Shown here: in pieces, positions 1 to 64,000 of the stretch | Numbering within the stretch: position 1 is the stretch's first letter | Layout of the letters: every line of letters starts with the position of its first letter | NCBI RefSeq assembly: GCF_049554935.1 | Contig: NZ_CP186926.1 | Span: forward strand, 896,001 to 960,000 | DNA length: 64,000 nt | Reading direction: 5' to 3' | DNA from: Methanocaldococcus indicus | GTDB lineage: Archaea > AGJL01 > Methanococci > Methanococcales > Methanocaldococcaceae | Notes under the pieces: model-generated | Told to the model about the DNA's origin: nothing | Database searches by the model: none | The model's input: only the letters and a program-made list of their open reading frames with translations | Made by a program: the position numbers and the translations under genes

Positions 1-605
1 TTACCACACCTTAAACACATAAATGCTGCTTCTATACACCTTGTCTTTATCTTAGATGCTTGTATTATCATTCCCTCAAATACTACAAGCTTATCTATAT
101 CTTTACTGCCTATATCTTTTATATTCTTGGAATCTACTATAGGATTAACTATTTGTATATCCTTATCTGGATAATCCCCATATATTTCATAATATGCTTC
201 ATTGTAAATTTGATTAATTAGTTCTTTAACTTGAAAAGGATATTCTATTATAGCATCATTTAGTTCCATATTCATCGGGAAATTATAACAGAATTCTCTA
301 ATGTTAAAGGTGCCCCACCTAAAGTCTTCAGAAAGCTTATACTTAATGTATTTCTTAATTGCTGCACCATGATTAATTAAAAATGATTCTTGGTCAAATA
401 TACTAATTGTTTTTTCTTCTTCTTTGAGTCTAAGATATGCTTCTCCATCTTCTTCAAACATTTCCACAATGCCTCTGTCAATTAACCTTTTTCTACCCCT
501 TATTACAGATTTTTCATTATATTTTTTAGATAATATTTCTAATATATCCTTCCACTTTGTAACCCCATTCTTTATTAACTCAATAATTTCATCCCCTATT
601 GCCAT
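1..605 (-). CDS. mcm: MCM-family helicase, N-terminal part (runs off window), with extra N-terminal wHTH-like extension
   Basis: Not in ORF track. Manual translation from ATG at 605: MAIGDEIIELIKNG...IKDIGSKDIDKLVVFEGMIIQASKIKTRCIEAAFMCLRCG, matching the MCM OB-fold start and first CxxC of the Zn finger; GGGGTAGG RBS upstream. Confidence 0.8.
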   Translation of the reverse strand, partial: MAIGDEIIELIKNGVTKWKDILEILSKKYNEKSVIRGRKRLIDRGIVEMFEEDGEAYLRLKEEEKTISIFDQESFLINHGAAIKKYIKYKLSEDFRWGTFNIREFCYNFPMNMELNDAIIEYPFQVKELINQIYNEAYYEIYGDYPDKDIQIVNPIVDSKNIKDIGSKDIDKLVVFEGMIIQASKIKTRCIEAAFMCLRCG

Positions 606-741
606 GACCTACCCCTTTTTCAGATTTATTATTCTGTTCATCAAGAATTATGATTTTTGCAAGCTTTCCAACGTATTTTTTAGGAATTATCACATGTCCG
701 CTTTTTGAAAAAGGTTTTACTTTTTTAACAATTACAACCAT
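589..741 (-). CDS. DUF2080-like (AbrB-type) small protein
   Basis: KKVKPFSKSGHVIIPKKYVGK motif; GGTGA RBS before ATG at 741; overlaps the MCM start. Confidence 0.7.
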   Translation of the reverse strand: MVVIVKKVKPFSKSGHVIIPKKYVGKLAKIIILDEQNNKSEKGVGHGNRG

Positions 742-754
742 CAGCTTCACCATA

Positions 755-772
755 GTTGAAAATTTTTCCAAC
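755..772. promoter_or_regulatory. Candidate operator GTTG-N10-CAAC (left operon)
   Basis: GTTGAAAATTTTTCCAAC between a TATA-like element and the RBS of the DUF2080-MCM operon; similar site at 2492-2509. Confidence 0.45.
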
Positions 773-929
773 ATTTGAAGTCCAATCTTATTATTGGTAT
801 ATACTCCTATATATAGTTTATGTATTATTCAACAGTAGGTGTCCAAACATGGGCTGAATATTTAACTATTCTATTTAAACTAAAAATAAAAATACTCAAC
901 TATGGATAATTTCTAGAAAGTGTGAAAAA

Positions 930-1292
930 ATGACATTATTGAAGATTTTAGCAAAAAAATACGTAATAGATATCTTAGAATTACTAAATGAGCATGGAGA
1001 GTTAGGATATTCGGACATCTGGAAAACATTAGTGATAGATAAGGGGACATTAAGTAAGCTATTAAAAGAACTTGAAGATGAAGATTTAGTATTACGAAGA
1101 GAAGAAAGGACTGACAGAAGAATTCCAAGAGCTTATTATAGATTATCACCTTATGGTAAGGAAATTGTAAAAATTTGCAAACAATTAAAAGAAGCTGAAC
1201 AGAAGAAACAAGAACTTATATCGTTAGGAAATGATAATATAAACATCCAGATTGGGGAATCAACTAATACCAATATTAATATAAAAAAATAA
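930..1292 (+). CDS. HxlR/MarR-type winged-helix transcription regulator 1
   Basis: LGYSDIWKTLVIDKGTLSKLLKELEDEDLV..YYRLSPYGK wHTH pattern. Confidence 0.85.
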   Translation: MTLLKILAKKYVIDILELLNEHGELGYSDIWKTLVIDKGTLSKLLKELEDEDLVLRREERTDRRIPRAYYRLSPYGKEIVKICKQLKEAEQKKQELISLGNDNINIQIGESTNTNINIKK

Positions 1293-1606
1293 ATATTTAC
1301 ATATTATATTTACTCAGCGACCATTATAGTTAAAATGTGTTAATATTGGGATAACTGTCACTTGTGCTTCTTTTTTTAAAATAAATGTCACCTGTCTTTC
1401 TTTTTAGTGTCACTTTGATGTTACCAAGTGTCACCTCTGCCACTTTTCCGTATTTTAAAAAAATATCATCTAAAACCTTTCATTAAATTATATGCCGAAT
1501 AATAAATTTAATTTTCGTGAAAATAAGCATAAGTGACAGTTATTTTTAAAAAATAAGCTTAAATTATTGAGGTGACACTTTTTGAAATATCTCGTGACAC
1601 TACCTT
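1272..1606 (+). repeat. Long direct repeat copy 1 (335 bp), includes last codons of regulator 1
   Basis: Near-identical to 2004-2390 but lacks a 52 bp segment bounded by AAAATAAGCATAAGTG direct repeats. Confidence 0.95.
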
Positions 1607-1670
1607 GTATATATTAATAATGAATTATATAAAAAATACATTAATAATTAAACAAAAAGGAGGTCTAAAT

Positions 1671-2024
1671 ATGGACATATTAAAAATATTGACTAAAAAA
1701 TACAATAAAGCAATATTATTTTTATTGGAAAAATATGGAACTTTGCATTATAGCGCTATCAAAAAATCTTTAAATAATGTTCATGACCATTTACTTACAA
1801 AGGCTTTAGATGAACTTGTTGAAGCAGGATTAATAAAAAGAGAACTTGAGAATCCAAATATAAGGCCGTCAAGAGTTTTATATTCTTTAACTGATTTAGG
1901 AAAAATGGCATTGAATATATATTCAATTGCAAAAAAGATTGAAGACTCTAGAATCAAAGTTATTGGTAATAATAATATTATTATAAACAATGTATCGTCT
2001 TCTAATATTAATATAAAAAAATAA
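1671..2024 (+). CDS. HxlR-type winged-helix transcription regulator 2
   Basis: GGAGG RBS then ATG at 1671; LHYSAIKKSLNNVHDHLLTKALDELVEAGLI..YSLTDLGK pattern. Confidence 0.85.
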   Translation: MDILKILTKKYNKAILFLLEKYGTLHYSAIKKSLNNVHDHLLTKALDELVEAGLIKRELENPNIRPSRVLYSLTDLGKMALNIYSIAKKIEDSRIKVIGNNNIIINNVSSSNINIKK

Positions 2025-2390
2025 ATATTTACATATTATATTTACTCAGCGACCATTATAGTTAAAATGTGTTAATATTGGGATAACTGTCACTTGTGCT
2101 TCTTTTTTTAAAATAAATGTCACCTGTCTTTCTTTTTAGTGTCACTTTGATGTTACCAAGTGTCACCTCTGCCACTTTTCCGTATTTTAAAAAAATATCA
2201 TCTAAAACCTTTCATTAAATTATATGCCGAATAATAAATTTAATTTTCGTGAAAATAAGCATAAGTGGCAGAGGTGGCAGATGGTGGCACTTTGGTGGCA
2301 CTAAAAATAAGCATAAGTGGCAGTTATTTTCAAAAAATAAGCTTAAATTATTGAGGTGGCACTTTTTGAAATATCTCGTGACACTACCTT
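2004..2390 (+). repeat. Long direct repeat copy 2 (387 bp) with mirror-symmetric TGYCAC/GTGRCA box array
   Basis: Direct comparison with 1272-1606; five box pairs symmetric about position 2220. Confidence 0.95.
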
Positions 2391-2491
2391 AAAAATTTTG
2401 TTATAAAATTTTTTAATGACTGATATTAATTTTTTTAGAGAAAAATGTTTTTATAATAGTATATATCTTATACTACTATTGAATATCAACT

Positions 2492-2509
2492 GTTGAAATA
2501 ATCTTCAAC
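2492..2509. promoter_or_regulatory. Candidate operator GTTG-N10-CAAC (right operon)
   Basis: TGTTGAA-ataatc-TTCAACA palindrome downstream of a TTTTATA box and upstream of the ORF at 2541. Confidence 0.5.
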
Positions 2510-2540
2510 AAATACAAAGCAGAAAGGGTGAGCATAAGGC

Positions 2541-2702
2541 ATGAAGAAATATGAAGAAGAGGAATTAAGGGGGATGTTAAAAGAGCTTTTTGGGGATAAG
2601 TTTGAAGAAGAGTATGAGAAAGTTAGGGAAGAGTTCAGTGGGCTATTAACTGAGTATGGTGTTTTAGTTATTCTTGCAAAGAGAAATAGGATAATTTTAT
2701 AG
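2541..2702 (+). CDS. Small hypothetical protein (53 aa)
   Basis: Below ORF track cutoff; GGGTGA RBS; MKKYEEEELRGMLKELFGDKFEEEYEKVREEFSGLLTEYGVLVILAKRNRIIL. Confidence 0.7.
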   Translation: MKKYEEEELRGMLKELFGDKFEEEYEKVREEFSGLLTEYGVLVILAKRNRIIL

Positions 2703-2714
2703 GAGGTGGTAGGC

Positions 2715-2918
2715 ATGCAAGTAAGAACTGCTAATAATGGAAGAAGGACAAAGATGGGAGGAGAAACCATTGAGAAGGTTAAGAAGTTAATTAAGAGGTA
2801 TTATTTGCTAAGGGAGTTTGAAGAGATGGGCTATCCACAGGAAGAGATTAAGGAAGTTATGGATGAGCTTGTAGCAATGATTGAGGAGGTGGTAAATGAT
2901 GCAAGTGTTAGTCATTGA
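2715..2918 (+). CDS. Hypothetical protein of integrated element
   Basis: GGAGGTGG RBS before ATG 2715; operon-like spacing. Confidence 0.6.
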   Translation: MQVRTANNGRRTKMGGETIEKVKKLIKRYYLLREFEEMGYPQEEIKEVMDELVAMIEEVVNDASVSH

Positions 2919-3168
2919 ATCAGATAGTAGTTTAGAGTGCATAAATGTGGATAAGGTAGTGAAGATATACACAAATGGGAAAGTAGTAGTGATAGAGTTA
3001 GAGACTGGGGAAAGGATAAGCTTTGAAGGTGGTAAGGAGAAGCTGAAAGAAATAATTTCTGGGATTGTAACTGAGCAGCCATTGATATACCTAAAGCAAG
3101 TTAGGAGGTTCATCAAAGCCAGCAATTTAGTTGAAGGTGATGATTCAAAAAACATTATTTGTTTATAA
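2896..3168 (+). CDS. Hypothetical protein of integrated element
   Basis: GGAGGTGG RBS, overlap with previous ORF. Confidence 0.65.
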   Translation: MMQVLVIESDSSLECINVDKVVKIYTNGKVVVIELETGERISFEGGKEKLKEIISGIVTEQPLIYLKQVRRFIKASNLVEGDDSKNIICL

Positions 3169-3198
3169 CCTCCCTCCTTTATAAAATTTTTCCTTGAG

Positions 3199-3381
3199 GT
3201 GATAATGATGGAAAAGACATTAGTTATGATGGAAGTGGATAAAGAACTTTTAGATAAAGCCAAAAGAAAATGGTTAAAAAAAATAGCAAAAATACTTGAA
3301 ATAGATGAAAATAAGCTAAAATATGACGATGATGAAATCGTAAGAGCAGTGTTAATTTTGTATGTCGAAGGTAGGTTTTGA
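3199..3381 (+). CDS. Small hypothetical protein, possibly RHH-like
   Basis: GAGGTGA RBS; beta-strand then helices pattern. Confidence 0.55.
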   Translation: MIMMEKTLVMMEVDKELLDKAKRKWLKKIAKILEIDENKLKYDDDEIVRAVLILYVEGRF

Positions 3382-3416
3382 GATATAATTCCTTTTTCCT
3401 TTTCCTGGTGGGGGTT

Positions 3417-3641
3417 ATGAAGCTACTAAAATACAGCAAGGAATACAAGATAAATGCCAAGGGGCACATTAGCATAAACATAGAGAGTGTAGTTAAAGAG
3501 TCCATGAAAGTTAAAGGACTGGAACTTAGAAAGCTACTGAGAAACTACCCAATTGAAGTAATATTTGACTTAGAGGATAAAAAGATTACTATTGATTTAT
3601 CTAATTTATTTGATTATGTTGGTAAAAGGTTGGGAGTATGA
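3417..3641 (+). CDS. Hypothetical protein
   Basis: GGTGGGGG RBS before ATG 3417; stop overlaps the next start (ATGA). Confidence 0.6.
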   Translation: MKLLKYSKEYKINAKGHISINIESVVKESMKVKGLELRKLLRNYPIEVIFDLEDKKITIDLSNLFDYVGKRLGV

Positions 3642-3892
3642 AAGCAAGGAGGGCTACTTTTTATTTATGTAAGAATATTGATAGTAGAAGATTAAGGTAT
3701 ATTTTGCATAAATTAGAAAACTTGGAGACAATAAATCCAGAAATATTAAAAAAGGTTATTGAAAGTAAGAAATGCTACAGAAGGACAATAATTCTAACTG
3801 ATGAAGAGCTAAAAATATATGAAAAATATGGCAAGGCCATCAATTTATATCTAAATTATCTTTTGGTGAATGAAGATGGAGAAAGGACTTAA
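3638..3892 (+). CDS. MJ0366-like (DUF2540) ribbon-helix-helix protein
   Basis: RATFYLCKNIDSRRLRYILHKLEN closely matches MJ0366 as I recall it; same position upstream of an integrase. Confidence 0.8.
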   Translation: MKARRATFYLCKNIDSRRLRYILHKLENLETINPEILKKVIESKKCYRRTIILTDEELKIYEKYGKAINLYLNYLLVNEDGERT

Positions 3893-4856
3893 TATCAAAA
3901 ATCTTTTATTAATAAAGCCAAAGAGAGAAAAAGCTGATGAAACACCAGAGATAAAAGAATGGTTGGATAAATTTAAAATTGAGAGAGAGTTTGATGGAAT
4001 AAAAAAAGAAACCATAAGGTCTGATTTAGATAGATTAAGGGTATTTTTAGATTTTGTATATAATAGGTTAAATAAAAAACCTGATGAATTAGAGACACAT
4101 GATTTTATAAAATTTTTCAGTTATTTAGAGAAAGAAAGAAGAGTTAGCAGGAGCACACAAAGGAAATATTATTTGTTATTAAAGGTTTTTTACAAAATTA
4201 TGAGGTTACAACATGTCATTAAAGGATTTATTGAAGAAAGTAAAGAGAGAAAAAGATTTTCAAAAATTGAAGTTAAGCATTATGACCCTGTAGATGATGA
4301 AATAGTTAATCAGATACTAAATAAGATATTAAAGTCAAATAGCAGGGTAAATATCAGAAATGCACTATTAATTAAATTTACTTATGAGACAGGATGTAGG
4401 ATATCTGAAGTTTTAAATTTGAAATATAAAGATTGTGATTTTAATACAGGGATGTTTAGAATAACTAACACTAAAACACATGAAGAGAGGGTAGTTGTAT
4501 GCTCTGAAGAAACGTTAGAAGCCTTGAGATGGTATGTTAGATATAATCCAAGACAAGGACCAGATGATTACATCTTTCAAAAACAAGATGGGAGTAAATT
4601 GAGCAGAAATACAATTTTACATGTATTTAATAAAGTAGTTAAAGAACTAAAAGAAGAGGGTAAAATTCCTATAAATAAAAGGATAACATTACACAGTCTA
4701 AGACATGGGAGAGCTGTTGATTTATTAGAAAAAGGATTACCACTTGATATAGTAAAAGAATTACTTGGACATAAAAGCTTAGACACAACTTTATTTTACT
4801 CACACTCAAAGGAAAGAACTAAGAAATTATTAAAAACTATAAAAAAGATTTTATAG
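3870..4856 (+). CDS. Tyrosine recombinase/integrase (MJ0367-like)
   Basis: ETGCRISE (R), HSLRH, LLGH and TTLFY (Tyr) catalytic motifs. Confidence 0.95.
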   Translation: MKMEKGLNIKNLLLIKPKREKADETPEIKEWLDKFKIEREFDGIKKETIRSDLDRLRVFLDFVYNRLNKKPDELETHDFIKFFSYLEKERRVSRSTQRKYYLLLKVFYKIMRLQHVIKGFIEESKERKRFSKIEVKHYDPVDDEIVNQILNKILKSNSRVNIRNALLIKFTYETGCRISEVLNLKYKDCDFNTGMFRITNTKTHEERVVVCSEETLEALRWYVRYNPRQGPDDYIFQKQDGSKLSRNTILHVFNKVVKELKEEGKIPINKRITLHSLRHGRAVDLLEKGLPLDIVKELLGHKSLDTTLFYSHSKERTKKLLKTIKKIL

Positions 4857-4991
4857 CTGCTACTTTTGTAGTCCAGTTAGGTTATTATAAACAAAGGACC
4901 TTAAAATTAATCAGGACTTAGTCCTGTGTAAAAAGTAGATATGAATATCAATTTTTTAGCTTTTTTTGGAAAATAATTTTACAAAAAAGTA

Positions 4992-5079
4992 TGGCGCGGG
5001 GGCCGGGATTTGAACCCGGGTAGGGCGGAGCCCAACGGGATTAGCAGTCCCGCGCCGTACCAGGCTGGGCCACCCCCGC
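4992..5079 (-). tRNA. tRNA-Ser(GCT) with encoded CCA
   Basis: GC-rich cloverleaf GCGGGGG..GGGACT-GCT-AATCCCG..long variable arm..GGTTCAAATCC..CCCCCGCGCCA. Confidence 0.97.
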
Positions 5080-5139
5080 ATACAAAAAAGCAAAAATAAA
5101 TAAAGTAATAGGATGTATATATAATTTTCGTTTAATTTT

Positions 5140-5955
5140 TTAATGATGATATACTATGATACTAACATTATCTTTTGTTTTTTGTAAAGAGATATCTAAC
5201 AATTTATCAACAATATCTTTTGGGTTTTTATAATTTTTAATTACATCTAAGATTTCTTCTTTTTTAACATAGTCATGTAATCCATCAGAGCTTAGCAATA
5301 TAATATCATCATCTTTTAAGTTCCATTCATATATATCTACTTTAAAATCATCTATACCTAATGCAAAGGTTATAATATTTTTCATGGGGTGATACATAGC
5401 TTCTTCCTCTGTTATATGTCCTTCATCAACTAACATCTGTACATATGTGTGGTCTTTTGTTCTCTCTATTATTTTGTTATCTCTAATTAAATAAGCTCTA
5501 CTATCTCCACAGTTTGCTACAATTGCTTTATTTCCTTTAATTATTACTGATGTTAATGTAGTCCCCATTCCTTCCTTATCTCCAATTGCCTCTGCTTTTA
5601 TTTGTTTGTGAGCAGTTTCATAAGCTTCTTTTAGAAGTTCTTTTATTTCTTCAATAGATAGATTTTTGTTATATTTTTCTCCTACAACTTTTTGTAATGT
5701 ATCTATAGCTATACTTGATGCCACTTCTCCTGCATTATGTCCTCCTAATCCATCTGCAACCGCTAATAAATATGCATCCTCTAATTTTTTTATTAAAATC
5801 GCATCTTCATTATTTGTCCTGTTCCCTTTATGAGATATTCCATAAGCTTTATCCTCTTCAAAAATTATTATATCTCTATTATTAGTTAATTCTATGTTGT
5901 TTTCTTTTTCTTTGTTACTATCTACTTTTTTGAAAAATTTGTTAATTATTCCCAT
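5140..5955 (-). CDS. PP2C/Stp1-family Ser/Thr protein phosphatase
   Basis: RTNNED, VADGLGGH, GMGTT, NCGDSRAY, SSDGL and KDN motifs. Confidence 0.93.
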   Translation of the reverse strand: MGIINKFFKKVDSNKEKENNIELTNNRDIIIFEEDKAYGISHKGNRTNNEDAILIKKLEDAYLLAVADGLGGHNAGEVASSIAIDTLQKVVGEKYNKNLSIEEIKELLKEAYETAHKQIKAEAIGDKEGMGTTLTSVIIKGNKAIVANCGDSRAYLIRDNKIIERTKDHTYVQMLVDEGHITEEEAMYHPMKNIITFALGIDDFKVDIYEWNLKDDDIILLSSDGLHDYVKKEEILDVIKNYKNPKDIVDKLLDISLQKTKDNVSIIVYHH

Positions 5956-5992
5956 AAATATTTCCCATCTTATATTTTTTTATAATTATTAA

Positions 5993-6233
5993 TTAACAAC
6001 CAATTATTTCTTTTATAGCCCCACCATTTTTTTATAGAGGTTGGTTTAATACTTCTTCTTTTAAAATATTTTTTATTGTTTCTTTTTCTAACCAATCAAT
6101 TAAATAATATTTTGAAGTATTTTCTAATGAGGAGTTTGTATAAATTTCCTCAATAAATAATATGTCAGAGGTTAAACAAATAACGTTAAGTCTTTAAATA
6201 TTTAAGTTCTTTCTCTCTATTATAGAATTTCAT
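5993..6233 (-). pseudogene. Internally deleted remnant of an archaeal (MJ-type) P-loop ATPase
   Basis: Fragments MKFYNREKELKYLKT / VICLTSDILFIEEIYTNSSLENTSKYYLIDWLEKETIKNILKEE / KPTSIKKW..IKEIIGC* joined out of frame. Confidence 0.7.
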
Positions 6234-6282
6234 TTTATACGCCTTAAAAAAATAAAAAAAGTTAAAATTAATTTATAAAATT

Positions 6283-7113
6283 TCAATTTTTAATTTTTAT
6301 AGCTGTTTTAGTTCCATCTTTTAGAGATTTTAGGAAATTTTCTAATTCTTCTAAGAATTTTTCTTTATTTTCAATTTTATAATTATTTGTATATTTTTCA
6401 ACTATCTTTACAATAGCACTACCTACAATAGCTCCATCAGCTATTTTACAAATCTCTTCTACATGCTCTTTTTTGGATATACCAAAACCTACACATATTG
6501 GAAGGGATGTTTTTTCTTTAACTTTCTTTATATAGTTTTTAGTTTCTTCTTTTACTTTGTCTCTTTCCCCAGTTATTCCTGTTACAGAAACAGCATATAT
6601 AAATCCAGATGCTTTTTTTAGTATTTTATTTAATCTTTCTTCTGTTGTTGTTGGTGCTACTAAAAATATTAAGTCAATACCATACTTTTTGCATATATTA
6701 TAGAGAGATTCACTCTCTTCAACTGGTAAATCTGGAACTATTAAGCCAGATATTCCTGATTCTTTTGCTTTCTTTACAAAATTTTCCTCTCCCATCTTAA
6801 ATATTATATTATAATACACTAAAAATACTAATGGTTTATTAGGATATTTTTCATTTAGATATTTTGCTAACTCAAAAGCTTTTAATGGAGTCATCCCAGA
6901 TTTTAGAGCTCTATAATCAGCTTTTTGAATAGTTAATCCATCTGCAACTGGGTCAGAGAAAGGTATTCCTATTTCTATTATATCCCCATACTTACATAGC
7001 ATTTCAAAAGCTTCCTTAGAATCTTCAAAGTTTGGGTCTCCTGCTACTAAAAAAGGAATAAATGCTTTTTCCTCTTTTTCATTTAATTCTTTAAATTTCT
7101 CTTCAATTTTCAT
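6283..7113 (-). CDS. trpA: Tryptophan synthase alpha chain
   Basis: EIGIPFSDPVADG and GFGIS motifs. Confidence 0.97.
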   Translation of the reverse strand: MKIEEKFKELNEKEEKAFIPFLVAGDPNFEDSKEAFEMLCKYGDIIEIGIPFSDPVADGLTIQKADYRALKSGMTPLKAFELAKYLNEKYPNKPLVFLVYYNIIFKMGEENFVKKAKESGISGLIVPDLPVEESESLYNICKKYGIDLIFLVAPTTTEERLNKILKKASGFIYAVSVTGITGERDKVKEETKNYIKKVKEKTSLPICVGFGISKKEHVEEICKIADGAIVGSAIVKIVEKYTNNYKIENKEKFLEELENFLKSLKDGTKTAIKIKN

Positions 7114-7129
7114 TTTTTCACTTCTATAT

Positions 7130-8341
7130 TTAAATTTCTTTTCCTAATGCCTTAGCAACTGTTTGCACATCTTTGTCTCCTCTTCCAGATAGATTAACAA
7201 CTATAATATCATCTTTATCATACTTATCAGCTATTTTAAATAAATATGCTAATGCATGGGAACTCTCTAATGCTGGAAGTATTCCTTCTAACCTACACAA
7301 CTGTTGAAATGCATATAATGCTTCATCATCAGTTATTGGAACTGGTTTTATCCTACCTAAATCCTTTAAAAAACTTAACTCTGGACCAACTCCTGGATAA
7401 TCTAATCCAGCAGATATGGAATAACTTTCCTCAATTTGTCCAAATTCATCCTCCTTCACATATATCTTAGCACCATGTAAAACACCAACATCTCCACAAC
7501 ATAAAGAAGCTCCATGTTCCTTTGTATTTATTCCCTTACCTCCAGCTTCAACTGCATATAACTCAACATCATCATCTAAAAATTCATAAAAACAACCAAT
7601 AGCATTGCTACCTCCACCTACACAGGCAATAATTGCATCAGGTAATCTACCCTCTTTTTTTAAAATTTGCTCTTTAATCTCTTTACCAATAACTCTTTGG
7701 AATTCTCTAACCATTAGAGGATAAGGATGTGGCCCAAGAGCAGAACCTAAAAGATAATAGGTAGTTCTAACATTAGTTGTCCAATCCCTTAAAGCTTCAT
7801 TTACAGCATCTTTTAGTGTTTGTGAGCCCCCATAAACAGGAATAACCTTAGCACCCATTAACTCCATTCTAAAAACATTCAACTTCTGTCTTTCAACATC
7901 CTTAGCCCCCATATATATATGACACTCTAAACCAAGTTTTGCACATACTGATGCAGTTGCAACACCATGCTGTCCAGCTCCTGTCTCAGCTATAACTCTC
8001 TTCTTACCCATTTTCTTAGCTAATAAGGCTTGACCTAATGCATTATTTATTTTATGTGCTCCTAAATGGCATAAGTCCTCTCTTTTTAAATATACTTTTA
8101 CATTCAACTCTTCACTTAATCTTTCAGCAAAGTATAGAGGTGTAGGTCTTCCAGCATAGTCCTCTAAGAGTTTATAAAACTCCTCTCTAAAATTTCCTTC
8201 ATTTTTTATCCAAAATCTTTCAAAAGCTTCTTCTAATTCTTCAATAGCAGGCATTAATGTTTCTGGAACAAACTTTCCTCCATATATTCCAAATTTTCCA
8301 TTCTTATCTGGATATTTATCTTTAATCATTATTCCTCCCAT
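7130..8341 (-). CDS. trpB: Tryptophan synthase beta chain
   Basis: GAHKINN and ETGAGQHG motifs. Confidence 0.97.
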
Positions 8342-9171
8342 GGTAGTTTTTTATACTCCCTCTTTATATCAGGAACTTCTGAAAATACATCTAAATTTAT
8401 ATTTTCCAATAAAAAACTATCAAACTCTTTTATATTTTTTAGCAAGCAACCTTTTATAGTTATGTTTGTTTTCTTGTTTATCTCTCTCATTTTATAAACA
8501 GTAAGTAATAAATCTCTTAGTGAGCCAATTTTACTTTTATCTATATTTAAGGAATTAATAATTTTTTTATCATAAATAATTAAATGATGAACTAAAATCT
8601 CATCTACATCTAATTTAGCAATATTTAATAAATCATTTTCATTAACACCAGGAATGTATATAGTTCTTACAATTGTATGAAAATGTTTATTTGCTAATTG
8701 AATATTTTCTATGACTCTATTAACAATATCTTTACCACATAGTTTTTTATATGTATCTATTCCTGGGAGGCTAATCATAACAATATCTACACCTAAATCT
8801 TTTAACTCTAAAATTTTATCTTCATCTAAAAGAATCCCATTAGTTTGTAAATCCACTCTTAATCCCAAATCTTTAACATACTGAACAGCTTTCTTAACAT
8901 CTTCATATTTTAAAAGAGGTTCTCCATATTGAGAAATAGTAACAGCTTCACACTCTTCTAAATTTCCATAAATTCCTCTTTTAACTTTTTTCAGCTTAGA
9001 ATAACAAAATAAACAATTTAAATTACATGATTGAGTTAGTTCTATTGATGGATGATGATAAGGATTATCTTTTTCAGTTATTCCTTCACAACCATAGCAA
9101 TGTTTAACATACTTTAACTCTTTAACTAACTTTTCCAAAATTTTAGAAGTCTCACTTCTCAAAACTATCAT
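8329..9171 (-). CDS. Radical SAM protein
   Basis: CNLNCLFC motif, GEPLL. Confidence 0.85.
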
Positions 9172-9182
9172 AAAGCAAACCT

Positions 9183-9890
9183 TTAAAATCTTACTCTCCT
9201 TTTAATTCCTTCATATAAATCAATAATATTTCCATTTAAAAATGCACTCATGGTGTAAATAACTCCTGGAGGTAAAATTGATATTGGAGTACTGTTCCTT
9301 ACAAAATATAAGTTATCAAAAGCTAATAAAGCACCATAAATTATAGTTGATAGCTTTTTTATATCTTCAAGTTCTTTAACAGCTATTATAACAATTGGGT
9401 CATCTGTATCTTTTCCAGAATAACCTACACCTTCAATTTTTTTGTATTCATAACAGACAGATGATGATGCCTCATAACCTAATTTTTTGGCTATTCTTTC
9501 AACATATAGAGCATAGTCATTAACTACACTCTCTCCTCCATAAGTGTCAAAACCTAAAACTATTGCATCACCATATTTTGAAAGTGATTTAACATATGTA
9601 TAAGAAACACCTTCCTTAGCCTTATCTTTATCTTTTGAAACTCCATTTAAATCATCAAAACCTTCTGCATATTTATATAGAATCTCAAAAATCTTTTTAT
9701 TGTGGAATTCTAACAACTCTTCAGGGATTAAAGAAGTTATAACAATATCATCTCCAGTTACATTAGATACTCTACTCAAAATGTTGTATTTTTTGAGAGA
9801 TTTTAGTTCTTTGTTTATGTTATCAACTATCTTCATATTAGCTTCAACATCATTGTCAAATATATCAACTCCAAAACCTACAATATACAT
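9183..9890 (-). CDS. Hypothetical protein
   Basis: 235 aa ORF in operon between carB and the radical SAM gene. Confidence 0.75.
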   Translation of the reverse strand: MYIVGFGVDIFDNDVEANMKIVDNINKELKSLKKYNILSRVSNVTGDDIVITSLIPEELLEFHNKKIFEILYKYAEGFDDLNGVSKDKDKAKEGVSYTYVKSLSKYGDAIVLGFDTYGGESVVNDYALYVERIAKKLGYEASSSVCYEYKKIEGVGYSGKDTDDPIVIIAVKELEDIKKLSTIIYGALLAFDNLYFVRNSTPISILPPGVIYTMSAFLNGNIIDLYEGIKRRVRF

Positions 9891-9899
9891 AATTAAAAC

Positions 9900-11735
9900 C
9901 TATAATAACTCATCTAATGAATAAACTTCTATTTTTTTATTTCTGACTGATTCAATTGCATTTACTAATGCCTTAGCTCCTGATATGGTTGTTACATATG
10001 GAATTCCAAAATCAACTGCTGCTCTTCTTATATAATATCCTTCTGATTTTGCTCTTTTTCCTGATGCTGTATTTATAATTAAGTCAATCTTTCCTTCTTT
10101 TAAGAGAGATATTATATTATCTGTTGAACTTTCAGAAATCTTTTTAACTAATCTGACTGGGATATTGTGCTCTCTCAACTTATTAGCTGTTCCTTCTGTT
10201 GCATATATATTAAATCCTAATTCATGAAGTTTTTTAGCAATCTCAATTATTTTATCTTTATCTCTATCTTTAACACTTATAAAGACATTACCTCCATTAA
10301 TAGGAATTTCCATATTTGCAGAGAGTTGTGATTTGTAGTATGCTAAACCAAAATCTTTATCTATTCCAATTGCTTCTCCTGTTGATTTCATCTCAGGTCC
10401 TAAGACAGGGTCTACTCCTGGCAACTTTAAGAATGGAAATACAGATTCTTTTATTGATACATATTTTGGTTTTGTTATAAACACGTTCTCTTTAACTTCT
10501 TCTATTCTATGTTTATATTCCTCTAAAAGTTCATTTAATTTTTTTCCAACTATAACTTTGGTTGCCAACTTAGCCAATGGAATTCCAACAGATTTACTTA
10601 CATAAGGGACAGTTCTTGAAGCTCTTGGATTTGCTTCTAATACATAAACTTTTCCATCCTTAACAGCATACTGAATATTAATCAATCCTTTAACATTTAA
10701 AGCTCTTGCTATTTTAGCTGTATAATCAATAACTTTATCTATAATCTCCTTTGGTAGAGATTGAGGAGGAATTACTGTTGCTGAATCACCACTATGAACT
10801 CCTGCTTCTTCAATATGCTCCATTATTGCTCCTATTAAAACTGTTTCTCCATCAGAGACCGCATCAACATCTAACTCAATAGCATCCTCTAAAAACTTAT
10901 CTATAAGTATTGGATGTTCTTCTGAAACTTTGACAGCCTCTTTTATATACTCTTTAAGTTGTTCTTCATCATAAACTATCTGCATTGCCCTTCCTCCTAA
11001 AACATAGGAAGGCCTAACTAAAACAGGATAACCTATTTTTTTAGCTACTTCTAATGCCTCTTTTTCATTGTATGCAATCCCACCCTCAGGTTGAGGGATA
11101 TTTAACTCTTTCAATAGTTTAGAGAACTCTTCTCTATCTTCTGCTTTATGTATATTTTCTGGAGATGTTCCTAATACATTAACTCCATACTCTTTTAGTT
11201 TAAGAGCTAAATTTATTGCTGTTTGCCCTCCAAATTGGACAATAACTCCTAAAAATTCTCCATTTTGTTTTTCTAAATCAACAATATTTAAGACATCTTC
11301 TAATGTTATTGGTTCAAAATAGAGTTTATCTGATGTATCATAGTCAGTAGAAACAGTTTCAGGATTGTTGTTTATAATTATTGCCTCAATTCCCATCTCT
11401 TTTAAAGCTAAAACTGCATGGACAGATGAATAATCAAACTCAATACCTTGTCCAATTCTTATAGGCCCAGAACCTAAAATAATAGCTTTCTTTCTATTAG
11501 ATGGATATGATTCATTCTGTTCATTATAAAATATCTTTTCATAAGCAGAGTAATAATAAGGTGTTTCAGCTTCAAATTCTGCTGCACAGGTATCAACCAT
11601 TTTATAAATAGGAACTATTCCCAATTTTTTTCTTAATTTTCTAATTTCATCTTCTTTCATATCTAAAATGTGTGATAACTGTTTATCAGAAAATCCTAAC
11701 ATTTTAGCTTTTAATAGTATCTCCTTTATATCCAT
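9900..11735 (-). CDS. carB: Carbamoyl-phosphate synthase large subunit, C-terminal half (split gene)
   Basis: YKMVDTCAAEF, GSGPIRIGQGIEFDY, ATP-grasp and MGS domains. Confidence 0.95.
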   Translation of the reverse strand: MDIKEILLKAKMLGFSDKQLSHILDMKEDEIRKLRKKLGIVPIYKMVDTCAAEFEAETPYYYSAYEKIFYNEQNESYPSNRKKAIILGSGPIRIGQGIEFDYSSVHAVLALKEMGIEAIIINNNPETVSTDYDTSDKLYFEPITLEDVLNIVDLEKQNGEFLGVIVQFGGQTAINLALKLKEYGVNVLGTSPENIHKAEDREEFSKLLKELNIPQPEGGIAYNEKEALEVAKKIGYPVLVRPSYVLGGRAMQIVYDEEQLKEYIKEAVKVSEEHPILIDKFLEDAIELDVDAVSDGETVLIGAIMEHIEEAGVHSGDSATVIPPQSLPKEIIDKVIDYTAKIARALNVKGLINIQYAVKDGKVYVLEANPRASRTVPYVSKSVGIPLAKLATKVIVGKKLNELLEEYKHRIEEVKENVFITKPKYVSIKESVFPFLKLPGVDPVLGPEMKSTGEAIGIDKDFGLAYYKSQLSANMEIPINGGNVFISVKDRDKDKIIEIAKKLHELGFNIYATEGTANKLREHNIPVRLVKKISESSTDNIISLLKEGKIDLIINTASGKRAKSEGYYIRRAAVDFGIPYVTTISGAKALVNAIESVRNKKIEVYSLDELL

Positions 11736-11830
11736 AATTTACCACCAAGCATAAAAATAGATTTATAAATATTATAAATCTTAGTCAAAATAATTAATTA
11801 AACATAAGTAAATAAAAGTTTCTAAGATTG

Positions 11831-12835
11831 ATGACTATGATTGAAATTGATGGTAGTTATTTAGAAGGAGGAGGACAGATAGTTAGGACAGCAATAGCTT
11901 TGTCGGCTTTAACTATGAAACCTATCAAAATATTTAATATCAGAAAGAAGAGGAAAAATAAAGGATTATCATATCAACATGTGGCATGTGTTAAAGCTGT
12001 AAAAAAGTTATGTAACGCAGATGTTGAAGGATTGTATGTAGGTTCTGAAGAACTTATATTTATCCCAAAAAAACTCTCTCCAAAAAATTTTAAAATAAAT
12101 ATTGGAACTGCTGGGGCTGTTACATTAGTTATTCAGTCATTATTACCTCTATCATTAGGAATAGATAAGAGTTTTGAAGTTAAAATTATTGGAGGGACAG
12201 ATGTTAAAAATGCTCCAACTGTTGATTACACAAAATATATAACCTTAAAAATTTTGAGTAGATTTGGAGTAAATAGTGAATTAAAACTAATAAGGAGAGG
12301 ATTTTATCCAGAGGGAGGAGGAGAAGTTATATTTAAATTAAAACCTTCAAATATACAAAAGATAGATTTAGTTTATCATTCAAAATCAAAAGATGTCTAT
12401 GGAGTTAGCTATGTGCAAAATTTGAAAGAAGATATTGCAAGAAGAATGAGGAAAAAAGCTGTTGATTTGTTAAATAAGAATAAATTAAATCCTAATATAA
12501 AAATAGAAGTAAGTAAAGGTTTATCAACAGGAGCAGGAATATTTTTGTGTAATGATACTATTGGAAGTAGTTATTTGGGAGAGAAGGGTTTAAGAGCTGA
12601 AATTGTAGCTGAGAGATGTGTTAATTTTTTATTGGAAGAAAGAAACTCAAATATGGCATTAGATAGATATATGGGAGACCAAATAATTCCTTTCTTAGCT
12701 TTTGGAAAGGGAAAAGTTGGAGTATCTAAGATAACAAATCATACAAAAACAAATATGTGGGTTGTAAAACACTTTTTAGATGTTGATTTTAAAATTATTG
12801 AGATAGATAATGGATACATAATTGAAGTTACATAA
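11831..12835 (+). CDS. rtcA: RNA 3'-terminal phosphate cyclase
   Basis: [33 protein letters not shown]. Confidence 0.95.
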
Positions 12836-12963
12836 ATATATTCAAATATTCATTTTTTTTTGTTATTAATTGTTGTAATGGTAGTTAATAGTTATGACAC
12901 AACCATAACCTTTATATATGAATATGAAAAATAATTTATAGTATTTATGGAGGTGATGTATTA

Positions 12964-13251
12964 ATGAAAAAAGTAAATATTTCTGAAGAAGCTAAGAAAT
13001 ATATCTTAGAAAAGTTATCAAAAGTAAATAAGGACAGTGTAATAATAACATTTGAAGGTTTTGGATGAGCAGGACCAAGATTTGGGATTGTTATAGATGA
13101 ACCAAGTGATAAGGATATTTTAGTATATGACAAAGATTTTAAAATATATCTTGACCCTATTGCAGCTCAGTGGCTTCCATCAGTAGATATACAACTAAGA
13201 AGAAGCATATTTGGAAAATATTTAAAAATAAAAGGGTCAAGTGAGTGCTAA
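12964..13251 (+). CDS. HesB-like selenoprotein (Sec at TGA 13066-13068, codon 35), 95 aa
   Basis: Not in ORF track; GGAGGTGA RBS; FEGFG-U-AGPRFGIVID...KGSSEC*; SECIS immediately downstream. Confidence 0.88.
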
Positions 13252-13280
13252 CTGGGAACCCTGTTAAGGGACCAGTTAGC
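13247..13280 (+). promoter_or_regulatory. Archaeal SECIS element
   Basis: GCTAACTGG-GAA-CCCT-GTTA-AGGG-A-CCAGTTAGC: GAA/A bulge followed by C-G pairs. Confidence 0.88.
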
Positions 13281-13900
13281 TCAATAAAATATAGATTCCT
13301 AAGATGATTAATATCAACCCAGAAATTTTATTTACTAATTTGAAGTTTATTTTTTCTAATATCTCTTTTATTTCAATTCCTACTAAATTTATAAAAATAA
13401 GAGGAGTTCCAAATCCAAGTGCATATATAAATAAAGAAATAAATCCAAATAAAATATCCTGTTTTGTCGCAATATAAGATAATATACTTACTAAAACTGG
13501 GTCTGCACAGGTGTTTGCTAAAACTCCATAGAAAAATCCAAATAAGAAAGAGCCAAAATATTTTGTTTTATTATTTTCTAAAATAATTTTTGTTATTTTG
13601 TTGAATATCTTACTATTTCTTTTAATAGTAATTGGTAAGTATTTAACTCCAAACTTTTGAGCCAACTCTTTGTTTTTATCTACATCAATCTCAATAACAT
13701 TATATCCTTCTTCTTTTAACTTATTAATTGTTGGTTTTAATGCTTTACAATATCCACACCACTCTGCTTCAAAAACTAAGATAGTTAAATTTTTATCAGT
13801 TGTTAGGTTAATTACATTAGTGTTGATTTTAATATTTTCATTATTGTTGGATATACAACCAATCAATAAAAAACTTAATAATAAAAGAAAATTAGAACTT
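13276..13900 (-). pseudogene. Degenerate thioredoxin lipoprotein fused to C-terminal half of a CcdA/DsbD-type membrane protein
   Basis: WCGYC thioredoxin cut off after YLP, joined to GFFYGVLANTCADP TM segments; signal peptide (..LLIGC) has an upstream in-frame stop and no ATG. Confidence 0.6.
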
Positions 13901-13908
13901 TAATAATT

Positions 13909-14388
13909 TCACCTTAAAATTAGAGCATTTGTTGGGCAAATATCTTCACATCTTCCACATAGGACACATTTATCTTTTGATATATTTATTTTCTCATTAT
14001 CTTGATATATTGCCTTAAAAGGACAATTTTTTAGACAAATTAAACAACCTATACATCTATATTTTATATAATCTAAATATCTGTAAGATAAAACTTCATA
14101 CACATTTATATCTCTATTTACTTTTCCTTTTATTTTTACAATTTCAATAGCATTGACAGGACAAACTTTGACACATTTTCCACAATGGACACATTTACTA
14201 TCATCTATATTAACTATTGGAGGATTCTCTTTTATTGCATCAACAGGACACTCTAAAATACATAGAAAGCAACCTATACATTTATCCTCATTCAAATAAA
14301 TAAATCTTTTATTAAATTCAATATCAAAATTGTAATGTATTTTTCCATTTTTCAACCCAAATTTTTCATTTATTATTTTCTTTATCAT
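13909..14388 (-). CDS. 4Fe-4S polyferredoxin (Eha-associated type)
   Basis: Four CxxCxxCxxxCP motifs. Confidence 0.85.
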   Translation of the reverse strand: MIKKIINEKFGLKNGKIHYNFDIEFNKRFIYLNEDKCIGCFLCILECPVDAIKENPPIVNIDDSKCVHCGKCVKVCPVNAIEIVKIKGKVNRDINVYEVLSYRYLDYIKYRCIGCLICLKNCPFKAIYQDNEKINISKDKCVLCGRCEDICPTNALILR

Positions 14389-15553
14389 GGCTATTAACCT
14401 TCTCTTTTATTAGTTTAATAAGTTCTTCTTTAACTTTTGTCTTTAATATGTTAATTAGTTCTTCCTTAACTTCACCATATTTTTTAGTATAAAGCTCTAA
14501 ATCTTTCTCCATAGTCTCTAAAATTCTGTCTTCAATTATTCTAACATTTATTATTTTGTTGGCATTCTCTTTATTATCTAAATAGATTGCATCAACAGGA
14601 CATTTTTTAGCACATAAACCACAAACAACACACCTATCTGGAATAATATAAGGAATTTTTAATTTTTTGCTAATTTCAATAGCATTAACCTTACATACCT
14701 TATAACAGATTCTACAACCAATACATAACTCATCATTGATAACATAAGTCTTATCTTTATGTTTAGGAATAATTTTACTCTCTAATCTTATAGCTCCTGT
14801 TGGACAAACCTCTAAACAATATCCACATTTTATACATTCAACAACATTGTAGTTTTCTAAATCTATCTTCCCTGGACATATTTGAGAACAACTTTTACAA
14901 TTTATGCAGATTGACTTTGAAATGTGAGGAATATTTGGAATTCTTTCTTTATACTCCAACTTATTAGTTTCTTTTTTTATCTTCAATTCAAAGAACTTAT
15001 CAATCTTTTCTTTTAGAATTTTTTCATTGACAACTACTATAGCATTTATAGGACATGCTTCTAAACATCTCTTACATGAAATACATTCAGAGACATTAAT
15101 ATGATAGCTATCTTCTCTCTCATGTATTATATTTATTGGACATGCATTAGCACACTCCCCACAGAGAACACATAACTCACTATCAATCATTAAAAAATTG
15201 TATTTTGGTTTATTAAAGAACAAGCCTTCTGTTTCCTCTCTATGTTTATCTATCTCTAAAACAGCAGTTGGACAAACCTCTACACAATTTGCACAGGCAA
15301 TACATGAATTATCATCTATATAAGGGATTTTTTTTGAATATTTTTCAGTTTGATAGTTAATCATTTCAATAGCAAAAGCTGGACAACTCTCTTTACAAGC
15401 TTCACAAGAGATACATTTTTCAGGATATTTAACAAGAGGTGGGACTTTTCTATATCTCTTTGGAGGAATATAACTTTCTTTTTCAGGTTTTGCATTAATA
15501 ACTTTTTTAATTTTTTCAATTAATGTATATAAGTACCAAATAGAAGAAGCCAT
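14366..15553 (-). CDS. Polyferredoxin (Eha-associated type)
   Basis: Eight CxxCxxCxxxC motifs; MASSIWYLY N-terminus. Confidence 0.88.
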   Translation of the reverse strand: MASSIWYLYTLIEKIKKVINAKPEKESYIPPKRYRKVPPLVKYPEKCISCEACKESCPAFAIEMINYQTEKYSKKIPYIDDNSCIACANCVEVCPTAVLEIDKHREETEGLFFNKPKYNFLMIDSELCVLCGECANACPINIIHEREDSYHINVSECISCKRCLEACPINAIVVVNEKILKEKIDKFFELKIKKETNKLEYKERIPNIPHISKSICINCKSCSQICPGKIDLENYNVVECIKCGYCLEVCPTGAIRLESKIIPKHKDKTYVINDELCIGCRICYKVCKVNAIEISKKLKIPYIIPDRCVVCGLCAKKCPVDAIYLDNKENANKIINVRIIEDRILETMEKDLELYTKKYGEVKEELINILKTKVKEELIKLIKEKVNSHDKENNK

Positions 15554-15749
15554 AAACTTTCACCATTTAAAATATTGGCAAAAAACATTTAATAATTTTT
15601 GAATTATTAAACCTATTAGTGGTGTTATTGAATTTTCTAATAGATTAGATTAATGAGATTTTCGATAAATTGATAAATATTTAGTGTTTGATAATTTTTT
15701 TATTTTATGTATTAAGCTATTTATTAGTTAATTGAATATATGGTATATT

Positions 15750-18005
15750 ATGAAGTCTGTTAAAGTTATAGTTAAGGGAATTGTGCAAGGTGTAGGATTT
15801 AGGCCATTTATATATAGATTAGCAAAGAAGTTAAATTTAAAAGGTTATGTAAAAAACCTTGGAAATGTTGTAGAGATTCATTTAGAAGGAGAAAATATAG
15901 ATAAATTTTTATCTCTCCTTAAAAAAGAAAAACCTCCTTTAGCTAAGATTGAGTATATTGAAGTAGAAAAAACTACACCTAAAAATTTTAAAGATTTTGA
16001 GATAATAAAAAGTTCTGATTATTCAGATTTGGGGATAATTCCTGCTGATATATCAATATGTGAGGAATGTCTAAAAGAGATATTTGATAAAAATAATAAA
16101 AGAAGATATTTATATCCTTTTAATTCATGTGTTGATTGTGGGCCAAGATTTACAATAATTTATGACTTACCTTATGATAGAGAAAATACATCAATGAGAG
16201 ATTTTCCACTATGTAGTGAATGTTTAGAGGAATACAACAATCCAGAGGATAGGAGATTTCATGGAGAAACTATATCCTGTAAGAACTGTGGGCCTTCTTT
16301 ATATTTAACTGATGGAAATGAAATTTTAGCAGAAGATTACAACTCCATTTTATTAGCTAAAAAGTTATTAAATGAAGGTTATATATTAGCTATAAAAGGA
16401 ATAGGAGGCTTTCATTTAGCATGTAGAGTAGATAATGATGAAACTCTTATCAAGTTAAGAGAAAGGTTAAATAGAAAGACTCAACCTTTTGCAGTTATGA
16501 CAAATTTTGAGAATATTAAACTATTTGCTCACTATGATGAAGATGAAAAAAAAGCTCTACTCTCTAAGGAGAGACCAATAGTTATATTAGATAAAAATGA
16601 AGATTATCATAACTATTTTTCTAAGTATGTTTCAAATCTAAATACTATTGGTGTCTTTTTACCTTACTCTGGATTACATTATCTCCTTTTAAAAGATGAG
16701 TTTGCTTTTGTTATGACCTCTGCTAATCTCCCTGGATTACCTATGGTTATTGATGAGAGTGATATTGAGAAATTAAAGGGCATAGCTGATTACTTTTTAA
16801 TTCATAATAGAAAAATTGTTAATAGATGTGATGACTCTGTTGTAAAAAAGATAGCAGATAGAATTGTTTTTTTGAGGAGAAGTAGAGGATATGCTCCTGA
16901 ACCAATAGATGTAAATATAGAAAATGATAAAATTATCTTATGTGTTGGAGCAGAGTTAAACTCAACAGCATGTTTAGTTAAAAAAAATAGATTTTATCTT
17001 ACACAATATATAGGTAATACTTCAAAATATGAAACTTTTTTATTTTTAAAAGATGCTATAAAAAGATTGTTAAAATTAACTAAAACAAATAGAATAGATT
17101 ATGTAGTTTGTGATTTACATCCTCAATATAACTCTACTAAGTTGGCTTATGAACTATCAAAAAAATTTAACTCTAAACTTATTAAAGTTCAGCATCATTT
17201 TGCTCATGCCTATTCTTTATTAGGAGATAACAACTACTTTGATGACATTTTAATCTTTTCTCTTGATGGAATGGGATATGGATTAGATGGAAATATTTGG
17301 GGAGGGGAGGTATTATTATACAAAGATAAAAAAATGGAAAGAGTAGCACATCTTGAAGAGCAAATACAAGTTGGAGGAGATTTAGCTGTTAAATATCCTA
17401 TTAGAATGTTGTTCTCCATCTTATATAAAGCAATTGGAGAAGAGGCTAAGGAATTTTTAAAAAGATATTTATCAGAAAGAGAAATTAATATTTTAGAGTT
17501 TCAACTTAAAAAGAATATAAACTGTTTTATTACAACATCAACAGGTAGAGTTTTAGATGCTATATCTTCTCTATTAAATATCTGTCAAGAGAAAACCTAT
17601 GATGGAGAACCTGCTATAAGATTAGAAAGTGTAGCTAAAAAATATGATAACTTAGAAATTAAACCAAAAATAAAAAATAATATCTTATTAACAACTCCTT
17701 TAATTGAGGAGTGCTATAATATGTATGTTAATGGAGAAGATATTAGTAAGATTGCATATTTTTCACATATGTATATTGCAGATGGTTTATTTATGTTGGC
17801 TAAAAAATACCTTAAAGATGTTGATACTATTGGACTTACAGGAGGTGTTAGCTACAACAAAATTATAACAGAAAGAATTTATAACTTAGCTAAAAGTGAA
17901 GAATATAACTTTATTTATCATAGAAGAGTTCCTAATGGTGATGGTGGAATTAGTTTTGGGCAAGGTGTTTATTTATGTTTATCTCAACTCCAAGATATAC
18001 AATAA
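15750..18005 (+). CDS. hypF: Hydrogenase maturation carbamoyltransferase HypF
   Basis: [11 protein letters not shown] acylphosphatase domain, Zn fingers, [16 protein letters not shown]. Confidence 0.97.
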
Positions 18006-18955
18006 TTGAAGAAGATGCTATTCAAAAACTTCCATATATCTTAGAAAAACTAAATTTAAAAAAACCTTTGGTAGTAACAGGGAAAAACACTAAAAAATAT
18101 AATATTTTTGATTTTGATTATATCTATTATAATGAATTAGAATCTTTTAAAGATAAAAATTATGATTCAATTATTGGAATTGGTGGGGGGAAAGCAATAG
18201 ATTATGGAAAATTTTTATCATACAAATTAAAAGTTCCTTTTATAAGTGTTCCTACAACAGCTTCAAATGATGGCATCTCTTCTCCAATAGTATCTATAAA
18301 ACAACCTTCTTTTATGGTTGAGGCTCCAATAGCAATAATAGCAGATATAAACATTATAAAAAATTCTCCTAAAAGATTAATAAGAGCTGGAATAGGAGAT
18401 GCTCTCTCAAATATAACCGCTGTTTTAGACTGGAAATTAGCATATAAAGAAGGAAAGGAAAAATATTATAGTGAGAGTTCTGCAATATTCTCATGGACAA
18501 TAGCTAATGAGTTAATAAACTATATTCTAAAATCTAAAAATTTGAAAAATTTAGTTCCTAAGTTAGTTAAGGCATTGGTTGGTAGTGGAATAGCTATATG
18601 TATAGCCAACTCATCCCGTCCAGCTTCTGGAAGTGAGCATCTTTTTTCTCATGCATTAGATATGTTAAAAGAGAAATATGATTTTGACTCTTTACATGGA
18701 GAACAGTGTGGTTTAGGCACAATAATGATGAGCTATCTTCATGAGATGGAAGATAATTCTTTAAATATACATAAAAAAATAAAAACTGCATTAGAGAAGG
18801 TTAAAGCTCCAACAAAATTAAAAGATATTAATATTGATGAGGATATTGCCTTAGAAGCGTTGTTAATAGCCCATAAAATTAGAAAAAGATGGACAATATT
18901 GAGAGATGGTTTATCTAAGAAAAAAGCTCAAGAATTGATAGAATTAATAAGTTAA
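17975..18955 (+). CDS. egsA: sn-glycerol-1-phosphate dehydrogenase
   Basis: [29 protein letters not shown]. Confidence 0.95.
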
Positions 18956-19939
18956 TAATTTTTTAACTTTCAAGTATTCATTTATAGCCTCTCTACTACT
19001 CCCTATAAGTAATCTTTTATATTCATCATTATTTACACTTTCTAAGATACCTCTTGCTATAAATTCCTCATCCTTAAAGCACTGTCCAGCATAAGTATGG
19101 GTGAAAACAGCAATCTCTTTAATATCTTTGTTATTGTAACATTCTATTTTGTATATAGCTGGATTATCAAAAATAAATTTGTCATCCAAAACCTTTCCTT
19201 CAATCTCAATATAGCCTAATTTTTTGTAAGTTTTATTTTCTTCTTTAATATCTTTGTAGTATCTTACATACAACAAATCAAACATTGTATTATCTATAAC
19301 TCCTCTGTTAAATTTCCTTTTTTCATGGAAAATAAATTCTTCTAATGTTAATGAGTTATCTTTTATTCTCTTTTCATAAGCTTTTTTCCAAAAGTTGTAG
19401 TCCAATGCCTCTATTTTGTTATCCTCTATTGCTTCCTTTAATGCATTTCTTGCTTTATTAAATTCATTACCATAAACAACAAAATCAATATCTGAACTAT
19501 CAGAGCTTAGATTTATTAGTAAAGAGCCAGTAACTCCCATACTGTTTATATTTACTCCATAATCCTCCAAAGTTATAGCTAATTTTCTACACTTTTCTTC
19601 TAATTTATTTTTTGGCTCTTCAATAATTTCTAATAATCTATAATGAGGATAATAAACATTTTTTATTTTTTCTTTTGGAACACAAATCATTAATGTGTCT
19701 AAATTTTTATCATAATTTAAATACTCTGGAAAATTTTCTTTTAAAAATTTATATGCCTCAGAAGAGTTAGGAATCTTTACATATTCCTTATTATTTATCT
19801 TTCTAACAATTCCATTAAAAGTAGCTAACTCTTTTGGCACATATCTCAAAAAAGCATAAATTTTGTTTTTAGGGTGATTGTAGGTATTAACTGCAAAGAA
19901 CATTCCTTTTTCACATTCTATAAAATCTCTAATTCTCAT
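18944..19939 (-). CDS. Predicted nucleotidyltransferase
   Basis: [14 protein letters not shown] motif. Confidence 0.8.
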
Positions 19940-20709
19940 TTTATCCCTTTTATAACATATCTTACTCTTTTTCCAACAGTAAAGTTATCTACTTCTACTG
20001 TATAGTATTCTTTCATTTTGTTTATAATTAATTCTCTTCTCTTTTCTGGTTTTTTAGGGAGCATTATGGATATTAGTCCCTTATCTAAATAGTTATAGCT
20101 TTCATCTATAAGTTTATAACAAAAGAGTTCCCCAAACTTTCCTCCACCAATTAATTCATGTGTCTTTGCAAGAGCCCCTCCAAACCTCTTTTTTGAAGGA
20201 ACTGAATTATCTGAATAAAATGGAGGATAACAAATAATTAAATTAAACTTTCTATTTTTTAGCTCATCTAAATTCAATATTTCTCCATTGGATTTTATAA
20301 TTTCTATGTTTAGATTATTCTTAATAAAGTTATTTTTTGCTAAATTATAGAGTGTTTCATCTATTTCAGTTGTAACTACTTCTGAACTTGAATATAACTT
20401 TTTAATTAAAAGAGCTATTACTCCTGAGCCAGTTCCAACTTCTAAAACTTTTGGATTCTTTATATTTAATTTATTTAAAGTTTCAAAAGAACTCTTAACA
20501 AATAAGTATCTACTTAAAACAGCTGGAATTAAATGTTCTCTACTAAAATCAACATCTAAATTGAATAGATGTTTTAAAATAGCTTTATTATACTCAATTA
20601 AAGCATCCTTATTTTTAAAATCTATTTTGTATTTATTATTTTCATAAAACACATATTTTTTCAAATTAGGATTTATCTTTATTGCATCCTCTATTTTTAA
20701 TCCTTCCAT
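19936..20709 (-). CDS. RlmF/METTL16-like SAM-dependent methyltransferase
   Basis: LEVGTGSG and CYPPFY motifs. Confidence 0.8.
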   Translation of the reverse strand: MEGLKIEDAIKINPNLKKYVFYENNKYKIDFKNKDALIEYNKAILKHLFNLDVDFSREHLIPAVLSRYLFVKSSFETLNKLNIKNPKVLEVGTGSGVIALLIKKLYSSSEVVTTEIDETLYNLAKNNFIKNNLNIEIIKSNGEILNLDELKNRKFNLIICYPPFYSDNSVPSKKRFGGALAKTHELIGGGKFGELFCYKLIDESYNYLDKGLISIMLPKKPEKRRELIINKMKEYYTVEVDNFTVGKRVRYVIKGIK

Positions 20710-20751
20710 AGTTCTATCCCAAAAAATAGAAAATAAAAAATTAAAAAGGAT

Positions 20752-22932
20752 TTATTCAGTTTTTAGTCCTTTTCTTTCTCTAATTTCTTTAATTAATTTT
20801 TCTTGTAGTTCTCTTGGGACTCTTTCATATCCAGCAAATTCAGTACTCCATAAACATCTTCCTTGTGTAGCTCCTCTAATTGCTCCTGCAAATCCAAACA
20901 TCTCTGCTATTGGACACTTAGCTTTTATAATAGCCATATCTCCCTCTTGTTCCATATCTAATATTTGCCCTCTTCTGTTGGAGATTTCTCTCATTGCTGC
21001 TCCCATATAATCTTGAGGAGTGTTTATGAATACTAATTGCATTGGCTCTAATAATACTGGTTTAGCTTGCATCATAGCCTCTCTAATACCAAATCTCATA
21101 GCTGGAATCATTTGTGCTGGACCTCTGTGTATAGCATCTTCGTGTAATACTAAATCCATTATTTTGACTTTAACTCCTTGACATTTTTCAGCTGCTAATG
21201 GTCCATTTCTCATAGCTTCTTTAAATCCTTGTATTAATAATTCTTTAACTTCATCAAAATGAACAATACCTCTTGTCATATTAACTAATACATTACCTTC
21301 ATATATACAGATAACTCTTTTAGCTTCTTCTGGGTCCATTCCTGCTTTTATTAATTCTTGGACAACTTTATCATCTAATTTTCTCTTACTGTCAATATCT
21401 GGAATTTTACCTTCTTTGTATGCCTTTAAAACTCCTTCTTCTAATGGTTCAACCATTAAATAAATCTTGTTGTGTTTGTTTGGAGATTTACTTTCAATTA
21501 TTGGAGATTTGTCTGTAACTGTCTCTCTATATACAACTATTGGTTGCCCAACAACAACTGGAATTCCAGCATCTCTCTCAATTTTTAATTTTGTTAATAT
21601 TTCAATATGTAACTCTCCCATACCACTTAATAAGTGTTCTCCTGTCTCTTCATTAATTTCTACTCTTGCAGTTGGGTCTTCTCTTGCTATCTGTCTTAGG
21701 ACTTCTATTAATTTTGGTAAATCTTTTGTGTTTTTAGCTTCAATAGCAACTGTAATAACTGGCTCACTGATGTGTGTTATTGCTTCAAATGGCTCAATTA
21801 TCTTGTTTGGAGAACATATAGTTTCTCCAGCAGATGCTTCTTTTAAACCAACTAATGCACAAATATTACCTGCTGAAATACTTTCAACTGGGATTCTTTC
21901 TGGCCCCATAAAGACAGATACTTGCTGAACTTTTGCTTTTTGTTGTGCATTAACTAAATATACTTCTTGTCCTTGTCTAACTCTTCCACTAAATAATCTA
22001 CAAACTGAAATAGCTCCTGCATGTTTGTCCATAATTATTTTTGTTACTACTCCTGCTAATGGTCCATTAGGGTCACAGTTTAACATTGCCTGACCAACAT
22101 CTGAATTAATATCTCCTTTCCATAAGTGTGGAATTCTATACTTTTGAGCCTCTGGAGGACTTGGAAGGTGTTTTATAACCATATCTAAGACAACTTCATG
22201 TAGAGGAGCTTTTTCTGCAAGTTCTTTTTGTCTATCTTCTTCACAATACTTTATTATGTCTTTAAATGTTATTCCACTCTTTTGCATATATGGAACTGAT
22301 ATAGCCCAATTGTGATATGCTGAACCAAATGCAACACTTCCATCTTCTACTCTTACTAACCATTTATCTTTAAACTCTTCTGGAGCCATTTTTCTAATTA
22401 AGTTGTTTATCTCAGAAATAATTTTAATAAATCTTTGTTGTAGTTCTTCAGGAGTTAATTTTAATTCATTGATTAATCTATCTACTTTATTTATAAATAA
22501 GACTGGTTTAACTCTTTCTCTTAGAGCTTGTCTTAAAACAGTTTCTGTTTGTGGCATCACTCCTTCTACTGCACAAACAACAACAATAGCCCCATCAATT
22601 GCTCTCATTGCTCTTGTAACGTCTCCACCAAAATCAACGTGTCCAGGTGTATCAATTAAATTAATTAAGTAATCTTTACCTTCAAAGTTATGGACCATTG
22701 AAACGTTTGCAGCGAAGATGGTAATTCCTCTTTGAGCTTCTTCTTCATCAAAATCTAATGCTAATTGGTCTCCTGCTAATTCCTTTGAAATCATTCCTGC
22801 TCCAGCTAATAAGTTATCTGATAATGTTGTTTTCCCATGGTCAATGTGAGCACAAATTCCAATATTTCTTATTCTATCATACTTCTCCATCAACTCTTTA
22901 ATCTTTGCTATCATTTTTGCTCTTTTTCCCAT
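20752..22932 (-). CDS. fusA: Elongation factor EF-2
   Basis: [28 protein letters not shown] diphthamide loop. Confidence 0.98.
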
Positions 22933-23012
22933 AAATTTCACCTTTTATGAATTTTTGTAAATATTTTGATTACAGTAAATATTATTTAAAGATTAAAAAA
23001 GTTATAAAAAAT

Positions 23013-23588
23013 TTATCTTGCAGATTCAGCAACTCTTTCAGTTTCTTCTTTCTTCTTAACAGCATAACTTTTTTGCATGTCTCCTCTTGCAGCAGCTATT
23101 AACTCATCAGCTAATGCTTCTTCAATTGGTTTTTTACTTTTATGAGCAGCATTGTATGCTCCAATAGCTATGTTTCTTAAAGCTATATCAATTCTTCTTA
23201 ATGAAGAACAATCTACTGATTGTAAGTAAATAATTCCTCCATACTGAATTCTTGTAGTGTCTTCTCTTGGTCCAGCATTTTCAATTGCATCAACTAAAAC
23301 TTGTATTGGATTTTGTTTTGTTCTCTTTTCTATAATTTCAAAAGCTTTCTCAACAATTTTTAAAGCTTTTAATTTTTTTCCAGTGTTTTCTTCTCTTCTC
23401 ATTACTTTATTTACTAATCTCTCAACAATATTCATTTTTGCTTTTTCAAATTGTCTCTTAGTGTATCTCCCAGCTGTATGTGGAACATATATTGGTGTTA
23501 AATTTATATAGTTCCTTAATCCTGGGTCTCTAACTACTACATCCTTAGTGCTCCACTTACCAAATATTTTAATTTCATCCAACTCCAT
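23013..23588 (-). CDS. rps7: 30S ribosomal protein S7
   Basis: [18 protein letters not shown]; str cluster context. Confidence 0.97.
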
Positions 23589-23608
23589 ACATCTTCACCT
23601 GAAAATTT

Positions 23609-24055
23609 TTATCTTTTAATTTTTTCTTGTCTTCCTCTAACTAATTCTTTTAATGAGTTTCTACCAACCATAATAACTTTATATTTAACTCCTGGAATGT
23701 CCCCTTTAGCTCTTGGCCCTTTTGGCCCACCAATACCTTCAATAATAACCTCATCGTGCTCATCAATAAAGTTTATAGCTCCATTTCCAGGACAGAATGC
23801 TGTAACAACTCTACCATTTTTAATTAATTGAACTCTTACACATTTTCTAATTCCAGAGTTTGGCTGCTTAGCTTCTAAACCAACTTTCTCAATAACAATA
23901 CCTCTTGCCATTGGAGCTCCTTCTAATGGGTCATACTTCTCTTTCAATCTTAAAACTCTTCTAACATATTTATAATCGTGCCATCTGCACCATTTTCTTT
24001 TTAATCTTAATTTTCTTCCTGCAAATTCTCCTCTTGGTGATTTACTACCACTCAT
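23609..24055 (-). CDS. rps12: 30S ribosomal protein S12
   Basis: [17 protein letters not shown]. Confidence 0.98.
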
Positions 24056-24128
24056 ATTTATTCACCCATTTAGTTATATTGTTTTTATACTATTCTTAAA
24101 CTTATAATACCTCATACCTAATATAAAT

Positions 24129-24638
24129 TTATTGTGTTTCAGTATTTTCTTGTGTTTTTTGAATATTATTCTGATTTTGTGGTTTATTTTGTCTTCTTCT
24201 TTGAGGCTGTTCAACTATAACTTTTATTTTTGTTATTTTTGTATGTCTTTTTAAAATATCTAATGCTCTTTTTAAGTTACTACCTCTTTCTCCAAATACA
24301 GCTCTTCTAATTCTTGGATGAATTTTTATATATGCTATAACATCTTTTCCTACTCTCTTTATCCAAATATCATTTAATCTTAATGGAGCAAATACATTTC
24401 TTACAAATTTTCTCCAATCATTTGAATATTCAATAATATCTATTTTTTTACCAAATTTTTGCTCAGCTTCTTTTACATGTTCCCCTCCTTTCCCAACAGC
24501 TGCTCCTATTTCACCTTCCTTAACTATAAATGCAATTCTATCATCAAATATGAGACAATCAATAGGATAAACTTTTGATATTTTTTCAAACATAGCCATT
24601 TTCATAATTTCTTCAGTTGTTAATCTTAACTTAGACAT
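24129..24638 (-). CDS. nusA: Archaeal NusA
   Basis: KH domains (GAAVGKGG); conserved position. Confidence 0.93.
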   Translation of the reverse strand: MSKLRLTTEEIMKMAMFEKISKVYPIDCLIFDDRIAFIVKEGEIGAAVGKGGEHVKEAEQKFGKKIDIIEYSNDWRKFVRNVFAPLRLNDIWIKRVGKDVIAYIKIHPRIRRAVFGERGSNLKRALDILKRHTKITKIKVIVEQPQRRRQNKPQNQNNIQKTQENTETQ

Positions 24639-24944
24639 TTATTCATCACCTTTTAATATATCCATTATGTTTGAGAGTCCTTCATCTATAACAACAAGAG
24701 CAGCCACTGGGAAAGGTTTTCCACAGACAGCCCCTAATTCCAAAGATGTTATTTTATGTTTATAGACAGGAATGTTTGAAAGTTTTGCATAGTATGTTAC
24801 ATCTTCTTCAATTTCTTTTGGAATTTTGTCAGCCAAGATAACTAATTTTCCTTCCCCAAGTTTTATGTGTTTTATTGTGTTTTTTGTACCTAAGATAACT
24901 TTACCTGTATCAACAGCAGTCCTAATAGCTTTGTTTATATCCAT
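24639..24944 (-). CDS. rpl30e: 50S ribosomal protein L30e
   Basis: [18 protein letters not shown]. Confidence 0.96.
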
Positions 24945-24977
24945 TATTTTCCCCTCCTTCTCATTTTTTACTCCAGA

Positions 24978-25001
24978 GGGATATTAATGATATAATATCC
25001 C
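24978..25001. promoter_or_regulatory. Perfect 9-bp inverted repeat next to the TATA box of the rpl30e operon
   Basis: GGGATATTA-atgata-TAATATCCC; minus-strand TTTATAT at about 25005-25012. Confidence 0.45.
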
Positions 25002-25115
25002 CAAATATAAATGTTTGATTTTGATAAAAATAGTTCTATTGTTATATTACCTAATAATATATTATAGAAACTTAAAATAAAAATAAAAAATATTATTTAA
25101 ATAGTTTTCCAAATT

Positions 25116-26186
25116 TTATTTATTTGAATTTATAACTTCTAATAATCTTTTTCCAGCTTCTTCCATAGACACTTCATAAATAATTCCATTCTCTTCTAAA
25201 ATTTTTTTACCTTCTTCTTCATTAGTTCCCATCAATCTAACTGAAAACTTTATATTAGGATATTCTTTTAATACATCAACAATTCCCTTAGCTACTTCAT
25301 CACATTTTGTTATTCCTCCTAAGATGTTGATAAAGATTCCCTTTACATTTTTATTTTCTAAAACTTTTTTAAGGGCTAATTTTACTCTTTCTTCATCTGC
25401 CCCTCCACCAATATCTAAGAAACATGCAGGTTTCAATCCTAAGTTATGAATTATGTCCATACTTGCTAATGTTAAACCAGCCCCATTTCCTATAACAGCA
25501 ATATCTCCATCTAATTCAACATAGGAGAAAGGTAACTTCTCTTTATAATCTTCAAATATCTCATAGTTTTGTCTAAATGCTGCATCATCATCTAATAAGA
25601 TAACAGCATCAGCAGCATAGATTTTGTTATCCTCAGTTATAACCAATGGATTAATCTCTACTAATGTAGCATCATAATCTTTGAATATTTTATATAATTT
25701 ATAGATTATATCTGCTATTCTAAAATCAACCTTTGCCTCATTTACAATTTCTCTACACATATAAGGGAGGAAGGGTTTAGTTACATCAACATAATATTTA
25801 ATAATTTTTTCATCAGGCACATCTTCAATATCTACTCCTCCCTCAGTGGAGAAGATAATAACTGGCTTTTTCTTAGCTCTATCTATTGTTATAGACAAAT
25901 AATATTCTTCTTTAATAGGTAGTTTTTCTTCAACTAAAATCTTCTCTACTTTTTCTCCTTTTATTTCTTTTTTAAATAACTCATCTAACTTCTCTTTAAA
26001 ATTTTCTTTATTTGCAAATATAATCCCTCCAGCTTTACCTCTTCCACCAACTAAAACCTGTGCTTTTAGAACTACATCTTTATCTACTTCTTTTGGAATG
26101 TCCCACTTCTTTATTAAAAAACTTTCTGGAACTGGAATACCATACTCCTTAAAAATCTTCTTAGCTTCATATTCATGCAATTTCAT
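25116..26186 (-). CDS. sucC: Succinyl-CoA synthetase beta subunit
   Basis: LHEYEAK, KAQVLVGGRGKAGG, GNGAGL. Confidence 0.95.
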   Translation of the reverse strand: MKLHEYEAKKIFKEYGIPVPESFLIKKWDIPKEVDKDVVLKAQVLVGGRGKAGGIIFANKENFKEKLDELFKKEIKGEKVEKILVEEKLPIKEEYYLSITIDRAKKKPVIIFSTEGGVDIEDVPDEKIIKYYVDVTKPFLPYMCREIVNEAKVDFRIADIIYKLYKIFKDYDATLVEINPLVITEDNKIYAADAVILLDDDAAFRQNYEIFEDYKEKLPFSYVELDGDIAVIGNGAGLTLASMDIIHNLGLKPACFLDIGGGADEERVKLALKKVLENKNVKGIFINILGGITKCDEVAKGIVDVLKEYPNIKFSVRLMGTNEEEGKKILEENGIIYEVSMEEAGKRLLEVINSNK

Positions 26187-26276
26187 TTAATCACCAAAAA
26201 AACTATTTAATGATAAAATTATTGAATGTTGATGAAAAAATTTAACTGAAATAATAAAAACATAATTTAAATAATT

Positions 26277-27701
26277 TTATGATTTATCAGTCCCAGAAAT
26301 AACTTTCATAATTTTTGTTTTTATAGCTTCCTCTACCAACTTTCTTAATGCTTCTTTGTCAGACACTTCTTTAAATATACCTAAGGGAATAGCTGCTGCT
26401 GCTTTTGTTTGATGACCTCCCCCACCAAATGCCTTATTTAAGATTTCTCCTAAATTTAATCTTAAATCTTTTGTTCTTGCAGATATATGAATTTCATCTC
26501 CAACAATACCAAAAACAAATGTTGTATTTATACCTTCCATTTTCAATAAAAAATCAGCTGCTTGTGGTAAAGCATCTCTATTGGTTATCTCACCAACATA
26601 AGCTAATGCAATATTTCCTTTTATAACTTTTCTGTTCATTATGGCTTTTGCAATAACTTCCATTACTTCTGTTGATATTTCAGGATTTTCTATCATGTCT
26701 AATAGATTTGAGTCAATATAACTTTGAAGATAAGCAGCTGCTTCAAAATCCAATTTAGAAACTTTTTCTCTAAAATAGTGAGTATCTGACTGTATCCCAT
26801 AAAAAAGAGCTGTAGCTAAAATTCTTGAAGGTTCTATATTTAGCTCCATCAGATACTGTGTTAAAATAGATGATGTAGCACCAACATCTTTTCTTATATC
26901 AATATATTTTGCCTCTAAGTCTGTTGTATTATGGTGGTCTATTATAATATCAACTTTATCAAGCTCAATAGGTAGTTGAGCTTTTGATGAAGTATCTACA
27001 ACAGCAATTGTGCAATATTTTTTAATATCTACTTTGTTGGCATCTAACATATTTACTCCTAAAATATTGACCATAGCTCTATTTTTATCATAACCTATAA
27101 TTCCTCCATAAGCTATATCTGCTAAAACACCCCATTTTTCAGCTATATTTTTTAGAGCTAAGGCACTTGCAATAGCATCAGGGTCAGGATTTTTATGAGT
27201 TAGAATTAATAAAGATTTTTCATCATTACATTTTTTCTTACCTTCTAACAATATACTTTTTAATTTTGATAGTTTTCTTTTTAATTTTGCATTATCTATT
27301 TCATTAGCAATATCTTTTGCACCACTGTCTAATACATTAATAATCTTATCAATGTCTAAACCATCATATATATCTGGATGTTTTAATATAGCTCTTGCAA
27401 TTTTATATGATGAAGGAGATAATTCACAAACTTTTTCAGCTATTTTTCTATTAATTTCAGGAGAATTTGTTAAAATTAAAATAATATCTGCTTTATCTAT
27501 ATTGGCTTTTTTTAGTATTTCTTTATTAGTTGCATCTCCTTGTATAATCTTAATTTTTTCTTTAGAAAGTTGGTCTATATCATTATCATCAAAATTTATA
27601 TCAATTATAGTAATTAATTCTTTATCTTTAATATACTTAACAACTTTTTTTCCAAATGTTCCATATCCTATAACTACTATCATAATAATCCCAAGGAACA
27701 A
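26277..27701 (-). CDS. TrkA-N + DHH/DHHA1 phosphoesterase
   Basis: GYGTFG Rossmann fold, HKNPDPDA, IDHH, GGGH. Confidence 0.9.
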   Translation of the reverse strand: MFLGIIMIVVIGYGTFGKKVVKYIKDKELITIIDINFDDNDIDQLSKEKIKIIQGDATNKEILKKANIDKADIILILTNSPEINRKIAEKVCELSPSSYKIARAILKHPDIYDGLDIDKIINVLDSGAKDIANEIDNAKLKRKLSKLKSILLEGKKKCNDEKSLLILTHKNPDPDAIASALALKNIAEKWGVLADIAYGGIIGYDKNRAMVNILGVNMLDANKVDIKKYCTIAVVDTSSKAQLPIELDKVDIIIDHHNTTDLEAKYIDIRKDVGATSSILTQYLMELNIEPSRILATALFYGIQSDTHYFREKVSKLDFEAAAYLQSYIDSNLLDMIENPEISTEVMEVIAKAIMNRKVIKGNIALAYVGEITNRDALPQAADFLLKMEGINTTFVFGIVGDEIHISARTKDLRLNLGEILNKAFGGGGHQTKAAAAIPLGIFKEVSDKEALRKLVEEAIKTKIMKVISGTDKS

Positions 27702-27817
27702 ATAACTTTAATACTTGTAATTTAGGAATATAAGTAATGAATATATAATGATTGCTATTTTATAACCATAAACTAACAACATTACGACAAAATATTAAAA
27801 CTTTATGAGGCTTTAAT

Positions 27818-28567
27818 ATGAAAATAGCAATTGTAGGAAAAGGAGGAGTAGGAAAAACATTTTTAGCATATAACTTAATAAAATTTTTTGCAAAAGATGG
27901 TTTTAAAGTTATAGGAATAGATTGTGATAACAATCCAACACTATCATTAAAATTTGGAGTTGAAGATATAACTCCATTATCAAAAAGAGAAGATATTATA
28001 GAGGAGAGAACTGGAGCTAAGCCAAATACTTATGGGACTGTTTTTAAAATAAATCCAAAAGTAGATGATTTAGTTGATAAGGTTGGATATAAAGTAAATG
28101 ATAAAATAACTCTAATAGTTATGGGGACTATTGAAAAATCTGGACAGGGTTGTGTATGTCCTGCTTCAACTTTGTTAAGGAGATTTTTAAGACATCTAAT
28201 TTTAAAAAGAAATGAAGTGGTTATTTTAGATATGGAAGCTGGTTTAGAGCATTTTGGTAGGAAGACCTTAGAGAATATTGATATGTTAATTATAGTTGTT
28301 GAAAATACTAAAACTTCACTAATAACAGGGAAAAGAATAAAGAAATTAGCTAATGAGCTTGGAATAAAAAACATAAAAGTGGTTATTAACAAAGTTATAG
28401 ATGATGAGTTTAAAAAATTGGTTGAAGAAGAGATAGGAGAAGTTATTGGAGTAATTCCATATGATAAATCAGTTGTTATGTCAGAATTTGGTAAAAGAAT
28501 TAATAAAAAAATTGAAGAAGAACTTTTTAATATTTATAAGAAAATTAAATCTGAACTATCTCCTTAA
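27818..28567 (+). CDS. cooC: CooC-type nickel insertion ATPase
   Basis: GKGGVGKT, GCVCP, DMEAGLEHFGR. Confidence 0.9.
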   Translation: MKIAIVGKGGVGKTFLAYNLIKFFAKDGFKVIGIDCDNNPTLSLKFGVEDITPLSKREDIIEERTGAKPNTYGTVFKINPKVDDLVDKVGYKVNDKITLIVMGTIEKSGQGCVCPASTLLRRFLRHLILKRNEVVILDMEAGLEHFGRKTLENIDMLIIVVENTKTSLITGKRIKKLANELGIKNIKVVINKVIDDEFKKLVEEEIGEVIGVIPYDKSVVMSEFGKRINKKIEEELFNIYKKIKSELSP

Positions 28568-29663
28568 TAGAATTGACTACATACTCAACCTGCTCCCATT
28601 CTAATCCATAAACACTCATTTTTATCTCTTTAGTTACTCCTGGCTTTATTCCCCCAATACCTCTCTTTTTTAATTCATCATAAAAGAAGTATCCCTTTCT
28701 TTTATCTTTCTTAGCAATCTCATCTAATATTTTTGTTTCAAATAATATTAAATCATGTTCCTTAGGTTTAATTCCAAGTTGTTTAAAACCAATTTTTTCA
28801 AGTTCATCTACAACATACCTTGTTTTTTTAAGTTCTTCATCCCATTTTTTAACTCTCTCTTTCACATAATCAAAACTTGCCATTAATGTTATTAGAGGTA
28901 ACCCTCTCAAAGTGCAACCTAAGAACTCTATTTCCTTTTTTGGATATCTTTCTGATGTTTTAGCTATTAAATCATCAAATTCATCCTCATAAAATAATAT
29001 TCCAGAAGGTGCTGATGAGGCCATACTCTTATGTCCTGATGAAACAATAAGATCAGCTTTTAGTTTTTTTCCATCTACTGGCATTCTTCCAACAGTATAA
29101 GCACAATTTAGTAGGAAAGGTATCCCCTTATCTTTTGCTATCTTACCAACTTTTTTAGCATCATTTAAATTTCCAAAATTACCATCAACATGGGTTAATA
29201 GAATTAATCCAATACTTTCATTTTTATCTTCTAAATTGTCTATAACCTCCTTATATCCTTCCAAATTTATTTTATATGTTGGATACTCCTCAACATAACC
29301 AACTTCTGCAACATTTAATTTAGCTTTTTCAGCAGCAACATAACTTGTATAATGAGCATTTTTATCTAAAACAACATAGTCTCCTTCTTTACATATAGAA
29401 TGCATAACTATATATTTTCCTTCTCTTGCTCCATAAGTTAATTTAGCTCTATCCATATTAATCCATTCAGAAACATCCTCTAAGAATTTTTTTATTGGTG
29501 GATTATCTACTTCTTCTAACTTCCCTTGACAAAAATCACAAACACTATATCCATCCCAAAACTCATAAATTGCTTTTTTTGCATCAGCAGGAAGAATTCC
29601 ACCTCTTTGTATAGGATTTAGATTAATAAATTCCCTTGCTAAGTTTCTATGAAGATAGTACAT
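28545..29663 (-). CDS. pscS: Sep-tRNA:Cys-tRNA synthase
   Basis: NLNPIQRGG, GYSVCDFC, SGHKS PLP lysine, GCT. Confidence 0.93.
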   Translation of the reverse strand: MYYLHRNLAREFINLNPIQRGGILPADAKKAIYEFWDGYSVCDFCQGKLEEVDNPPIKKFLEDVSEWINMDRAKLTYGAREGKYIVMHSICKEGDYVVLDKNAHYTSYVAAEKAKLNVAEVGYVEEYPTYKINLEGYKEVIDNLEDKNESIGLILLTHVDGNFGNLNDAKKVGKIAKDKGIPFLLNCAYTVGRMPVDGKKLKADLIVSSGHKSMASSAPSGILFYEDEFDDLIAKTSERYPKKEIEFLGCTLRGLPLITLMASFDYVKERVKKWDEELKKTRYVVDELEKIGFKQLGIKPKEHDLILFETKILDEIAKKDKRKGYFFYDELKKRGIGGIKPGVTKEIKMSVYGLEWEQVEYVVNSIKEIVQI

Positions 29664-29840
29664 TTTTCCACCAAAAATATTCACATTTATTATGTTTAAG
29701 ATAAAACTTTATTGTATAATAATTTAACCAATGATATTAGTATTTTTAATACCCTCTTAGATTATTTAACTTTCTAAACTTAAAGCTTTTATTAAAATTT
29801 TCTAATAAATTATTTAAAATAAAAATTTTTGGTGAAGAAG

Positions 29841-30059
29841 ATGAAGAAATTAGATGTTAGTGGAGATATATGTCCTATTCCAGTATTAAAAACTAAAAAA
29901 GCATTAGAAGAATTAAATCCAGGGGAAGAGTTAGAAGTTGTTGGAGATTATAAACCAGCATTAGAAAATATAAAAAGATTTGTTGAAAGTCAAGGACATG
30001 AAGTTGTTAAAGCAGAAGAAACAGAAAATGGATTTAGAATAATTATAAGAAAAAAATAA
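29841..30059 (+). CDS. TusA/SirA-family sulfur carrier
   Basis: LDVSGDICPIP. Confidence 0.9.
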   Translation: MKKLDVSGDICPIPVLKTKKALEELNPGEELEVVGDYKPALENIKRFVESQGHEVVKAEETENGFRIIIRKK

Positions 30060-30078
30060 TAGTTTGGAGGGATAATGA

Positions 30079-30423
30079 ATGAAATTTACAGTTATAATTG
30101 GTTCTGCTCCTTATGGTAGAGAAAGAGCATACTCAGCTTTAAGGTTTGCTTTAACATCCTTATTGGAGGGAGTTGAAGTAAATATTTTCCTAATTGAAGA
30201 TGGAGTTTATGTAGCTAAGAAAAACCAAAATCCATCAGATGTCCCAAATTATTTAGAGTTGTTAAAAAATGCAATTGATTTAGGAGCTAATGTAAAAGTC
30301 TGTGGTCCATGTTGTAAAGCAAGAGGTTTAAGTGAAGAGGATTTAATTGAAGGAGTAAAATTAGCTACTATGCATGACTTAGTTAATTTTGTTAAAGAAA
30401 GTGATAAAGTAGTTTCATTTTAA
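30079..30423 (+). CDS. DsrE/F-like protein
   Basis: APYGRE, FLIEDGV, CGPCCKARG. Confidence 0.88.
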   Translation: MKFTVIIGSAPYGRERAYSALRFALTSLLEGVEVNIFLIEDGVYVAKKNQNPSDVPNYLELLKNAIDLGANVKVCGPCCKARGLSEEDLIEGVKLATMHDLVNFVKESDKVVSF

Positions 30424-30483
30424 CATTAAATTATTTAAAAATATTGTTAAAAAATGTTATTTAATGAAAAATTTAAATATAAT

Positions 30484-31686
30484 TTAAGCACCAAATTTTT
30501 CATTTCTATTGGTTAAATCTAATAAAATTCTCATCAAATGTTCTCCTTTAATTGTATGTAGAGAGCCCTTAGCACAAGCAAATTCATTAAACTCTTTAAC
30601 ATCATCTATTCTAACACTCTTACCCCAAATAACTATTGGAACAGGGTCTGCTGAGTGGTCTTTAACTTCTATTGGAGAAGAATGGTCTCCTGTTAGAACA
30701 AAATAAACCTCTTCTTTGTTTATGTTTGATATTACTTTTTCTAAGAGCTTATCTATTTTTTCTAAAATTTCTTTTTTCTTTGAATAGTTTCCATCATGGC
30801 TTGCTTCATCTGCTTCTTTAACATTGACTAATATAAAATCATATTTTTTTAATCCTTCTAAAATCTCATTGGCTATACTATCATAGTCTCCAACTTTACA
30901 CTCTACAACATCTAATCCAACCATTTTAGCTAAACCTTTTATTAATCCTGTCTCACAAACACATAATCCCTTCATATTATATCTTTCAGAAAATTTAGGA
31001 ACTTCTTTGTAGATTCCTACTCCTCTTGGTAAAATTATATTTGCAGGAGGTAGTCCTTTTTTAACTCTTTCTATATTTATTGGATGATTGTTAAGTTTTT
31101 CATAGACTATTTTTAATAATTTATTTAGAACTTCAGCTGTTTTTTTAGATTTTTCATCTAAACTTTCTATTTTTGGAACTTTTAAACCTTCCTTGTGAGG
31201 GTCTCCATCAGTTACTTTATCCCCTAAATTCTCTCCTCTTAACACTAATGCTCCTCTATATCCTTTTGAAGATTTAAAAATTATTTTTACTCCATCTATT
31301 TCCAAGCCATCTATTTCTTTCTCCAAAACTTTTGCTTCTTCTTCAGAAATTCTCCCAGCTCTTCTATCTTTAACTATAAAGTTTTCATCAACAGTTGCAA
31401 AGTTGCATCTAAAGGCTATATCTCCATCTTTTAAATCTATATCAACTCCTAAAGCTTCTAATGGTCCTCTTCCTGGATAGTATTTGTATGGATTATATCC
31501 CAAAATAGATAAGTGAGAGGTATCACTTCCAGGCCTTATACCAACATCAATAGAATACATCAATCCATTAATTCCTTCTTCTGCTAATTTATCCATTGTT
31601 GGAGTTTTTGCTTCTTTTAAAGGAGTTAATCCTTCTTTATTTGGTCTATCTCCAATACCATCAACTATAAAAATAACTATTTTCAT
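30484..31686 (-). CDS. apgM: 2,3-bisphosphoglycerate-independent phosphoglycerate mutase
   Basis: DGIGDRP, PGSDTSHL, DEASHDG, TGDHSSP. Confidence 0.93.
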   Translation of the reverse strand: MKIVIFIVDGIGDRPNKEGLTPLKEAKTPTMDKLAEEGINGLMYSIDVGIRPGSDTSHLSILGYNPYKYYPGRGPLEALGVDIDLKDGDIAFRCNFATVDENFIVKDRRAGRISEEEAKVLEKEIDGLEIDGVKIIFKSSKGYRGALVLRGENLGDKVTDGDPHKEGLKVPKIESLDEKSKKTAEVLNKLLKIVYEKLNNHPINIERVKKGLPPANIILPRGVGIYKEVPKFSERYNMKGLCVCETGLIKGLAKMVGLDVVECKVGDYDSIANEILEGLKKYDFILVNVKEADEASHDGNYSKKKEILEKIDKLLEKVISNINKEEVYFVLTGDHSSPIEVKDHSADPVPIVIWGKSVRIDDVKEFNEFACAKGSLHTIKGEHLMRILLDLTNRNEKFGA

Positions 31687-31706
31687 ATATATAACCTCAT
31701 AAAGTT

Positions 31707-32999
31707 TTATTCTAAGAATTCTTTTATTTTTTCTGCTATTGTATCAAAGATATATTTAAATTTTTTCTCATCACTTTCTAATAGTGTTATTCTAAATCCA
31801 TTTAACTCTGTGCAGAAGGATGTAAGAGGAACTACACAAATTCCAGTCTCAGCTAAAAGTTGATAAACAAATTTTTTATCATGAGTATTAGGTTTTAAAC
31901 TATCTACAAACTCTTTTAAATTTTTATTATTTATTTTTATCTCATTTGCTCCATTTAAATATGTATTATCAAAAACAACACTCATATAAAAAGCTCCATT
32001 TGCTTTATTTACAATAACTCCATCTATATTCTTTAATAAATTATATGCTAAATTACTTCTCTTTTCATAAAGTTTATTTCTTTCTTTTAGATAGTTCTTA
32101 TATCTTCTATCTCCAAAAATCTTAGGTATAACTTTCTGGGGTAGTGTGGTTGAACACACCTCTATCAATTTAGCTCTATAAATACTATCTATGTATCTTT
32201 TAAATTCTTCATCTTTATCAGAATTATATACTTCAATCCAGCCACATCTTGCTCCTGGCCAAGGTAGTTCTTTTGAAATTCCTTTCAATGCTATTCCAGG
32301 CACATCATCAATAACATCACTTAACAATACTTGTTTTTTGTTGTTATATATAATATTACAATATATTTCATCAGAGATAATAAATAAATCAAATTCATTG
32401 GCTATATCAACTATCTCATCCAATATCTTTTTTGGATAAACAGCCCCAGTAGGATTGTCAGGATTGATTATTAGAATTCCACTAACAGCTGGGTTATACT
32501 TAATTCTTTTATATAAATCATCCATATCTGGGTACCAACAATCATGAGGATTTAAATAGTAGGTTAATGGAGGAGCTCCTGCATGTGCTGCCTCAGCAGA
32601 TGAATGGGTTGAATATGAAGGGGAAGGATTTATAACTCTAATCTCTCTCCTTAATAGTCCATATATCTTGGCTATTGCATCCCCTAATCCATTGAAAAAT
32701 ATAATATCTTCCTTATTTATTTGAGCTTTTCCTCTTTTATTCACTTCATTAGCTAAAAATTCTCTTGTCTCTTCTAACCCTTTTGTTGGAGAATATCCAT
32801 AACTTGAATCATCTTTAACTTCAGATATTATTATCTCTTTAATCCAATCAGGAATTTTTTCTCCTTTTGCTATTGGGTCTCCTATGTTTTCCCAAATTAT
32901 TTCTTTACCATAATTTTTGACTTTCTTAGCTATCTCTACAATTTCTCTAATCTCATAACTCAACTCCTTAGCTCCAATATCAATAATTGGATTTCTCAT
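31707..32999 (-). CDS. PLP-dependent aminotransferase class I/II
   Basis: NPDNPTG, SDEIY, SKELPWPGARCGW. Confidence 0.92.
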   Translation of the reverse strand: MRNPIIDIGAKELSYEIREIVEIAKKVKNYGKEIIWENIGDPIAKGEKIPDWIKEIIISEVKDDSSYGYSPTKGLEETREFLANEVNKRGKAQINKEDIIFFNGLGDAIAKIYGLLRREIRVINPSPSYSTHSSAEAAHAGAPPLTYYLNPHDCWYPDMDDLYKRIKYNPAVSGILIINPDNPTGAVYPKKILDEIVDIANEFDLFIISDEIYCNIIYNNKKQVLLSDVIDDVPGIALKGISKELPWPGARCGWIEVYNSDKDEEFKRYIDSIYRAKLIEVCSTTLPQKVIPKIFGDRRYKNYLKERNKLYEKRSNLAYNLLKNIDGVIVNKANGAFYMSVVFDNTYLNGANEIKINNKNLKEFVDSLKPNTHDKKFVYQLLAETGICVVPLTSFCTELNGFRITLLESDEKKFKYIFDTIAEKIKEFLE

Positions 33000-33010
33000 T
33001 TTTTCTCACT

Positions 33011-33787
33011 TTAATCAATGTTTTCAGCTAAGTATTTTAGAGCATCTTCTTCCATAAAGTGTAATTTTCCAGGAATTATAATACAGTGTAATGGCTTTCC
33101 AAAGTCATAATTTATAAGATTCTTTATTTTTCCATAAACAATTTTAGGATTTAAAGAGCCAGCTCTTGCTAAGACAACAACTTTCATATCTTCATTAATA
33201 ATATTTCCTTTCTCTTTTTTTTCCATATCTAACAATATCTTTAAAGCTTCATTAGCAGTCATAAACTTTTGAGTATCTTTCTCAACTACAATATCTAATA
33301 AACATAGTGTGTGTAGTCCTCTCTCTAAATTTTCTTTAATAACCTTGTAAGGTGTTGTTGGGAAATAGTTTTCAGATGGATAAACAATTGAAGCAGTTCT
33401 TCCAAATTTATAGAGTTGTAGGCCAGTAACTCCAACTGCTGAATATATGGAGGAGGAATGAATAACAACTGTCTCAACACCTCTTTTTTTTGCCTCAATA
33501 GCTAAATCAACATGTGTTGTTGCAACCATAGGGTCTCCAGCTGTAAGAAACATAATATTCTTATTTTTTGCTTCTTCAACTATTTTATATCCTTCCATCT
33601 CTACTTTTTCTCTATCTAATAGAATAATTTTTTTACCTAAAATTTTCTCAATTTTTTCAATAGTAGTTCCTGTTAATGTAGATGTGTAGAATTCAGCATA
33701 TATTTTATCTGCTTTTTTGGCAAATTCTACTGTTTTTAGTGGCATATCTAACTCATCATAAAGCCCTAATCCAGCAAAAATTAACAT
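33011..33787 (-). CDS. dph5: Diphthine synthase
   Basis: AEFYTS, GDPMVATTH, GLQLYKFG. Confidence 0.96.
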   Translation of the reverse strand: MLIFAGLGLYDELDMPLKTVEFAKKADKIYAEFYTSTLTGTTIEKIEKILGKKIILLDREKVEMEGYKIVEEAKNKNIMFLTAGDPMVATTHVDLAIEAKKRGVETVVIHSSSIYSAVGVTGLQLYKFGRTASIVYPSENYFPTTPYKVIKENLERGLHTLCLLDIVVEKDTQKFMTANEALKILLDMEKKEKGNIINEDMKVVVLARAGSLNPKIVYGKIKNLINYDFGKPLHCIIIPGKLHFMEEDALKYLAENID

Positions 33788-33793
33788 GTTTTT

Positions 33794-35020
33794 TCACTCT
33801 TCAACTCTTTTAAATTTATCTTTTTTATCTAATGGGACAGTTGCATCAATCCCTATTTTTGTTGTTGTCTTCTCTGCTGATGGGTCTAAGGATGAACCCT
33901 TACATCCAGGAATTATTATAATATCTCTATCTCCCTGGACTCTTGTGGCTATTGCATACTCAACATCATTAATATCAAATATATTTATGTCTTCATCTAC
34001 AACAACTACATGCTTTAAACTTGGATGAGCAGCTAATGCTGCTAATATTGCATTTTTTCCATCTCCATCAGTTCTTTTTTCTATTTGAACAACTGCATGT
34101 AACCAACAACAACCTCCTTCTGTTAAAACAACATTTTTAACTGTTGGAATTGTATTTCTTATAAATTTTAACATTCTTGGCTCTTGTGGTAGTCCCATTA
34201 AAGCTTTATGCTCTACCCCACCAGGAAGGAGAGCATGGAATATTGGTTTTTCTTTTCTTAAAAGATAATCTATTTCAATGATTGGCTGTTTTCTAACTTT
34301 ATCATAAGTTCCTGTTATATCAACAAATGGGCCCTCATCATCTAACTTATCTAAAATTCTACCTTTTATAATAAATTCTGCCTCAGGAATTAACATTCCA
34401 TCTAACTCAAAAACCTTTAAACCATTAGCTAATGTAGAGGCAAATTTTAGCTCATCAAAGTATATATCCCCAGATGTTGAAGCTGCTAATAAAACAGCAG
34501 GATGACAACCAATAGCTATAACAACATCTAAATATCCTTTCTCTTTCAAAGCTTTTGTATATAAAAAGTGTAAATGTCTCTGCTCAACCATTCTTATAAC
34601 TAAATAGTTATCCTTAACTAAAATTCTATGTATTGACAAATTATATCCATATTCCTCATCTTTAACAATAACTACTCCACTTGTTATATAACATCCAGGG
34701 TCATTCTTATAGTATTTTGGAATTGGCCATTTTTTTATTGAACTATCATTAATATATAAATCTCTTAAAGAATTGTCTATAATAAACTTCTCTTTCAAAT
34801 TTTCCATATTTTTGAGCATAAAAAATATAAAATCTTCTTTTTTTACATTAAAAAATTTAGCTAACCTTTCTCTATTCCATAAATTTCCAACAACTTCAAA
34901 ACCATCAACATCCTTTATATATACAGGAGAGTTATATGTTTTTAATATCTTTGCTATCTCATTTCTGTTTGCTTTATCTATAACAATTGGATTTAGCTTT
35001 TCAACTATCTCTCTTAACAT
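33794..35020 (-). CDS. UbiD-family decarboxylase (likely anhydromevalonate phosphate decarboxylase)
   Basis: EGPFVD, GSSLDPS, KIGIDAT. Confidence 0.88.
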   Translation of the reverse strand: MLREIVEKLNPIVIDKANRNEIAKILKTYNSPVYIKDVDGFEVVGNLWNRERLAKFFNVKKEDFIFFMLKNMENLKEKFIIDNSLRDLYINDSSIKKWPIPKYYKNDPGCYITSGVVIVKDEEYGYNLSIHRILVKDNYLVIRMVEQRHLHFLYTKALKEKGYLDVVIAIGCHPAVLLAASTSGDIYFDELKFASTLANGLKVFELDGMLIPEAEFIIKGRILDKLDDEGPFVDITGTYDKVRKQPIIEIDYLLRKEKPIFHALLPGGVEHKALMGLPQEPRMLKFIRNTIPTVKNVVLTEGGCCWLHAVVQIEKRTDGDGKNAILAALAAHPSLKHVVVVDEDINIFDINDVEYAIATRVQGDRDIIIIPGCKGSSLDPSAEKTTTKIGIDATVPLDKKDKFKRVEE

Positions 35021-35045
35021 TACAATCCCTCAAAAGTGATTATTT

Positions 35046-35978
35046 ATGATAAATCCTATTATATTATATTTAGCTGTTATCTTTGATATTGTTATTGGAG
35101 AACTTCCAGAAAAGATACATCCCACAGTATTAATTGGAAAACTTATTTATTTCTTAGAGGAATTATTTCCATCAACAAATTCAAAGAATAAATTTAGAGA
35201 TTTTATTTTTGGGTGTTTTATAACATTGATAACAGTTTTATCTGTTTTTATTGTTAGTTATTATATTGAGAAGGTAATTATTTCCTTAACTTTCCCAATT
35301 AATATTTTACTATATTCTTTTTTATTATCTACAACAATAGGATATAAATCTTTAAAGGAATTTTGTATAAAACCAATTGAAAATATAGAAGATTTAGAAA
35401 AAGCAAGAGAGTTAGTTAGTTGTGTTGTAAGTAGAAATACAAAAAATTTGGATAGAGAGCATATCTTATCAGCAGCAGTTGAAAGTTTATCAGAGAATAT
35501 CCCAGATAGTATAATTGCACCTCTTTTTTATGCTATATTCTTTGGACTACCAGGAGCTTTTGTTTATAGAGCTGTTAATACATTAGATGCTATGATAGGC
35601 TATAAGAATGATAAATACTTATATTATGGAAAATTAGCAGCAAGATTGGATGATATATTAACATTTATTCCTGCAAGGATTTCTGCATTTTTGTTAATTC
35701 TATTTGCTCCTTTATATTCAGGAGATATAAAAAAAGCTATAAAAGGGTTAAAGGAAGCTAAAAATGTTGATTCTATAAATTCAGGATATACTATGGCAGT
35801 TGTAGCAAATGCTTTAAATATTACATTAGAAAAGATAGGTTACTATAAATTAGGAAATGGAAAAATAACAAAAGATAAAGCTCTTAAAGCTTTTAAAGCA
35901 GTTGATTTTACAGTCTTTGGATTTTTGTTGTTATATACATTAATTTATATACTTAGTCATGGATACCTTTTTCAGTGA
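35046..35978 (+). CDS. cbiB: Cobalamin biosynthesis protein CobD/CbiB
   Basis: [24 protein letters not shown]. Confidence 0.94.
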
Positions 35979-36915
35979 TTCTAAAAGTAGCTTCTGCATC
36001 AGGGAGATGAGGGGAATCATAAAGTTTAGCTATTCTTTTATCTCCTTTAGCTTTCTTTAAGAATAATCTAAAAGTTGCGGCGTGTCCTACAATATTTCCA
36101 CCAATAGCTTGCTCAGCAGGACCAAAGAAAGCATCAGGTCTTGCGGCAACTTGGTTAGTTACTATAACGATACAGTTATATATATCAGCTAATTTATTAA
36201 GGGTGGCCATGTGTCTTGCAAGTTTTTGCTGTCTTTCTGCGAGCTTACCCATTCCTGTAAATTCAGTTCTGAATGTAGAGGTTAAGGAATCAACGATTAT
36301 TAATTTTATGTTATGTCCTTCATTTATTAAGTTTTCAACGTTCTCAGCATAGAGCATCTGCATATCGGAGTTATATGCTCTTGCTACAAAAGTATTCTCT
36401 AAAACTTTTTTGCCATCTATTCCAATAGCCTCAGCCATTTGTAAAATTCTTTCTGGTCTAAAAGTTCCTTCTGTGTCAATATAGACAGCTTTTGGCTCAT
36501 TTAATAAGTCATCTTTTATATTGTCATCTGCAATAATTCTCTCAGGACATTGTAAATTTACACATGCTTGATGTGCAATTTGTGTTTTTCCAGAACCAAA
36601 AGCTCCCGCAAATTCAGTTATAGATTGACTTTCAAAACCTCCTCCTAATATACTATCTAAATTTTTACTTCCAGTTGATAAGTGCCATATATATTTTCTT
36701 TGTTCTAATATATCAGTTCCTTTTTTGAATCCTAATTCACACATCTTCTTTGCAGCTTCTATAATCTTAGCAGCTGCTTTCTCACTAATTCCTTCTACTT
36801 CTGTTAGTTCTTTTATAGATGCAGTAGCAATTTTCATAAAATCAGTATATCCAGCTTCTCTTAATTTTTCAGCAGTTGATGGACCTACTCCTGGTAGTTC
36901 TGTCAAATCATCCAT
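35953..36915 (-). CDS. radA: DNA repair and recombination protein RadA
   Basis: [21 protein letters not shown]; no intein. Confidence 0.97.
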
Positions 36916-37136
36916 AAAATAATCACCAGTAAATTTTAATTAATAAATGTAATATGGTGTATAATCTATATCTACCTTATAGATAATAAAGATTACTAAA
37001 AAATATTTGTTATATTTGGATATATTAAATTTACTTTAAATATAACTTTTGTGTAATTTAAATATACTTCTTGCCTTCTAATTTAGTATAAAATATTTAG
37101 GATTATTATATAATATAAAGTGATTAAAGTGAAAAA

Positions 37137-37763
37137 ATGAACAAGAAAGTAGCAATATTGGTCGATTGGGAAAACTTAAAAAATACTCTTATAGATTGTA
37201 GAAAAGAACTTAATAGGAGCAAAAATGACATTTCAGTATTTAGTGCAAGTAAATTATTAAAGTTGATTAAGAGGATAATAAATCCAGATGAAGAAATATT
37301 TAGGATTTATGTATATTTATCTGAACCTTTAAGAGAAGCAAAATGTGGAAAAGAAATATATTGTATTGAACAAGACGAACACGGAAGGAATTTATATTTA
37401 GAAACTATAAATTTTATAAATGATTTAAAAGCTGAAGACTATGTATTAATAAGAAAAGGAAAAACTGTATTTAGGGGTTTTAATAGAAACAATAAGCCAA
37501 TATTCATTCAAAAACAAGTTGATTTGTTAATAGGATTAGATATGTATAAGTTAAGTAGTGACAAGATTGTTGATAGAATTATTTTATTGTCATTAGATAC
37601 AGATTTAATTCCAGCTATTAAAGTTGCAAGAGATAATGGTGTCCAGATAGTGTTACCAGAATATATTCTAAAATATAGACCATTAAGTCTTATGCTAAAA
37701 GAAAATGCTGATATTATTAGAAAGATTGATATAGTTAAACTATTTAAAGAAATATATCTATAG
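37137..37763 (+). CDS. NYN (LabA/DUF88) domain protein
   Basis: ILVDWEN, QKQVD, LSLDTDLIP acidic motifs. Confidence 0.85.
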   Translation: MNKKVAILVDWENLKNTLIDCRKELNRSKNDISVFSASKLLKLIKRIINPDEEIFRIYVYLSEPLREAKCGKEIYCIEQDEHGRNLYLETINFINDLKAEDYVLIRKGKTVFRGFNRNNKPIFIQKQVDLLIGLDMYKLSSDKIVDRIILLSLDTDLIPAIKVARDNGVQIVLPEYILKYRPLSLMLKENADIIRKIDIVKLFKEIYL

Positions 37764-37767
37764 AAAT

Positions 37768-38469
37768 TTACTTTATTGAAAAAGAGATTCCTCCTTTTTT
37801 ACATGAGCTTTTACATTCAAAGCATCTTATGCACTCTTTTTGATTTACATTTTCAGTTATTTTTATTTGCATAGGACATTTAAATTCACACAATCTACAT
37901 TTTACACAGTTATTGTTAGTTTTTAGGATAAATAGTGGTCTTATTGAGAATATGCTTAAAAATGCCCCTAATGGGCAGAAATATCTACAAAAAGTCATTG
38001 GTAGGAAGAATGATGCTATCAAGAAAGTAATTAAAATAATTAAAGAGATAACTGTTCCATAAAGATTAGTTAAAAATCCTATTGGACATACCTTACAGAA
38101 GGCATAGGTAGCTAAGTAATAAGTTAAAACAAGTGATAAAATCATAACTAAATATTTAAAATATATAAGTTTGTTATGTAGTTCTTCACTAACTTTTGGT
38201 AATTTCTTTAATTTATATATCTTAGCTCTTAACTTATATGAAAGTTCCATTAAAAAACCAAATGGACACATCCATCCACAAAAAACTCTACCAAACAATA
38301 ATGTTAGAACAATAATTACTACTAATTTTAAAACTAAACTACCAAAAGAACCTTTTAATATAAACTTTTCAATTAATCCAAAAAAACAGAGGCAAAAACT
38401 TGTAAAAAATATAAAATAAATAAAAAAGAATATTTGAGATATTTTCCTCAATATCTGCACTTTATCCAT
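37768..38469 (-). CDS. NapH/MauN-like 4Fe-4S membrane protein
   Basis: [21 protein letters not shown] and two ferredoxin motifs. Confidence 0.88.
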
Positions 38470-39055
38470 TCAACCACCCAAACAATAAATCTCTTAAATT
38501 TATTGTTGAGAATAGGAAAGATATAATTTTGTCTATTATTGACTCATTATTGTTTTTAGCAGTGGTATTAGTAATTTTATTATTATTTTCAACTTTTATT
38601 TTACCCTCATCTATTAAACATTCAACAATAGCTCTTTTTACAACACTTGGAGATATTCCATATCTTTCTTTTATTTCTTCAATTGTGGTATCTAATGGAA
38701 CATTTATTTTTAATTTTTTCTCAAGGTCTTCAGGATTTATATTATATTTTTCACAAATCTCTTTTATTGTATATTTTTTCAGCTCTTTTCCAGGGATATT
38801 TACATATTCATTTATAAGTTCATCAGTTATCTCAATTTCTGTATTTGTTTGTGAGTCTATATTATTGTTGTTAGATTGTTCATTTGTTGTTGGAGCTGGC
38901 TCACTATGGTCACATATTCCATTGTTATTAGTGTCTATATATCTTCCACACTCCCCTGGATATGTGCAATTCACTCTACCAAAAGGACAGTCATTCCATG
39001 CAAATGCTATATTTGTTAGCATTAGTATAACAATAATGGCTATTGCTATTCTCAT
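38462..39055 (-). CDS. Secreted Cys-rich hypothetical protein
   Basis: Signal peptide, [29 protein letters not shown] motif. Confidence 0.8.
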
Positions 39056-39069
39056 ATCCTCACCAACCT

Positions 39070-39095
39070 AATATGTAGTATTTTTACTACATATT
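39070..39095. promoter_or_regulatory. Perfect 11-bp inverted repeat (candidate operator)
   Basis: AATATGTAGTA-tttt-TACTACATATT between TATA box and RBS of the 39055 gene. Confidence 0.55.
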
Positions 39096-39188
39096 GAATT
39101 TAAATTTTTATTATATAAATATTAAGTATATTATAATAATTTAAATATTTAAGTTATTAGATTAATATATGTAAAAACTTATATTAAA

Positions 39189-39703
39189 TTAGTTATCCTC
39201 CAAGAGGCTCGATTTTAACAATATTTAAAAGGTATAAATGGTGAATGAAATGGATTACGTTTCCATCCTCCAAGAGGCACGATTTTAACTATTAACCATT
39301 TCCTATTTGAAAATATCAATATGTGTAAATGGTTTCCATCCTCCAAGAGGCACGATTTTAACCATTTTTGTTTTATTTGTTGATTTAAATTTATTAATTT
39401 GTTTCCATCCTCCAAGAGGCACGATTTTAACGAGTGTTGAAAAAATTGAACTCATCAAAAATAACATTGGTTTCCATCCTCCAAGAGGCACGATTTTAAC
39501 GTGATTACACTCCCCAAATTACTGTTGATGATGTCCAAGTTTCCATCCTCCAAGAGGCACGATTTTAACAATGAAAAAGTTAAATGGAGAATTAATTACA
39601 ACAAAGTTTCCATCCTCCAAGAGGCACGATTTTAACCCAACATAAAGACTTTACAGTAAATAAGACAGCAGAGTTTCCATCCTCCAAGAGGCACGATTTT
39701 AAC
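39189..39703 (-). CRISPR. CRISPR array: 8 repeats (31 bp, one degenerate), 7 spacers of 36-42 bp
   Basis: GTTTCCATCCTCCAAGAGGCACGATTTTAAC at 39259, 39332, 39401, 39470, 39539, 39606, 39673; degenerate copy at 39189; minus-strand repeat ends in GAAAC. Confidence 0.98.
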
Positions 39704-40080
39704 AGGAATATTTTAGACATAATAACATTAACGACCTTCTCATATATAAGCTTTTCTACATAAAAATTTTCGAAGGGTAGGTTTCCCTATTCATTTATAA
39801 TTCATTTATATACCTTCGAACTTTTATAAAAATCTTTCTATTCTCAATTATTCAATTAAAAATTTTTTATATCTAAAAACTAAACCAATTTATTAGGGAT
39901 TTTCAAATATTAAAAGAAACAACTTAAAACTCCAAAAAATCCCAATAAATTATATAATCAAAATATATAAAATATTCAAAATATAGACTCCCTCTGAATT
40001 TTCCTAAAAATCCTTTAAATTAAAAATAACCAACTAAAACTCAATAAAATTAAAAAATAAAGATTTTTAGCGTGATAATT
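39704..40080 (-). promoter_or_regulatory. CRISPR leader (distal boundary approximate)
   Basis: AT-rich non-coding region opposite the degenerate repeat; minus-strand AAAAGCTTATATA BRE/TATA about 40 bp from the first repeat; TTCGAAGG(G)TA inverted pair. Confidence 0.8.
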
Positions 40081-40099
40081 GTTATCTGAATATTTAAAA

Positions 40100-40744
40100 T
40101 TATAAACCTGTGTAGATATTATATCTATCATCCCTTAGAAATCCAATTAAAAGAATATTATGTTTTTTTGCAAGTTCAATAGCTTTGTATGTTGGAGGAG
40201 ATTTAGAGATAACAACAGGAATATTTGTGTTAATAACCTTCTTCATAATCTCTGAGTTTATTCTACCACTGTATCTTAAAATTAATTCATTCAAGTTATA
40301 TCCTTTCCTATAACAGTAGCCTATAACTTTATCAACTGCATTATGTCTCCCAATATCTTCCACAAATACAATTAAATCATCTTTAAACATTGTTGCCCAA
40401 TGAAAAGCTCCTGTTAATTTCCAATACTTTGGTTCAATTTTATAGGATATAGCTCTTTTTAAGCTCTCTTTAGATATCTTAACTTTATTTTGTCTATATT
40501 CTTTCTTATATCCAAATATACAAATGTCATTTTTATCTATTTCAACTCTATCAACAACATTTAAATATCCCTCAGAAATAGCAAAACCATAAGCAAAATC
40601 TTCTAAGTTATTTGGAGACAAAATAGAGGATGTTATATATTTATTATTAATATATATATTAACTTCAAATTCATCTGCCACATAATCATCATCTTCTATT
40701 AATCTATTGTTTATAAATCTTAATACTCTCACTTTTCTAATCAT
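40100..40744 (-). CDS. fdhD: Formate dehydrogenase accessory protein FdhD
   Basis: TGAFH, EDIGRHNAVDKVIG, SGRI. Confidence 0.92.
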   Translation of the reverse strand: MIRKVRVLRFINNRLIEDDDYVADEFEVNIYINNKYITSSILSPNNLEDFAYGFAISEGYLNVVDRVEIDKNDICIFGYKKEYRQNKVKISKESLKRAISYKIEPKYWKLTGAFHWATMFKDDLIVFVEDIGRHNAVDKVIGYCYRKGYNLNELILRYSGRINSEIMKKVINTNIPVVISKSPPTYKAIELAKKHNILLIGFLRDDRYNIYTGL

Positions 40745-40817
40745 CTACACCACAAATTATATATAAATCTTTAATAGTTATTATCATAAAACAAATTTAA
40801 GGTTTTGGTGGTGAAAC

Positions 40818-41066
40818 ATGGAAAGAATATATACAATATCTTTTAGAGATATAATCAATAAATCAGTTAGAAAAAAAAGAGCTCCAAGAGCAATAAAAAA
40901 GATAAGAAACTTTTTAAAAAGACATATGAAAGCTGAAATAGTTAAGATAGACAATGATTTAAATGAGAAAATTTGGGCAAGAGGTATAGAAAAACCACCA
41001 GCAAGAGTAAGAATTAAAGCAATTAAAGAAGATGAGAATGTTGTTGTTGCTAAATTGGCAGAGTGA
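40818..41066 (+). CDS. rpl31e: 50S ribosomal protein L31e
   Basis: [21 protein letters not shown]. Confidence 0.96.
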
Positions 41067-41071
41067 TTTTT

Positions 41072-41749
41072 ATGATAATAAAAAAATACTTCTCAGGAAT
41101 TCCTACAATTGGAGTTCTATCTTTAACTAATGAAGACATAACCTTACTACCTATTTTTTTAGATGAGAAAGATATTGATGAGGTTAAAAATGTTTTAAAG
41201 ACAAATGTTTTAAAAACAAATATTGGAGGTAGCTCTTTACTTGGTTCATTGGCTGTTTTAAATAAATATGCTCTTCTCTTACCAAAAATTGTAGATAAAG
41301 ATGAATTAAGAATTTTAGAGAACTTCTTAGATGAATATGATATATTAATCCACATATTAAAATCTAAAAATACTGCCTTAGGTAATCTAATCCTTACTAA
41401 TGATAAAGGGGCTTTAATATCTCCTGAATTAAAAGAGTTCAAAAAAGAAGTTGAAGATGCTTTAAATGTTCCTGTTGAGGTTGGAGAGATAGCAGAGTTG
41501 CCAACTGTTGGAAGTAATGCAGTTGTAACTAACAAAGGTTTGTTAGTTCATCCACTAACAGAAGATGATGAATTGGAATTTTTAAAAGATTTGTTTAAAG
41601 TAGAATATTATGGAAAAGGAACAGCAAATAAAGGAACTACATCTGTTGGGGCTTGTATAATTGCCAATTCTAAGGGAGCAGTTGTTGGTGGAGATACAAC
41701 TGGGCCAGAGTTGTTAAGAATTGAAGATGCATTAGGATTAATTGAATAA
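41072..41749 (+). CDS. eif6: Translation initiation factor 6
   Basis: GTANKG, TTGPEL; follows rpl31e. Confidence 0.96.
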   Translation: MIIKKYFSGIPTIGVLSLTNEDITLLPIFLDEKDIDEVKNVLKTNVLKTNIGGSSLLGSLAVLNKYALLLPKIVDKDELRILENFLDEYDILIHILKSKNTALGNLILTNDKGALISPELKEFKKEVEDALNVPVEVGEIAELPTVGSNAVVTNKGLLVHPLTEDDELEFLKDLFKVEYYGKGTANKGTTSVGACIIANSKGAVVGGDTTGPELLRIEDALGLIE

Positions 41750-41763
41750 TGAGGGCATAGAAA

Positions 41764-43320
41764 ATGTTGGAAGTTGTAGCTTATGATATTGGTAGAGTTT
41801 GTAAAGATAAAAATAACAATGAAACTCCTTCTTTAATCTCTTTTGATTTTGATGACTATATAGCTATGCCTTATGACTGTGAAGATATATATGAAAAGTT
41901 TGAGAAATCTTTTATTTTTGAGAAAGATAACATTAAATATCAGATTTTGAACTATGGAAAATATTTAGAAAAAGCTGAAATAAAAAAAGCAGATATTTAT
42001 GTATTAATAGATAGTAGAATATTAATTCAAAGGAAAGAGCTAATACATATAAAAGAGATTAGACAAAAGATTTCTCCAAATTCAGCTATTTTATTTCCAT
42101 CAGTTTATCCTTGGGAAATTCCTCTTTTAGTTTATCTTGGTGTAGATTACTTTACAGATTTATCTGACTATTTAGCTTCATTAGGATATAGATTAACAAA
42201 AAATAGGGCTATAAAATCAGATTTAGATTTTGAAGAATTGAGAGAGATAAATAAAAAAGTATATGAAGATATCCTTTTAGAGGTTAGAGAAGCTATAAAA
42301 AATGGATATTTAAGGAATGTTGTTGAGGAAACCTCTATATCACACCCATACCTTTGGGCAAATTATAAAAGATACAAACCTGATTTAAGATTTATCCCTC
42401 TATCAAAAGAAAACAAAGTTATTGTTACAGCAAATATTAATGTTCCTGAGGTTGAAAAGTATCTTGAAAGATTGGAGTTTTATGAGCCATTTTCAAATGT
42501 TGTAGTCCTTTTACCCTGTTCAGCTAAAAAACCTTATTCAACATCAAAGTCACATAGAATATTTAAAGAATATTTGAAAGGTTTTACTGTTGAGGAAGTT
42601 GTATTAACATCTCCTTATGGTTTAGTTCCAAGGGCTTTGGAGAGAGTAGTTAATTATGATATTCCTGTTACAGGAGAATGGAGTTATGAAGAAAAAGAGT
42701 TAATAAATAGGTTATTAAAATCTTTTATAGAAAATGTTAAGAAAAAATTTGGAGATTGTATTGTTATTGCTCATCTTCCTAAACATTACTATGAAATTTT
42801 AGAGATTGATTGTATAAAGACAGGAGACAATCCTCTAAGTAAAGAATCTCTTAATAACTTAAGGAAAATACTAAATGAATATAAAGATATTACAAAAAAT
42901 AAAAGTAAGAAAGAGCAAATAATTCACAACATTAAAGAGCTTGCTAAGTTTCAATTTGAAATTGACTTTATTCCAGATGATATAAAAATAAACAGAAAAG
43001 AACAAATATTTTATAATAATAGGCAAATAGCATCTATAAATCAAAAGAATGGGTTATTAGTTTTAACTTACTATGGTGGAGAGCTATTATGGAATAAAGG
43101 TTTTAAAGATAGTTATTATATAGAGGTTAGCTATGATATAAAAAAAGGAACATTATTTCCTCCAGGATTTGTAGATTGTAATGACTCTATCTCTTATAAA
43201 GATGAAGTTATTTTCATTAAAGAAGATGAATATTTAGGAGTAGGAAGAGCATTAATGCCAGGAATTGAAATGAAAAAAGCTGAACATGGAGGATTAGCTA
43301 TTATAAGAAAGGTGAAATAA
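41764..43320 (+). CDS. arcS: Archaeosine synthase subunit alpha
   Basis: LLPCSAKKPYSTSKSH, YDIPVTGEW, C-terminal PUA domain. Confidence 0.9.
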   Translation: MLEVVAYDIGRVCKDKNNNETPSLISFDFDDYIAMPYDCEDIYEKFEKSFIFEKDNIKYQILNYGKYLEKAEIKKADIYVLIDSRILIQRKELIHIKEIRQKISPNSAILFPSVYPWEIPLLVYLGVDYFTDLSDYLASLGYRLTKNRAIKSDLDFEELREINKKVYEDILLEVREAIKNGYLRNVVEETSISHPYLWANYKRYKPDLRFIPLSKENKVIVTANINVPEVEKYLERLEFYEPFSNVVVLLPCSAKKPYSTSKSHRIFKEYLKGFTVEEVVLTSPYGLVPRALERVVNYDIPVTGEWSYEEKELINRLLKSFIENVKKKFGDCIVIAHLPKHYYEILEIDCIKTGDNPLSKESLNNLRKILNEYKDITKNKSKKEQIIHNIKELAKFQFEIDFIPDDIKINRKEQIFYNNRQIASINQKNGLLVLTYYGGELLWNKGFKDSYYIEVSYDIKKGTLFPPGFVDCNDSISYKDEVIFIKEDEYLGVGRALMPGIEMKKAEHGGLAIIRKVK

Positions 43321-43330
43321 ATTGTTAGTG

Positions 43331-43777
43331 ATGATAGCTGAACTAATTTTAATGAACGAGAAAGATGATGAACTAAAAGATATCTTAAAAGAATACTTAC
43401 AACTAAGGGATGAAATCAGCTATTTGGAGGATATTTTAGATAATTTATATAAGATAAATGTATCAATAAGTGAGATTAAAAGACATAGCAACATTATAAA
43501 AAATATACTTCCTAATATTTCAAAATCTACTGATATTCCTGATTATCATAATATTGTTAATTTTATTGATTGTATTGATAAGTATAATTTTAAAAATTTT
43601 GAGGAACATATAATTAAACTAAGTGGAGAAATAGAATCTTTAAAAGATAAATTTAAAAAGAAAGAAAAAGAATTAGAAAATATATTATTAAAAAAATCTA
43701 TAAGAGATATTGGAACTGGAAATTTAGAGAAATACTTTGAGTATCTTAAAAGACATAGAGATAATTATCAGGTTTAA
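43331..43777 (+). CDS. Hypothetical coiled-coil protein
   Basis: ORF in operon; no motif recognised; start uncertain. Confidence 0.65.
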   Translation: MIAELILMNEKDDELKDILKEYLQLRDEISYLEDILDNLYKINVSISEIKRHSNIIKNILPNISKSTDIPDYHNIVNFIDCIDKYNFKNFEEHIIKLSGEIESLKDKFKKKEKELENILLKKSIRDIGTGNLEKYFEYLKRHRDNYQV

Positions 43778-43941
43778 GTATATAGTCATACTATTTTAAA
43801 TCTATGTCCTTAACTTATGCTAATATATATAATTTTTTGTATTAATGAGTATTTATATATTCATAATAGTAGATTATATGTTAAAATTATTATATTAGAT
43901 TAAAACTTATTTTATCTAATTAAAAAATAAAAGTGAGAGTT

Positions 43942-46227
43942 ATGATAACTAAATGTCCTATATGTGATGGTACTGGAAAGAAGATAGTTGGTTATAAAAC
44001 ATGTCCTGTATGTGAGGGGACAGGGTATATTGATGAATTTTCACCAAAGAAACACATGAAGAGAGTTTCTAAGAGAGCTACTTATGATTTAGATTATGGT
44101 GAAATTCCATGTCCTAAATGTAAAGGAGAAGGAAAAATTCCAATATATGGAAAATGTGATTTTTGTGGAGGTAGTGGTAAGGTAGTTAAATGTGATAGAT
44201 GTGGTGCTATAATAGGTAAATATCCTGATTTTAAAGATAGAACTTTATGTGATAAATGTTTAAAAGAAGAAGAAGAAAGAAAAAAAGGTTTAAGAAATGT
44301 TTATATCTTTGATGAAGTAGCCACTTTCCATGATGTTGAGCCAGGAAAATTCTATAAAGGGGTTGTAACAAGAATAGAAAAATATGGAGCATTTATTAAT
44401 TTAAATGAAAAAGTTAGAGGATTGCTAAGACCAAGAGATATGGTCAGTTTGAGGTTGGAGAATTTAAAAGTTGGAGATAAGATAATAGTTCAAGCTATTG
44501 ATGTTAGACCAGATAAGAGAGAGATAGATTTTAGATATATTCCTCTATCTACCTATGACTTAGTTCAGTATGAGAAAGAGGTAGAACTATACAAGATTAA
44601 GGATATTGTTGAGAAGTTAGTAGAGATGAGAGACCAAGTAGTTAGAGTTATTGGTGAAGTTGTCCAAATAGTTCAAACACCTGGTCCTACAATATTCACT
44701 ATAACAGATGGAACTGACTTTACATGGGTAGCTGCTTTGGAAATAGCAGGATTAAGAGCTCATCCAGAGGTTAAAGTTGGAGATATTATTGAAGTTGTAG
44801 GTAGAGTAAATATAAGAGATGGAAGATTACAAATTGAAAGATTAAAGCTTAAAAAATTAGAAGGAGAAGAAGCTGAAAGAATTAAAAAAGAGATAGAGAA
44901 AGAAATAGATAAAAGAGCTGAGCCATACAATGTAGAGTTTTTAGTTAAAAGTGAAGTATTAGAGAAGTTAAGACCTAAAATGTTAGATGTGGCTAAGAGA
45001 ATAAGAAAAGCTGTTTTAGATGGAAGACCTATAATTATTAGGCATCATGCAGATACTGATGGATATTCAGGAGGATTAGCATTAGAAAAAGCTATTCTTC
45101 CAATTATTGATAAATTTGCAATTGATGTAGATGCTATATGGCACTTCTTTAAAAGAAGACCTTCAAAAGCTCCATTTTATGAGTTAGAAGATGTAACAAA
45201 AGATTTAGTATTTTCCATAGAAGATTCTTTAAAATTTGGGCAAAAACTTCCTTTAATAGTTCTTATAGATAATGGAAGTACTGATGAAGATATTCCAGCA
45301 ATTTCAAAAGCAAAGGCATATGGTATTGAAGTTATTGTTATAGACCACCACTATCCTGGAGAAGTTAAAGATGGAAAAGCTGAGATAGACGATTATGTTG
45401 ATGCACATGTTAATCCTTATTTAGTTGGTGGAGATAGCAATTTAACAGCAGGGGTTTTAGGGACAGAAATAGCAAGAATGATAAATAAAGATGTTGAAGA
45501 AGAAATAAAGCATCTTCCAGGAATTGCTGTTGTTGCAGACCATGCAAAAGGAGAAGAAGTAGAGAACTATATAAAAATTGCCTTAGATAGATTAACAGAA
45601 CTAAGTCAAAAGTATGGTAAAAAAAGAAAATATACAAGAGAGTATTTAGAAAAAATTGGATTGTGTATGGATTTTGAGGCATTCTATTTAAGATTTATGG
45701 ATGGTAAGGGAATAGTTGATGATATCTTAGCAACTAATATAAAGGACTTTGGAAGACATGAGGATTTAATTGAGATTTTATATGAGCAAGCTATGAAGAT
45801 GGTAGAAAGACAAATGAAAGCTGTTATTCCAGCTTTAAAAACAAGAGAATTAGAAAATAAAATTATTCTTAATACTTTGGATGTCGAAAAGTATGCACAT
45901 AAATTTACCTTCCCTCCTCCAGGAAAAACAACTGGATTTGCTCATGATTATATAGTCCAAAAATATGGAGAGGATAAGCCAATATTAACTCTATCTTATG
46001 GGCCTGATTTTGCTGTTGTCAGAGCAACTGATGCAGTTCATGAAAAATACAACTTCAATCTAAATCTAATAGTTGAACAACTTATGGAAGAAATTCCAGA
46101 GGCTTCTATTGATGGAGGAGGACATGAATGTGCAGGTAGCTTAAAGTTTGTTGAAGGGTATAGAGATAGAGTAATTAACAGATTTATAGAGATTATTGAA
46201 AAATTAACTCCAAAAGTAGATTTATAA
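43942..46227 (+). CDS. Archaeal RecJ-like DHH protein with DnaJ-type Zn finger, S1 and OB domains
   Basis: CxxCxGxG repeats, S1 (YGAFINL), HHADTDG, IDHH, GGGH. Confidence 0.9.
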   Translation: MITKCPICDGTGKKIVGYKTCPVCEGTGYIDEFSPKKHMKRVSKRATYDLDYGEIPCPKCKGEGKIPIYGKCDFCGGSGKVVKCDRCGAIIGKYPDFKDRTLCDKCLKEEEERKKGLRNVYIFDEVATFHDVEPGKFYKGVVTRIEKYGAFINLNEKVRGLLRPRDMVSLRLENLKVGDKIIVQAIDVRPDKREIDFRYIPLSTYDLVQYEKEVELYKIKDIVEKLVEMRDQVVRVIGEVVQIVQTPGPTIFTITDGTDFTWVAALEIAGLRAHPEVKVGDIIEVVGRVNIRDGRLQIERLKLKKLEGEEAERIKKEIEKEIDKRAEPYNVEFLVKSEVLEKLRPKMLDVAKRIRKAVLDGRPIIIRHHADTDGYSGGLALEKAILPIIDKFAIDVDAIWHFFKRRPSKAPFYELEDVTKDLVFSIEDSLKFGQKLPLIVLIDNGSTDEDIPAISKAKAYGIEVIVIDHHYPGEVKDGKAEIDDYVDAHVNPYLVGGDSNLTAGVLGTEIARMINKDVEEEIKHLPGIAVVADHAKGEEVENYIKIALDRLTELSQKYGKKRKYTREYLEKIGLCMDFEAFYLRFMDGKGIVDDILATNIKDFGRHEDLIEILYEQAMKMVERQMKAVIPALKTRELENKIILNTLDVEKYAHKFTFPPPGKTTGFAHDYIVQKYGEDKPILTLSYGPDFAVVRATDAVHEKYNFNLNLIVEQLMEEIPEASIDGGGHECAGSLKFVEGYRDRVINRFIEIIEKLTPKVDL

Positions 46228-46551
46228 TTTATCCTTAATTTTAAGTAAGATATAAATAGCTTCTCCAATTTCTTTAATTCTACTAACTTCATCCTCTTTT
46301 TCCAACTTATCAATTAAATATATTATTTTATTATTAATTATTCTATTCATATTATTAGATAGTTCTATATTATCATATTTTTTAAGTTTAATATCTTTAT
46401 TTGTGGATTTTTTACTTATACTTTCACAAACTACACAGTAAATTCTACCATTCTTCTCTAATAGAGGATATCCACACTTTTCACAGTGTTTTGATAGCAT
46501 CTTAGCTCCTTTTAATAACTCTTTTGAGATTAGTTTCATCTCTTCATTCAT
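46222..46551 (-). CDS. Zn-ribbon protein (SSSCA1/UPF0148 family)
   Basis: LLKGAKMLSKHCEKCGYPL..YCVVC. Confidence 0.85.
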   Translation of the reverse strand: MNEEMKLISKELLKGAKMLSKHCEKCGYPLLEKNGRIYCVVCESISKKSTNKDIKLKKYDNIELSNNMNRIINNKIIYLIDKLEKEDEVSRIKEIGEAIYILLKIKDKL

Positions 46552-46708
46552 AATATCACCAATAATCATAATAAATAGTAATAATAAAGAACATTTTTGA
46601 ACATATTTGAAAAATTACTCCCTTATATTTATTTTTTTAAAGTCAATGAAAATATAAATCTTTTTTAATAAAGTTATAGATATAACCAGGATTATTGAGG
46701 TGTCTATT

Positions 46709-47917
46709 ATGGAAATTAGCCCAACAACAAGACATGAAGGGCATGGTAAATTAATTTTAGATGTTGATGATGATGGAATAGTAAAAAAAGCTTATTTTAT
46801 AAATACTACACCTGTAAGAGGATTTGAGACAATAGTTAAAGGTAAGCCAGTAGAATTTGCACCTATTGCCGTTATGAGAATCTGTGGAATTTGTCAAACA
46901 ACTCATGCAATAGCAAGCTGTGAAGCTATTGAGCATGCATTAGATATTGAAGTTCCAGAAGATGGTTTATTGTTAAGAGAATTAGTAGGATTAGGAAATA
47001 GAATGCATTCACATCCATTACACCACTTCTTAACATTTGATGACTTTGTTAAGAGTGATGAAGAAAAAATAGAATTAATAAAATTAGTCCAAAAGATGAG
47101 AAGAGTTGCTCAGTTAATTGTTGATGTTGTAGGAGGAGAAGGAATACATCCTCCAAATATAGTAGTTGGAGGAATGAAAGAAAATATAACTGAAAGAGCA
47201 AAATCTAAAATCTACTATGCATTAAAAGAATTTGAAAAAGATGCTTATACTATTTATGAGAAATATGTTGAAATGATAGAGAACTATTTAGAAGAAATTG
47301 GAATTCCTGACTTAGGAGCTCATAATTATCCATATATTGCAACTCACACAACTTATGGAGACAGATATGCAATAGATTGGAACAATGTTGTTGAGATTCC
47401 TCCACAAAGATACTATGAAGATAAAAAAATAGCTCTTCAAACATCTGTAAATATCCCATTATATAATGGAGTTCCATGTGAAGGAGGACCAAGAGCAAGA
47501 TTAGCTAAATTTGCCAACTTTAAAGTTGGTGGTAGTGCTTTAGATATTAACATAGCAAGAGCAAAAGAGAACTTAGGGGCAGTTTATAGAGCATTTGAGA
47601 TTTTAGATGAATTAAACATTTATGGAAAAACAAGAGCAGAATATGACTACAAAGATGGGTTTGGAATAGGTGTTCATGAAGCTCCAAGAGCAACTAACAC
47701 ACATATGGTAGAAGTAGGTAAAGATGGAAAAGTTAAAAGCTACAACATCATAGCTGCTTCAACATGGAACTTCCCAATAGTTGAGAAAGCAATTGAAGGT
47801 TATCCTCATCAATATGCAGAAGTAATTCTAAGAGCTTATGATATATGAGCTTCATGTGCAACCCACATAATAGTTAAAGAAGATAATAGAGTTATAGAGA
47901 AAAGAGAGTTCTTATAA
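46709..47917 (+). CDS. fruA: F420-reducing [NiFeSe] hydrogenase alpha subunit (Sec at TGA 47846-47848)
   Basis: RICGIC N-terminal motif; readthrough gives YDI-U-ASCATH plus a cleavable tail ending at TAA 47915-47917; SECIS follows. Confidence 0.95.
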
Positions 47918-47918
47918 G

Positions 47919-47954
47919 TCCCAAAGGGGAACCCTATATAGGGACCCTTTGGGA
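47919..47954 (+). promoter_or_regulatory. Archaeal SECIS element of fruA
   Basis: TCCCAAAGGG-GAA-CCCT-ATAT-AGGG-A-CCCTTTGGGA. Confidence 0.92.
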
Positions 47955-47975
47955 AAAACCTTTTGGAGGAAAAAG

Positions 47976-48467
47976 ATGATTCCTGACTATCTTAACAAAG
48001 AAATTTTAATTCTTGGATGTGGAAACTTATTATTTGGTGATGATGGATTTGGATATTTTGTAGTGGAGAAATTAAATAAAATTCTTTCTGAGAAGGAAAA
48101 AGAGAATATCTCTATATTAGATGTTGGTACTGGGGCTGGAAGTATTTTAACACTCTTAGACAAAGATACCAAAGTAAAAAAGATTATTGTTGTAGATGTT
48201 ATAGATTATGGACTAAAACCTGGAGAAATAAAAGTTTTAGATGTAAATGATTTGCCAGATATTGAATATGACAGAACAGATGCACACGGTTGGAAACTAT
48301 CATCAATATTGAAAGATATTCATGCAACATTAGGAATAGAGATTAAAGTTATTGGCTGTCAAGCTAAATACATTCCTGCCCCAGATGTTAAAATAGGATT
48401 AAGTGAAGAAGTTGAAAAAGCTGTTGATAAAGCTGTTGAGATAATACTCAAAGAATTAGGTGATTGA
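47976..48467 (+). CDS. fruD: Hydrogenase maturation protease
   Basis: [13 protein letters not shown]; GGAGG RBS before ATG 47976. Confidence 0.92.
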
Positions 48468-48468
48468 T

Positions 48469-49152
48469 ATGGTTAAGGTAGTTTATCTACAATTATCAAG
48501 TTGTTGTGGATGTTTAATATCCTTAACAGATACTTATGAGAAGTTATTAGATGTTTTAGGAAAGATAGAGCTAATATACTGTCAGACAATAATGGATGAA
48601 AGAGAAATTAAAGAGTGTGATATAGCATTAGTTGAGGGTAGTGTTTGTTTAGAAGACCATCATTCAGTTGAATTAGCAAAAGAAATAAGAGAAAAAGCTA
48701 AGATAGTTGTTGCCTTAGGAGCTTGTGCAGCTTTTGGTGGAGTAACAAGATTCTGTAAAGGTAATCAACCACCTAAGCCAGTCCATACATCATTTTTACC
48801 ATTATCAAGAGTTATAAAAGTAGATTTAGCTATTCCAGGTTGTCCTCCATCACCAGAGCAAATAGTAAGAGTTATTGAGGCAGCATTATCAGGAGATACT
48901 GTTTATTTAGAGCCATTTGTAGAGTTAGCTAAAAATCCAGAAGTATGTGGATGTGATTTAATAACAAAGGTAGTAAATAAAGCTAAATGTATGGGCTGTG
49001 GAACTTGTTCTGCTGCATGTCCTACAAGAGCTATTGAAATGATAGATGGAAAACCAGTTGTAACCACATCATTGTGTATAAAATGTGGAGTTTGTTCATT
49101 CCAGTGTCCAAGAATTAAGTTTCCAGATTTCTTAAATGAAATAGAGGGATAA
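48469..49152 (+). CDS. fruG: F420-reducing hydrogenase gamma subunit
   Basis: SSCCGC, GACA, PGCPP, ferredoxin motifs. Confidence 0.93.
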
Positions 49153-49154
49153 AT

Positions 49155-49994
49155 ATGGAAGTATTAGGAAAATATAGAAAGATAATATCAGCTAAATCAA
49201 CACTTCCAGAAGTTTTAAAAAGAGCTCAAGATGGAGGAATAGTATCAACAGTATTTATTTATGGTTTAGAGAACAATATATTAGATGGAGTTATTGTATC
49301 TAAGAATTATGATGAATTCTATCCAATCCCAGATGTAGCCACAACTCCTGAAGAGGTTTTAGAAGCTGCTGGAACAAAATATTCAATATCTCCGAATATA
49401 TCAGTTTTAAAAAAAGCTGCAAGAGTGTATGGATGTGAAAAAATAGGAGTTGTTGGAACTCCATGTCAAATAAGAGCTACAAGAAAACTAATGGCATATC
49501 CAGCAGGATTTAGACATATATCTGATAAAATTGCTTTATTGATTGGTATATTCTGTATGGAAAACTTCCCTTATGAAGGTTTAAGAATAATTGTTGAAGA
49601 GTTATGTGGAGTTAAAATGGAAGATGTTGTTAAGTTAGATATAGGAAAAGGTAAGTTTTGGGTATATACAAAATGGGGAGAAACAAAAGCAATAAAATTA
49701 AAAGAAACTCATGCTTATGAGTCATCTGCATGTCATGTCTGTACAGATTATACAGCAGAATTAGCAGATATTTCAACAGGTTCAGTTGGAAGTCCAGATG
49801 GATGGAGTACTGTAATTATAAGAACAGAAAAAGGAGAAGAAATTATAAATAGTATGATAGAACAAGGTTATCTAAAAGTTAAACCAATTGAAGAAGTTAA
49901 GCCAGGAATAGGATTAGTAGAGAAGTTGGCTAAAACTAAAAAAGAGAAAAATATGAAAGAGATAGAAGAAAGAAAATCATTAGGCATCTTCTAA
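49155..49994 (+). CDS. fruB: F420-reducing hydrogenase beta subunit
   Basis: [25 protein letters not shown]. Confidence 0.95.
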
Positions 49995-50020
49995 TAATAA
50001 ACTTTTTTTTGGTTTTTTAT

Positions 50021-50587
50021 ATGTATCCAAAAAGGATAGATATAATTAAAAAAATAGTTGAAAATGTTAAAGATGATATAATTGTCTCAAATATTGGATT
50101 TCCTTCAAAGGAACTGTATAAAATTAAAGACAGAGAAAGAAATTTTTATATGCTTGGTTCCATGGGATTAGCTTCATCTATTGGATTAGGTTTAGCTTTG
50201 AATGTTAAAGATAAAGTTGTTGTTATTGATGGTGATGGCTCTATTCTTATGAACATGGGCAGTTTATCAACTATCTCCTATTTATCTCCAAAAAATCTAA
50301 TTTTGGTTGTTGTTGATAACTCAGCCTATGGCTCAACAGGAAATCAGAAGACACATACTACTAAAATTGATTTGGAAAAAGTGGCAAGAGGTTTTAATTT
50401 AGATGCAACAACAACAAAAACATTGGAAGAATTTGAAAGAGAATTCAAAAAAGCTTTAAAAGAAGATAAATGTAAAGTTATTATTGCAAAAGCTATCCCA
50501 TACAATGAAAAATGTGAAAATATAAAATTAAGTCCAATAATGATAAAAGAGAGATTTATGGAAGCTATAAAAGATAGTAGTATTTAG
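50021..50587 (+). CDS. comE: Sulfopyruvate decarboxylase beta subunit
   Basis: NFYMLGSMGLA, DGDGSILMN TPP motif. Confidence 0.93.
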   Translation: MYPKRIDIIKKIVENVKDDIIVSNIGFPSKELYKIKDRERNFYMLGSMGLASSIGLGLALNVKDKVVVIDGDGSILMNMGSLSTISYLSPKNLILVVVDNSAYGSTGNQKTHTTKIDLEKVARGFNLDATTTKTLEEFEREFKKALKEDKCKVIIAKAIPYNEKCENIKLSPIMIKERFMEAIKDSSI

Positions 50588-51080
50588 ATAACCAATCAAC
50601 TATTCCTTTTCTTTCTTTTTTATGCTTTATTGCATCTAAGATTTCATCTACAATTTCATCTACTTTTTTGTTTGTTGTATCTATTTCATAAACCTTTCCT
50701 TTACTTTCACATAAACAAACATCTAATAATTCTGCCTGAACATTTTCCATAACTTTCTTCTTATTATAATTTCTTTTTTCTAATCTTTCTTTTATAATTA
50801 AAGGATTACATCTTAAAACAATTGTATAATCTACATCTAAAAGATGAGAAACATGTCCATCTAATATAATAATATCTTCATCTTTAAACTTTTTTAAAAA
50901 ATCTTTTAGTTTTTCAAAATCTATTAAATAACTATCCATATCTTCACAGTACTCTTTATACAGCTTATATTTTTTAACCACTTCAGTTATATCTATATGC
51001 TTAGCTTTTAATTTCTTAGCTAATTCTTTTGATATAGTTGTTTTTCCTACTCCTGGAGTGCCAGTTATTGCTATTATCAT
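50565..51080 (-). CDS. Adenylate kinase, AK6/Fap7 type
   Basis: TGTPGVGKTT, DGH, ENVQAE. Confidence 0.88.
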   Translation of the reverse strand: MIIAITGTPGVGKTTISKELAKKLKAKHIDITEVVKKYKLYKEYCEDMDSYLIDFEKLKDFLKKFKDEDIIILDGHVSHLLDVDYTIVLRCNPLIIKERLEKRNYNKKKVMENVQAELLDVCLCESKGKVYEIDTTNKKVDEIVDEILDAIKHKKERKGIVDWLSKYYYLL

Positions 51081-51541
51081 TATTCAACACATTCAGCGTC
51101 ATTTACAATATTTGATACATACTTATCAATTTCAGCATCTTTATAGGCAAGTATAACATTTTCAGCAATAAATCCTAATTTATATCCTAATATTACCATA
51201 TAGTCCTTAAAATCAATCAATTCTTTTGCTATTGCTTCTTCAGGAGCTTCTTCCAAGTTTATTAAAATTATGTTATATTTATCTACTTTTCTCTTTATTT
51301 CTTCAAAATCTAATGGATGCTTAATTCTTACAACATAGATTTTTGGTGGTATTTTAACTTCTTTAACAACTTCTTTAATTATCTCTTTAGGTTTTTCTTC
51401 TTCAACTTTTTTTATTATTAAAGGTTCTTTGTCTTCCTCAGGAGTAATTTCAATTGTTTCATACTCCTCGCTTTCTACTGGAACTGGTTTAGGAACATCT
51501 TTATTCCCTTTTAAAATTTTTAAGATATTTTTTAAAGCCAT
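51080..51541 (-). CDS. sepF: SepF-like cell division protein
   Basis: C-terminal domain pattern; weak recognition. Confidence 0.55.
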   Translation of the reverse strand: MALKNILKILKGNKDVPKPVPVESEEYETIEITPEEDKEPLIIKKVEEEKPKEIIKEVVKEVKIPPKIYVVRIKHPLDFEEIKRKVDKYNIILINLEEAPEEAIAKELIDFKDYMVILGYKLGFIAENVILAYKDAEIDKYVSNIVNDAECVE

Positions 51542-51545
51542 AATA

Positions 51546-53336
51546 TCACTCCACAGTTACACTTTTAGCTAAACCTCTTGGTTTATCTACATCTCTTTTT
51601 AGTTGGACTGCTTTATAATAAGCTAAGAGTTGGTATGCAGGTGCATAAACTATTGGAGAAATCTCTTCTAAAACATTAGGAACTGTTATATTATCACAAT
51701 CATTTATTTTTATAGGAGTTACTGCAATAACTCTACCATTTCTTGCTCTTACTTCTTCAATATTTGATAATATAGAACTAAAAACTTTTGAATCTTTTGG
51801 AGGAACTATTGCAATAGTGTCAAAATTCTCATCTATTAGTGAGATAGTTCCATGCTTTAACATTCCTGCACTCATACCTTCAGCATGTAAATATGTAATC
51901 TCCTTAAATTTTAAAGCACCTTCTAAGGCACTTACTAAGTTAATACCTTTTGAAATAAATATATAGTTTTGTGCTTTTAAACTTTCTGCTATATTTTTTA
52001 TATGCTCACTTTGATTTAATACCTCTTTTATGTAGTTAGGAATTTTATTTATAACCTGTTCATATTTATTCATATTCCTATCTTTTATTTTTCCATACTC
52101 TAAAAATAATCTATATATTATCATTAATTGAGATGTAAATGTTTTAGTTGCACAGACAGCTATCTCTATTCCTGCCCCCATCAATATAGGGATATCTACA
52201 ATTCTTGTAGCAGTTGAACCAATAACATTAACTATTGCAGCAGTTTTGGCTCCTTTTTCTTTTGCATATTTTAAAGCTTTTAATGTATCATAAGTTTCTC
52301 CACTCTGAGTAATTCCTACAACTAATGTGTCATTATCTACAACACTCTTATTTAAAAATTCAGATGCATCCTCAGCTTTAACTAATTTATTTAATTTAGA
52401 AAACAGATATTCTGCATATAAACAGGCATGATAAGATGTCCCAGCCCCAACAAAATAGACTTTATTAAATTTATCTATTAATTTAGCTACTTCTTTAATT
52501 TCTTCACTTGATATTTTGGCAGATACTTTTATAGTTTCTGGTTGTTCAAAAATTTCTTTAAGCATGAAATGAGGAAATCCTTGCTTTTCTGCTTGTTCAA
52601 TATTCCATTTAATCTCTATTTCTTTTCTTTTAACTATTTTGCCATTGTTTTCAATATAATAACTATTATTTTTTACAACAACTATATCTCCATCTTCTAA
52701 TGGAACTGCTCTATTTGTGTAATCTAAAAAAGCAGTTACATCACTACCTAAGAAAAACTCATTCTCACCAATACCTAAAATAAGAGGACTCTCATATCTT
52801 GCTCCAATCAACAAATTAGGAAAATCTTTGTTAATTATTGATAGAGCATAACTTCCTTTAATCTTCTTTAATGCATTTTTAACAGCTTTTATATAATTCT
52901 CTTCATTGTATTCATCAAACTTATTTAATTCTTCCTCTATTAAATGAGCTATAACCTCTGTATCTGTCTCTGATTTGAATTTATGACCTTTTTTTATTAA
53001 TTCTTCTTTAAGTTCCTTATAGTTTGTTATAATTCCATTATGAACTATTGCTATCCTATCTAAACAATCTGTATGTGGATGTGCATTTTCTTTACTAACC
53101 TTACCATGTGTAGCCCATCTATTATGTCCTATCCCTATATTTCCTTCAATTTCTAAAAATCCTTCTTTTTTAGCAACCTCCTCAACTTTCCCAACATCCT
53201 TCTTAATAATTAACTTATTATTATTTACAACTCCAATACCACAACTATCATAACCTCTATACTCCAATCTTTTTAATCCTCTATATAATACTTCTGAGGC
53301 TTTTCTTTTTCCAATATATCCAATGATACCACACAT
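51546..53336 (-). CDS. glmS: Glutamine-fructose-6-phosphate transaminase
   Basis: MCGIIG, RWATHG, PRGLAKSVTVE. Confidence 0.97.
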   Translation of the reverse strand: MCGIIGYIGKRKASEVLYRGLKRLEYRGYDSCGIGVVNNNKLIIKKDVGKVEEVAKKEGFLEIEGNIGIGHNRWATHGKVSKENAHPHTDCLDRIAIVHNGIITNYKELKEELIKKGHKFKSETDTEVIAHLIEEELNKFDEYNEENYIKAVKNALKKIKGSYALSIINKDFPNLLIGARYESPLILGIGENEFFLGSDVTAFLDYTNRAVPLEDGDIVVVKNNSYYIENNGKIVKRKEIEIKWNIEQAEKQGFPHFMLKEIFEQPETIKVSAKISSEEIKEVAKLIDKFNKVYFVGAGTSYHACLYAEYLFSKLNKLVKAEDASEFLNKSVVDNDTLVVGITQSGETYDTLKALKYAKEKGAKTAAIVNVIGSTATRIVDIPILMGAGIEIAVCATKTFTSQLMIIYRLFLEYGKIKDRNMNKYEQVINKIPNYIKEVLNQSEHIKNIAESLKAQNYIFISKGINLVSALEGALKFKEITYLHAEGMSAGMLKHGTISLIDENFDTIAIVPPKDSKVFSSILSNIEEVRARNGRVIAVTPIKINDCDNITVPNVLEEISPIVYAPAYQLLAYYKAVQLKRDVDKPRGLAKSVTVE

Positions 53337-53395
53337 ATTTATCCCAAATAAAAAAATAGAGTATGATATTGAATTTATAAAATTATTAATGATTG

Positions 53396-53977
53396 TTAAT
53401 ATATAAAATTAAATGAATTAAAATTTTCTTTATTTTTTATGATATATTTTATAACTTTTTCTAAATTCTTTATTAAATCTTCATAATTATCTTCATTCAC
53501 AATCATAAAATCAGCCAGAGCTATTACCTTCCCTATCCCAAAATTCAACTCTCTCTTATCCCTCTCAACAAACTTGTCCCAACTTTTTACATCATCTTCT
53601 CTATCTCTCTCTTTGATTCTATTGAATCTTGTTAATGGGGATGAATGAATAGCTATCAAAACAAGAGGATAATGTTTCCTAAAATAATTTAACTCATCTA
53701 AGCTCCTAATTCCTTCTACAATAACAATATCTTTATTTTTAAATCTTTCTTCAATTGTTCTTAAACAAACAACTGCAATAGCTTCTTTCCCAAATTCTTC
53801 TCTTAACTTTATAGCTGTCTCACCAACATTTTTAGGATTAAGCTCTAAACCTCTTTTTATAGTCTCTTCTCTGACAACATCACCCATTGATATAATTGGA
53901 ATATTAAATTTATTTGCCACTTCAAAAATACCACTTTTTCCAGCCCCTGGCATTCCTGTTATGCCTATTAGAAGCAT
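53396..53977 (-). CDS. UPF0200 P-loop kinase (dephospho-CoA kinase-like)
   Basis: [22 protein letters not shown]. Confidence 0.82.
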
Positions 53978-53998
53978 AATCTCACTAAAAATTAAAAT

Positions 53999-54988
53999 TT
54001 AGTCTCCTCTAATTTGAAGTTTTTCTTCTAATTTCTCTATTTCTAAACCTTTCATTGGCATTCCTAACTCTCTACTAACTTCTGCTACAATCTCTGGTTT
54101 GTCATAGTTGTAAGTAGCTTCAACTATTGCCTTAGCCATTTTCAATGGATTAGATGATTTAAATATTCCTGAACCTACAAATATTCCATCACATCCTAAC
54201 ATCATCATTAAAGCTGCATCAGCTGGAGTTGCTATTCCTCCAGCAGCAAAATTAACTACTGGTAATCTACCTATCTTTTTAATTTCTAATAGTATCTTAT
54301 AAATTCCCTCAATTATCTCATTTAATGTAAAGTTATGATAAATTGGCTCACAGTCTAAGATTTCTCCTCCTAAACCTAAACTTTCTCTAACTTCTTTTGT
54401 TAATTGAGCATATCTATTAGCAAAGTTTTTAGCTATTTCATGTATAATCTCTTCATCATCAATTCTTTGTAGTTGTGAAATTGCTTCATTCATTAATCTC
54501 ATATGTCTTACAGCTTCTACAACATTTCCAGTTCCTGCCTCTCCCTTAGTTCTTATCATTGCTGCTCCTTCCCATATTCTTCTAACTGCCTCTCCTAAAT
54601 TTCTTGCTCCACATACAAATGGAACAGTGAAATCTTTTTTATATATATGGAAGTATGGGTCTGCTTGAGTTAAAACTTCACTCTCATCTATCATATCTAC
54701 TCCTATTGCCTCTAAAACTCTTGCCTCTGCAGTATGACCAATTCTACATTTAGCCATAACAGGAATTGAAACAGAGTCCATAATCTCCTCTATCAACTTA
54801 GGGTCAGACATTCTTGCTACTCCACCTTCTTTTCTAATATCTGCTGGCACTCTTTCCAAAGCCATAACTGCAACTGCTCCAGCTTCCTCAGCTATTTGAG
54901 CTTGCTCAACATTAGTAACATCCATAACTACTCCATGTTTAACCATTTTAGCAAATCCTTTCTTTAATAAATCAGTTCCTTTTTTCAT
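53999..54988 (-). CDS. pdxS: Pyridoxal 5'-phosphate synthase subunit PdxS
   Basis: [29 protein letters not shown]. Confidence 0.97.
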
Positions 54989-55073
54989 AATATCCCTCCA
55001 AAAGTATTCCAAAACTTATATAAATTTAAATTAACATAAGAAATATATATAAATAACCATTTGGGTGAGTAAA

Positions 55074-55982
55074 ATGATTCTATTTGAATGGGGAACATAC
55101 AATGCATTATCAACTTTAAAACAAGCTGCTTTATTGGGGACAAGAATAACAGAGATTCCTCCAGCAATGTTATCTAAAAAAATGGCTCCTGGATATTATG
55201 AAAGCTATAAAGCTTATGGAAAAGAGTTTTTTACAACCATCTTAGCTCATGGACCTTACTATCATCCTTTATCAGAAGGTGGTTTAAAAGGACATCTAAC
55301 TGCTATAGAGAGAGCTTCATTAGCTGGAGCGGAAATTTATAACTATCATTTAGGTGTTAGAAAAGGTAATGATTTTGATAAACATTTAGAAGTCTTAAAA
55401 AAATTCTATGAGAAAAATAAAGAAATGATTTACTCTATTGAGCCAGCAACTAATTATAATGAATTTGGAACTTTGGATGAATTAGAAGAGCTAATAATAT
55501 CTGCAAATGAGTTAGGAATTAAAGCTATTCCTGGCTTACAGTTAGAGAATATATTTTTAAGTGAATTAAATGTATATGAAACAGATGACTGGGAAGATGC
55601 AAAAGAAAAGGCAGATGTTAAGTTTTGGTTAAATATTTTTGAGAGATTTGATAAAATATCTAATATTATGCATTTTAGATTCTCACAAGTTATTGGGCTA
55701 AAATATAAAAACAGATTCTTTAAAAAGAGAGTCCCATTAGGTTATGGCTATCCTCCAATTGAACCATTATCTGAGGCATTAGCTATATATTTAGTGGATA
55801 ATGCATTAAAAAGAGGATTTAAAAAAGTAATCTTTGTATATACTGGACTACCAGAAGTTAAATATAAGGATTTAATAGATATATATGCATTAGTTATGAA
55901 AAAGGCAGTAGATAAGTTAATGAGAAGAGATGAGCAAATAGAATTTGGAGAATTTTACAAAAAAATGATTGAGGAGGAATAA
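55074..55982 (+). CDS. Hypothetical protein, possibly TIM-barrel (AP endonuclease 2/xylose isomerase-like)
   Basis: AHGPYY, NYHLG, SIEPA, FGTLDE, MHFRFS pattern. Confidence 0.6.
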   Translation: MILFEWGTYNALSTLKQAALLGTRITEIPPAMLSKKMAPGYYESYKAYGKEFFTTILAHGPYYHPLSEGGLKGHLTAIERASLAGAEIYNYHLGVRKGNDFDKHLEVLKKFYEKNKEMIYSIEPATNYNEFGTLDELEELIISANELGIKAIPGLQLENIFLSELNVYETDDWEDAKEKADVKFWLNIFERFDKISNIMHFRFSQVIGLKYKNRFFKKRVPLGYGYPPIEPLSEALAIYLVDNALKRGFKKVIFVYTGLPEVKYKDLIDIYALVMKKAVDKLMRRDEQIEFGEFYKKMIEEE

Positions 55983-55983
55983 G

Positions 55984-56847
55984 ATGGGAATTAGTGATAT
56001 AAATAAGATTCCTGAAACTGTTGAACAGATGAGTAGTATTGATAAACTCTACTACAAAAGACTCTTACAATATATAAAAACTACACTAAAAATTGATGTT
56101 ACTCAATACAAAGATAATTATATCATTAGAAGATTAAAGGTTAGAATGAAAGCAACAAAGTGTAGCTCATTTAAAGAGTACTATGAATATTTAAGAACTC
56201 ATCCAGAAGAGAAAGAAAAATTAGAAGAAACATTAACAGTTAATGTAACTGAATTCTGGAGAGATATAACTGTCTATAAAGAATTAATGAAGATTATAGA
56301 CAATTTTATTAAGGATAAGAGTAGAAGAAAATTAAGAGTTTGGAGTGCAGGATGTTCTTCAGGAGAAGAGCCTTATGGAGTAGCTATAATAATTTTAGAG
56401 TCTATGAAAAAGAACAACAGAAAAATGTTTGATGCAAAAATAACAGGAACTGATATTGACAAAGAAGTTTTAAATAAAGCAAGAAGAGGAGTATATCATA
56501 TAAAACAATTAAGAAATCTTCCTGCCAATATTATTCAAAAATATTTTACTAAACTAAATGATGAGGAGTATATGATTAAGCCAGAAGTTAAGAGATTAGT
56601 AACATTTAAGATTCATGATTTGATTAAAGACCCTCCATTAAAAAATATGGATATTGTTATGTGTAGGAATGTTATAATCTACTTTGATAAAAAAACACAA
56701 GCTGAATTATTTTTAAAGTTCTATGAAGCCCTAAATCCAGGAGGGTTTTTAATATTAGGAAAAACTGAAATACTACATGGAAAAGCAAAAGAATTATTTA
56801 AGACATATAATGCAAGAGAAAGAATCTATCAAAAACCTTTAGAATAA
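55984..56847 (+). CDS. cheR: Chemotaxis methyltransferase CheR
   Basis: TVNVTEFWRD, WSAGCSSGEEPY, CRNVIIYF. Confidence 0.95.
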   Translation: MGISDINKIPETVEQMSSIDKLYYKRLLQYIKTTLKIDVTQYKDNYIIRRLKVRMKATKCSSFKEYYEYLRTHPEEKEKLEETLTVNVTEFWRDITVYKELMKIIDNFIKDKSRRKLRVWSAGCSSGEEPYGVAIIILESMKKNNRKMFDAKITGTDIDKEVLNKARRGVYHIKQLRNLPANIIQKYFTKLNDEEYMIKPEVKRLVTFKIHDLIKDPPLKNMDIVMCRNVIIYFDKKTQAELFLKFYEALNPGGFLILGKTEILHGKAKELFKTYNARERIYQKPLE

Positions 56848-57447
56848 TTTATCTAATCTTTCTAGTGATTCTGGTTCAATAATTATTAATAGATAACATT
56901 TTAATGGAAATCTTCCAATAATCTCAATTTTATTATCAAACAATAGGACAATATCAGTCTTTTCAGCAACTTCAGCAATTAATGCCTCTACTATACTAAA
57001 ACCAATATCTTTTATAAATTCTGGAGGAGTTATGTTAATAGTTCCATTCAATCTGTTTGCAAATACATTTAAGAATGAGGATATTACAATATTTCCAACT
57101 TCATTAATTAATGATTTCTCCATCTCTTCATAATCAGGTAGTTGTTCTTTATGAACTAAGCTATCCCATAATATATCTAATAAAAGTAATTTTTCTAACT
57201 TTACAGAATCTTGCTCAGGAATTAAAATTAAACTTTTACCTTTTAATATCCCATTAAAGTCAATTCTTGCGGCTTTATAATTTATATCACCAAATTGTTC
57301 TGGAACATATTCAATTAGTGCAAATCTTAACCCTAAGAAATAGACCTCTACATTTTCCCCAGTCAATTCCATAAATGCATTTGCCATATTTTCAGAAGCT
57401 TCCCTTCCAATCTCAATAAGTTTATTTATAGGTTCAAGCAAACTCAT
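56839..57447 (-). CDS. cheC: Chemotaxis phosphatase CheC
   Basis: SLINEVGNI motif, ITPPEF. Confidence 0.8.
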   Translation of the reverse strand: MSLLEPINKLIEIGREASENMANAFMELTGENVEVYFLGLRFALIEYVPEQFGDINYKAARIDFNGILKGKSLILIPEQDSVKLEKLLLLDILWDSLVHKEQLPDYEEMEKSLINEVGNIVISSFLNVFANRLNGTINITPPEFIKDIGFSIVEALIAEVAEKTDIVLLFDNKIEIIGRFPLKCYLLIIIEPESLERLDKLF

Positions 57448-57519
57448 AACAAACCCCACACATCAATAATCTTTTTTACATTTAACTCTTTTACTTTTAG
57501 ATTATATAAAATTTGTGTT

Positions 57520-58497
57520 TTATAGTCCAATTAATGCTAATATATAAGCTAAAGCTCCAATAATAATTAAAGTGAATGAGACATTATAGAGTTCCTTAAA
57601 TGTTAAGAATGGAGAAAATGCCTTAACAATGCCAGCAAATATAGCTAAAATTAATGAAACAACTATATTAATAATTAGAGATATAGGATTTTCAAATGTT
57701 GGAGGACAACCTAAATAGATAGTTGAGAATAAAGAACCTAAAACAATAATTAAAAATTCATATCCACATAAATATAGAGCTCTATATTTAGCTATTAACT
57801 CCATACTTGTTCCATCTATTACATCAGCTTTTGTGTGAGTTATTGAAAATGGATACTCTTTTATCATAATTAAGTAGCTAATGAAAAAAATTAATGCTCC
57901 TAATAACCCAGATAAAGAAAGTATAAATGGAGTTTTTAAATTTGATAGATATATTGTCTTACTTACAAAGAATGGTAAAAATAAGGATATATAAAATGGA
58001 AATGAGGCAATTGTTATAAATTTGTAGTTTCTAATAGCAGATAACTGCTCTAAGGATATTTTATTTATTCCAATATATTTAGCTCCTTTACATTCATCAA
58101 TATAAGGCATTCTAAATCCCATAATTGAGCAAGATAGAGAACCTTTAATTACATAAAATAACTCTTCAAGCTTTAAAATTCCTGCAATAAAGATAATATT
58201 TGACAAAATAGATATATTAAGAGTAGTTGCAACTAATAATACCCATAATATGATAATGGATAACATTGGAAAAATATTATAAACATTTGGAAGTATGGCA
58301 TCTGGCTTTTTTATTTCTTTATATATAAACTTAAAAAATGCCCAAAATCCAGGGGCTAATATACTTGGTCCTACTCTCCACTGTATTCTTGCTTGAATCT
58401 TTCTCTGAATTCCTGGAATTAATGTTGATAAAACAAAATATATTGATGGAATACCGACAATGGATAAGAAATAGTAAAGATAATAGTAGAGCTCCAT
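57520..58497 (-). CDS. ehbO: Energy-converting hydrogenase B membrane subunit (NuoH-like)
   Basis: RKIQARIQWRVGP; multiple TM segments. Confidence 0.8.
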   Translation of the reverse strand: MELYYYLYYFLSIVGIPSIYFVLSTLIPGIQRKIQARIQWRVGPSILAPGFWAFFKFIYKEIKKPDAILPNVYNIFPMLSIIILWVLLVATTLNISILSNIIFIAGILKLEELFYVIKGSLSCSIMGFRMPYIDECKGAKYIGINKISLEQLSAIRNYKFITIASFPFYISLFLPFFVSKTIYLSNLKTPFILSLSGLLGALIFFISYLIMIKEYPFSITHTKADVIDGTSMELIAKYRALYLCGYEFLIIVLGSLFSTIYLGCPPTFENPISLIINIVVSLILAIFAGIVKAFSPFLTFKELYNVSFTLIIIGALAYILALIGL

Positions 58498-58955
58498 TAT
58501 TTCTCCTCTAAGAGTTTTTTAACAGCTTTAACAATTCCACTAATAATTTCTTCTGGACTTGGAGAGCATCCTGGGACTTTAACATCAACAGGAATAATAT
58601 TTTCCAAAGGTCCATCAATAAAATCTGATGTTCCTAAATCCCCTCCAATGTTTTTATACACTCCTCCCATAATAGCACATGAACCAATAGCAACAACAAC
58701 CTTTGGCTCAGGAATCTTTTCATAAATCTTTTTTAATGAGTTAGTAACAAACTTTGTTATACATCCACTAACTATCAAAATATCTGCTTCTCTTGGATTA
58801 AATGTTAAAAAAACATTGTATTGTTCTGCATCATAGTAAGGAGAAAAAACTGCATTGACTGTTTCAATATCACAAGCATTACATCCTCCAGTAGATACAA
58901 GCATTATATGAATACAGTTTTTCCGTGATGTCTTTTTTAGCATAAATATACCCAA
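58497..58955 (-). CDS. ehbM: Energy-converting hydrogenase B small subunit (NuoB-like)
   Basis: GGCNACDIE, PREAD, GSCA, PGCSP. Confidence 0.82.
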   Translation of the reverse strand: MGIFMLKKTSRKNCIHIMLVSTGGCNACDIETVNAVFSPYYDAEQYNVFLTFNPREADILIVSGCITKFVTNSLKKIYEKIPEPKVVVAIGSCAIMGGVYKNIGGDLGTSDFIDGPLENIIPVDVKVPGCSPSPEEIISGIVKAVKKLLEEK

Positions 58956-59102
58956 TCTGTCATTATTAATAATGATAATTTTACAGTAACATTATTTATA
59001 TTTTATTTCCAATTATATTTATAAATCCAATTATATAAAAATATGCTATTAGGAAATCTAAATAGTAATTGTTATATTCTATAATCTAATTAAATTTATA
59101 AT

Positions 59103-59129
59103 ACCTACATTAAATTTCTTAATGTAGGT
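59103..59129. promoter_or_regulatory. Perfect 11-bp inverted repeat overlapping the RBS of alkaline phosphatase
   Basis: ACCTACATTAA-atttc-TTAATGTAGGT directly after TTTATATA. Confidence 0.55.
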
Positions 59130-59137
59130 GATAGCTA

Positions 59138-60712
59138 ATGAAAAAGATAGGGATTGTCGCAGTATTTGTAATGATTCTACTCTCTGTTTTTACAGCAGGT
59201 TGTGTAGGAAATCAAAGTAACTCAAAAGTAGAAATAAATGAAATGCCTGCTAAAAGTATAGAAGCTAAAAGTGCAGAAAATAACATTCCAAAAGCTAAAA
59301 GTGTTATTATCTTCATTGGAGATGGGATGGGAATAAATCAAGTATATTTAGCAAACAGATATTCTGAGGAGGTTTATGGGAAGAATTTAACATTTCCATA
59401 TGTAACTAATAATACTGGATTAATGACAACATACTCATTAGGACATGATGTTACAGATTCTGCAGCTGCAGCAGTAGCAATGTTCTCAGGATATAAGACC
59501 AAAAATAGAATGGTAAATATGCTTCCTGATGGTAAAATACCTAAAAAAATCTTATCAGAAATATTTAAAGAAGAAGGTAAGTCAGTTGGAATTATAACAA
59601 CTACAAGAATTACACATGCTACACCAGCAGCAATGTATGCACATGTAAAAGATAGAGGGGAAGAGGATAAAATTGCTGAACAGCTTTTAGAATTTGAGCC
59701 AGATGTTGCACTTGGTGGAGGATTAGAGTACTTTATACCAAAAGATGAAAAAGGAAGTAAAAGAAAAGACAATAAGAATCTTATTGAAGAATTTAAAAAG
59801 AAGGGTTATACTATTGTTTATAATAAAGAAGAGTTAGAAAAAGTAAATCCAGAAAATACTAAAAAATTATTAGGATTGTTTTCAATGTCCCATATGGCTT
59901 ATGAGATAGATAGAGAAAATATTCCTGAATATCAAAATCAACCATCATTGGCTGAAATGACTAAAAAAGCATTAGAAATATTAGATAAAAATCCTAATGG
60001 TTTTATCTTAATGGTTGAAGGAGGAAGAATAGACCATGGATATCACACTCATGATATAAAAGCAGCAGTTGTAGATGTTAAAGCGTTTGATGACGCTATA
60101 AAAGTAGCTTTAGATTATCAAAAGAAGCATCCAGATACTCTAATTGTTATAACAGCAGACCATGAGACTGGTGGTTTATCTATTGGTAGAGGTACATGTT
60201 CTTATGCAGATTCCTCATCAGGGGCAGTAAGTTATAAAGAAAATGTTAGTGCAGTTAAGAATGTCAAATGTAGTGTAAAGTATTTAGTTAAAAGGATATT
60301 AGCAGATAACTTAAGTAAGGATGAAACTGTTAAGTTTATTGAAAAAATGTGGGGTACTAAACTAACAGACAAAGAAAAAGAACTCTTATTTAAATATCCA
60401 TTAGATTCAAAAATAACAGATAAGGTAATATTAAGTTATTATCCAAGAGTTAATGAATACTTAGATAACTGGGGAGAGTATGCTTTATCTAAAATAGAAA
60501 GTGATAGGTCAAGAGTCTATTGGACAGCTTATGGACATACACAAAATCCTGTAGCTGTTTGGGCTATTGGTCCAGGTGAAGAGTTGTTTAGAGGATTCTA
60601 TGACAATACAGATATATATACAAAAATCCTTGAAGCTTCAGAAGGAAACTATACTCACATTCCTTGCTCATCTTGTGTAGATTCAGCTCTTCTAATAGCA
60701 GCAGTTAATTAA
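59138..60712 (+). CDS. phoA: Alkaline phosphatase, lipoprotein
   Basis: TAGC lipobox, IGDGMG, VTDSAAA, THATPA, EGGRIDH, TADHETGG. Confidence 0.94.
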   Translation: MKKIGIVAVFVMILLSVFTAGCVGNQSNSKVEINEMPAKSIEAKSAENNIPKAKSVIIFIGDGMGINQVYLANRYSEEVYGKNLTFPYVTNNTGLMTTYSLGHDVTDSAAAAVAMFSGYKTKNRMVNMLPDGKIPKKILSEIFKEEGKSVGIITTTRITHATPAAMYAHVKDRGEEDKIAEQLLEFEPDVALGGGLEYFIPKDEKGSKRKDNKNLIEEFKKKGYTIVYNKEELEKVNPENTKKLLGLFSMSHMAYEIDRENIPEYQNQPSLAEMTKKALEILDKNPNGFILMVEGGRIDHGYHTHDIKAAVVDVKAFDDAIKVALDYQKKHPDTLIVITADHETGGLSIGRGTCSYADSSSGAVSYKENVSAVKNVKCSVKYLVKRILADNLSKDETVKFIEKMWGTKLTDKEKELLFKYPLDSKITDKVILSYYPRVNEYLDNWGEYALSKIESDRSRVYWTAYGHTQNPVAVWAIGPGEELFRGFYDNTDIYTKILEASEGNYTHIPCSSCVDSALLIAAVN

Positions 60713-60717
60713 TGAAT

Positions 60718-62013
60718 CTATTTTATTTTATTTTTAATATTAAATGTTCTTTTACATCTATATTTATAGCATATTTCAAATATTAAAGCTCCTAAAAATA
60801 CAACAACAGTTCCTATGAATGATTTTATATTATTTGTTAGTTGATAATATTGTAAGATTAAAAATATAGACAATATAACTATAAAGTTGAATAATATAAT
60901 TTTTCTATTTCCACCAACTTCATCAGCAAGTTTATAGTGGGAGAGAATAACACATAAGTAAATAACCATAAATACACTACTAATTATATTTGCTACTCCT
61001 CCTATTTTAAATAATAGTGCAAACAACAATCCTAAAATTGCAGTTATATATAGTCCTTCAGTTGATTTGAACCATACTTTTCTCTCAAAAAATTCAGGGA
61101 GTTCTCCATCTTTTGCTAATGAATATGCTACATTTGCACCTCCATATATAGTAGCATTCATAGCTGATGATATAGAGAAAATAGCTCCAATAGATATAAG
61201 TAAGAATCCTAATTCTCCTAAAAATGGCTTTGCAGCAATAGCAAGAGCATTCTCAGAGTATTTTATAATCTCTTCTATTGGCAAATTACCTATTGCAGTT
61301 ATAGCTACTCCAACATAAATAAACATAACCAATAGAATACTTATATATATAGCTAAAGGAACATTTTTAGTAGGATTTTCAATATGTTCAGATGCATTGG
61401 TTACAACACCAAATCCCATATATGATAAAAAGAATACAGCAGATGCAAATAAAGTTCCATAAAGATATTTTGGCTCTGTTGAAGGAATTAGATATGATAG
61501 ATGTAGAGTAAATAATCCACCTATAATGAACAATAGTAGAATAGTTAGTTTAATCAAAACTATAAAAAATTCAGCTCTTCCAACAGCTTTAGAACCAAAA
61601 AAGTTTAATGCTGTGAATAAAGCAACAATTCCAACCTCAGCCAAAGCTACATTTAGTGGAGTATATGGTAAATTAACTAATGGTAAGAAGTATCCAGCAA
61701 AACCATGAGCAAATAGAGCTATAGATATAACATAACTTAACCATAGTAATATACTTAATACCCCTGTTATAATAGAATCTCCAAAAGCTTTATGGATATA
61801 GGCAATAGGACCAGCATTTGATACAATTTTACTTCCAAGTTTTCCATATGAATATGCAACTAAAAGAGCATATATTCCAGAAAGAATAAAGGATATTGGT
61901 AAATTTCTACCAGCTATTTTTACACCAACACCAAAAATAGAGAATATACTTGCACCAATCATAACTCCAACAGCCATTGCAACTGCTTCATATAATGTCA
62001 ACTTTTTGGACAT
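60718..62013 (-). CDS. APC-family amino acid permease
   Basis: GVMIGASIF; about 12 TM segments. Confidence 0.9.
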   Translation of the reverse strand: MSKKLTLYEAVAMAVGVMIGASIFSIFGVGVKIAGRNLPISFILSGIYALLVAYSYGKLGSKIVSNAGPIAYIHKAFGDSIITGVLSILLWLSYVISIALFAHGFAGYFLPLVNLPYTPLNVALAEVGIVALFTALNFFGSKAVGRAEFFIVLIKLTILLLFIIGGLFTLHLSYLIPSTEPKYLYGTLFASAVFFLSYMGFGVVTNASEHIENPTKNVPLAIYISILLVMFIYVGVAITAIGNLPIEEIIKYSENALAIAAKPFLGELGFLLISIGAIFSISSAMNATIYGGANVAYSLAKDGELPEFFERKVWFKSTEGLYITAILGLLFALLFKIGGVANIISSVFMVIYLCVILSHYKLADEVGGNRKIILFNFIVILSIFLILQYYQLTNNIKSFIGTVVVFLGALIFEICYKYRCKRTFNIKNKIK

Positions 62014-62120
62014 ATTATCACAATTTTTAGAATTTTAGAGATTTTATTTGGATTATTTAATTATTTATTTAACATATGAACTATATAATATATATTAATG
62101 AAATTTTAAAGGTGTAAATT

Positions 62121-62879
62121 ATGAGAATTGAACTAAAACTAAAAACTGATAAATTTACAGTTATTCCATACAACCATCAATACTACTTAGCATCAGCAAT
62201 ATATAATAAGTTGCAATCAGCCAATCCAATTTATGCTGAAAAACTTCATAACTACAAAAAATTCAAATTTTTTACTTTTTCATTACTACAAGTAAAGAGA
62301 AGAGTTATAAGAAAGGAAGGTATTGAAACAATTGATGGTAATGTATATTTATATTTATCATCTCCAAAAAGTGATTTTATTGAGAACTTTGTTTCTGGAT
62401 TGTTAGATGATGGCTCTTTAAAAGTAGGAAATATTAATTTTTATGTTGATAAAGCAAAGGTTTTAAAAGTCCCTGAAAAATTTGAGATATTTAAAACAAT
62501 ATCTCCTATATATCTAAAAACAAAAATTGAAGACAATGGAAAATTAAAAGATTATGACCTACTTCCAAATCATTCTAAATTTTATGAAAACTTAAAAAAC
62601 AATTTAAAGAGAAAATATGAGCACTTTTACAATAAAAAGTGTGATTTGGATTTTGATTTTGAAATTTTAAAGTATAAATCTAAAAGGATGAAAATTAAAA
62701 ATGTTTATTGTAGATGCTCAGAATTAGTTTTTAAAGTTTGGGGAGATTATGAGCTTTTAAAATTTGGATATGAATGTGGATTTGGAGAAAAAAATAGTAT
62801 GGGATTTGGAATGGTTGTTAATACAAAAGATAAAGACACTGTCAAGTTAACGACTTCAACCAATTGTAGAACATCATGA
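62121..62879 (+). CDS. cas6: CRISPR endoribonuclease Cas6 (C-terminal 14 aa supplied by the IS)
   Basis: [18 protein letters not shown] Gly-rich loop. Confidence 0.95.
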
Positions 62880-63536
62880 AACTTTTAATCCAGCTAACAA
62901 CTGTATCGAATTTGCTGTTATTAGGAAACCTATTATAAAATGCTTTAGTTCTTCGTTTGAGTAGTGAGAAAAAGCTTTCTACACAATTTCTCAGTCCGAA
63001 TCTGACTCTTTCAAATTCTAAACCCAATCTTTGCAATGCCCACGGATACCATCTTCCACCATCGACCAAAATCTTCGGCTTATTAGAGCAAAATTTTAAT
63101 ATACTCTTAACGAATAATATAGTATCGAGGCAGTTTCTTGTTTCAGAAACATAAACTCCCAAGCACTCTTTCGATTCAACATCAATAGCAGACCATACGT
63201 AAATATTTTCATTTCCAATCTTTAGTTTGGTCTCATCGATTGCAATTGCGTATCTTTCCTTTCTTTTAGGTTCGTTTAAAACATCTTTAATCTTGTGATA
63301 ATAAGTCCTAACCGACTCATGGCTTATACTTTCGAATTGGGAAAGAAACAAACTTACCTTCCTCAACGATAGTCCAAGATAATACAAAATCCCAGCTAAG
63401 ATTTTAACTTCTATCGACTTCTTATTCCTTTTAAAAATCTTCTCCTCTTCGATTCTCTCCTTTAAGACTTCTATCGTGAGCTTCATATTTTATTATTTTT
63501 TATCAATTATTAATAAAAGCTTAACTTGACACTCTC
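62835..63536 (-). mobile_element. IS6-family insertion sequence, 702 bp
   Basis: 16-bp TIRs GACACTGTCAAGTTAA / GAGAGTGTCAAGTTAA (2 mismatches); flanking direct repeat AAAGATAAA at 62826-62834 and 63537-63545. Confidence 0.92.
62842..63486 (-). CDS. IS6-family DDE transposase
   Basis: [26 protein letters not shown]. Confidence 0.93.
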
Positions 63537-63640
63537 AAAGATAAAAATAGAAAAAGATAAATAGATATGAATATAACATAAAATTATAATAACAACAAAA
63601 TCATTTAAATTAACAAATTATAATTATATTTGGTGAATTC

Positions 63641-64000
63641 ATGGAAATAAAAACTGATGAGATTATTAACCAAAATTATGATAAAAGTGAAAAAAACTAT
63701 AATATTGAAAAATCTAAAACTTTTATGTTTGAAGTTTCAATTTACCATGATGTATGGATGGACAATGCATTAGAAAATTTTTATCGAATTTTAAAAAAGA
63801 TAGACAATGAAGACCTTAATGTTACACTAACCAGTGATAAACTAATCTTTGAATTCGATAACTTTGAAGGGTTCAAAAATGCACTGATTCAACAAATTAA
63901 GCATAAATATAAAAATATGATTGTAATTGGAGAAGATAAAAAGACAGGAATTACAAAAGAGATTAAGAAGGACTTTATTCTGCTTCAAGAAGGTAAAAAG
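63641..64000 (+). CDS. Probable Cas8-type large subunit, N-terminal part (runs off window)
   Basis: GGTGA RBS; open frame MEIKTDE...HDVWMDNALENFYRIL...; position after cas6; family is inferred from context. Confidence 0.5.
   Translation, partial: MEIKTDEIINQNYDKSEKNYNIEKSKTFMFEVSIYHDVWMDNALENFYRILKKIDNEDLNVTLTSDKLIFEFDNFEGFKNALIQQIKHKYKNMIVIGEDKKTGITKEIKKDFILLQEGKK

Follow-up and report, generated by a model that had tools for sequence, protein, structure and literature searches.

Two divergent winged-helix regulators and a duplicated palindromic array in the proposed control region of an integrated MCM-encoding element of Methanocaldococcus indicus

How do two strongly divergent regulator genes come to lie in tandem, each followed by almost the same long repeat, and is that repeat the site on which the preceding regulator acts? 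Both questions are raised by positions 930-2390 of a 64-kb stretch of DNA from Methanocaldococcus indicus (here called the window, meaning the whole stretch analysed). To our knowledge, essentially nothing is known of how integrated plasmids and proviruses of methanogens stay quiescent, exclude relatives and start replication, and the Methanococcales are the archaea whose MCM helicase loader is least understood. The locus offers a compact set of parts: two divergent regulators, an AbrB-like partner, an MCM protein with an extra winged helix and a palindrome that is present twice. For comparison there are natural alleles with a single regulator and another, independent case of the layout. Should the palindrome prove to be an MCM loading site, hyperthermophilic methanogens would gain a simple origin on which genetic tools could be built. 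An immunity-setting role of the regulator patch would, if true, give archaea a counterpart to the exchange of immunity regions among phages.

Positions 930-2390 belong to a 26.8-kb element that encodes MCM and is integrated in a tRNA-Ser gene, and they are proposed to be its control region (Table 1). The left attachment copy lies at window coordinate -21757 and forms with the right one a direct repeat of 65 nt at 96.9% identity, the two being 26.8 kb from each other. The MCM protein matches the Pfam MCM model at 2.4e-74, together with MCM_OB and MCM_lid. Its first ~62 residues make up an extra winged-helix domain; an AlphaFold model of residues 1-160 (mean pLDDT 87.4) has the order H-H-H-strand-strand across residues 3-60. 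The MCM gene start is 325 nt from the regulator locus and 670 nt from the array. On the other side, the DUF2540-integrase pair is conserved in loci L035, L036, L037, L040 and L041. A literature search on DUF2080 returned unrelated papers only.

In the main text of Badel et al. 2019 (PMC6972569), the pT26-2 family and the Methanococcales MCM elements have several features that the present element shares: a middling size, a tRNA-Ser target, an unsplit integrase, an MCM gene and a repeat-rich non-coding region beside the replication gene, there called a putative origin. The traits listed for the Methanococcales subgroup in Table 3 of that paper (unsplit integrase, tRNA target, often MCM) are all found in the element. 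The pT26-2 family core comprises seven genes (t26-5p, 6p, 7p, 11p, 13p, 14p and 15p; PMC6972569). A tblastn comparison of the element with the 22-kb second contig of the genome found no core gene; besides MCM (43%), it matched only the integrase, weakly. The terms 'winged helix', 'helix-turn-helix' and 'transcriptional regulator' are absent from the main text of PMC6972569, so the regulator locus, its mosaicism and the duplicated palindrome appear not to be described there.

Table 1. Features of the control region and its surroundings, in window coordinates.
Feature	Position	Strand	Remarks
MCM helicase gene, 5' part	1-605	-	730 aa; runs on to the left of the window
DUF2080 gene	589-774	-	61 aa; Pfam DUF2080 1.7e-10; first in the leftward DUF2080-MCM operon
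Divergent intergenic region	775-929	.	candidate operator and promoter region of regulator 1 (putative role)
Regulator 1	930-1292	+	winged-helix protein, 120 aa; Pfam MarR 6.7e-11, HxlR 8.8e-7
Repeat copy 1	1272-1606	.	335 nt
Repeat copy 1, left arm	1356-1443		5 minus-strand GTGRCA boxes and one GTAACA
Repeat copy 1, centre	1446-1519		74 nt, 20% GC
Repeat copy 1, right arm	1533-1599		3 GTGACA boxes
Unique spacer ahead of regulator 2	1607-1670	.	GGAGG at 1655-1659
Regulator 2	1671-2024	+	winged-helix protein, 117 aa; Pfam HxlR 2.2e-10
Repeat copy 2	2004-2390	.	387 nt; left arm 2088-2175 and centre same as copy 1
Repeat copy 2, right arm	2265-2383		6 GTGGCA boxes and 1 GTGACA
Rightward small-ORF operon	2541-3892	+	last gene DUF2540, 3638-3892, Pfam DUF2540 3.1e-26
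Tyrosine integrase	3870-4856	+	328 aa; unsplit by integration; Pfam Phage_integrase 6.6e-38
Right attachment site	4983-5047		overlaps tRNA-Ser(gct)
tRNA-Ser(gct)	4992-5079	-	ARAGORN

The order regulator, repeat, regulator, repeat and its coordinates hold as an earlier note on this DNA had given them. Regulator 2 is taken to start at the ATG that follows GGAGG; the mechanical open reading frame begins at a GTG at 1572. The strong divergence described in that note is borne out, recognition helix included: the two proteins are identical at 36 of 94 aligned positions (38%; BLASTP E 4e-12), and their helix-3 regions differ. The note had labelled both as HxlR regulators, a membership judged here by whether most of the 91-position PF01638 model is matched at a score above its gathering cut-off of 20.8 bits. 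Regulator 1 reaches 29.1 bits over positions 2-84 and regulator 2 reaches 40.7 bits over positions 1-73, so the label stands for both, except that regulator 1 fits MarR better (42.4 bits). Relatives in the PDB agree, being MarR/SarZ/OhrR and HxlR for regulator 1 and HxlR/QsrR/YdzF-type for regulator 2. A family tree, proposed earlier as a check, places regulator 2 in a clade of 8 (SH-aLRT 99) and regulator 1 outside it, sister to that of L023. On profiles and tree, both genes are winged-helix regulators from two clades within one family.

The repeat is a long imperfect palindrome, with oriented hexamer boxes around an AT-rich centre. Its two copies lie in direct orientation 732 nt apart and are exactly identical over 264 nt (1272-1535 and 2004-2267; previously put at about 260 bp), an identity that ends abruptly at 1271/2003. 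Both copies begin 21 nt inside the genes, and both proteins end in NINIKK*, as had been noticed before. Many members of the regulator family have a tail that ends N-[IV]-x-[IF]-K-K, so the shared end is partly ancestral, yet at the DNA level the final 21 nt are identical. Past the 264 nt, the copies differ by a 52-nt indel and three substitutions. The 52 nt missing from copy 1 correspond to 2252-2303 of copy 2 (equally 2272-2323); they sit between 20-nt direct repeats AAAATAAGCATAAGTGGCAG and hold four GTGGCA boxes, in line with the four boxes claimed. The reported GTGACA/GTGGCA difference is likewise present. Of the substitutions, 1536 A/G, 1547 T/C and 1575 A/G, two convert GTGACA to GTGGCA. 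By chance, all three would fall within the final 71 of the 335 positions with a probability of 0.009, and at least two of three would hit the same box position with a probability of 0.0024.

The 64-kb window contains 28 matches to GTGRCA, 20 of them within 1356-2383. Box orientation is strict, left arms being entirely on the minus strand and right arms entirely on the plus strand, and copy 2 folds as a long imperfect palindrome with z = -6.4. With 20% GC against 28% for the window, the centre is not striking as an unwinding element. A structured-RNA reading was rejected: tRNA alone exceeds threshold in Rfam, and weak matches to miRNA precursors merely mirror the hairpin. Copy 2 has six G-T wobbles on the top strand and one on the bottom. 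Over 13 arrays, RNA folding energies gave no consistent strand preference (differences of -16 to +14 kcal/mol), and RNAalifold returned an unfavourable covariation term (+6.3) for five ATTCAC arrays. No DNA relative of the repeat was found in 16 other genomes of the genus (best match at most 36 nt, E 2e-4), and the exact 27-nt left-arm pattern had no match in metagenome_contigs.

Ordinary tandem duplication of a gene and its flank, with later divergence of the genes, would produce a direct repeat with this spacing. It is already contradicted by the genes, which come from different clades, and by their flanks, 100% identical up to a sharp boundary, and deserves hardly any credence. The contention that simple duplication does not give this layout is thus upheld.

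Another route to such a tandem is the collapse, during assembly, of two related elements or of alleles in a mixed culture. The identical 264-nt repeat exceeds short-read length, a k-mer graph cannot order the pieces around it, and related alleles do occur in nature. In run X1, the unitigs 1-1301, 1577-2033 and 2361-3000 have depths of 34, 34.9 and 33.6 and the shared unitig 1272-1535 a depth of 65.9, about double, which fits a tandem; X1 is not independent support, because it is probably the source of the assembly. The k-mer graph alone fits either a tandem or a single-copy allele with a circle at 1:1. Unitig 1577-2033 leads from the copy-1-specific right arm through regulator 2 into the repeat, no variant letters occur in X1, the genome is in two contigs, and the same layout recurs in an independent genome, all of which makes an artefact very improbable. 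Run X4 holds just two short identical pieces at depth 2.

Natural variants of the locus exist in metagenomes. Record 16 of X3 joins window positions 1-605 to 1651-2145 via 284 other letters and has regulator 2 alone beside MCM. Record 19 of X3, a piece of which is also in X2, joins 1044-1325 to 2396-2526 via 96 other letters and carries a relative of regulator 1 alone. These alleles are known as mapped pieces of metagenome contigs, not as read sequence, and joints with sides of ≤30 letters (1304>2003, 2025>2363, 2415>2497 and 1606>2497) were set aside, as were stretches of the window that lack contig cover in X1-X4.

Relatives of regulator 2 are present in 21 of 40 genomes of the order, the genome under study (G000) counted. 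Judged from 16-kb loci, the family is usually one gene at the same spot, divergent from a DUF2080-MCM operon: a DUF2080 gene diverges from the regulator in 6 of 10 loci, and MCM adjoins the regulator in 3 of 10. Weaker DUF2080-like reading frames occur in L035, L040 and L045. Regulator number at the site is 1, 2 or 3, the variability that the earlier note had anticipated. L035 has three regulators stacked with no array between them, and L040 has a regulator, an array, a truncated regulator and a different array. L045, from another family (genome G017), has two regulators 46% identical near an MCM gene, each followed by a 329-nt repeat (copies 94.8% identical), the same gene-repeat-gene-repeat layout as in the window. 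Single-protein queries of viral_contigs found no relative of either regulator. Among plasmids, regulator 1 had no match and regulator 2 matched generic bacterial and haloarchaeal HxlR proteins only (51 records, none covering at least 80%). An alignment-based search with six sequences yielded 3 loci.

Arrays behind the regulator come in several types. ATTCAC boxes are found in L032, L033, L034, L023, L043 and L044, GTTGCA boxes in L035 and L040, GTATGA in L036, ATGAAC in L040 and ATGCAAAC in L042. An array score of at least 3 was reached behind 5 of the 21 regulator genes examined and in 3 of 1000 random 600-nt stretches drawn from the 64-kb DNA; 12 of the 21 genes have no clear downstream array. 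Related elements often carry one palindromic array after the regulator, built from other box sequences.

Comparison of these loci bears directly on whether array and regulator belong together. L023 combines an N-terminus of regulator-1 type with a tail and ATTCAC array that are 83.6% identical to those of L014, starting from inside the gene. L043 and L034 are near-identical save for one sharply bounded patch, which covers the intergenic region and the first ~58 codons (alignment columns 277-600). Conversely, L042 and L032 share the DUF2080 gene, the intergenic region and the regulator (83.7% over 729 nt) and differ in their arrays. Mosaic joints within the regulator gene are recurrent among related loci, and it is the upstream intergenic region that travels with helices 1-3. 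As read from these alignments, helices 1-3 and the upstream intergenic region are swapped between elements independently of the array. This independent exchange suggests that the array is probably not the operator of the adjoining regulator. It is more likely to be a site of the element backbone, serving as a putative origin or place of helicase loading, or else controlling the integrase operon. The DUF2080 protein was considered as the array reader and rejected, its DNA-binding part being alike in L042 and L032, where the arrays differ. A C-terminal extension of DUF2080 is present in L032 and L042 only.

The earlier note had instead taken each repeat as the regulator's own site, so that a regulator and its operator array would form one unit, gained or lost as a circle of ~0.75 kb (0.73 kb by the spacing measured here) and serving as a stackable or switchable immunity cassette. 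The gene-repeat-gene-repeat order occurs twice independently (window and L045), L040 alternates regulators with different arrays, the number of regulators varies from 1 to 3 with single-regulator alleles in existence, and the gene for a tyrosine integrase is at a distance of 1.5 kb. The cognate-site claim is nonetheless not borne out, in either direction: the same array type follows different DNA-binding parts (L023/L014, L043/L034 and the window itself), and the same DNA-binding part precedes different arrays (L042 and L032). The site sequence does not change with the DNA-reading part, as it would in a cassette of a regulator and its cognate site. The stacked regulators of L035 also lack an intervening array. 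Nor are the single-regulator alleles the products expected of deletion from repeat to repeat: from one, regulator 1 and copy 1 are missing, and 284 other letters stand in for its DUF2080/intergenic stretch; the other lacks nearly the whole array. The excised circle is not supported either; regulator 2 has the same depth as its flanks in X1, and contigs at k = 31 are blind to a joint within the 264 identical nt. Such a circle follows formally from any direct repeat. This explanation is therefore unlikely.

A gene followed by an imperfect palindrome, in tandem and near a tyrosine recombinase gene, is also reminiscent of integron cassettes, in which an ORF and an imperfectly palindromic attC (~60-140 nt) are moved by a tyrosine recombinase. 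The palindromes here are 335-387 nt long, box-structured and near-identical, with no attI or Pc and no circle seen, and the integrase has generic Phage_integrase and SAM-like domains and a tRNA target, unlike that of an integron.

Capture of a second regulator by recombination, the remaining part of the earlier proposal, gains support from the separate clades, from the alleles and from the mosaic joints inside the regulator gene; the site varies and has no fixed two-gene layout. The preferred reading, with a probability of about 0.5, is that the locus is a control region with upstream operators and a backbone palindrome whose second regulator was acquired by recombination between relatives. 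Two relatives with the same backbone and different regulators would have met in one cell and recombined, either by way of a cointegrate or tandem integration with a subsequent deletion, or through homologous insertion of a piece made of regulator 2 and the palindrome. This recombination, or a later gene conversion, would have been recent enough to leave 264 nt identical. The element would now possess the cis-site in duplicate and repressors of two specificities.

In this arrangement the operators of the regulators are predicted to lie upstream, and the regulators would form, with the DUF2080 protein, a cI/cro-like switch over the replication operon. The divergent intergenic region is the candidate operator and promoter because it is exchanged together with helices 1-3 between L043 and L034. 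Its candidate dyads are the inverted repeat CCATAGTTGA/TCAACTATGG at 750-759 and 896-905 and the palindrome TTTCTAGAAA at 910-919. Homology of the region upstream of regulator 2 to its relatives starts only at ~1648-1651, and nine-mers from both upstream regions had no meaningful recurrence elsewhere in the element.

Lambdoid phages have immunity regions in which cI and cro diverge, with operators between them, and which are exchanged as a module among similar phages. The element resembles them in having two small divergent DNA-binding genes that adjoin replication genes, and a sharply bounded hypervariable patch, made of the intergenic region and the DNA-reading part, within near-identical flanks. 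It differs in that the proteins are unrelated (HxlR/MarR-type winged helix and AbrB-like DUF2080), the host is an archaeon and two regulators are stacked. On the side of the element, the binding and the immunity that the likeness implies are predictions. A tentative and doubtful extension is that heteroimmune archaeal MCM elements swap and stack repressor specificities through recombination at the palindrome. The intergenic operator and helices 1-3 would then be the fast-evolving immunity determinant, and a regulator with a copy of the helicase-loading palindrome would move between co-resident relatives by homologous recombination. The outcome would be immunity to several relatives and two loading sites, and the layout would have arisen at least twice, in G000 and G017. 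One metagenome variant, known from mapped pieces, has the centre of the palindrome reversed, so on this extension the palindrome may be an invertible switch as well.

The backbone palindrome of the preferred reading would most likely serve the loading of MCM by way of the extra winged-helix domain at the N-terminus of that protein; instead of this, or besides it, the palindrome may control the DUF2540-integrase operon. Iteron plasmids offer a partial parallel, since in P1 (incC-repA-incA) and F (incB-repE-incC) direct-repeat arrays are bound by the Rep protein whose gene they flank. There, as here, a winged-helix gene lies between two arrays of the same short boxes near replication functions. 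The arrays of the element are inverted, and comparison speaks against the flanked protein as their reader. The cumulative GC skew of the element has its minimum at ~440-2200, which is not independent evidence because it coincides with the switch in gene orientation. Helix 3 of the N-terminal winged helix of MCM, SVSMAK(N/S)RL, is conserved in ATTCAC elements and different in the G000 element, a link to box type that is confounded by relatedness. Within the same element, 3 kb to the left, an 850-nt stretch free of coding sequence carries GTTGCA arrays around a 91-nt centre of 6.6% GC and makes a better-looking origin candidate than the palindrome. Arrays also occur where no MCM lies within 8 kb (L035, L036 and L040).

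The arrays may instead be operators or enhancers of rightward genes, read by some protein of the element and without a role in replication; copy 1 would act on regulator 2, and copy 2 on the DUF2540-integrase operon. This is a possible explanation, if well short of probable. In most loci the array stops just before a conserved promoter-like motif and the next operon, the motif being AATAAGGAAAACTTGAAT in the ATTCAC type, AAAAATAAAGCYAATT..TTGAG in L035, L036 and L040, and AAAAATAAGCTTAAATTATTGAG in the window (1548-1570 and 2332-2354). The operon behind the array ends in DUF2540-integrase in L035 and L040, and arrays are present in loci that have no MCM. On the other hand, in L032-L034 the integrase is on the other side of the MCM gene. 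Inverted arrays with an AT-rich centre beside the only replication gene also have the classical look of an origin, and such features are what Badel et al. went by, who predicted origins of such elements from repeats and skew and, in the main text, place 12 of 15 beside the Rep gene (PMC6972569).

A precedent for such control is SNJ2 Orf4, described in PMC10123103 as a winged-helix repressor of a haloarchaeal provirus that acts on a palindrome in the integrase promoter and maintains quiescence. The likeness, which is one of description, is that of a small winged-helix protein encoded by an integrated archaeal element. SNJ2 has a three-gene module centred on Orc1/Cdc6 (PMC10123103), whereas the partners in the G000 element are DUF2080 and MCM, and here the palindrome does not track regulator type.

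Two winged-helix genes, regulator 1 and regulator 2, are each followed by one copy of a palindromic repeat. This gene-repeat-gene-repeat layout was claimed in the earlier note, together with identity of the repeats over their first ~260 bp and a 52-nt shortfall of copy 1 between direct repeats; the ORF list, repeat finder and alignment bear all of this out, and chance does not account for it. The exact identity spans 264 nt (1272-1535 and 2004-2267) and begins, in both genes, 21 nt ahead of the stop codon. The regulators themselves are identical at 36 of 94 aligned residues. The 52 nt extra in copy 2 are bounded by a 20-nt direct repeat, and beyond this indel the copies differ at three substitutions (1536 A/G, 1547 T/C and 1575 A/G). 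All three fall within the last 71 of 335 positions (P = 0.009) and two strike the same box position (P = 0.0024). This non-random clustering suggests that duplication or homogenisation came later in the left 264 nt than in the right arms, or that the right arms are differently constrained.

The repeat is composed of GTGRCA hexamers, or boxes; the 64-kb window has 28 matches to this motif, 20 of them in the two copies. The boxes of the left arms all lie on the minus strand and those of the right arms all on the plus strand, around a 74-nt centre of 20% GC. Of the two, copy 2 makes the fuller palindrome: 29 of 40 positions in its inner right arm mirror the left arm, and its single-stranded DNA folds much more stably than shuffled sequences (z = -6.4).

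Features of the regulator tandem and its surroundings (window coordinates)
Feature	Coordinates	Strand	Basis or setting
DUF2080 gene	589-774		left of regulator 1, divergent
MCM helicase gene, 730 aa	start at 605		left of regulator 1, divergent
Regulator 1	930-1292	+	sequence reading, ORF list
Repeat copy 1	1272-1606		repeat finder, pairwise alignment
Regulator 2	1671-2024	+	sequence reading, ORF list
Repeat copy 2	2004-2390		repeat finder, pairwise alignment
Tyrosine integrase, unsplit	3870-4856		adjoins right 65-nt repeat/tRNA-Ser
tRNA-Ser(gct)	4992-5079		overlaps right copy of 65-nt repeat

The tandem lies in a 26.8-kb integrated element, inside which the window begins, in a genome of 1.41 Mb plus a 22-kb second contig (28% GC). 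A 65-nt direct repeat (96.9% identical; genome 874243-874307 and 900983-901047) bounds the element, whose features match those of the Methanococcales elements in Badel et al. 2019 (PMC6972569), where regulators are not mentioned. The first ~62 residues of its MCM (window 420-605) form an extra winged-helix domain, also kept by the MCMs of related loci L032-L034 and L043. An AlphaFold model of residues 1-160 (mean pLDDT 87.4) places helix-helix-helix-hairpin over residues 3-60, the winged helix itself reaching a pLDDT of about 89-96. Other genes of the element are of radical-SAM, DUF488, acylphosphatase and nSTAND/AAA type. Near the element's left end lies a further integrase-like ORF, shorter than the first (L001:4671-5444, 257 aa, Phage_integrase 1e-11), which might be the trace of an earlier tandem or cointegrate. 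The motif AAAAATAAAAACTCAAC (reverse GTTGAGTTTTTATTTTT), probably a promoter element, is repeated ahead of several element operons (L002:6908-6950, L002:8352-8395 and window 880-900), and a degenerate form stands at the distal end of arrays.

Could the tandem be an assembly error? In sequencing run X1, unitig depth is 34 over 1-1301, 65.9 over 1272-1535, 36.1 over 1506-1605, 34.9 over 1577-2033, 32.6 over 2238-2389 and 33.6 over 2361-3000, and contigs over the tandem carry no variant letters. Equal depth of both genes and flank, with double depth of the shared piece, fits a tandem; it agrees equally with a mixture, in equal amounts, of a single-copy allele and a 732-nt circle. The X1 Logan contigs hold 96% of sampled words and are probably built from the source reads, hence not independent. 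An artefact is nonetheless unlikely, because the same layout occurs in an unrelated genome. There, in locus L045 from another family of the order (G017), an MCM gene 38.7% identical to the present one is followed by two regulators (3068-3370 and 4037-4339; mutually 46% identical). Behind each stands a 329-nt repeat with palindromic GTATATAC-type boxes (3352-3679 and 4348-4675; copies 94.8% identical). This arrangement is independent of that in the window. A weaker third copy of the L045 repeat lies at 6819-6957.

Five multi-regulator loci were picked by eye from the table of relatives (one in this genome, two in G017 and one each in G013 and G039), and two of the five have near-identical repeated flanks. 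Alleles with a single regulator are seen in metagenome contigs, as pieces mapped to the window, in two runs (X2 and X3) that belong to a different study. X3 record 16 (3068 nt, depth 22) matches window 1-605 with 1 mismatch, then has 284 other letters, then matches 1651-2145 with 14 mismatches; this puts regulator 2 alone next to MCM, in the canonical position. The record goes on with window 1394-1539 on the opposite strand, so that the palindrome centre and its inner boxes are flipped; either a true inversion between the two arms or an artefact of contig building at the inverted repeat may explain this. X3 record 19 (509 nt, depth 76; represented in X2 too, by a piece at depth 8.3) runs from window 1044-1325 (15 mismatches) to 2396-2526 with 96 other letters in between, and reads as a relative of regulator 1 with almost no array and without regulator 2. 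With one to three regulators in homologous loci, the variation in number and type that the earlier note expected at this site is supported.

Among the 40 genomes of the order compared, 21, including this one, hold relatives of regulator 2. In loci of 16 kb each, a divergent DUF2080 gene accompanies the regulator in 6 of 10 and MCM is adjacent in 3 of 10; weaker DUF2080-like ORFs occupy the same position in L035, L040 and L045. Most loci have a single regulator, with three in tandem in L035 and one plus a truncated one in L040. In many, hexamers peculiar to the element stand behind the regulator as an inverted array about a central stretch: ATTCAC (L032, L033, L034, L023, L043 and L044), GTTGCA (L035 and L040), ATGAAC (also L040), GTATGA (L036) or ATGCAAAC (L042). 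An exact-hexamer score of at least 3 was obtained behind 5 of 21 regulator genes; three more have arrays obvious on inspection, and 12 lack a clear one. Of 1000 random segments drawn from the DNA of the window itself, 3 attained that score, as did 21 of 1000 drawn from the related loci, where the arrays themselves are included. After the winged helix many family members have a short tail rich in Asn and Ile, for example GDNNIIANNIQNSxISFKK (window 1215-1292 and 1965-2024; family alignment columns 117-167), that resembles a small number of hexapeptide-type repeats with KK at the end. The DUF2080 protein is extended at its C-terminus by ~45 residues in two loci (L032:8556-8852 and L042:29-307); the extension, diverged between the two and absent from other loci, resembles another small winged-helix domain.

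The identical site had been taken for the regulators' own, a claim that comparison of relatives contradicts. L023 carries a DNA-binding part of regulator-1 type, and from about codon 82 through the tail and the ATTCAC array its DNA matches that of L014, a locus with a regulator of the other clade, at 83.6% identity. L042 and L032 have DUF2080, intergenic region and regulator in common (83.7% over 729 nt), and the array behind is ATGCAAAC in the former versus ATTCAC in the latter. Over kilobases L043 and L034 hardly differ, save for one sharply bounded patch (alignment columns 277-600; L043:2836-3160), comprising the DUF2080-regulator intergenic region and the regulator's first ~58 codons (helices 1-3), which looks like diversifying exchange of a specificity determinant. 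The co-changing unit is therefore the upstream region plus the DNA-reading helices, an apparent immunity-region pattern with a predicted upstream operator. The downstream array appears to stay with the backbone, which argues against its being the regulator's cognate site.

Capture of a second regulator by recombination, as proposed earlier, is supported by flanks identical over 264 nt and by a tree of 24 members, in which regulator 2 falls within a clade of 8 (SH-aLRT 99) and regulator 1 outside it, grouped with L023 (support 92). By analogy with phage immunity, relatives would be expected to co-reside in one cell only if their regulators differ in specificity, and such pairs would have the backbone in common, palindrome included. 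Cointegrate formation or tandem integration followed by deletion, or insertion of a regulator-2-plus-palindrome piece by homologous recombination, would each yield the observed order, the joint lying at the right end of copy 1 (1606). Homology with the regions upstream of relatives' regulator 2 begins only at about 1648-1651, so the divergent upstream region that belonged to regulator 2 is gone, and the gene now follows the distal end of copy 1. The X2/X3 variant departs from both copies at five positions where these agree with one another (2060, 2061, 2081, 2090 and 2109); duplication or homogenisation therefore postdates divergence from that variant. The case is a variation on known themes, immunity-region mosaicism and plasmid genes flanked by arrays, in a little-studied group of archaeal elements.

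As to what the palindrome does, the slightly preferred reading is an origin or helicase loading site, at a probability of about 0.45 within the explanation favoured here. Oriented boxes surround an AT-rich centre 670 nt from the element's only replication gene, and the element's GC-skew minimum lies at about 440-2200. Moreover, helix 3 of the MCM winged helix is conserved as SVSMAK(N/S)RL among ATTCAC elements, versus SVIRGRKRL here, although the N-terminal 170 residues of the former are mutually only 59-74% identical. In Badel et al. 2019 (PMC6972569), origins predicted from repeat-rich regions and GC skew lie beside the Rep gene in 12 of 15 cases. However, the AT content of the centre is unremarkable, the skew turns just where gene orientation switches, and arrays are also present where MCM is not nearby. 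The element moreover holds a rival candidate, an 850-nt non-coding stretch (window -3083 to -2230; L002:6917-7770) between a 116-aa ORF and a 159-aa ORF behind MCM, which may be its real origin. It contains inverted GTTGCA/TGCAAC arrays on either side of a 91-nt centre with 6.6% GC, separate TTTCTACA/TGTAGAAA arrays, and a CGCTAT motif, the reverse of the ATAGCGAAAAC common to the L035, L036 and L040 arrays. Somewhat less probable than an origin is a role in controlling transcription of the genes on the right-hand side: each array runs up to a conserved promoter-like motif, and SNJ2 Orf4 (PMC10123103) offers a precedent by acting on a palindrome in the integrase promoter. On the 22-kb second contig, fourteen alternating GGATAA/TTATCC boxes (1864-2119), 0.7 kb from an MCM gene (2848-4842), are likely the origin of that replicon.
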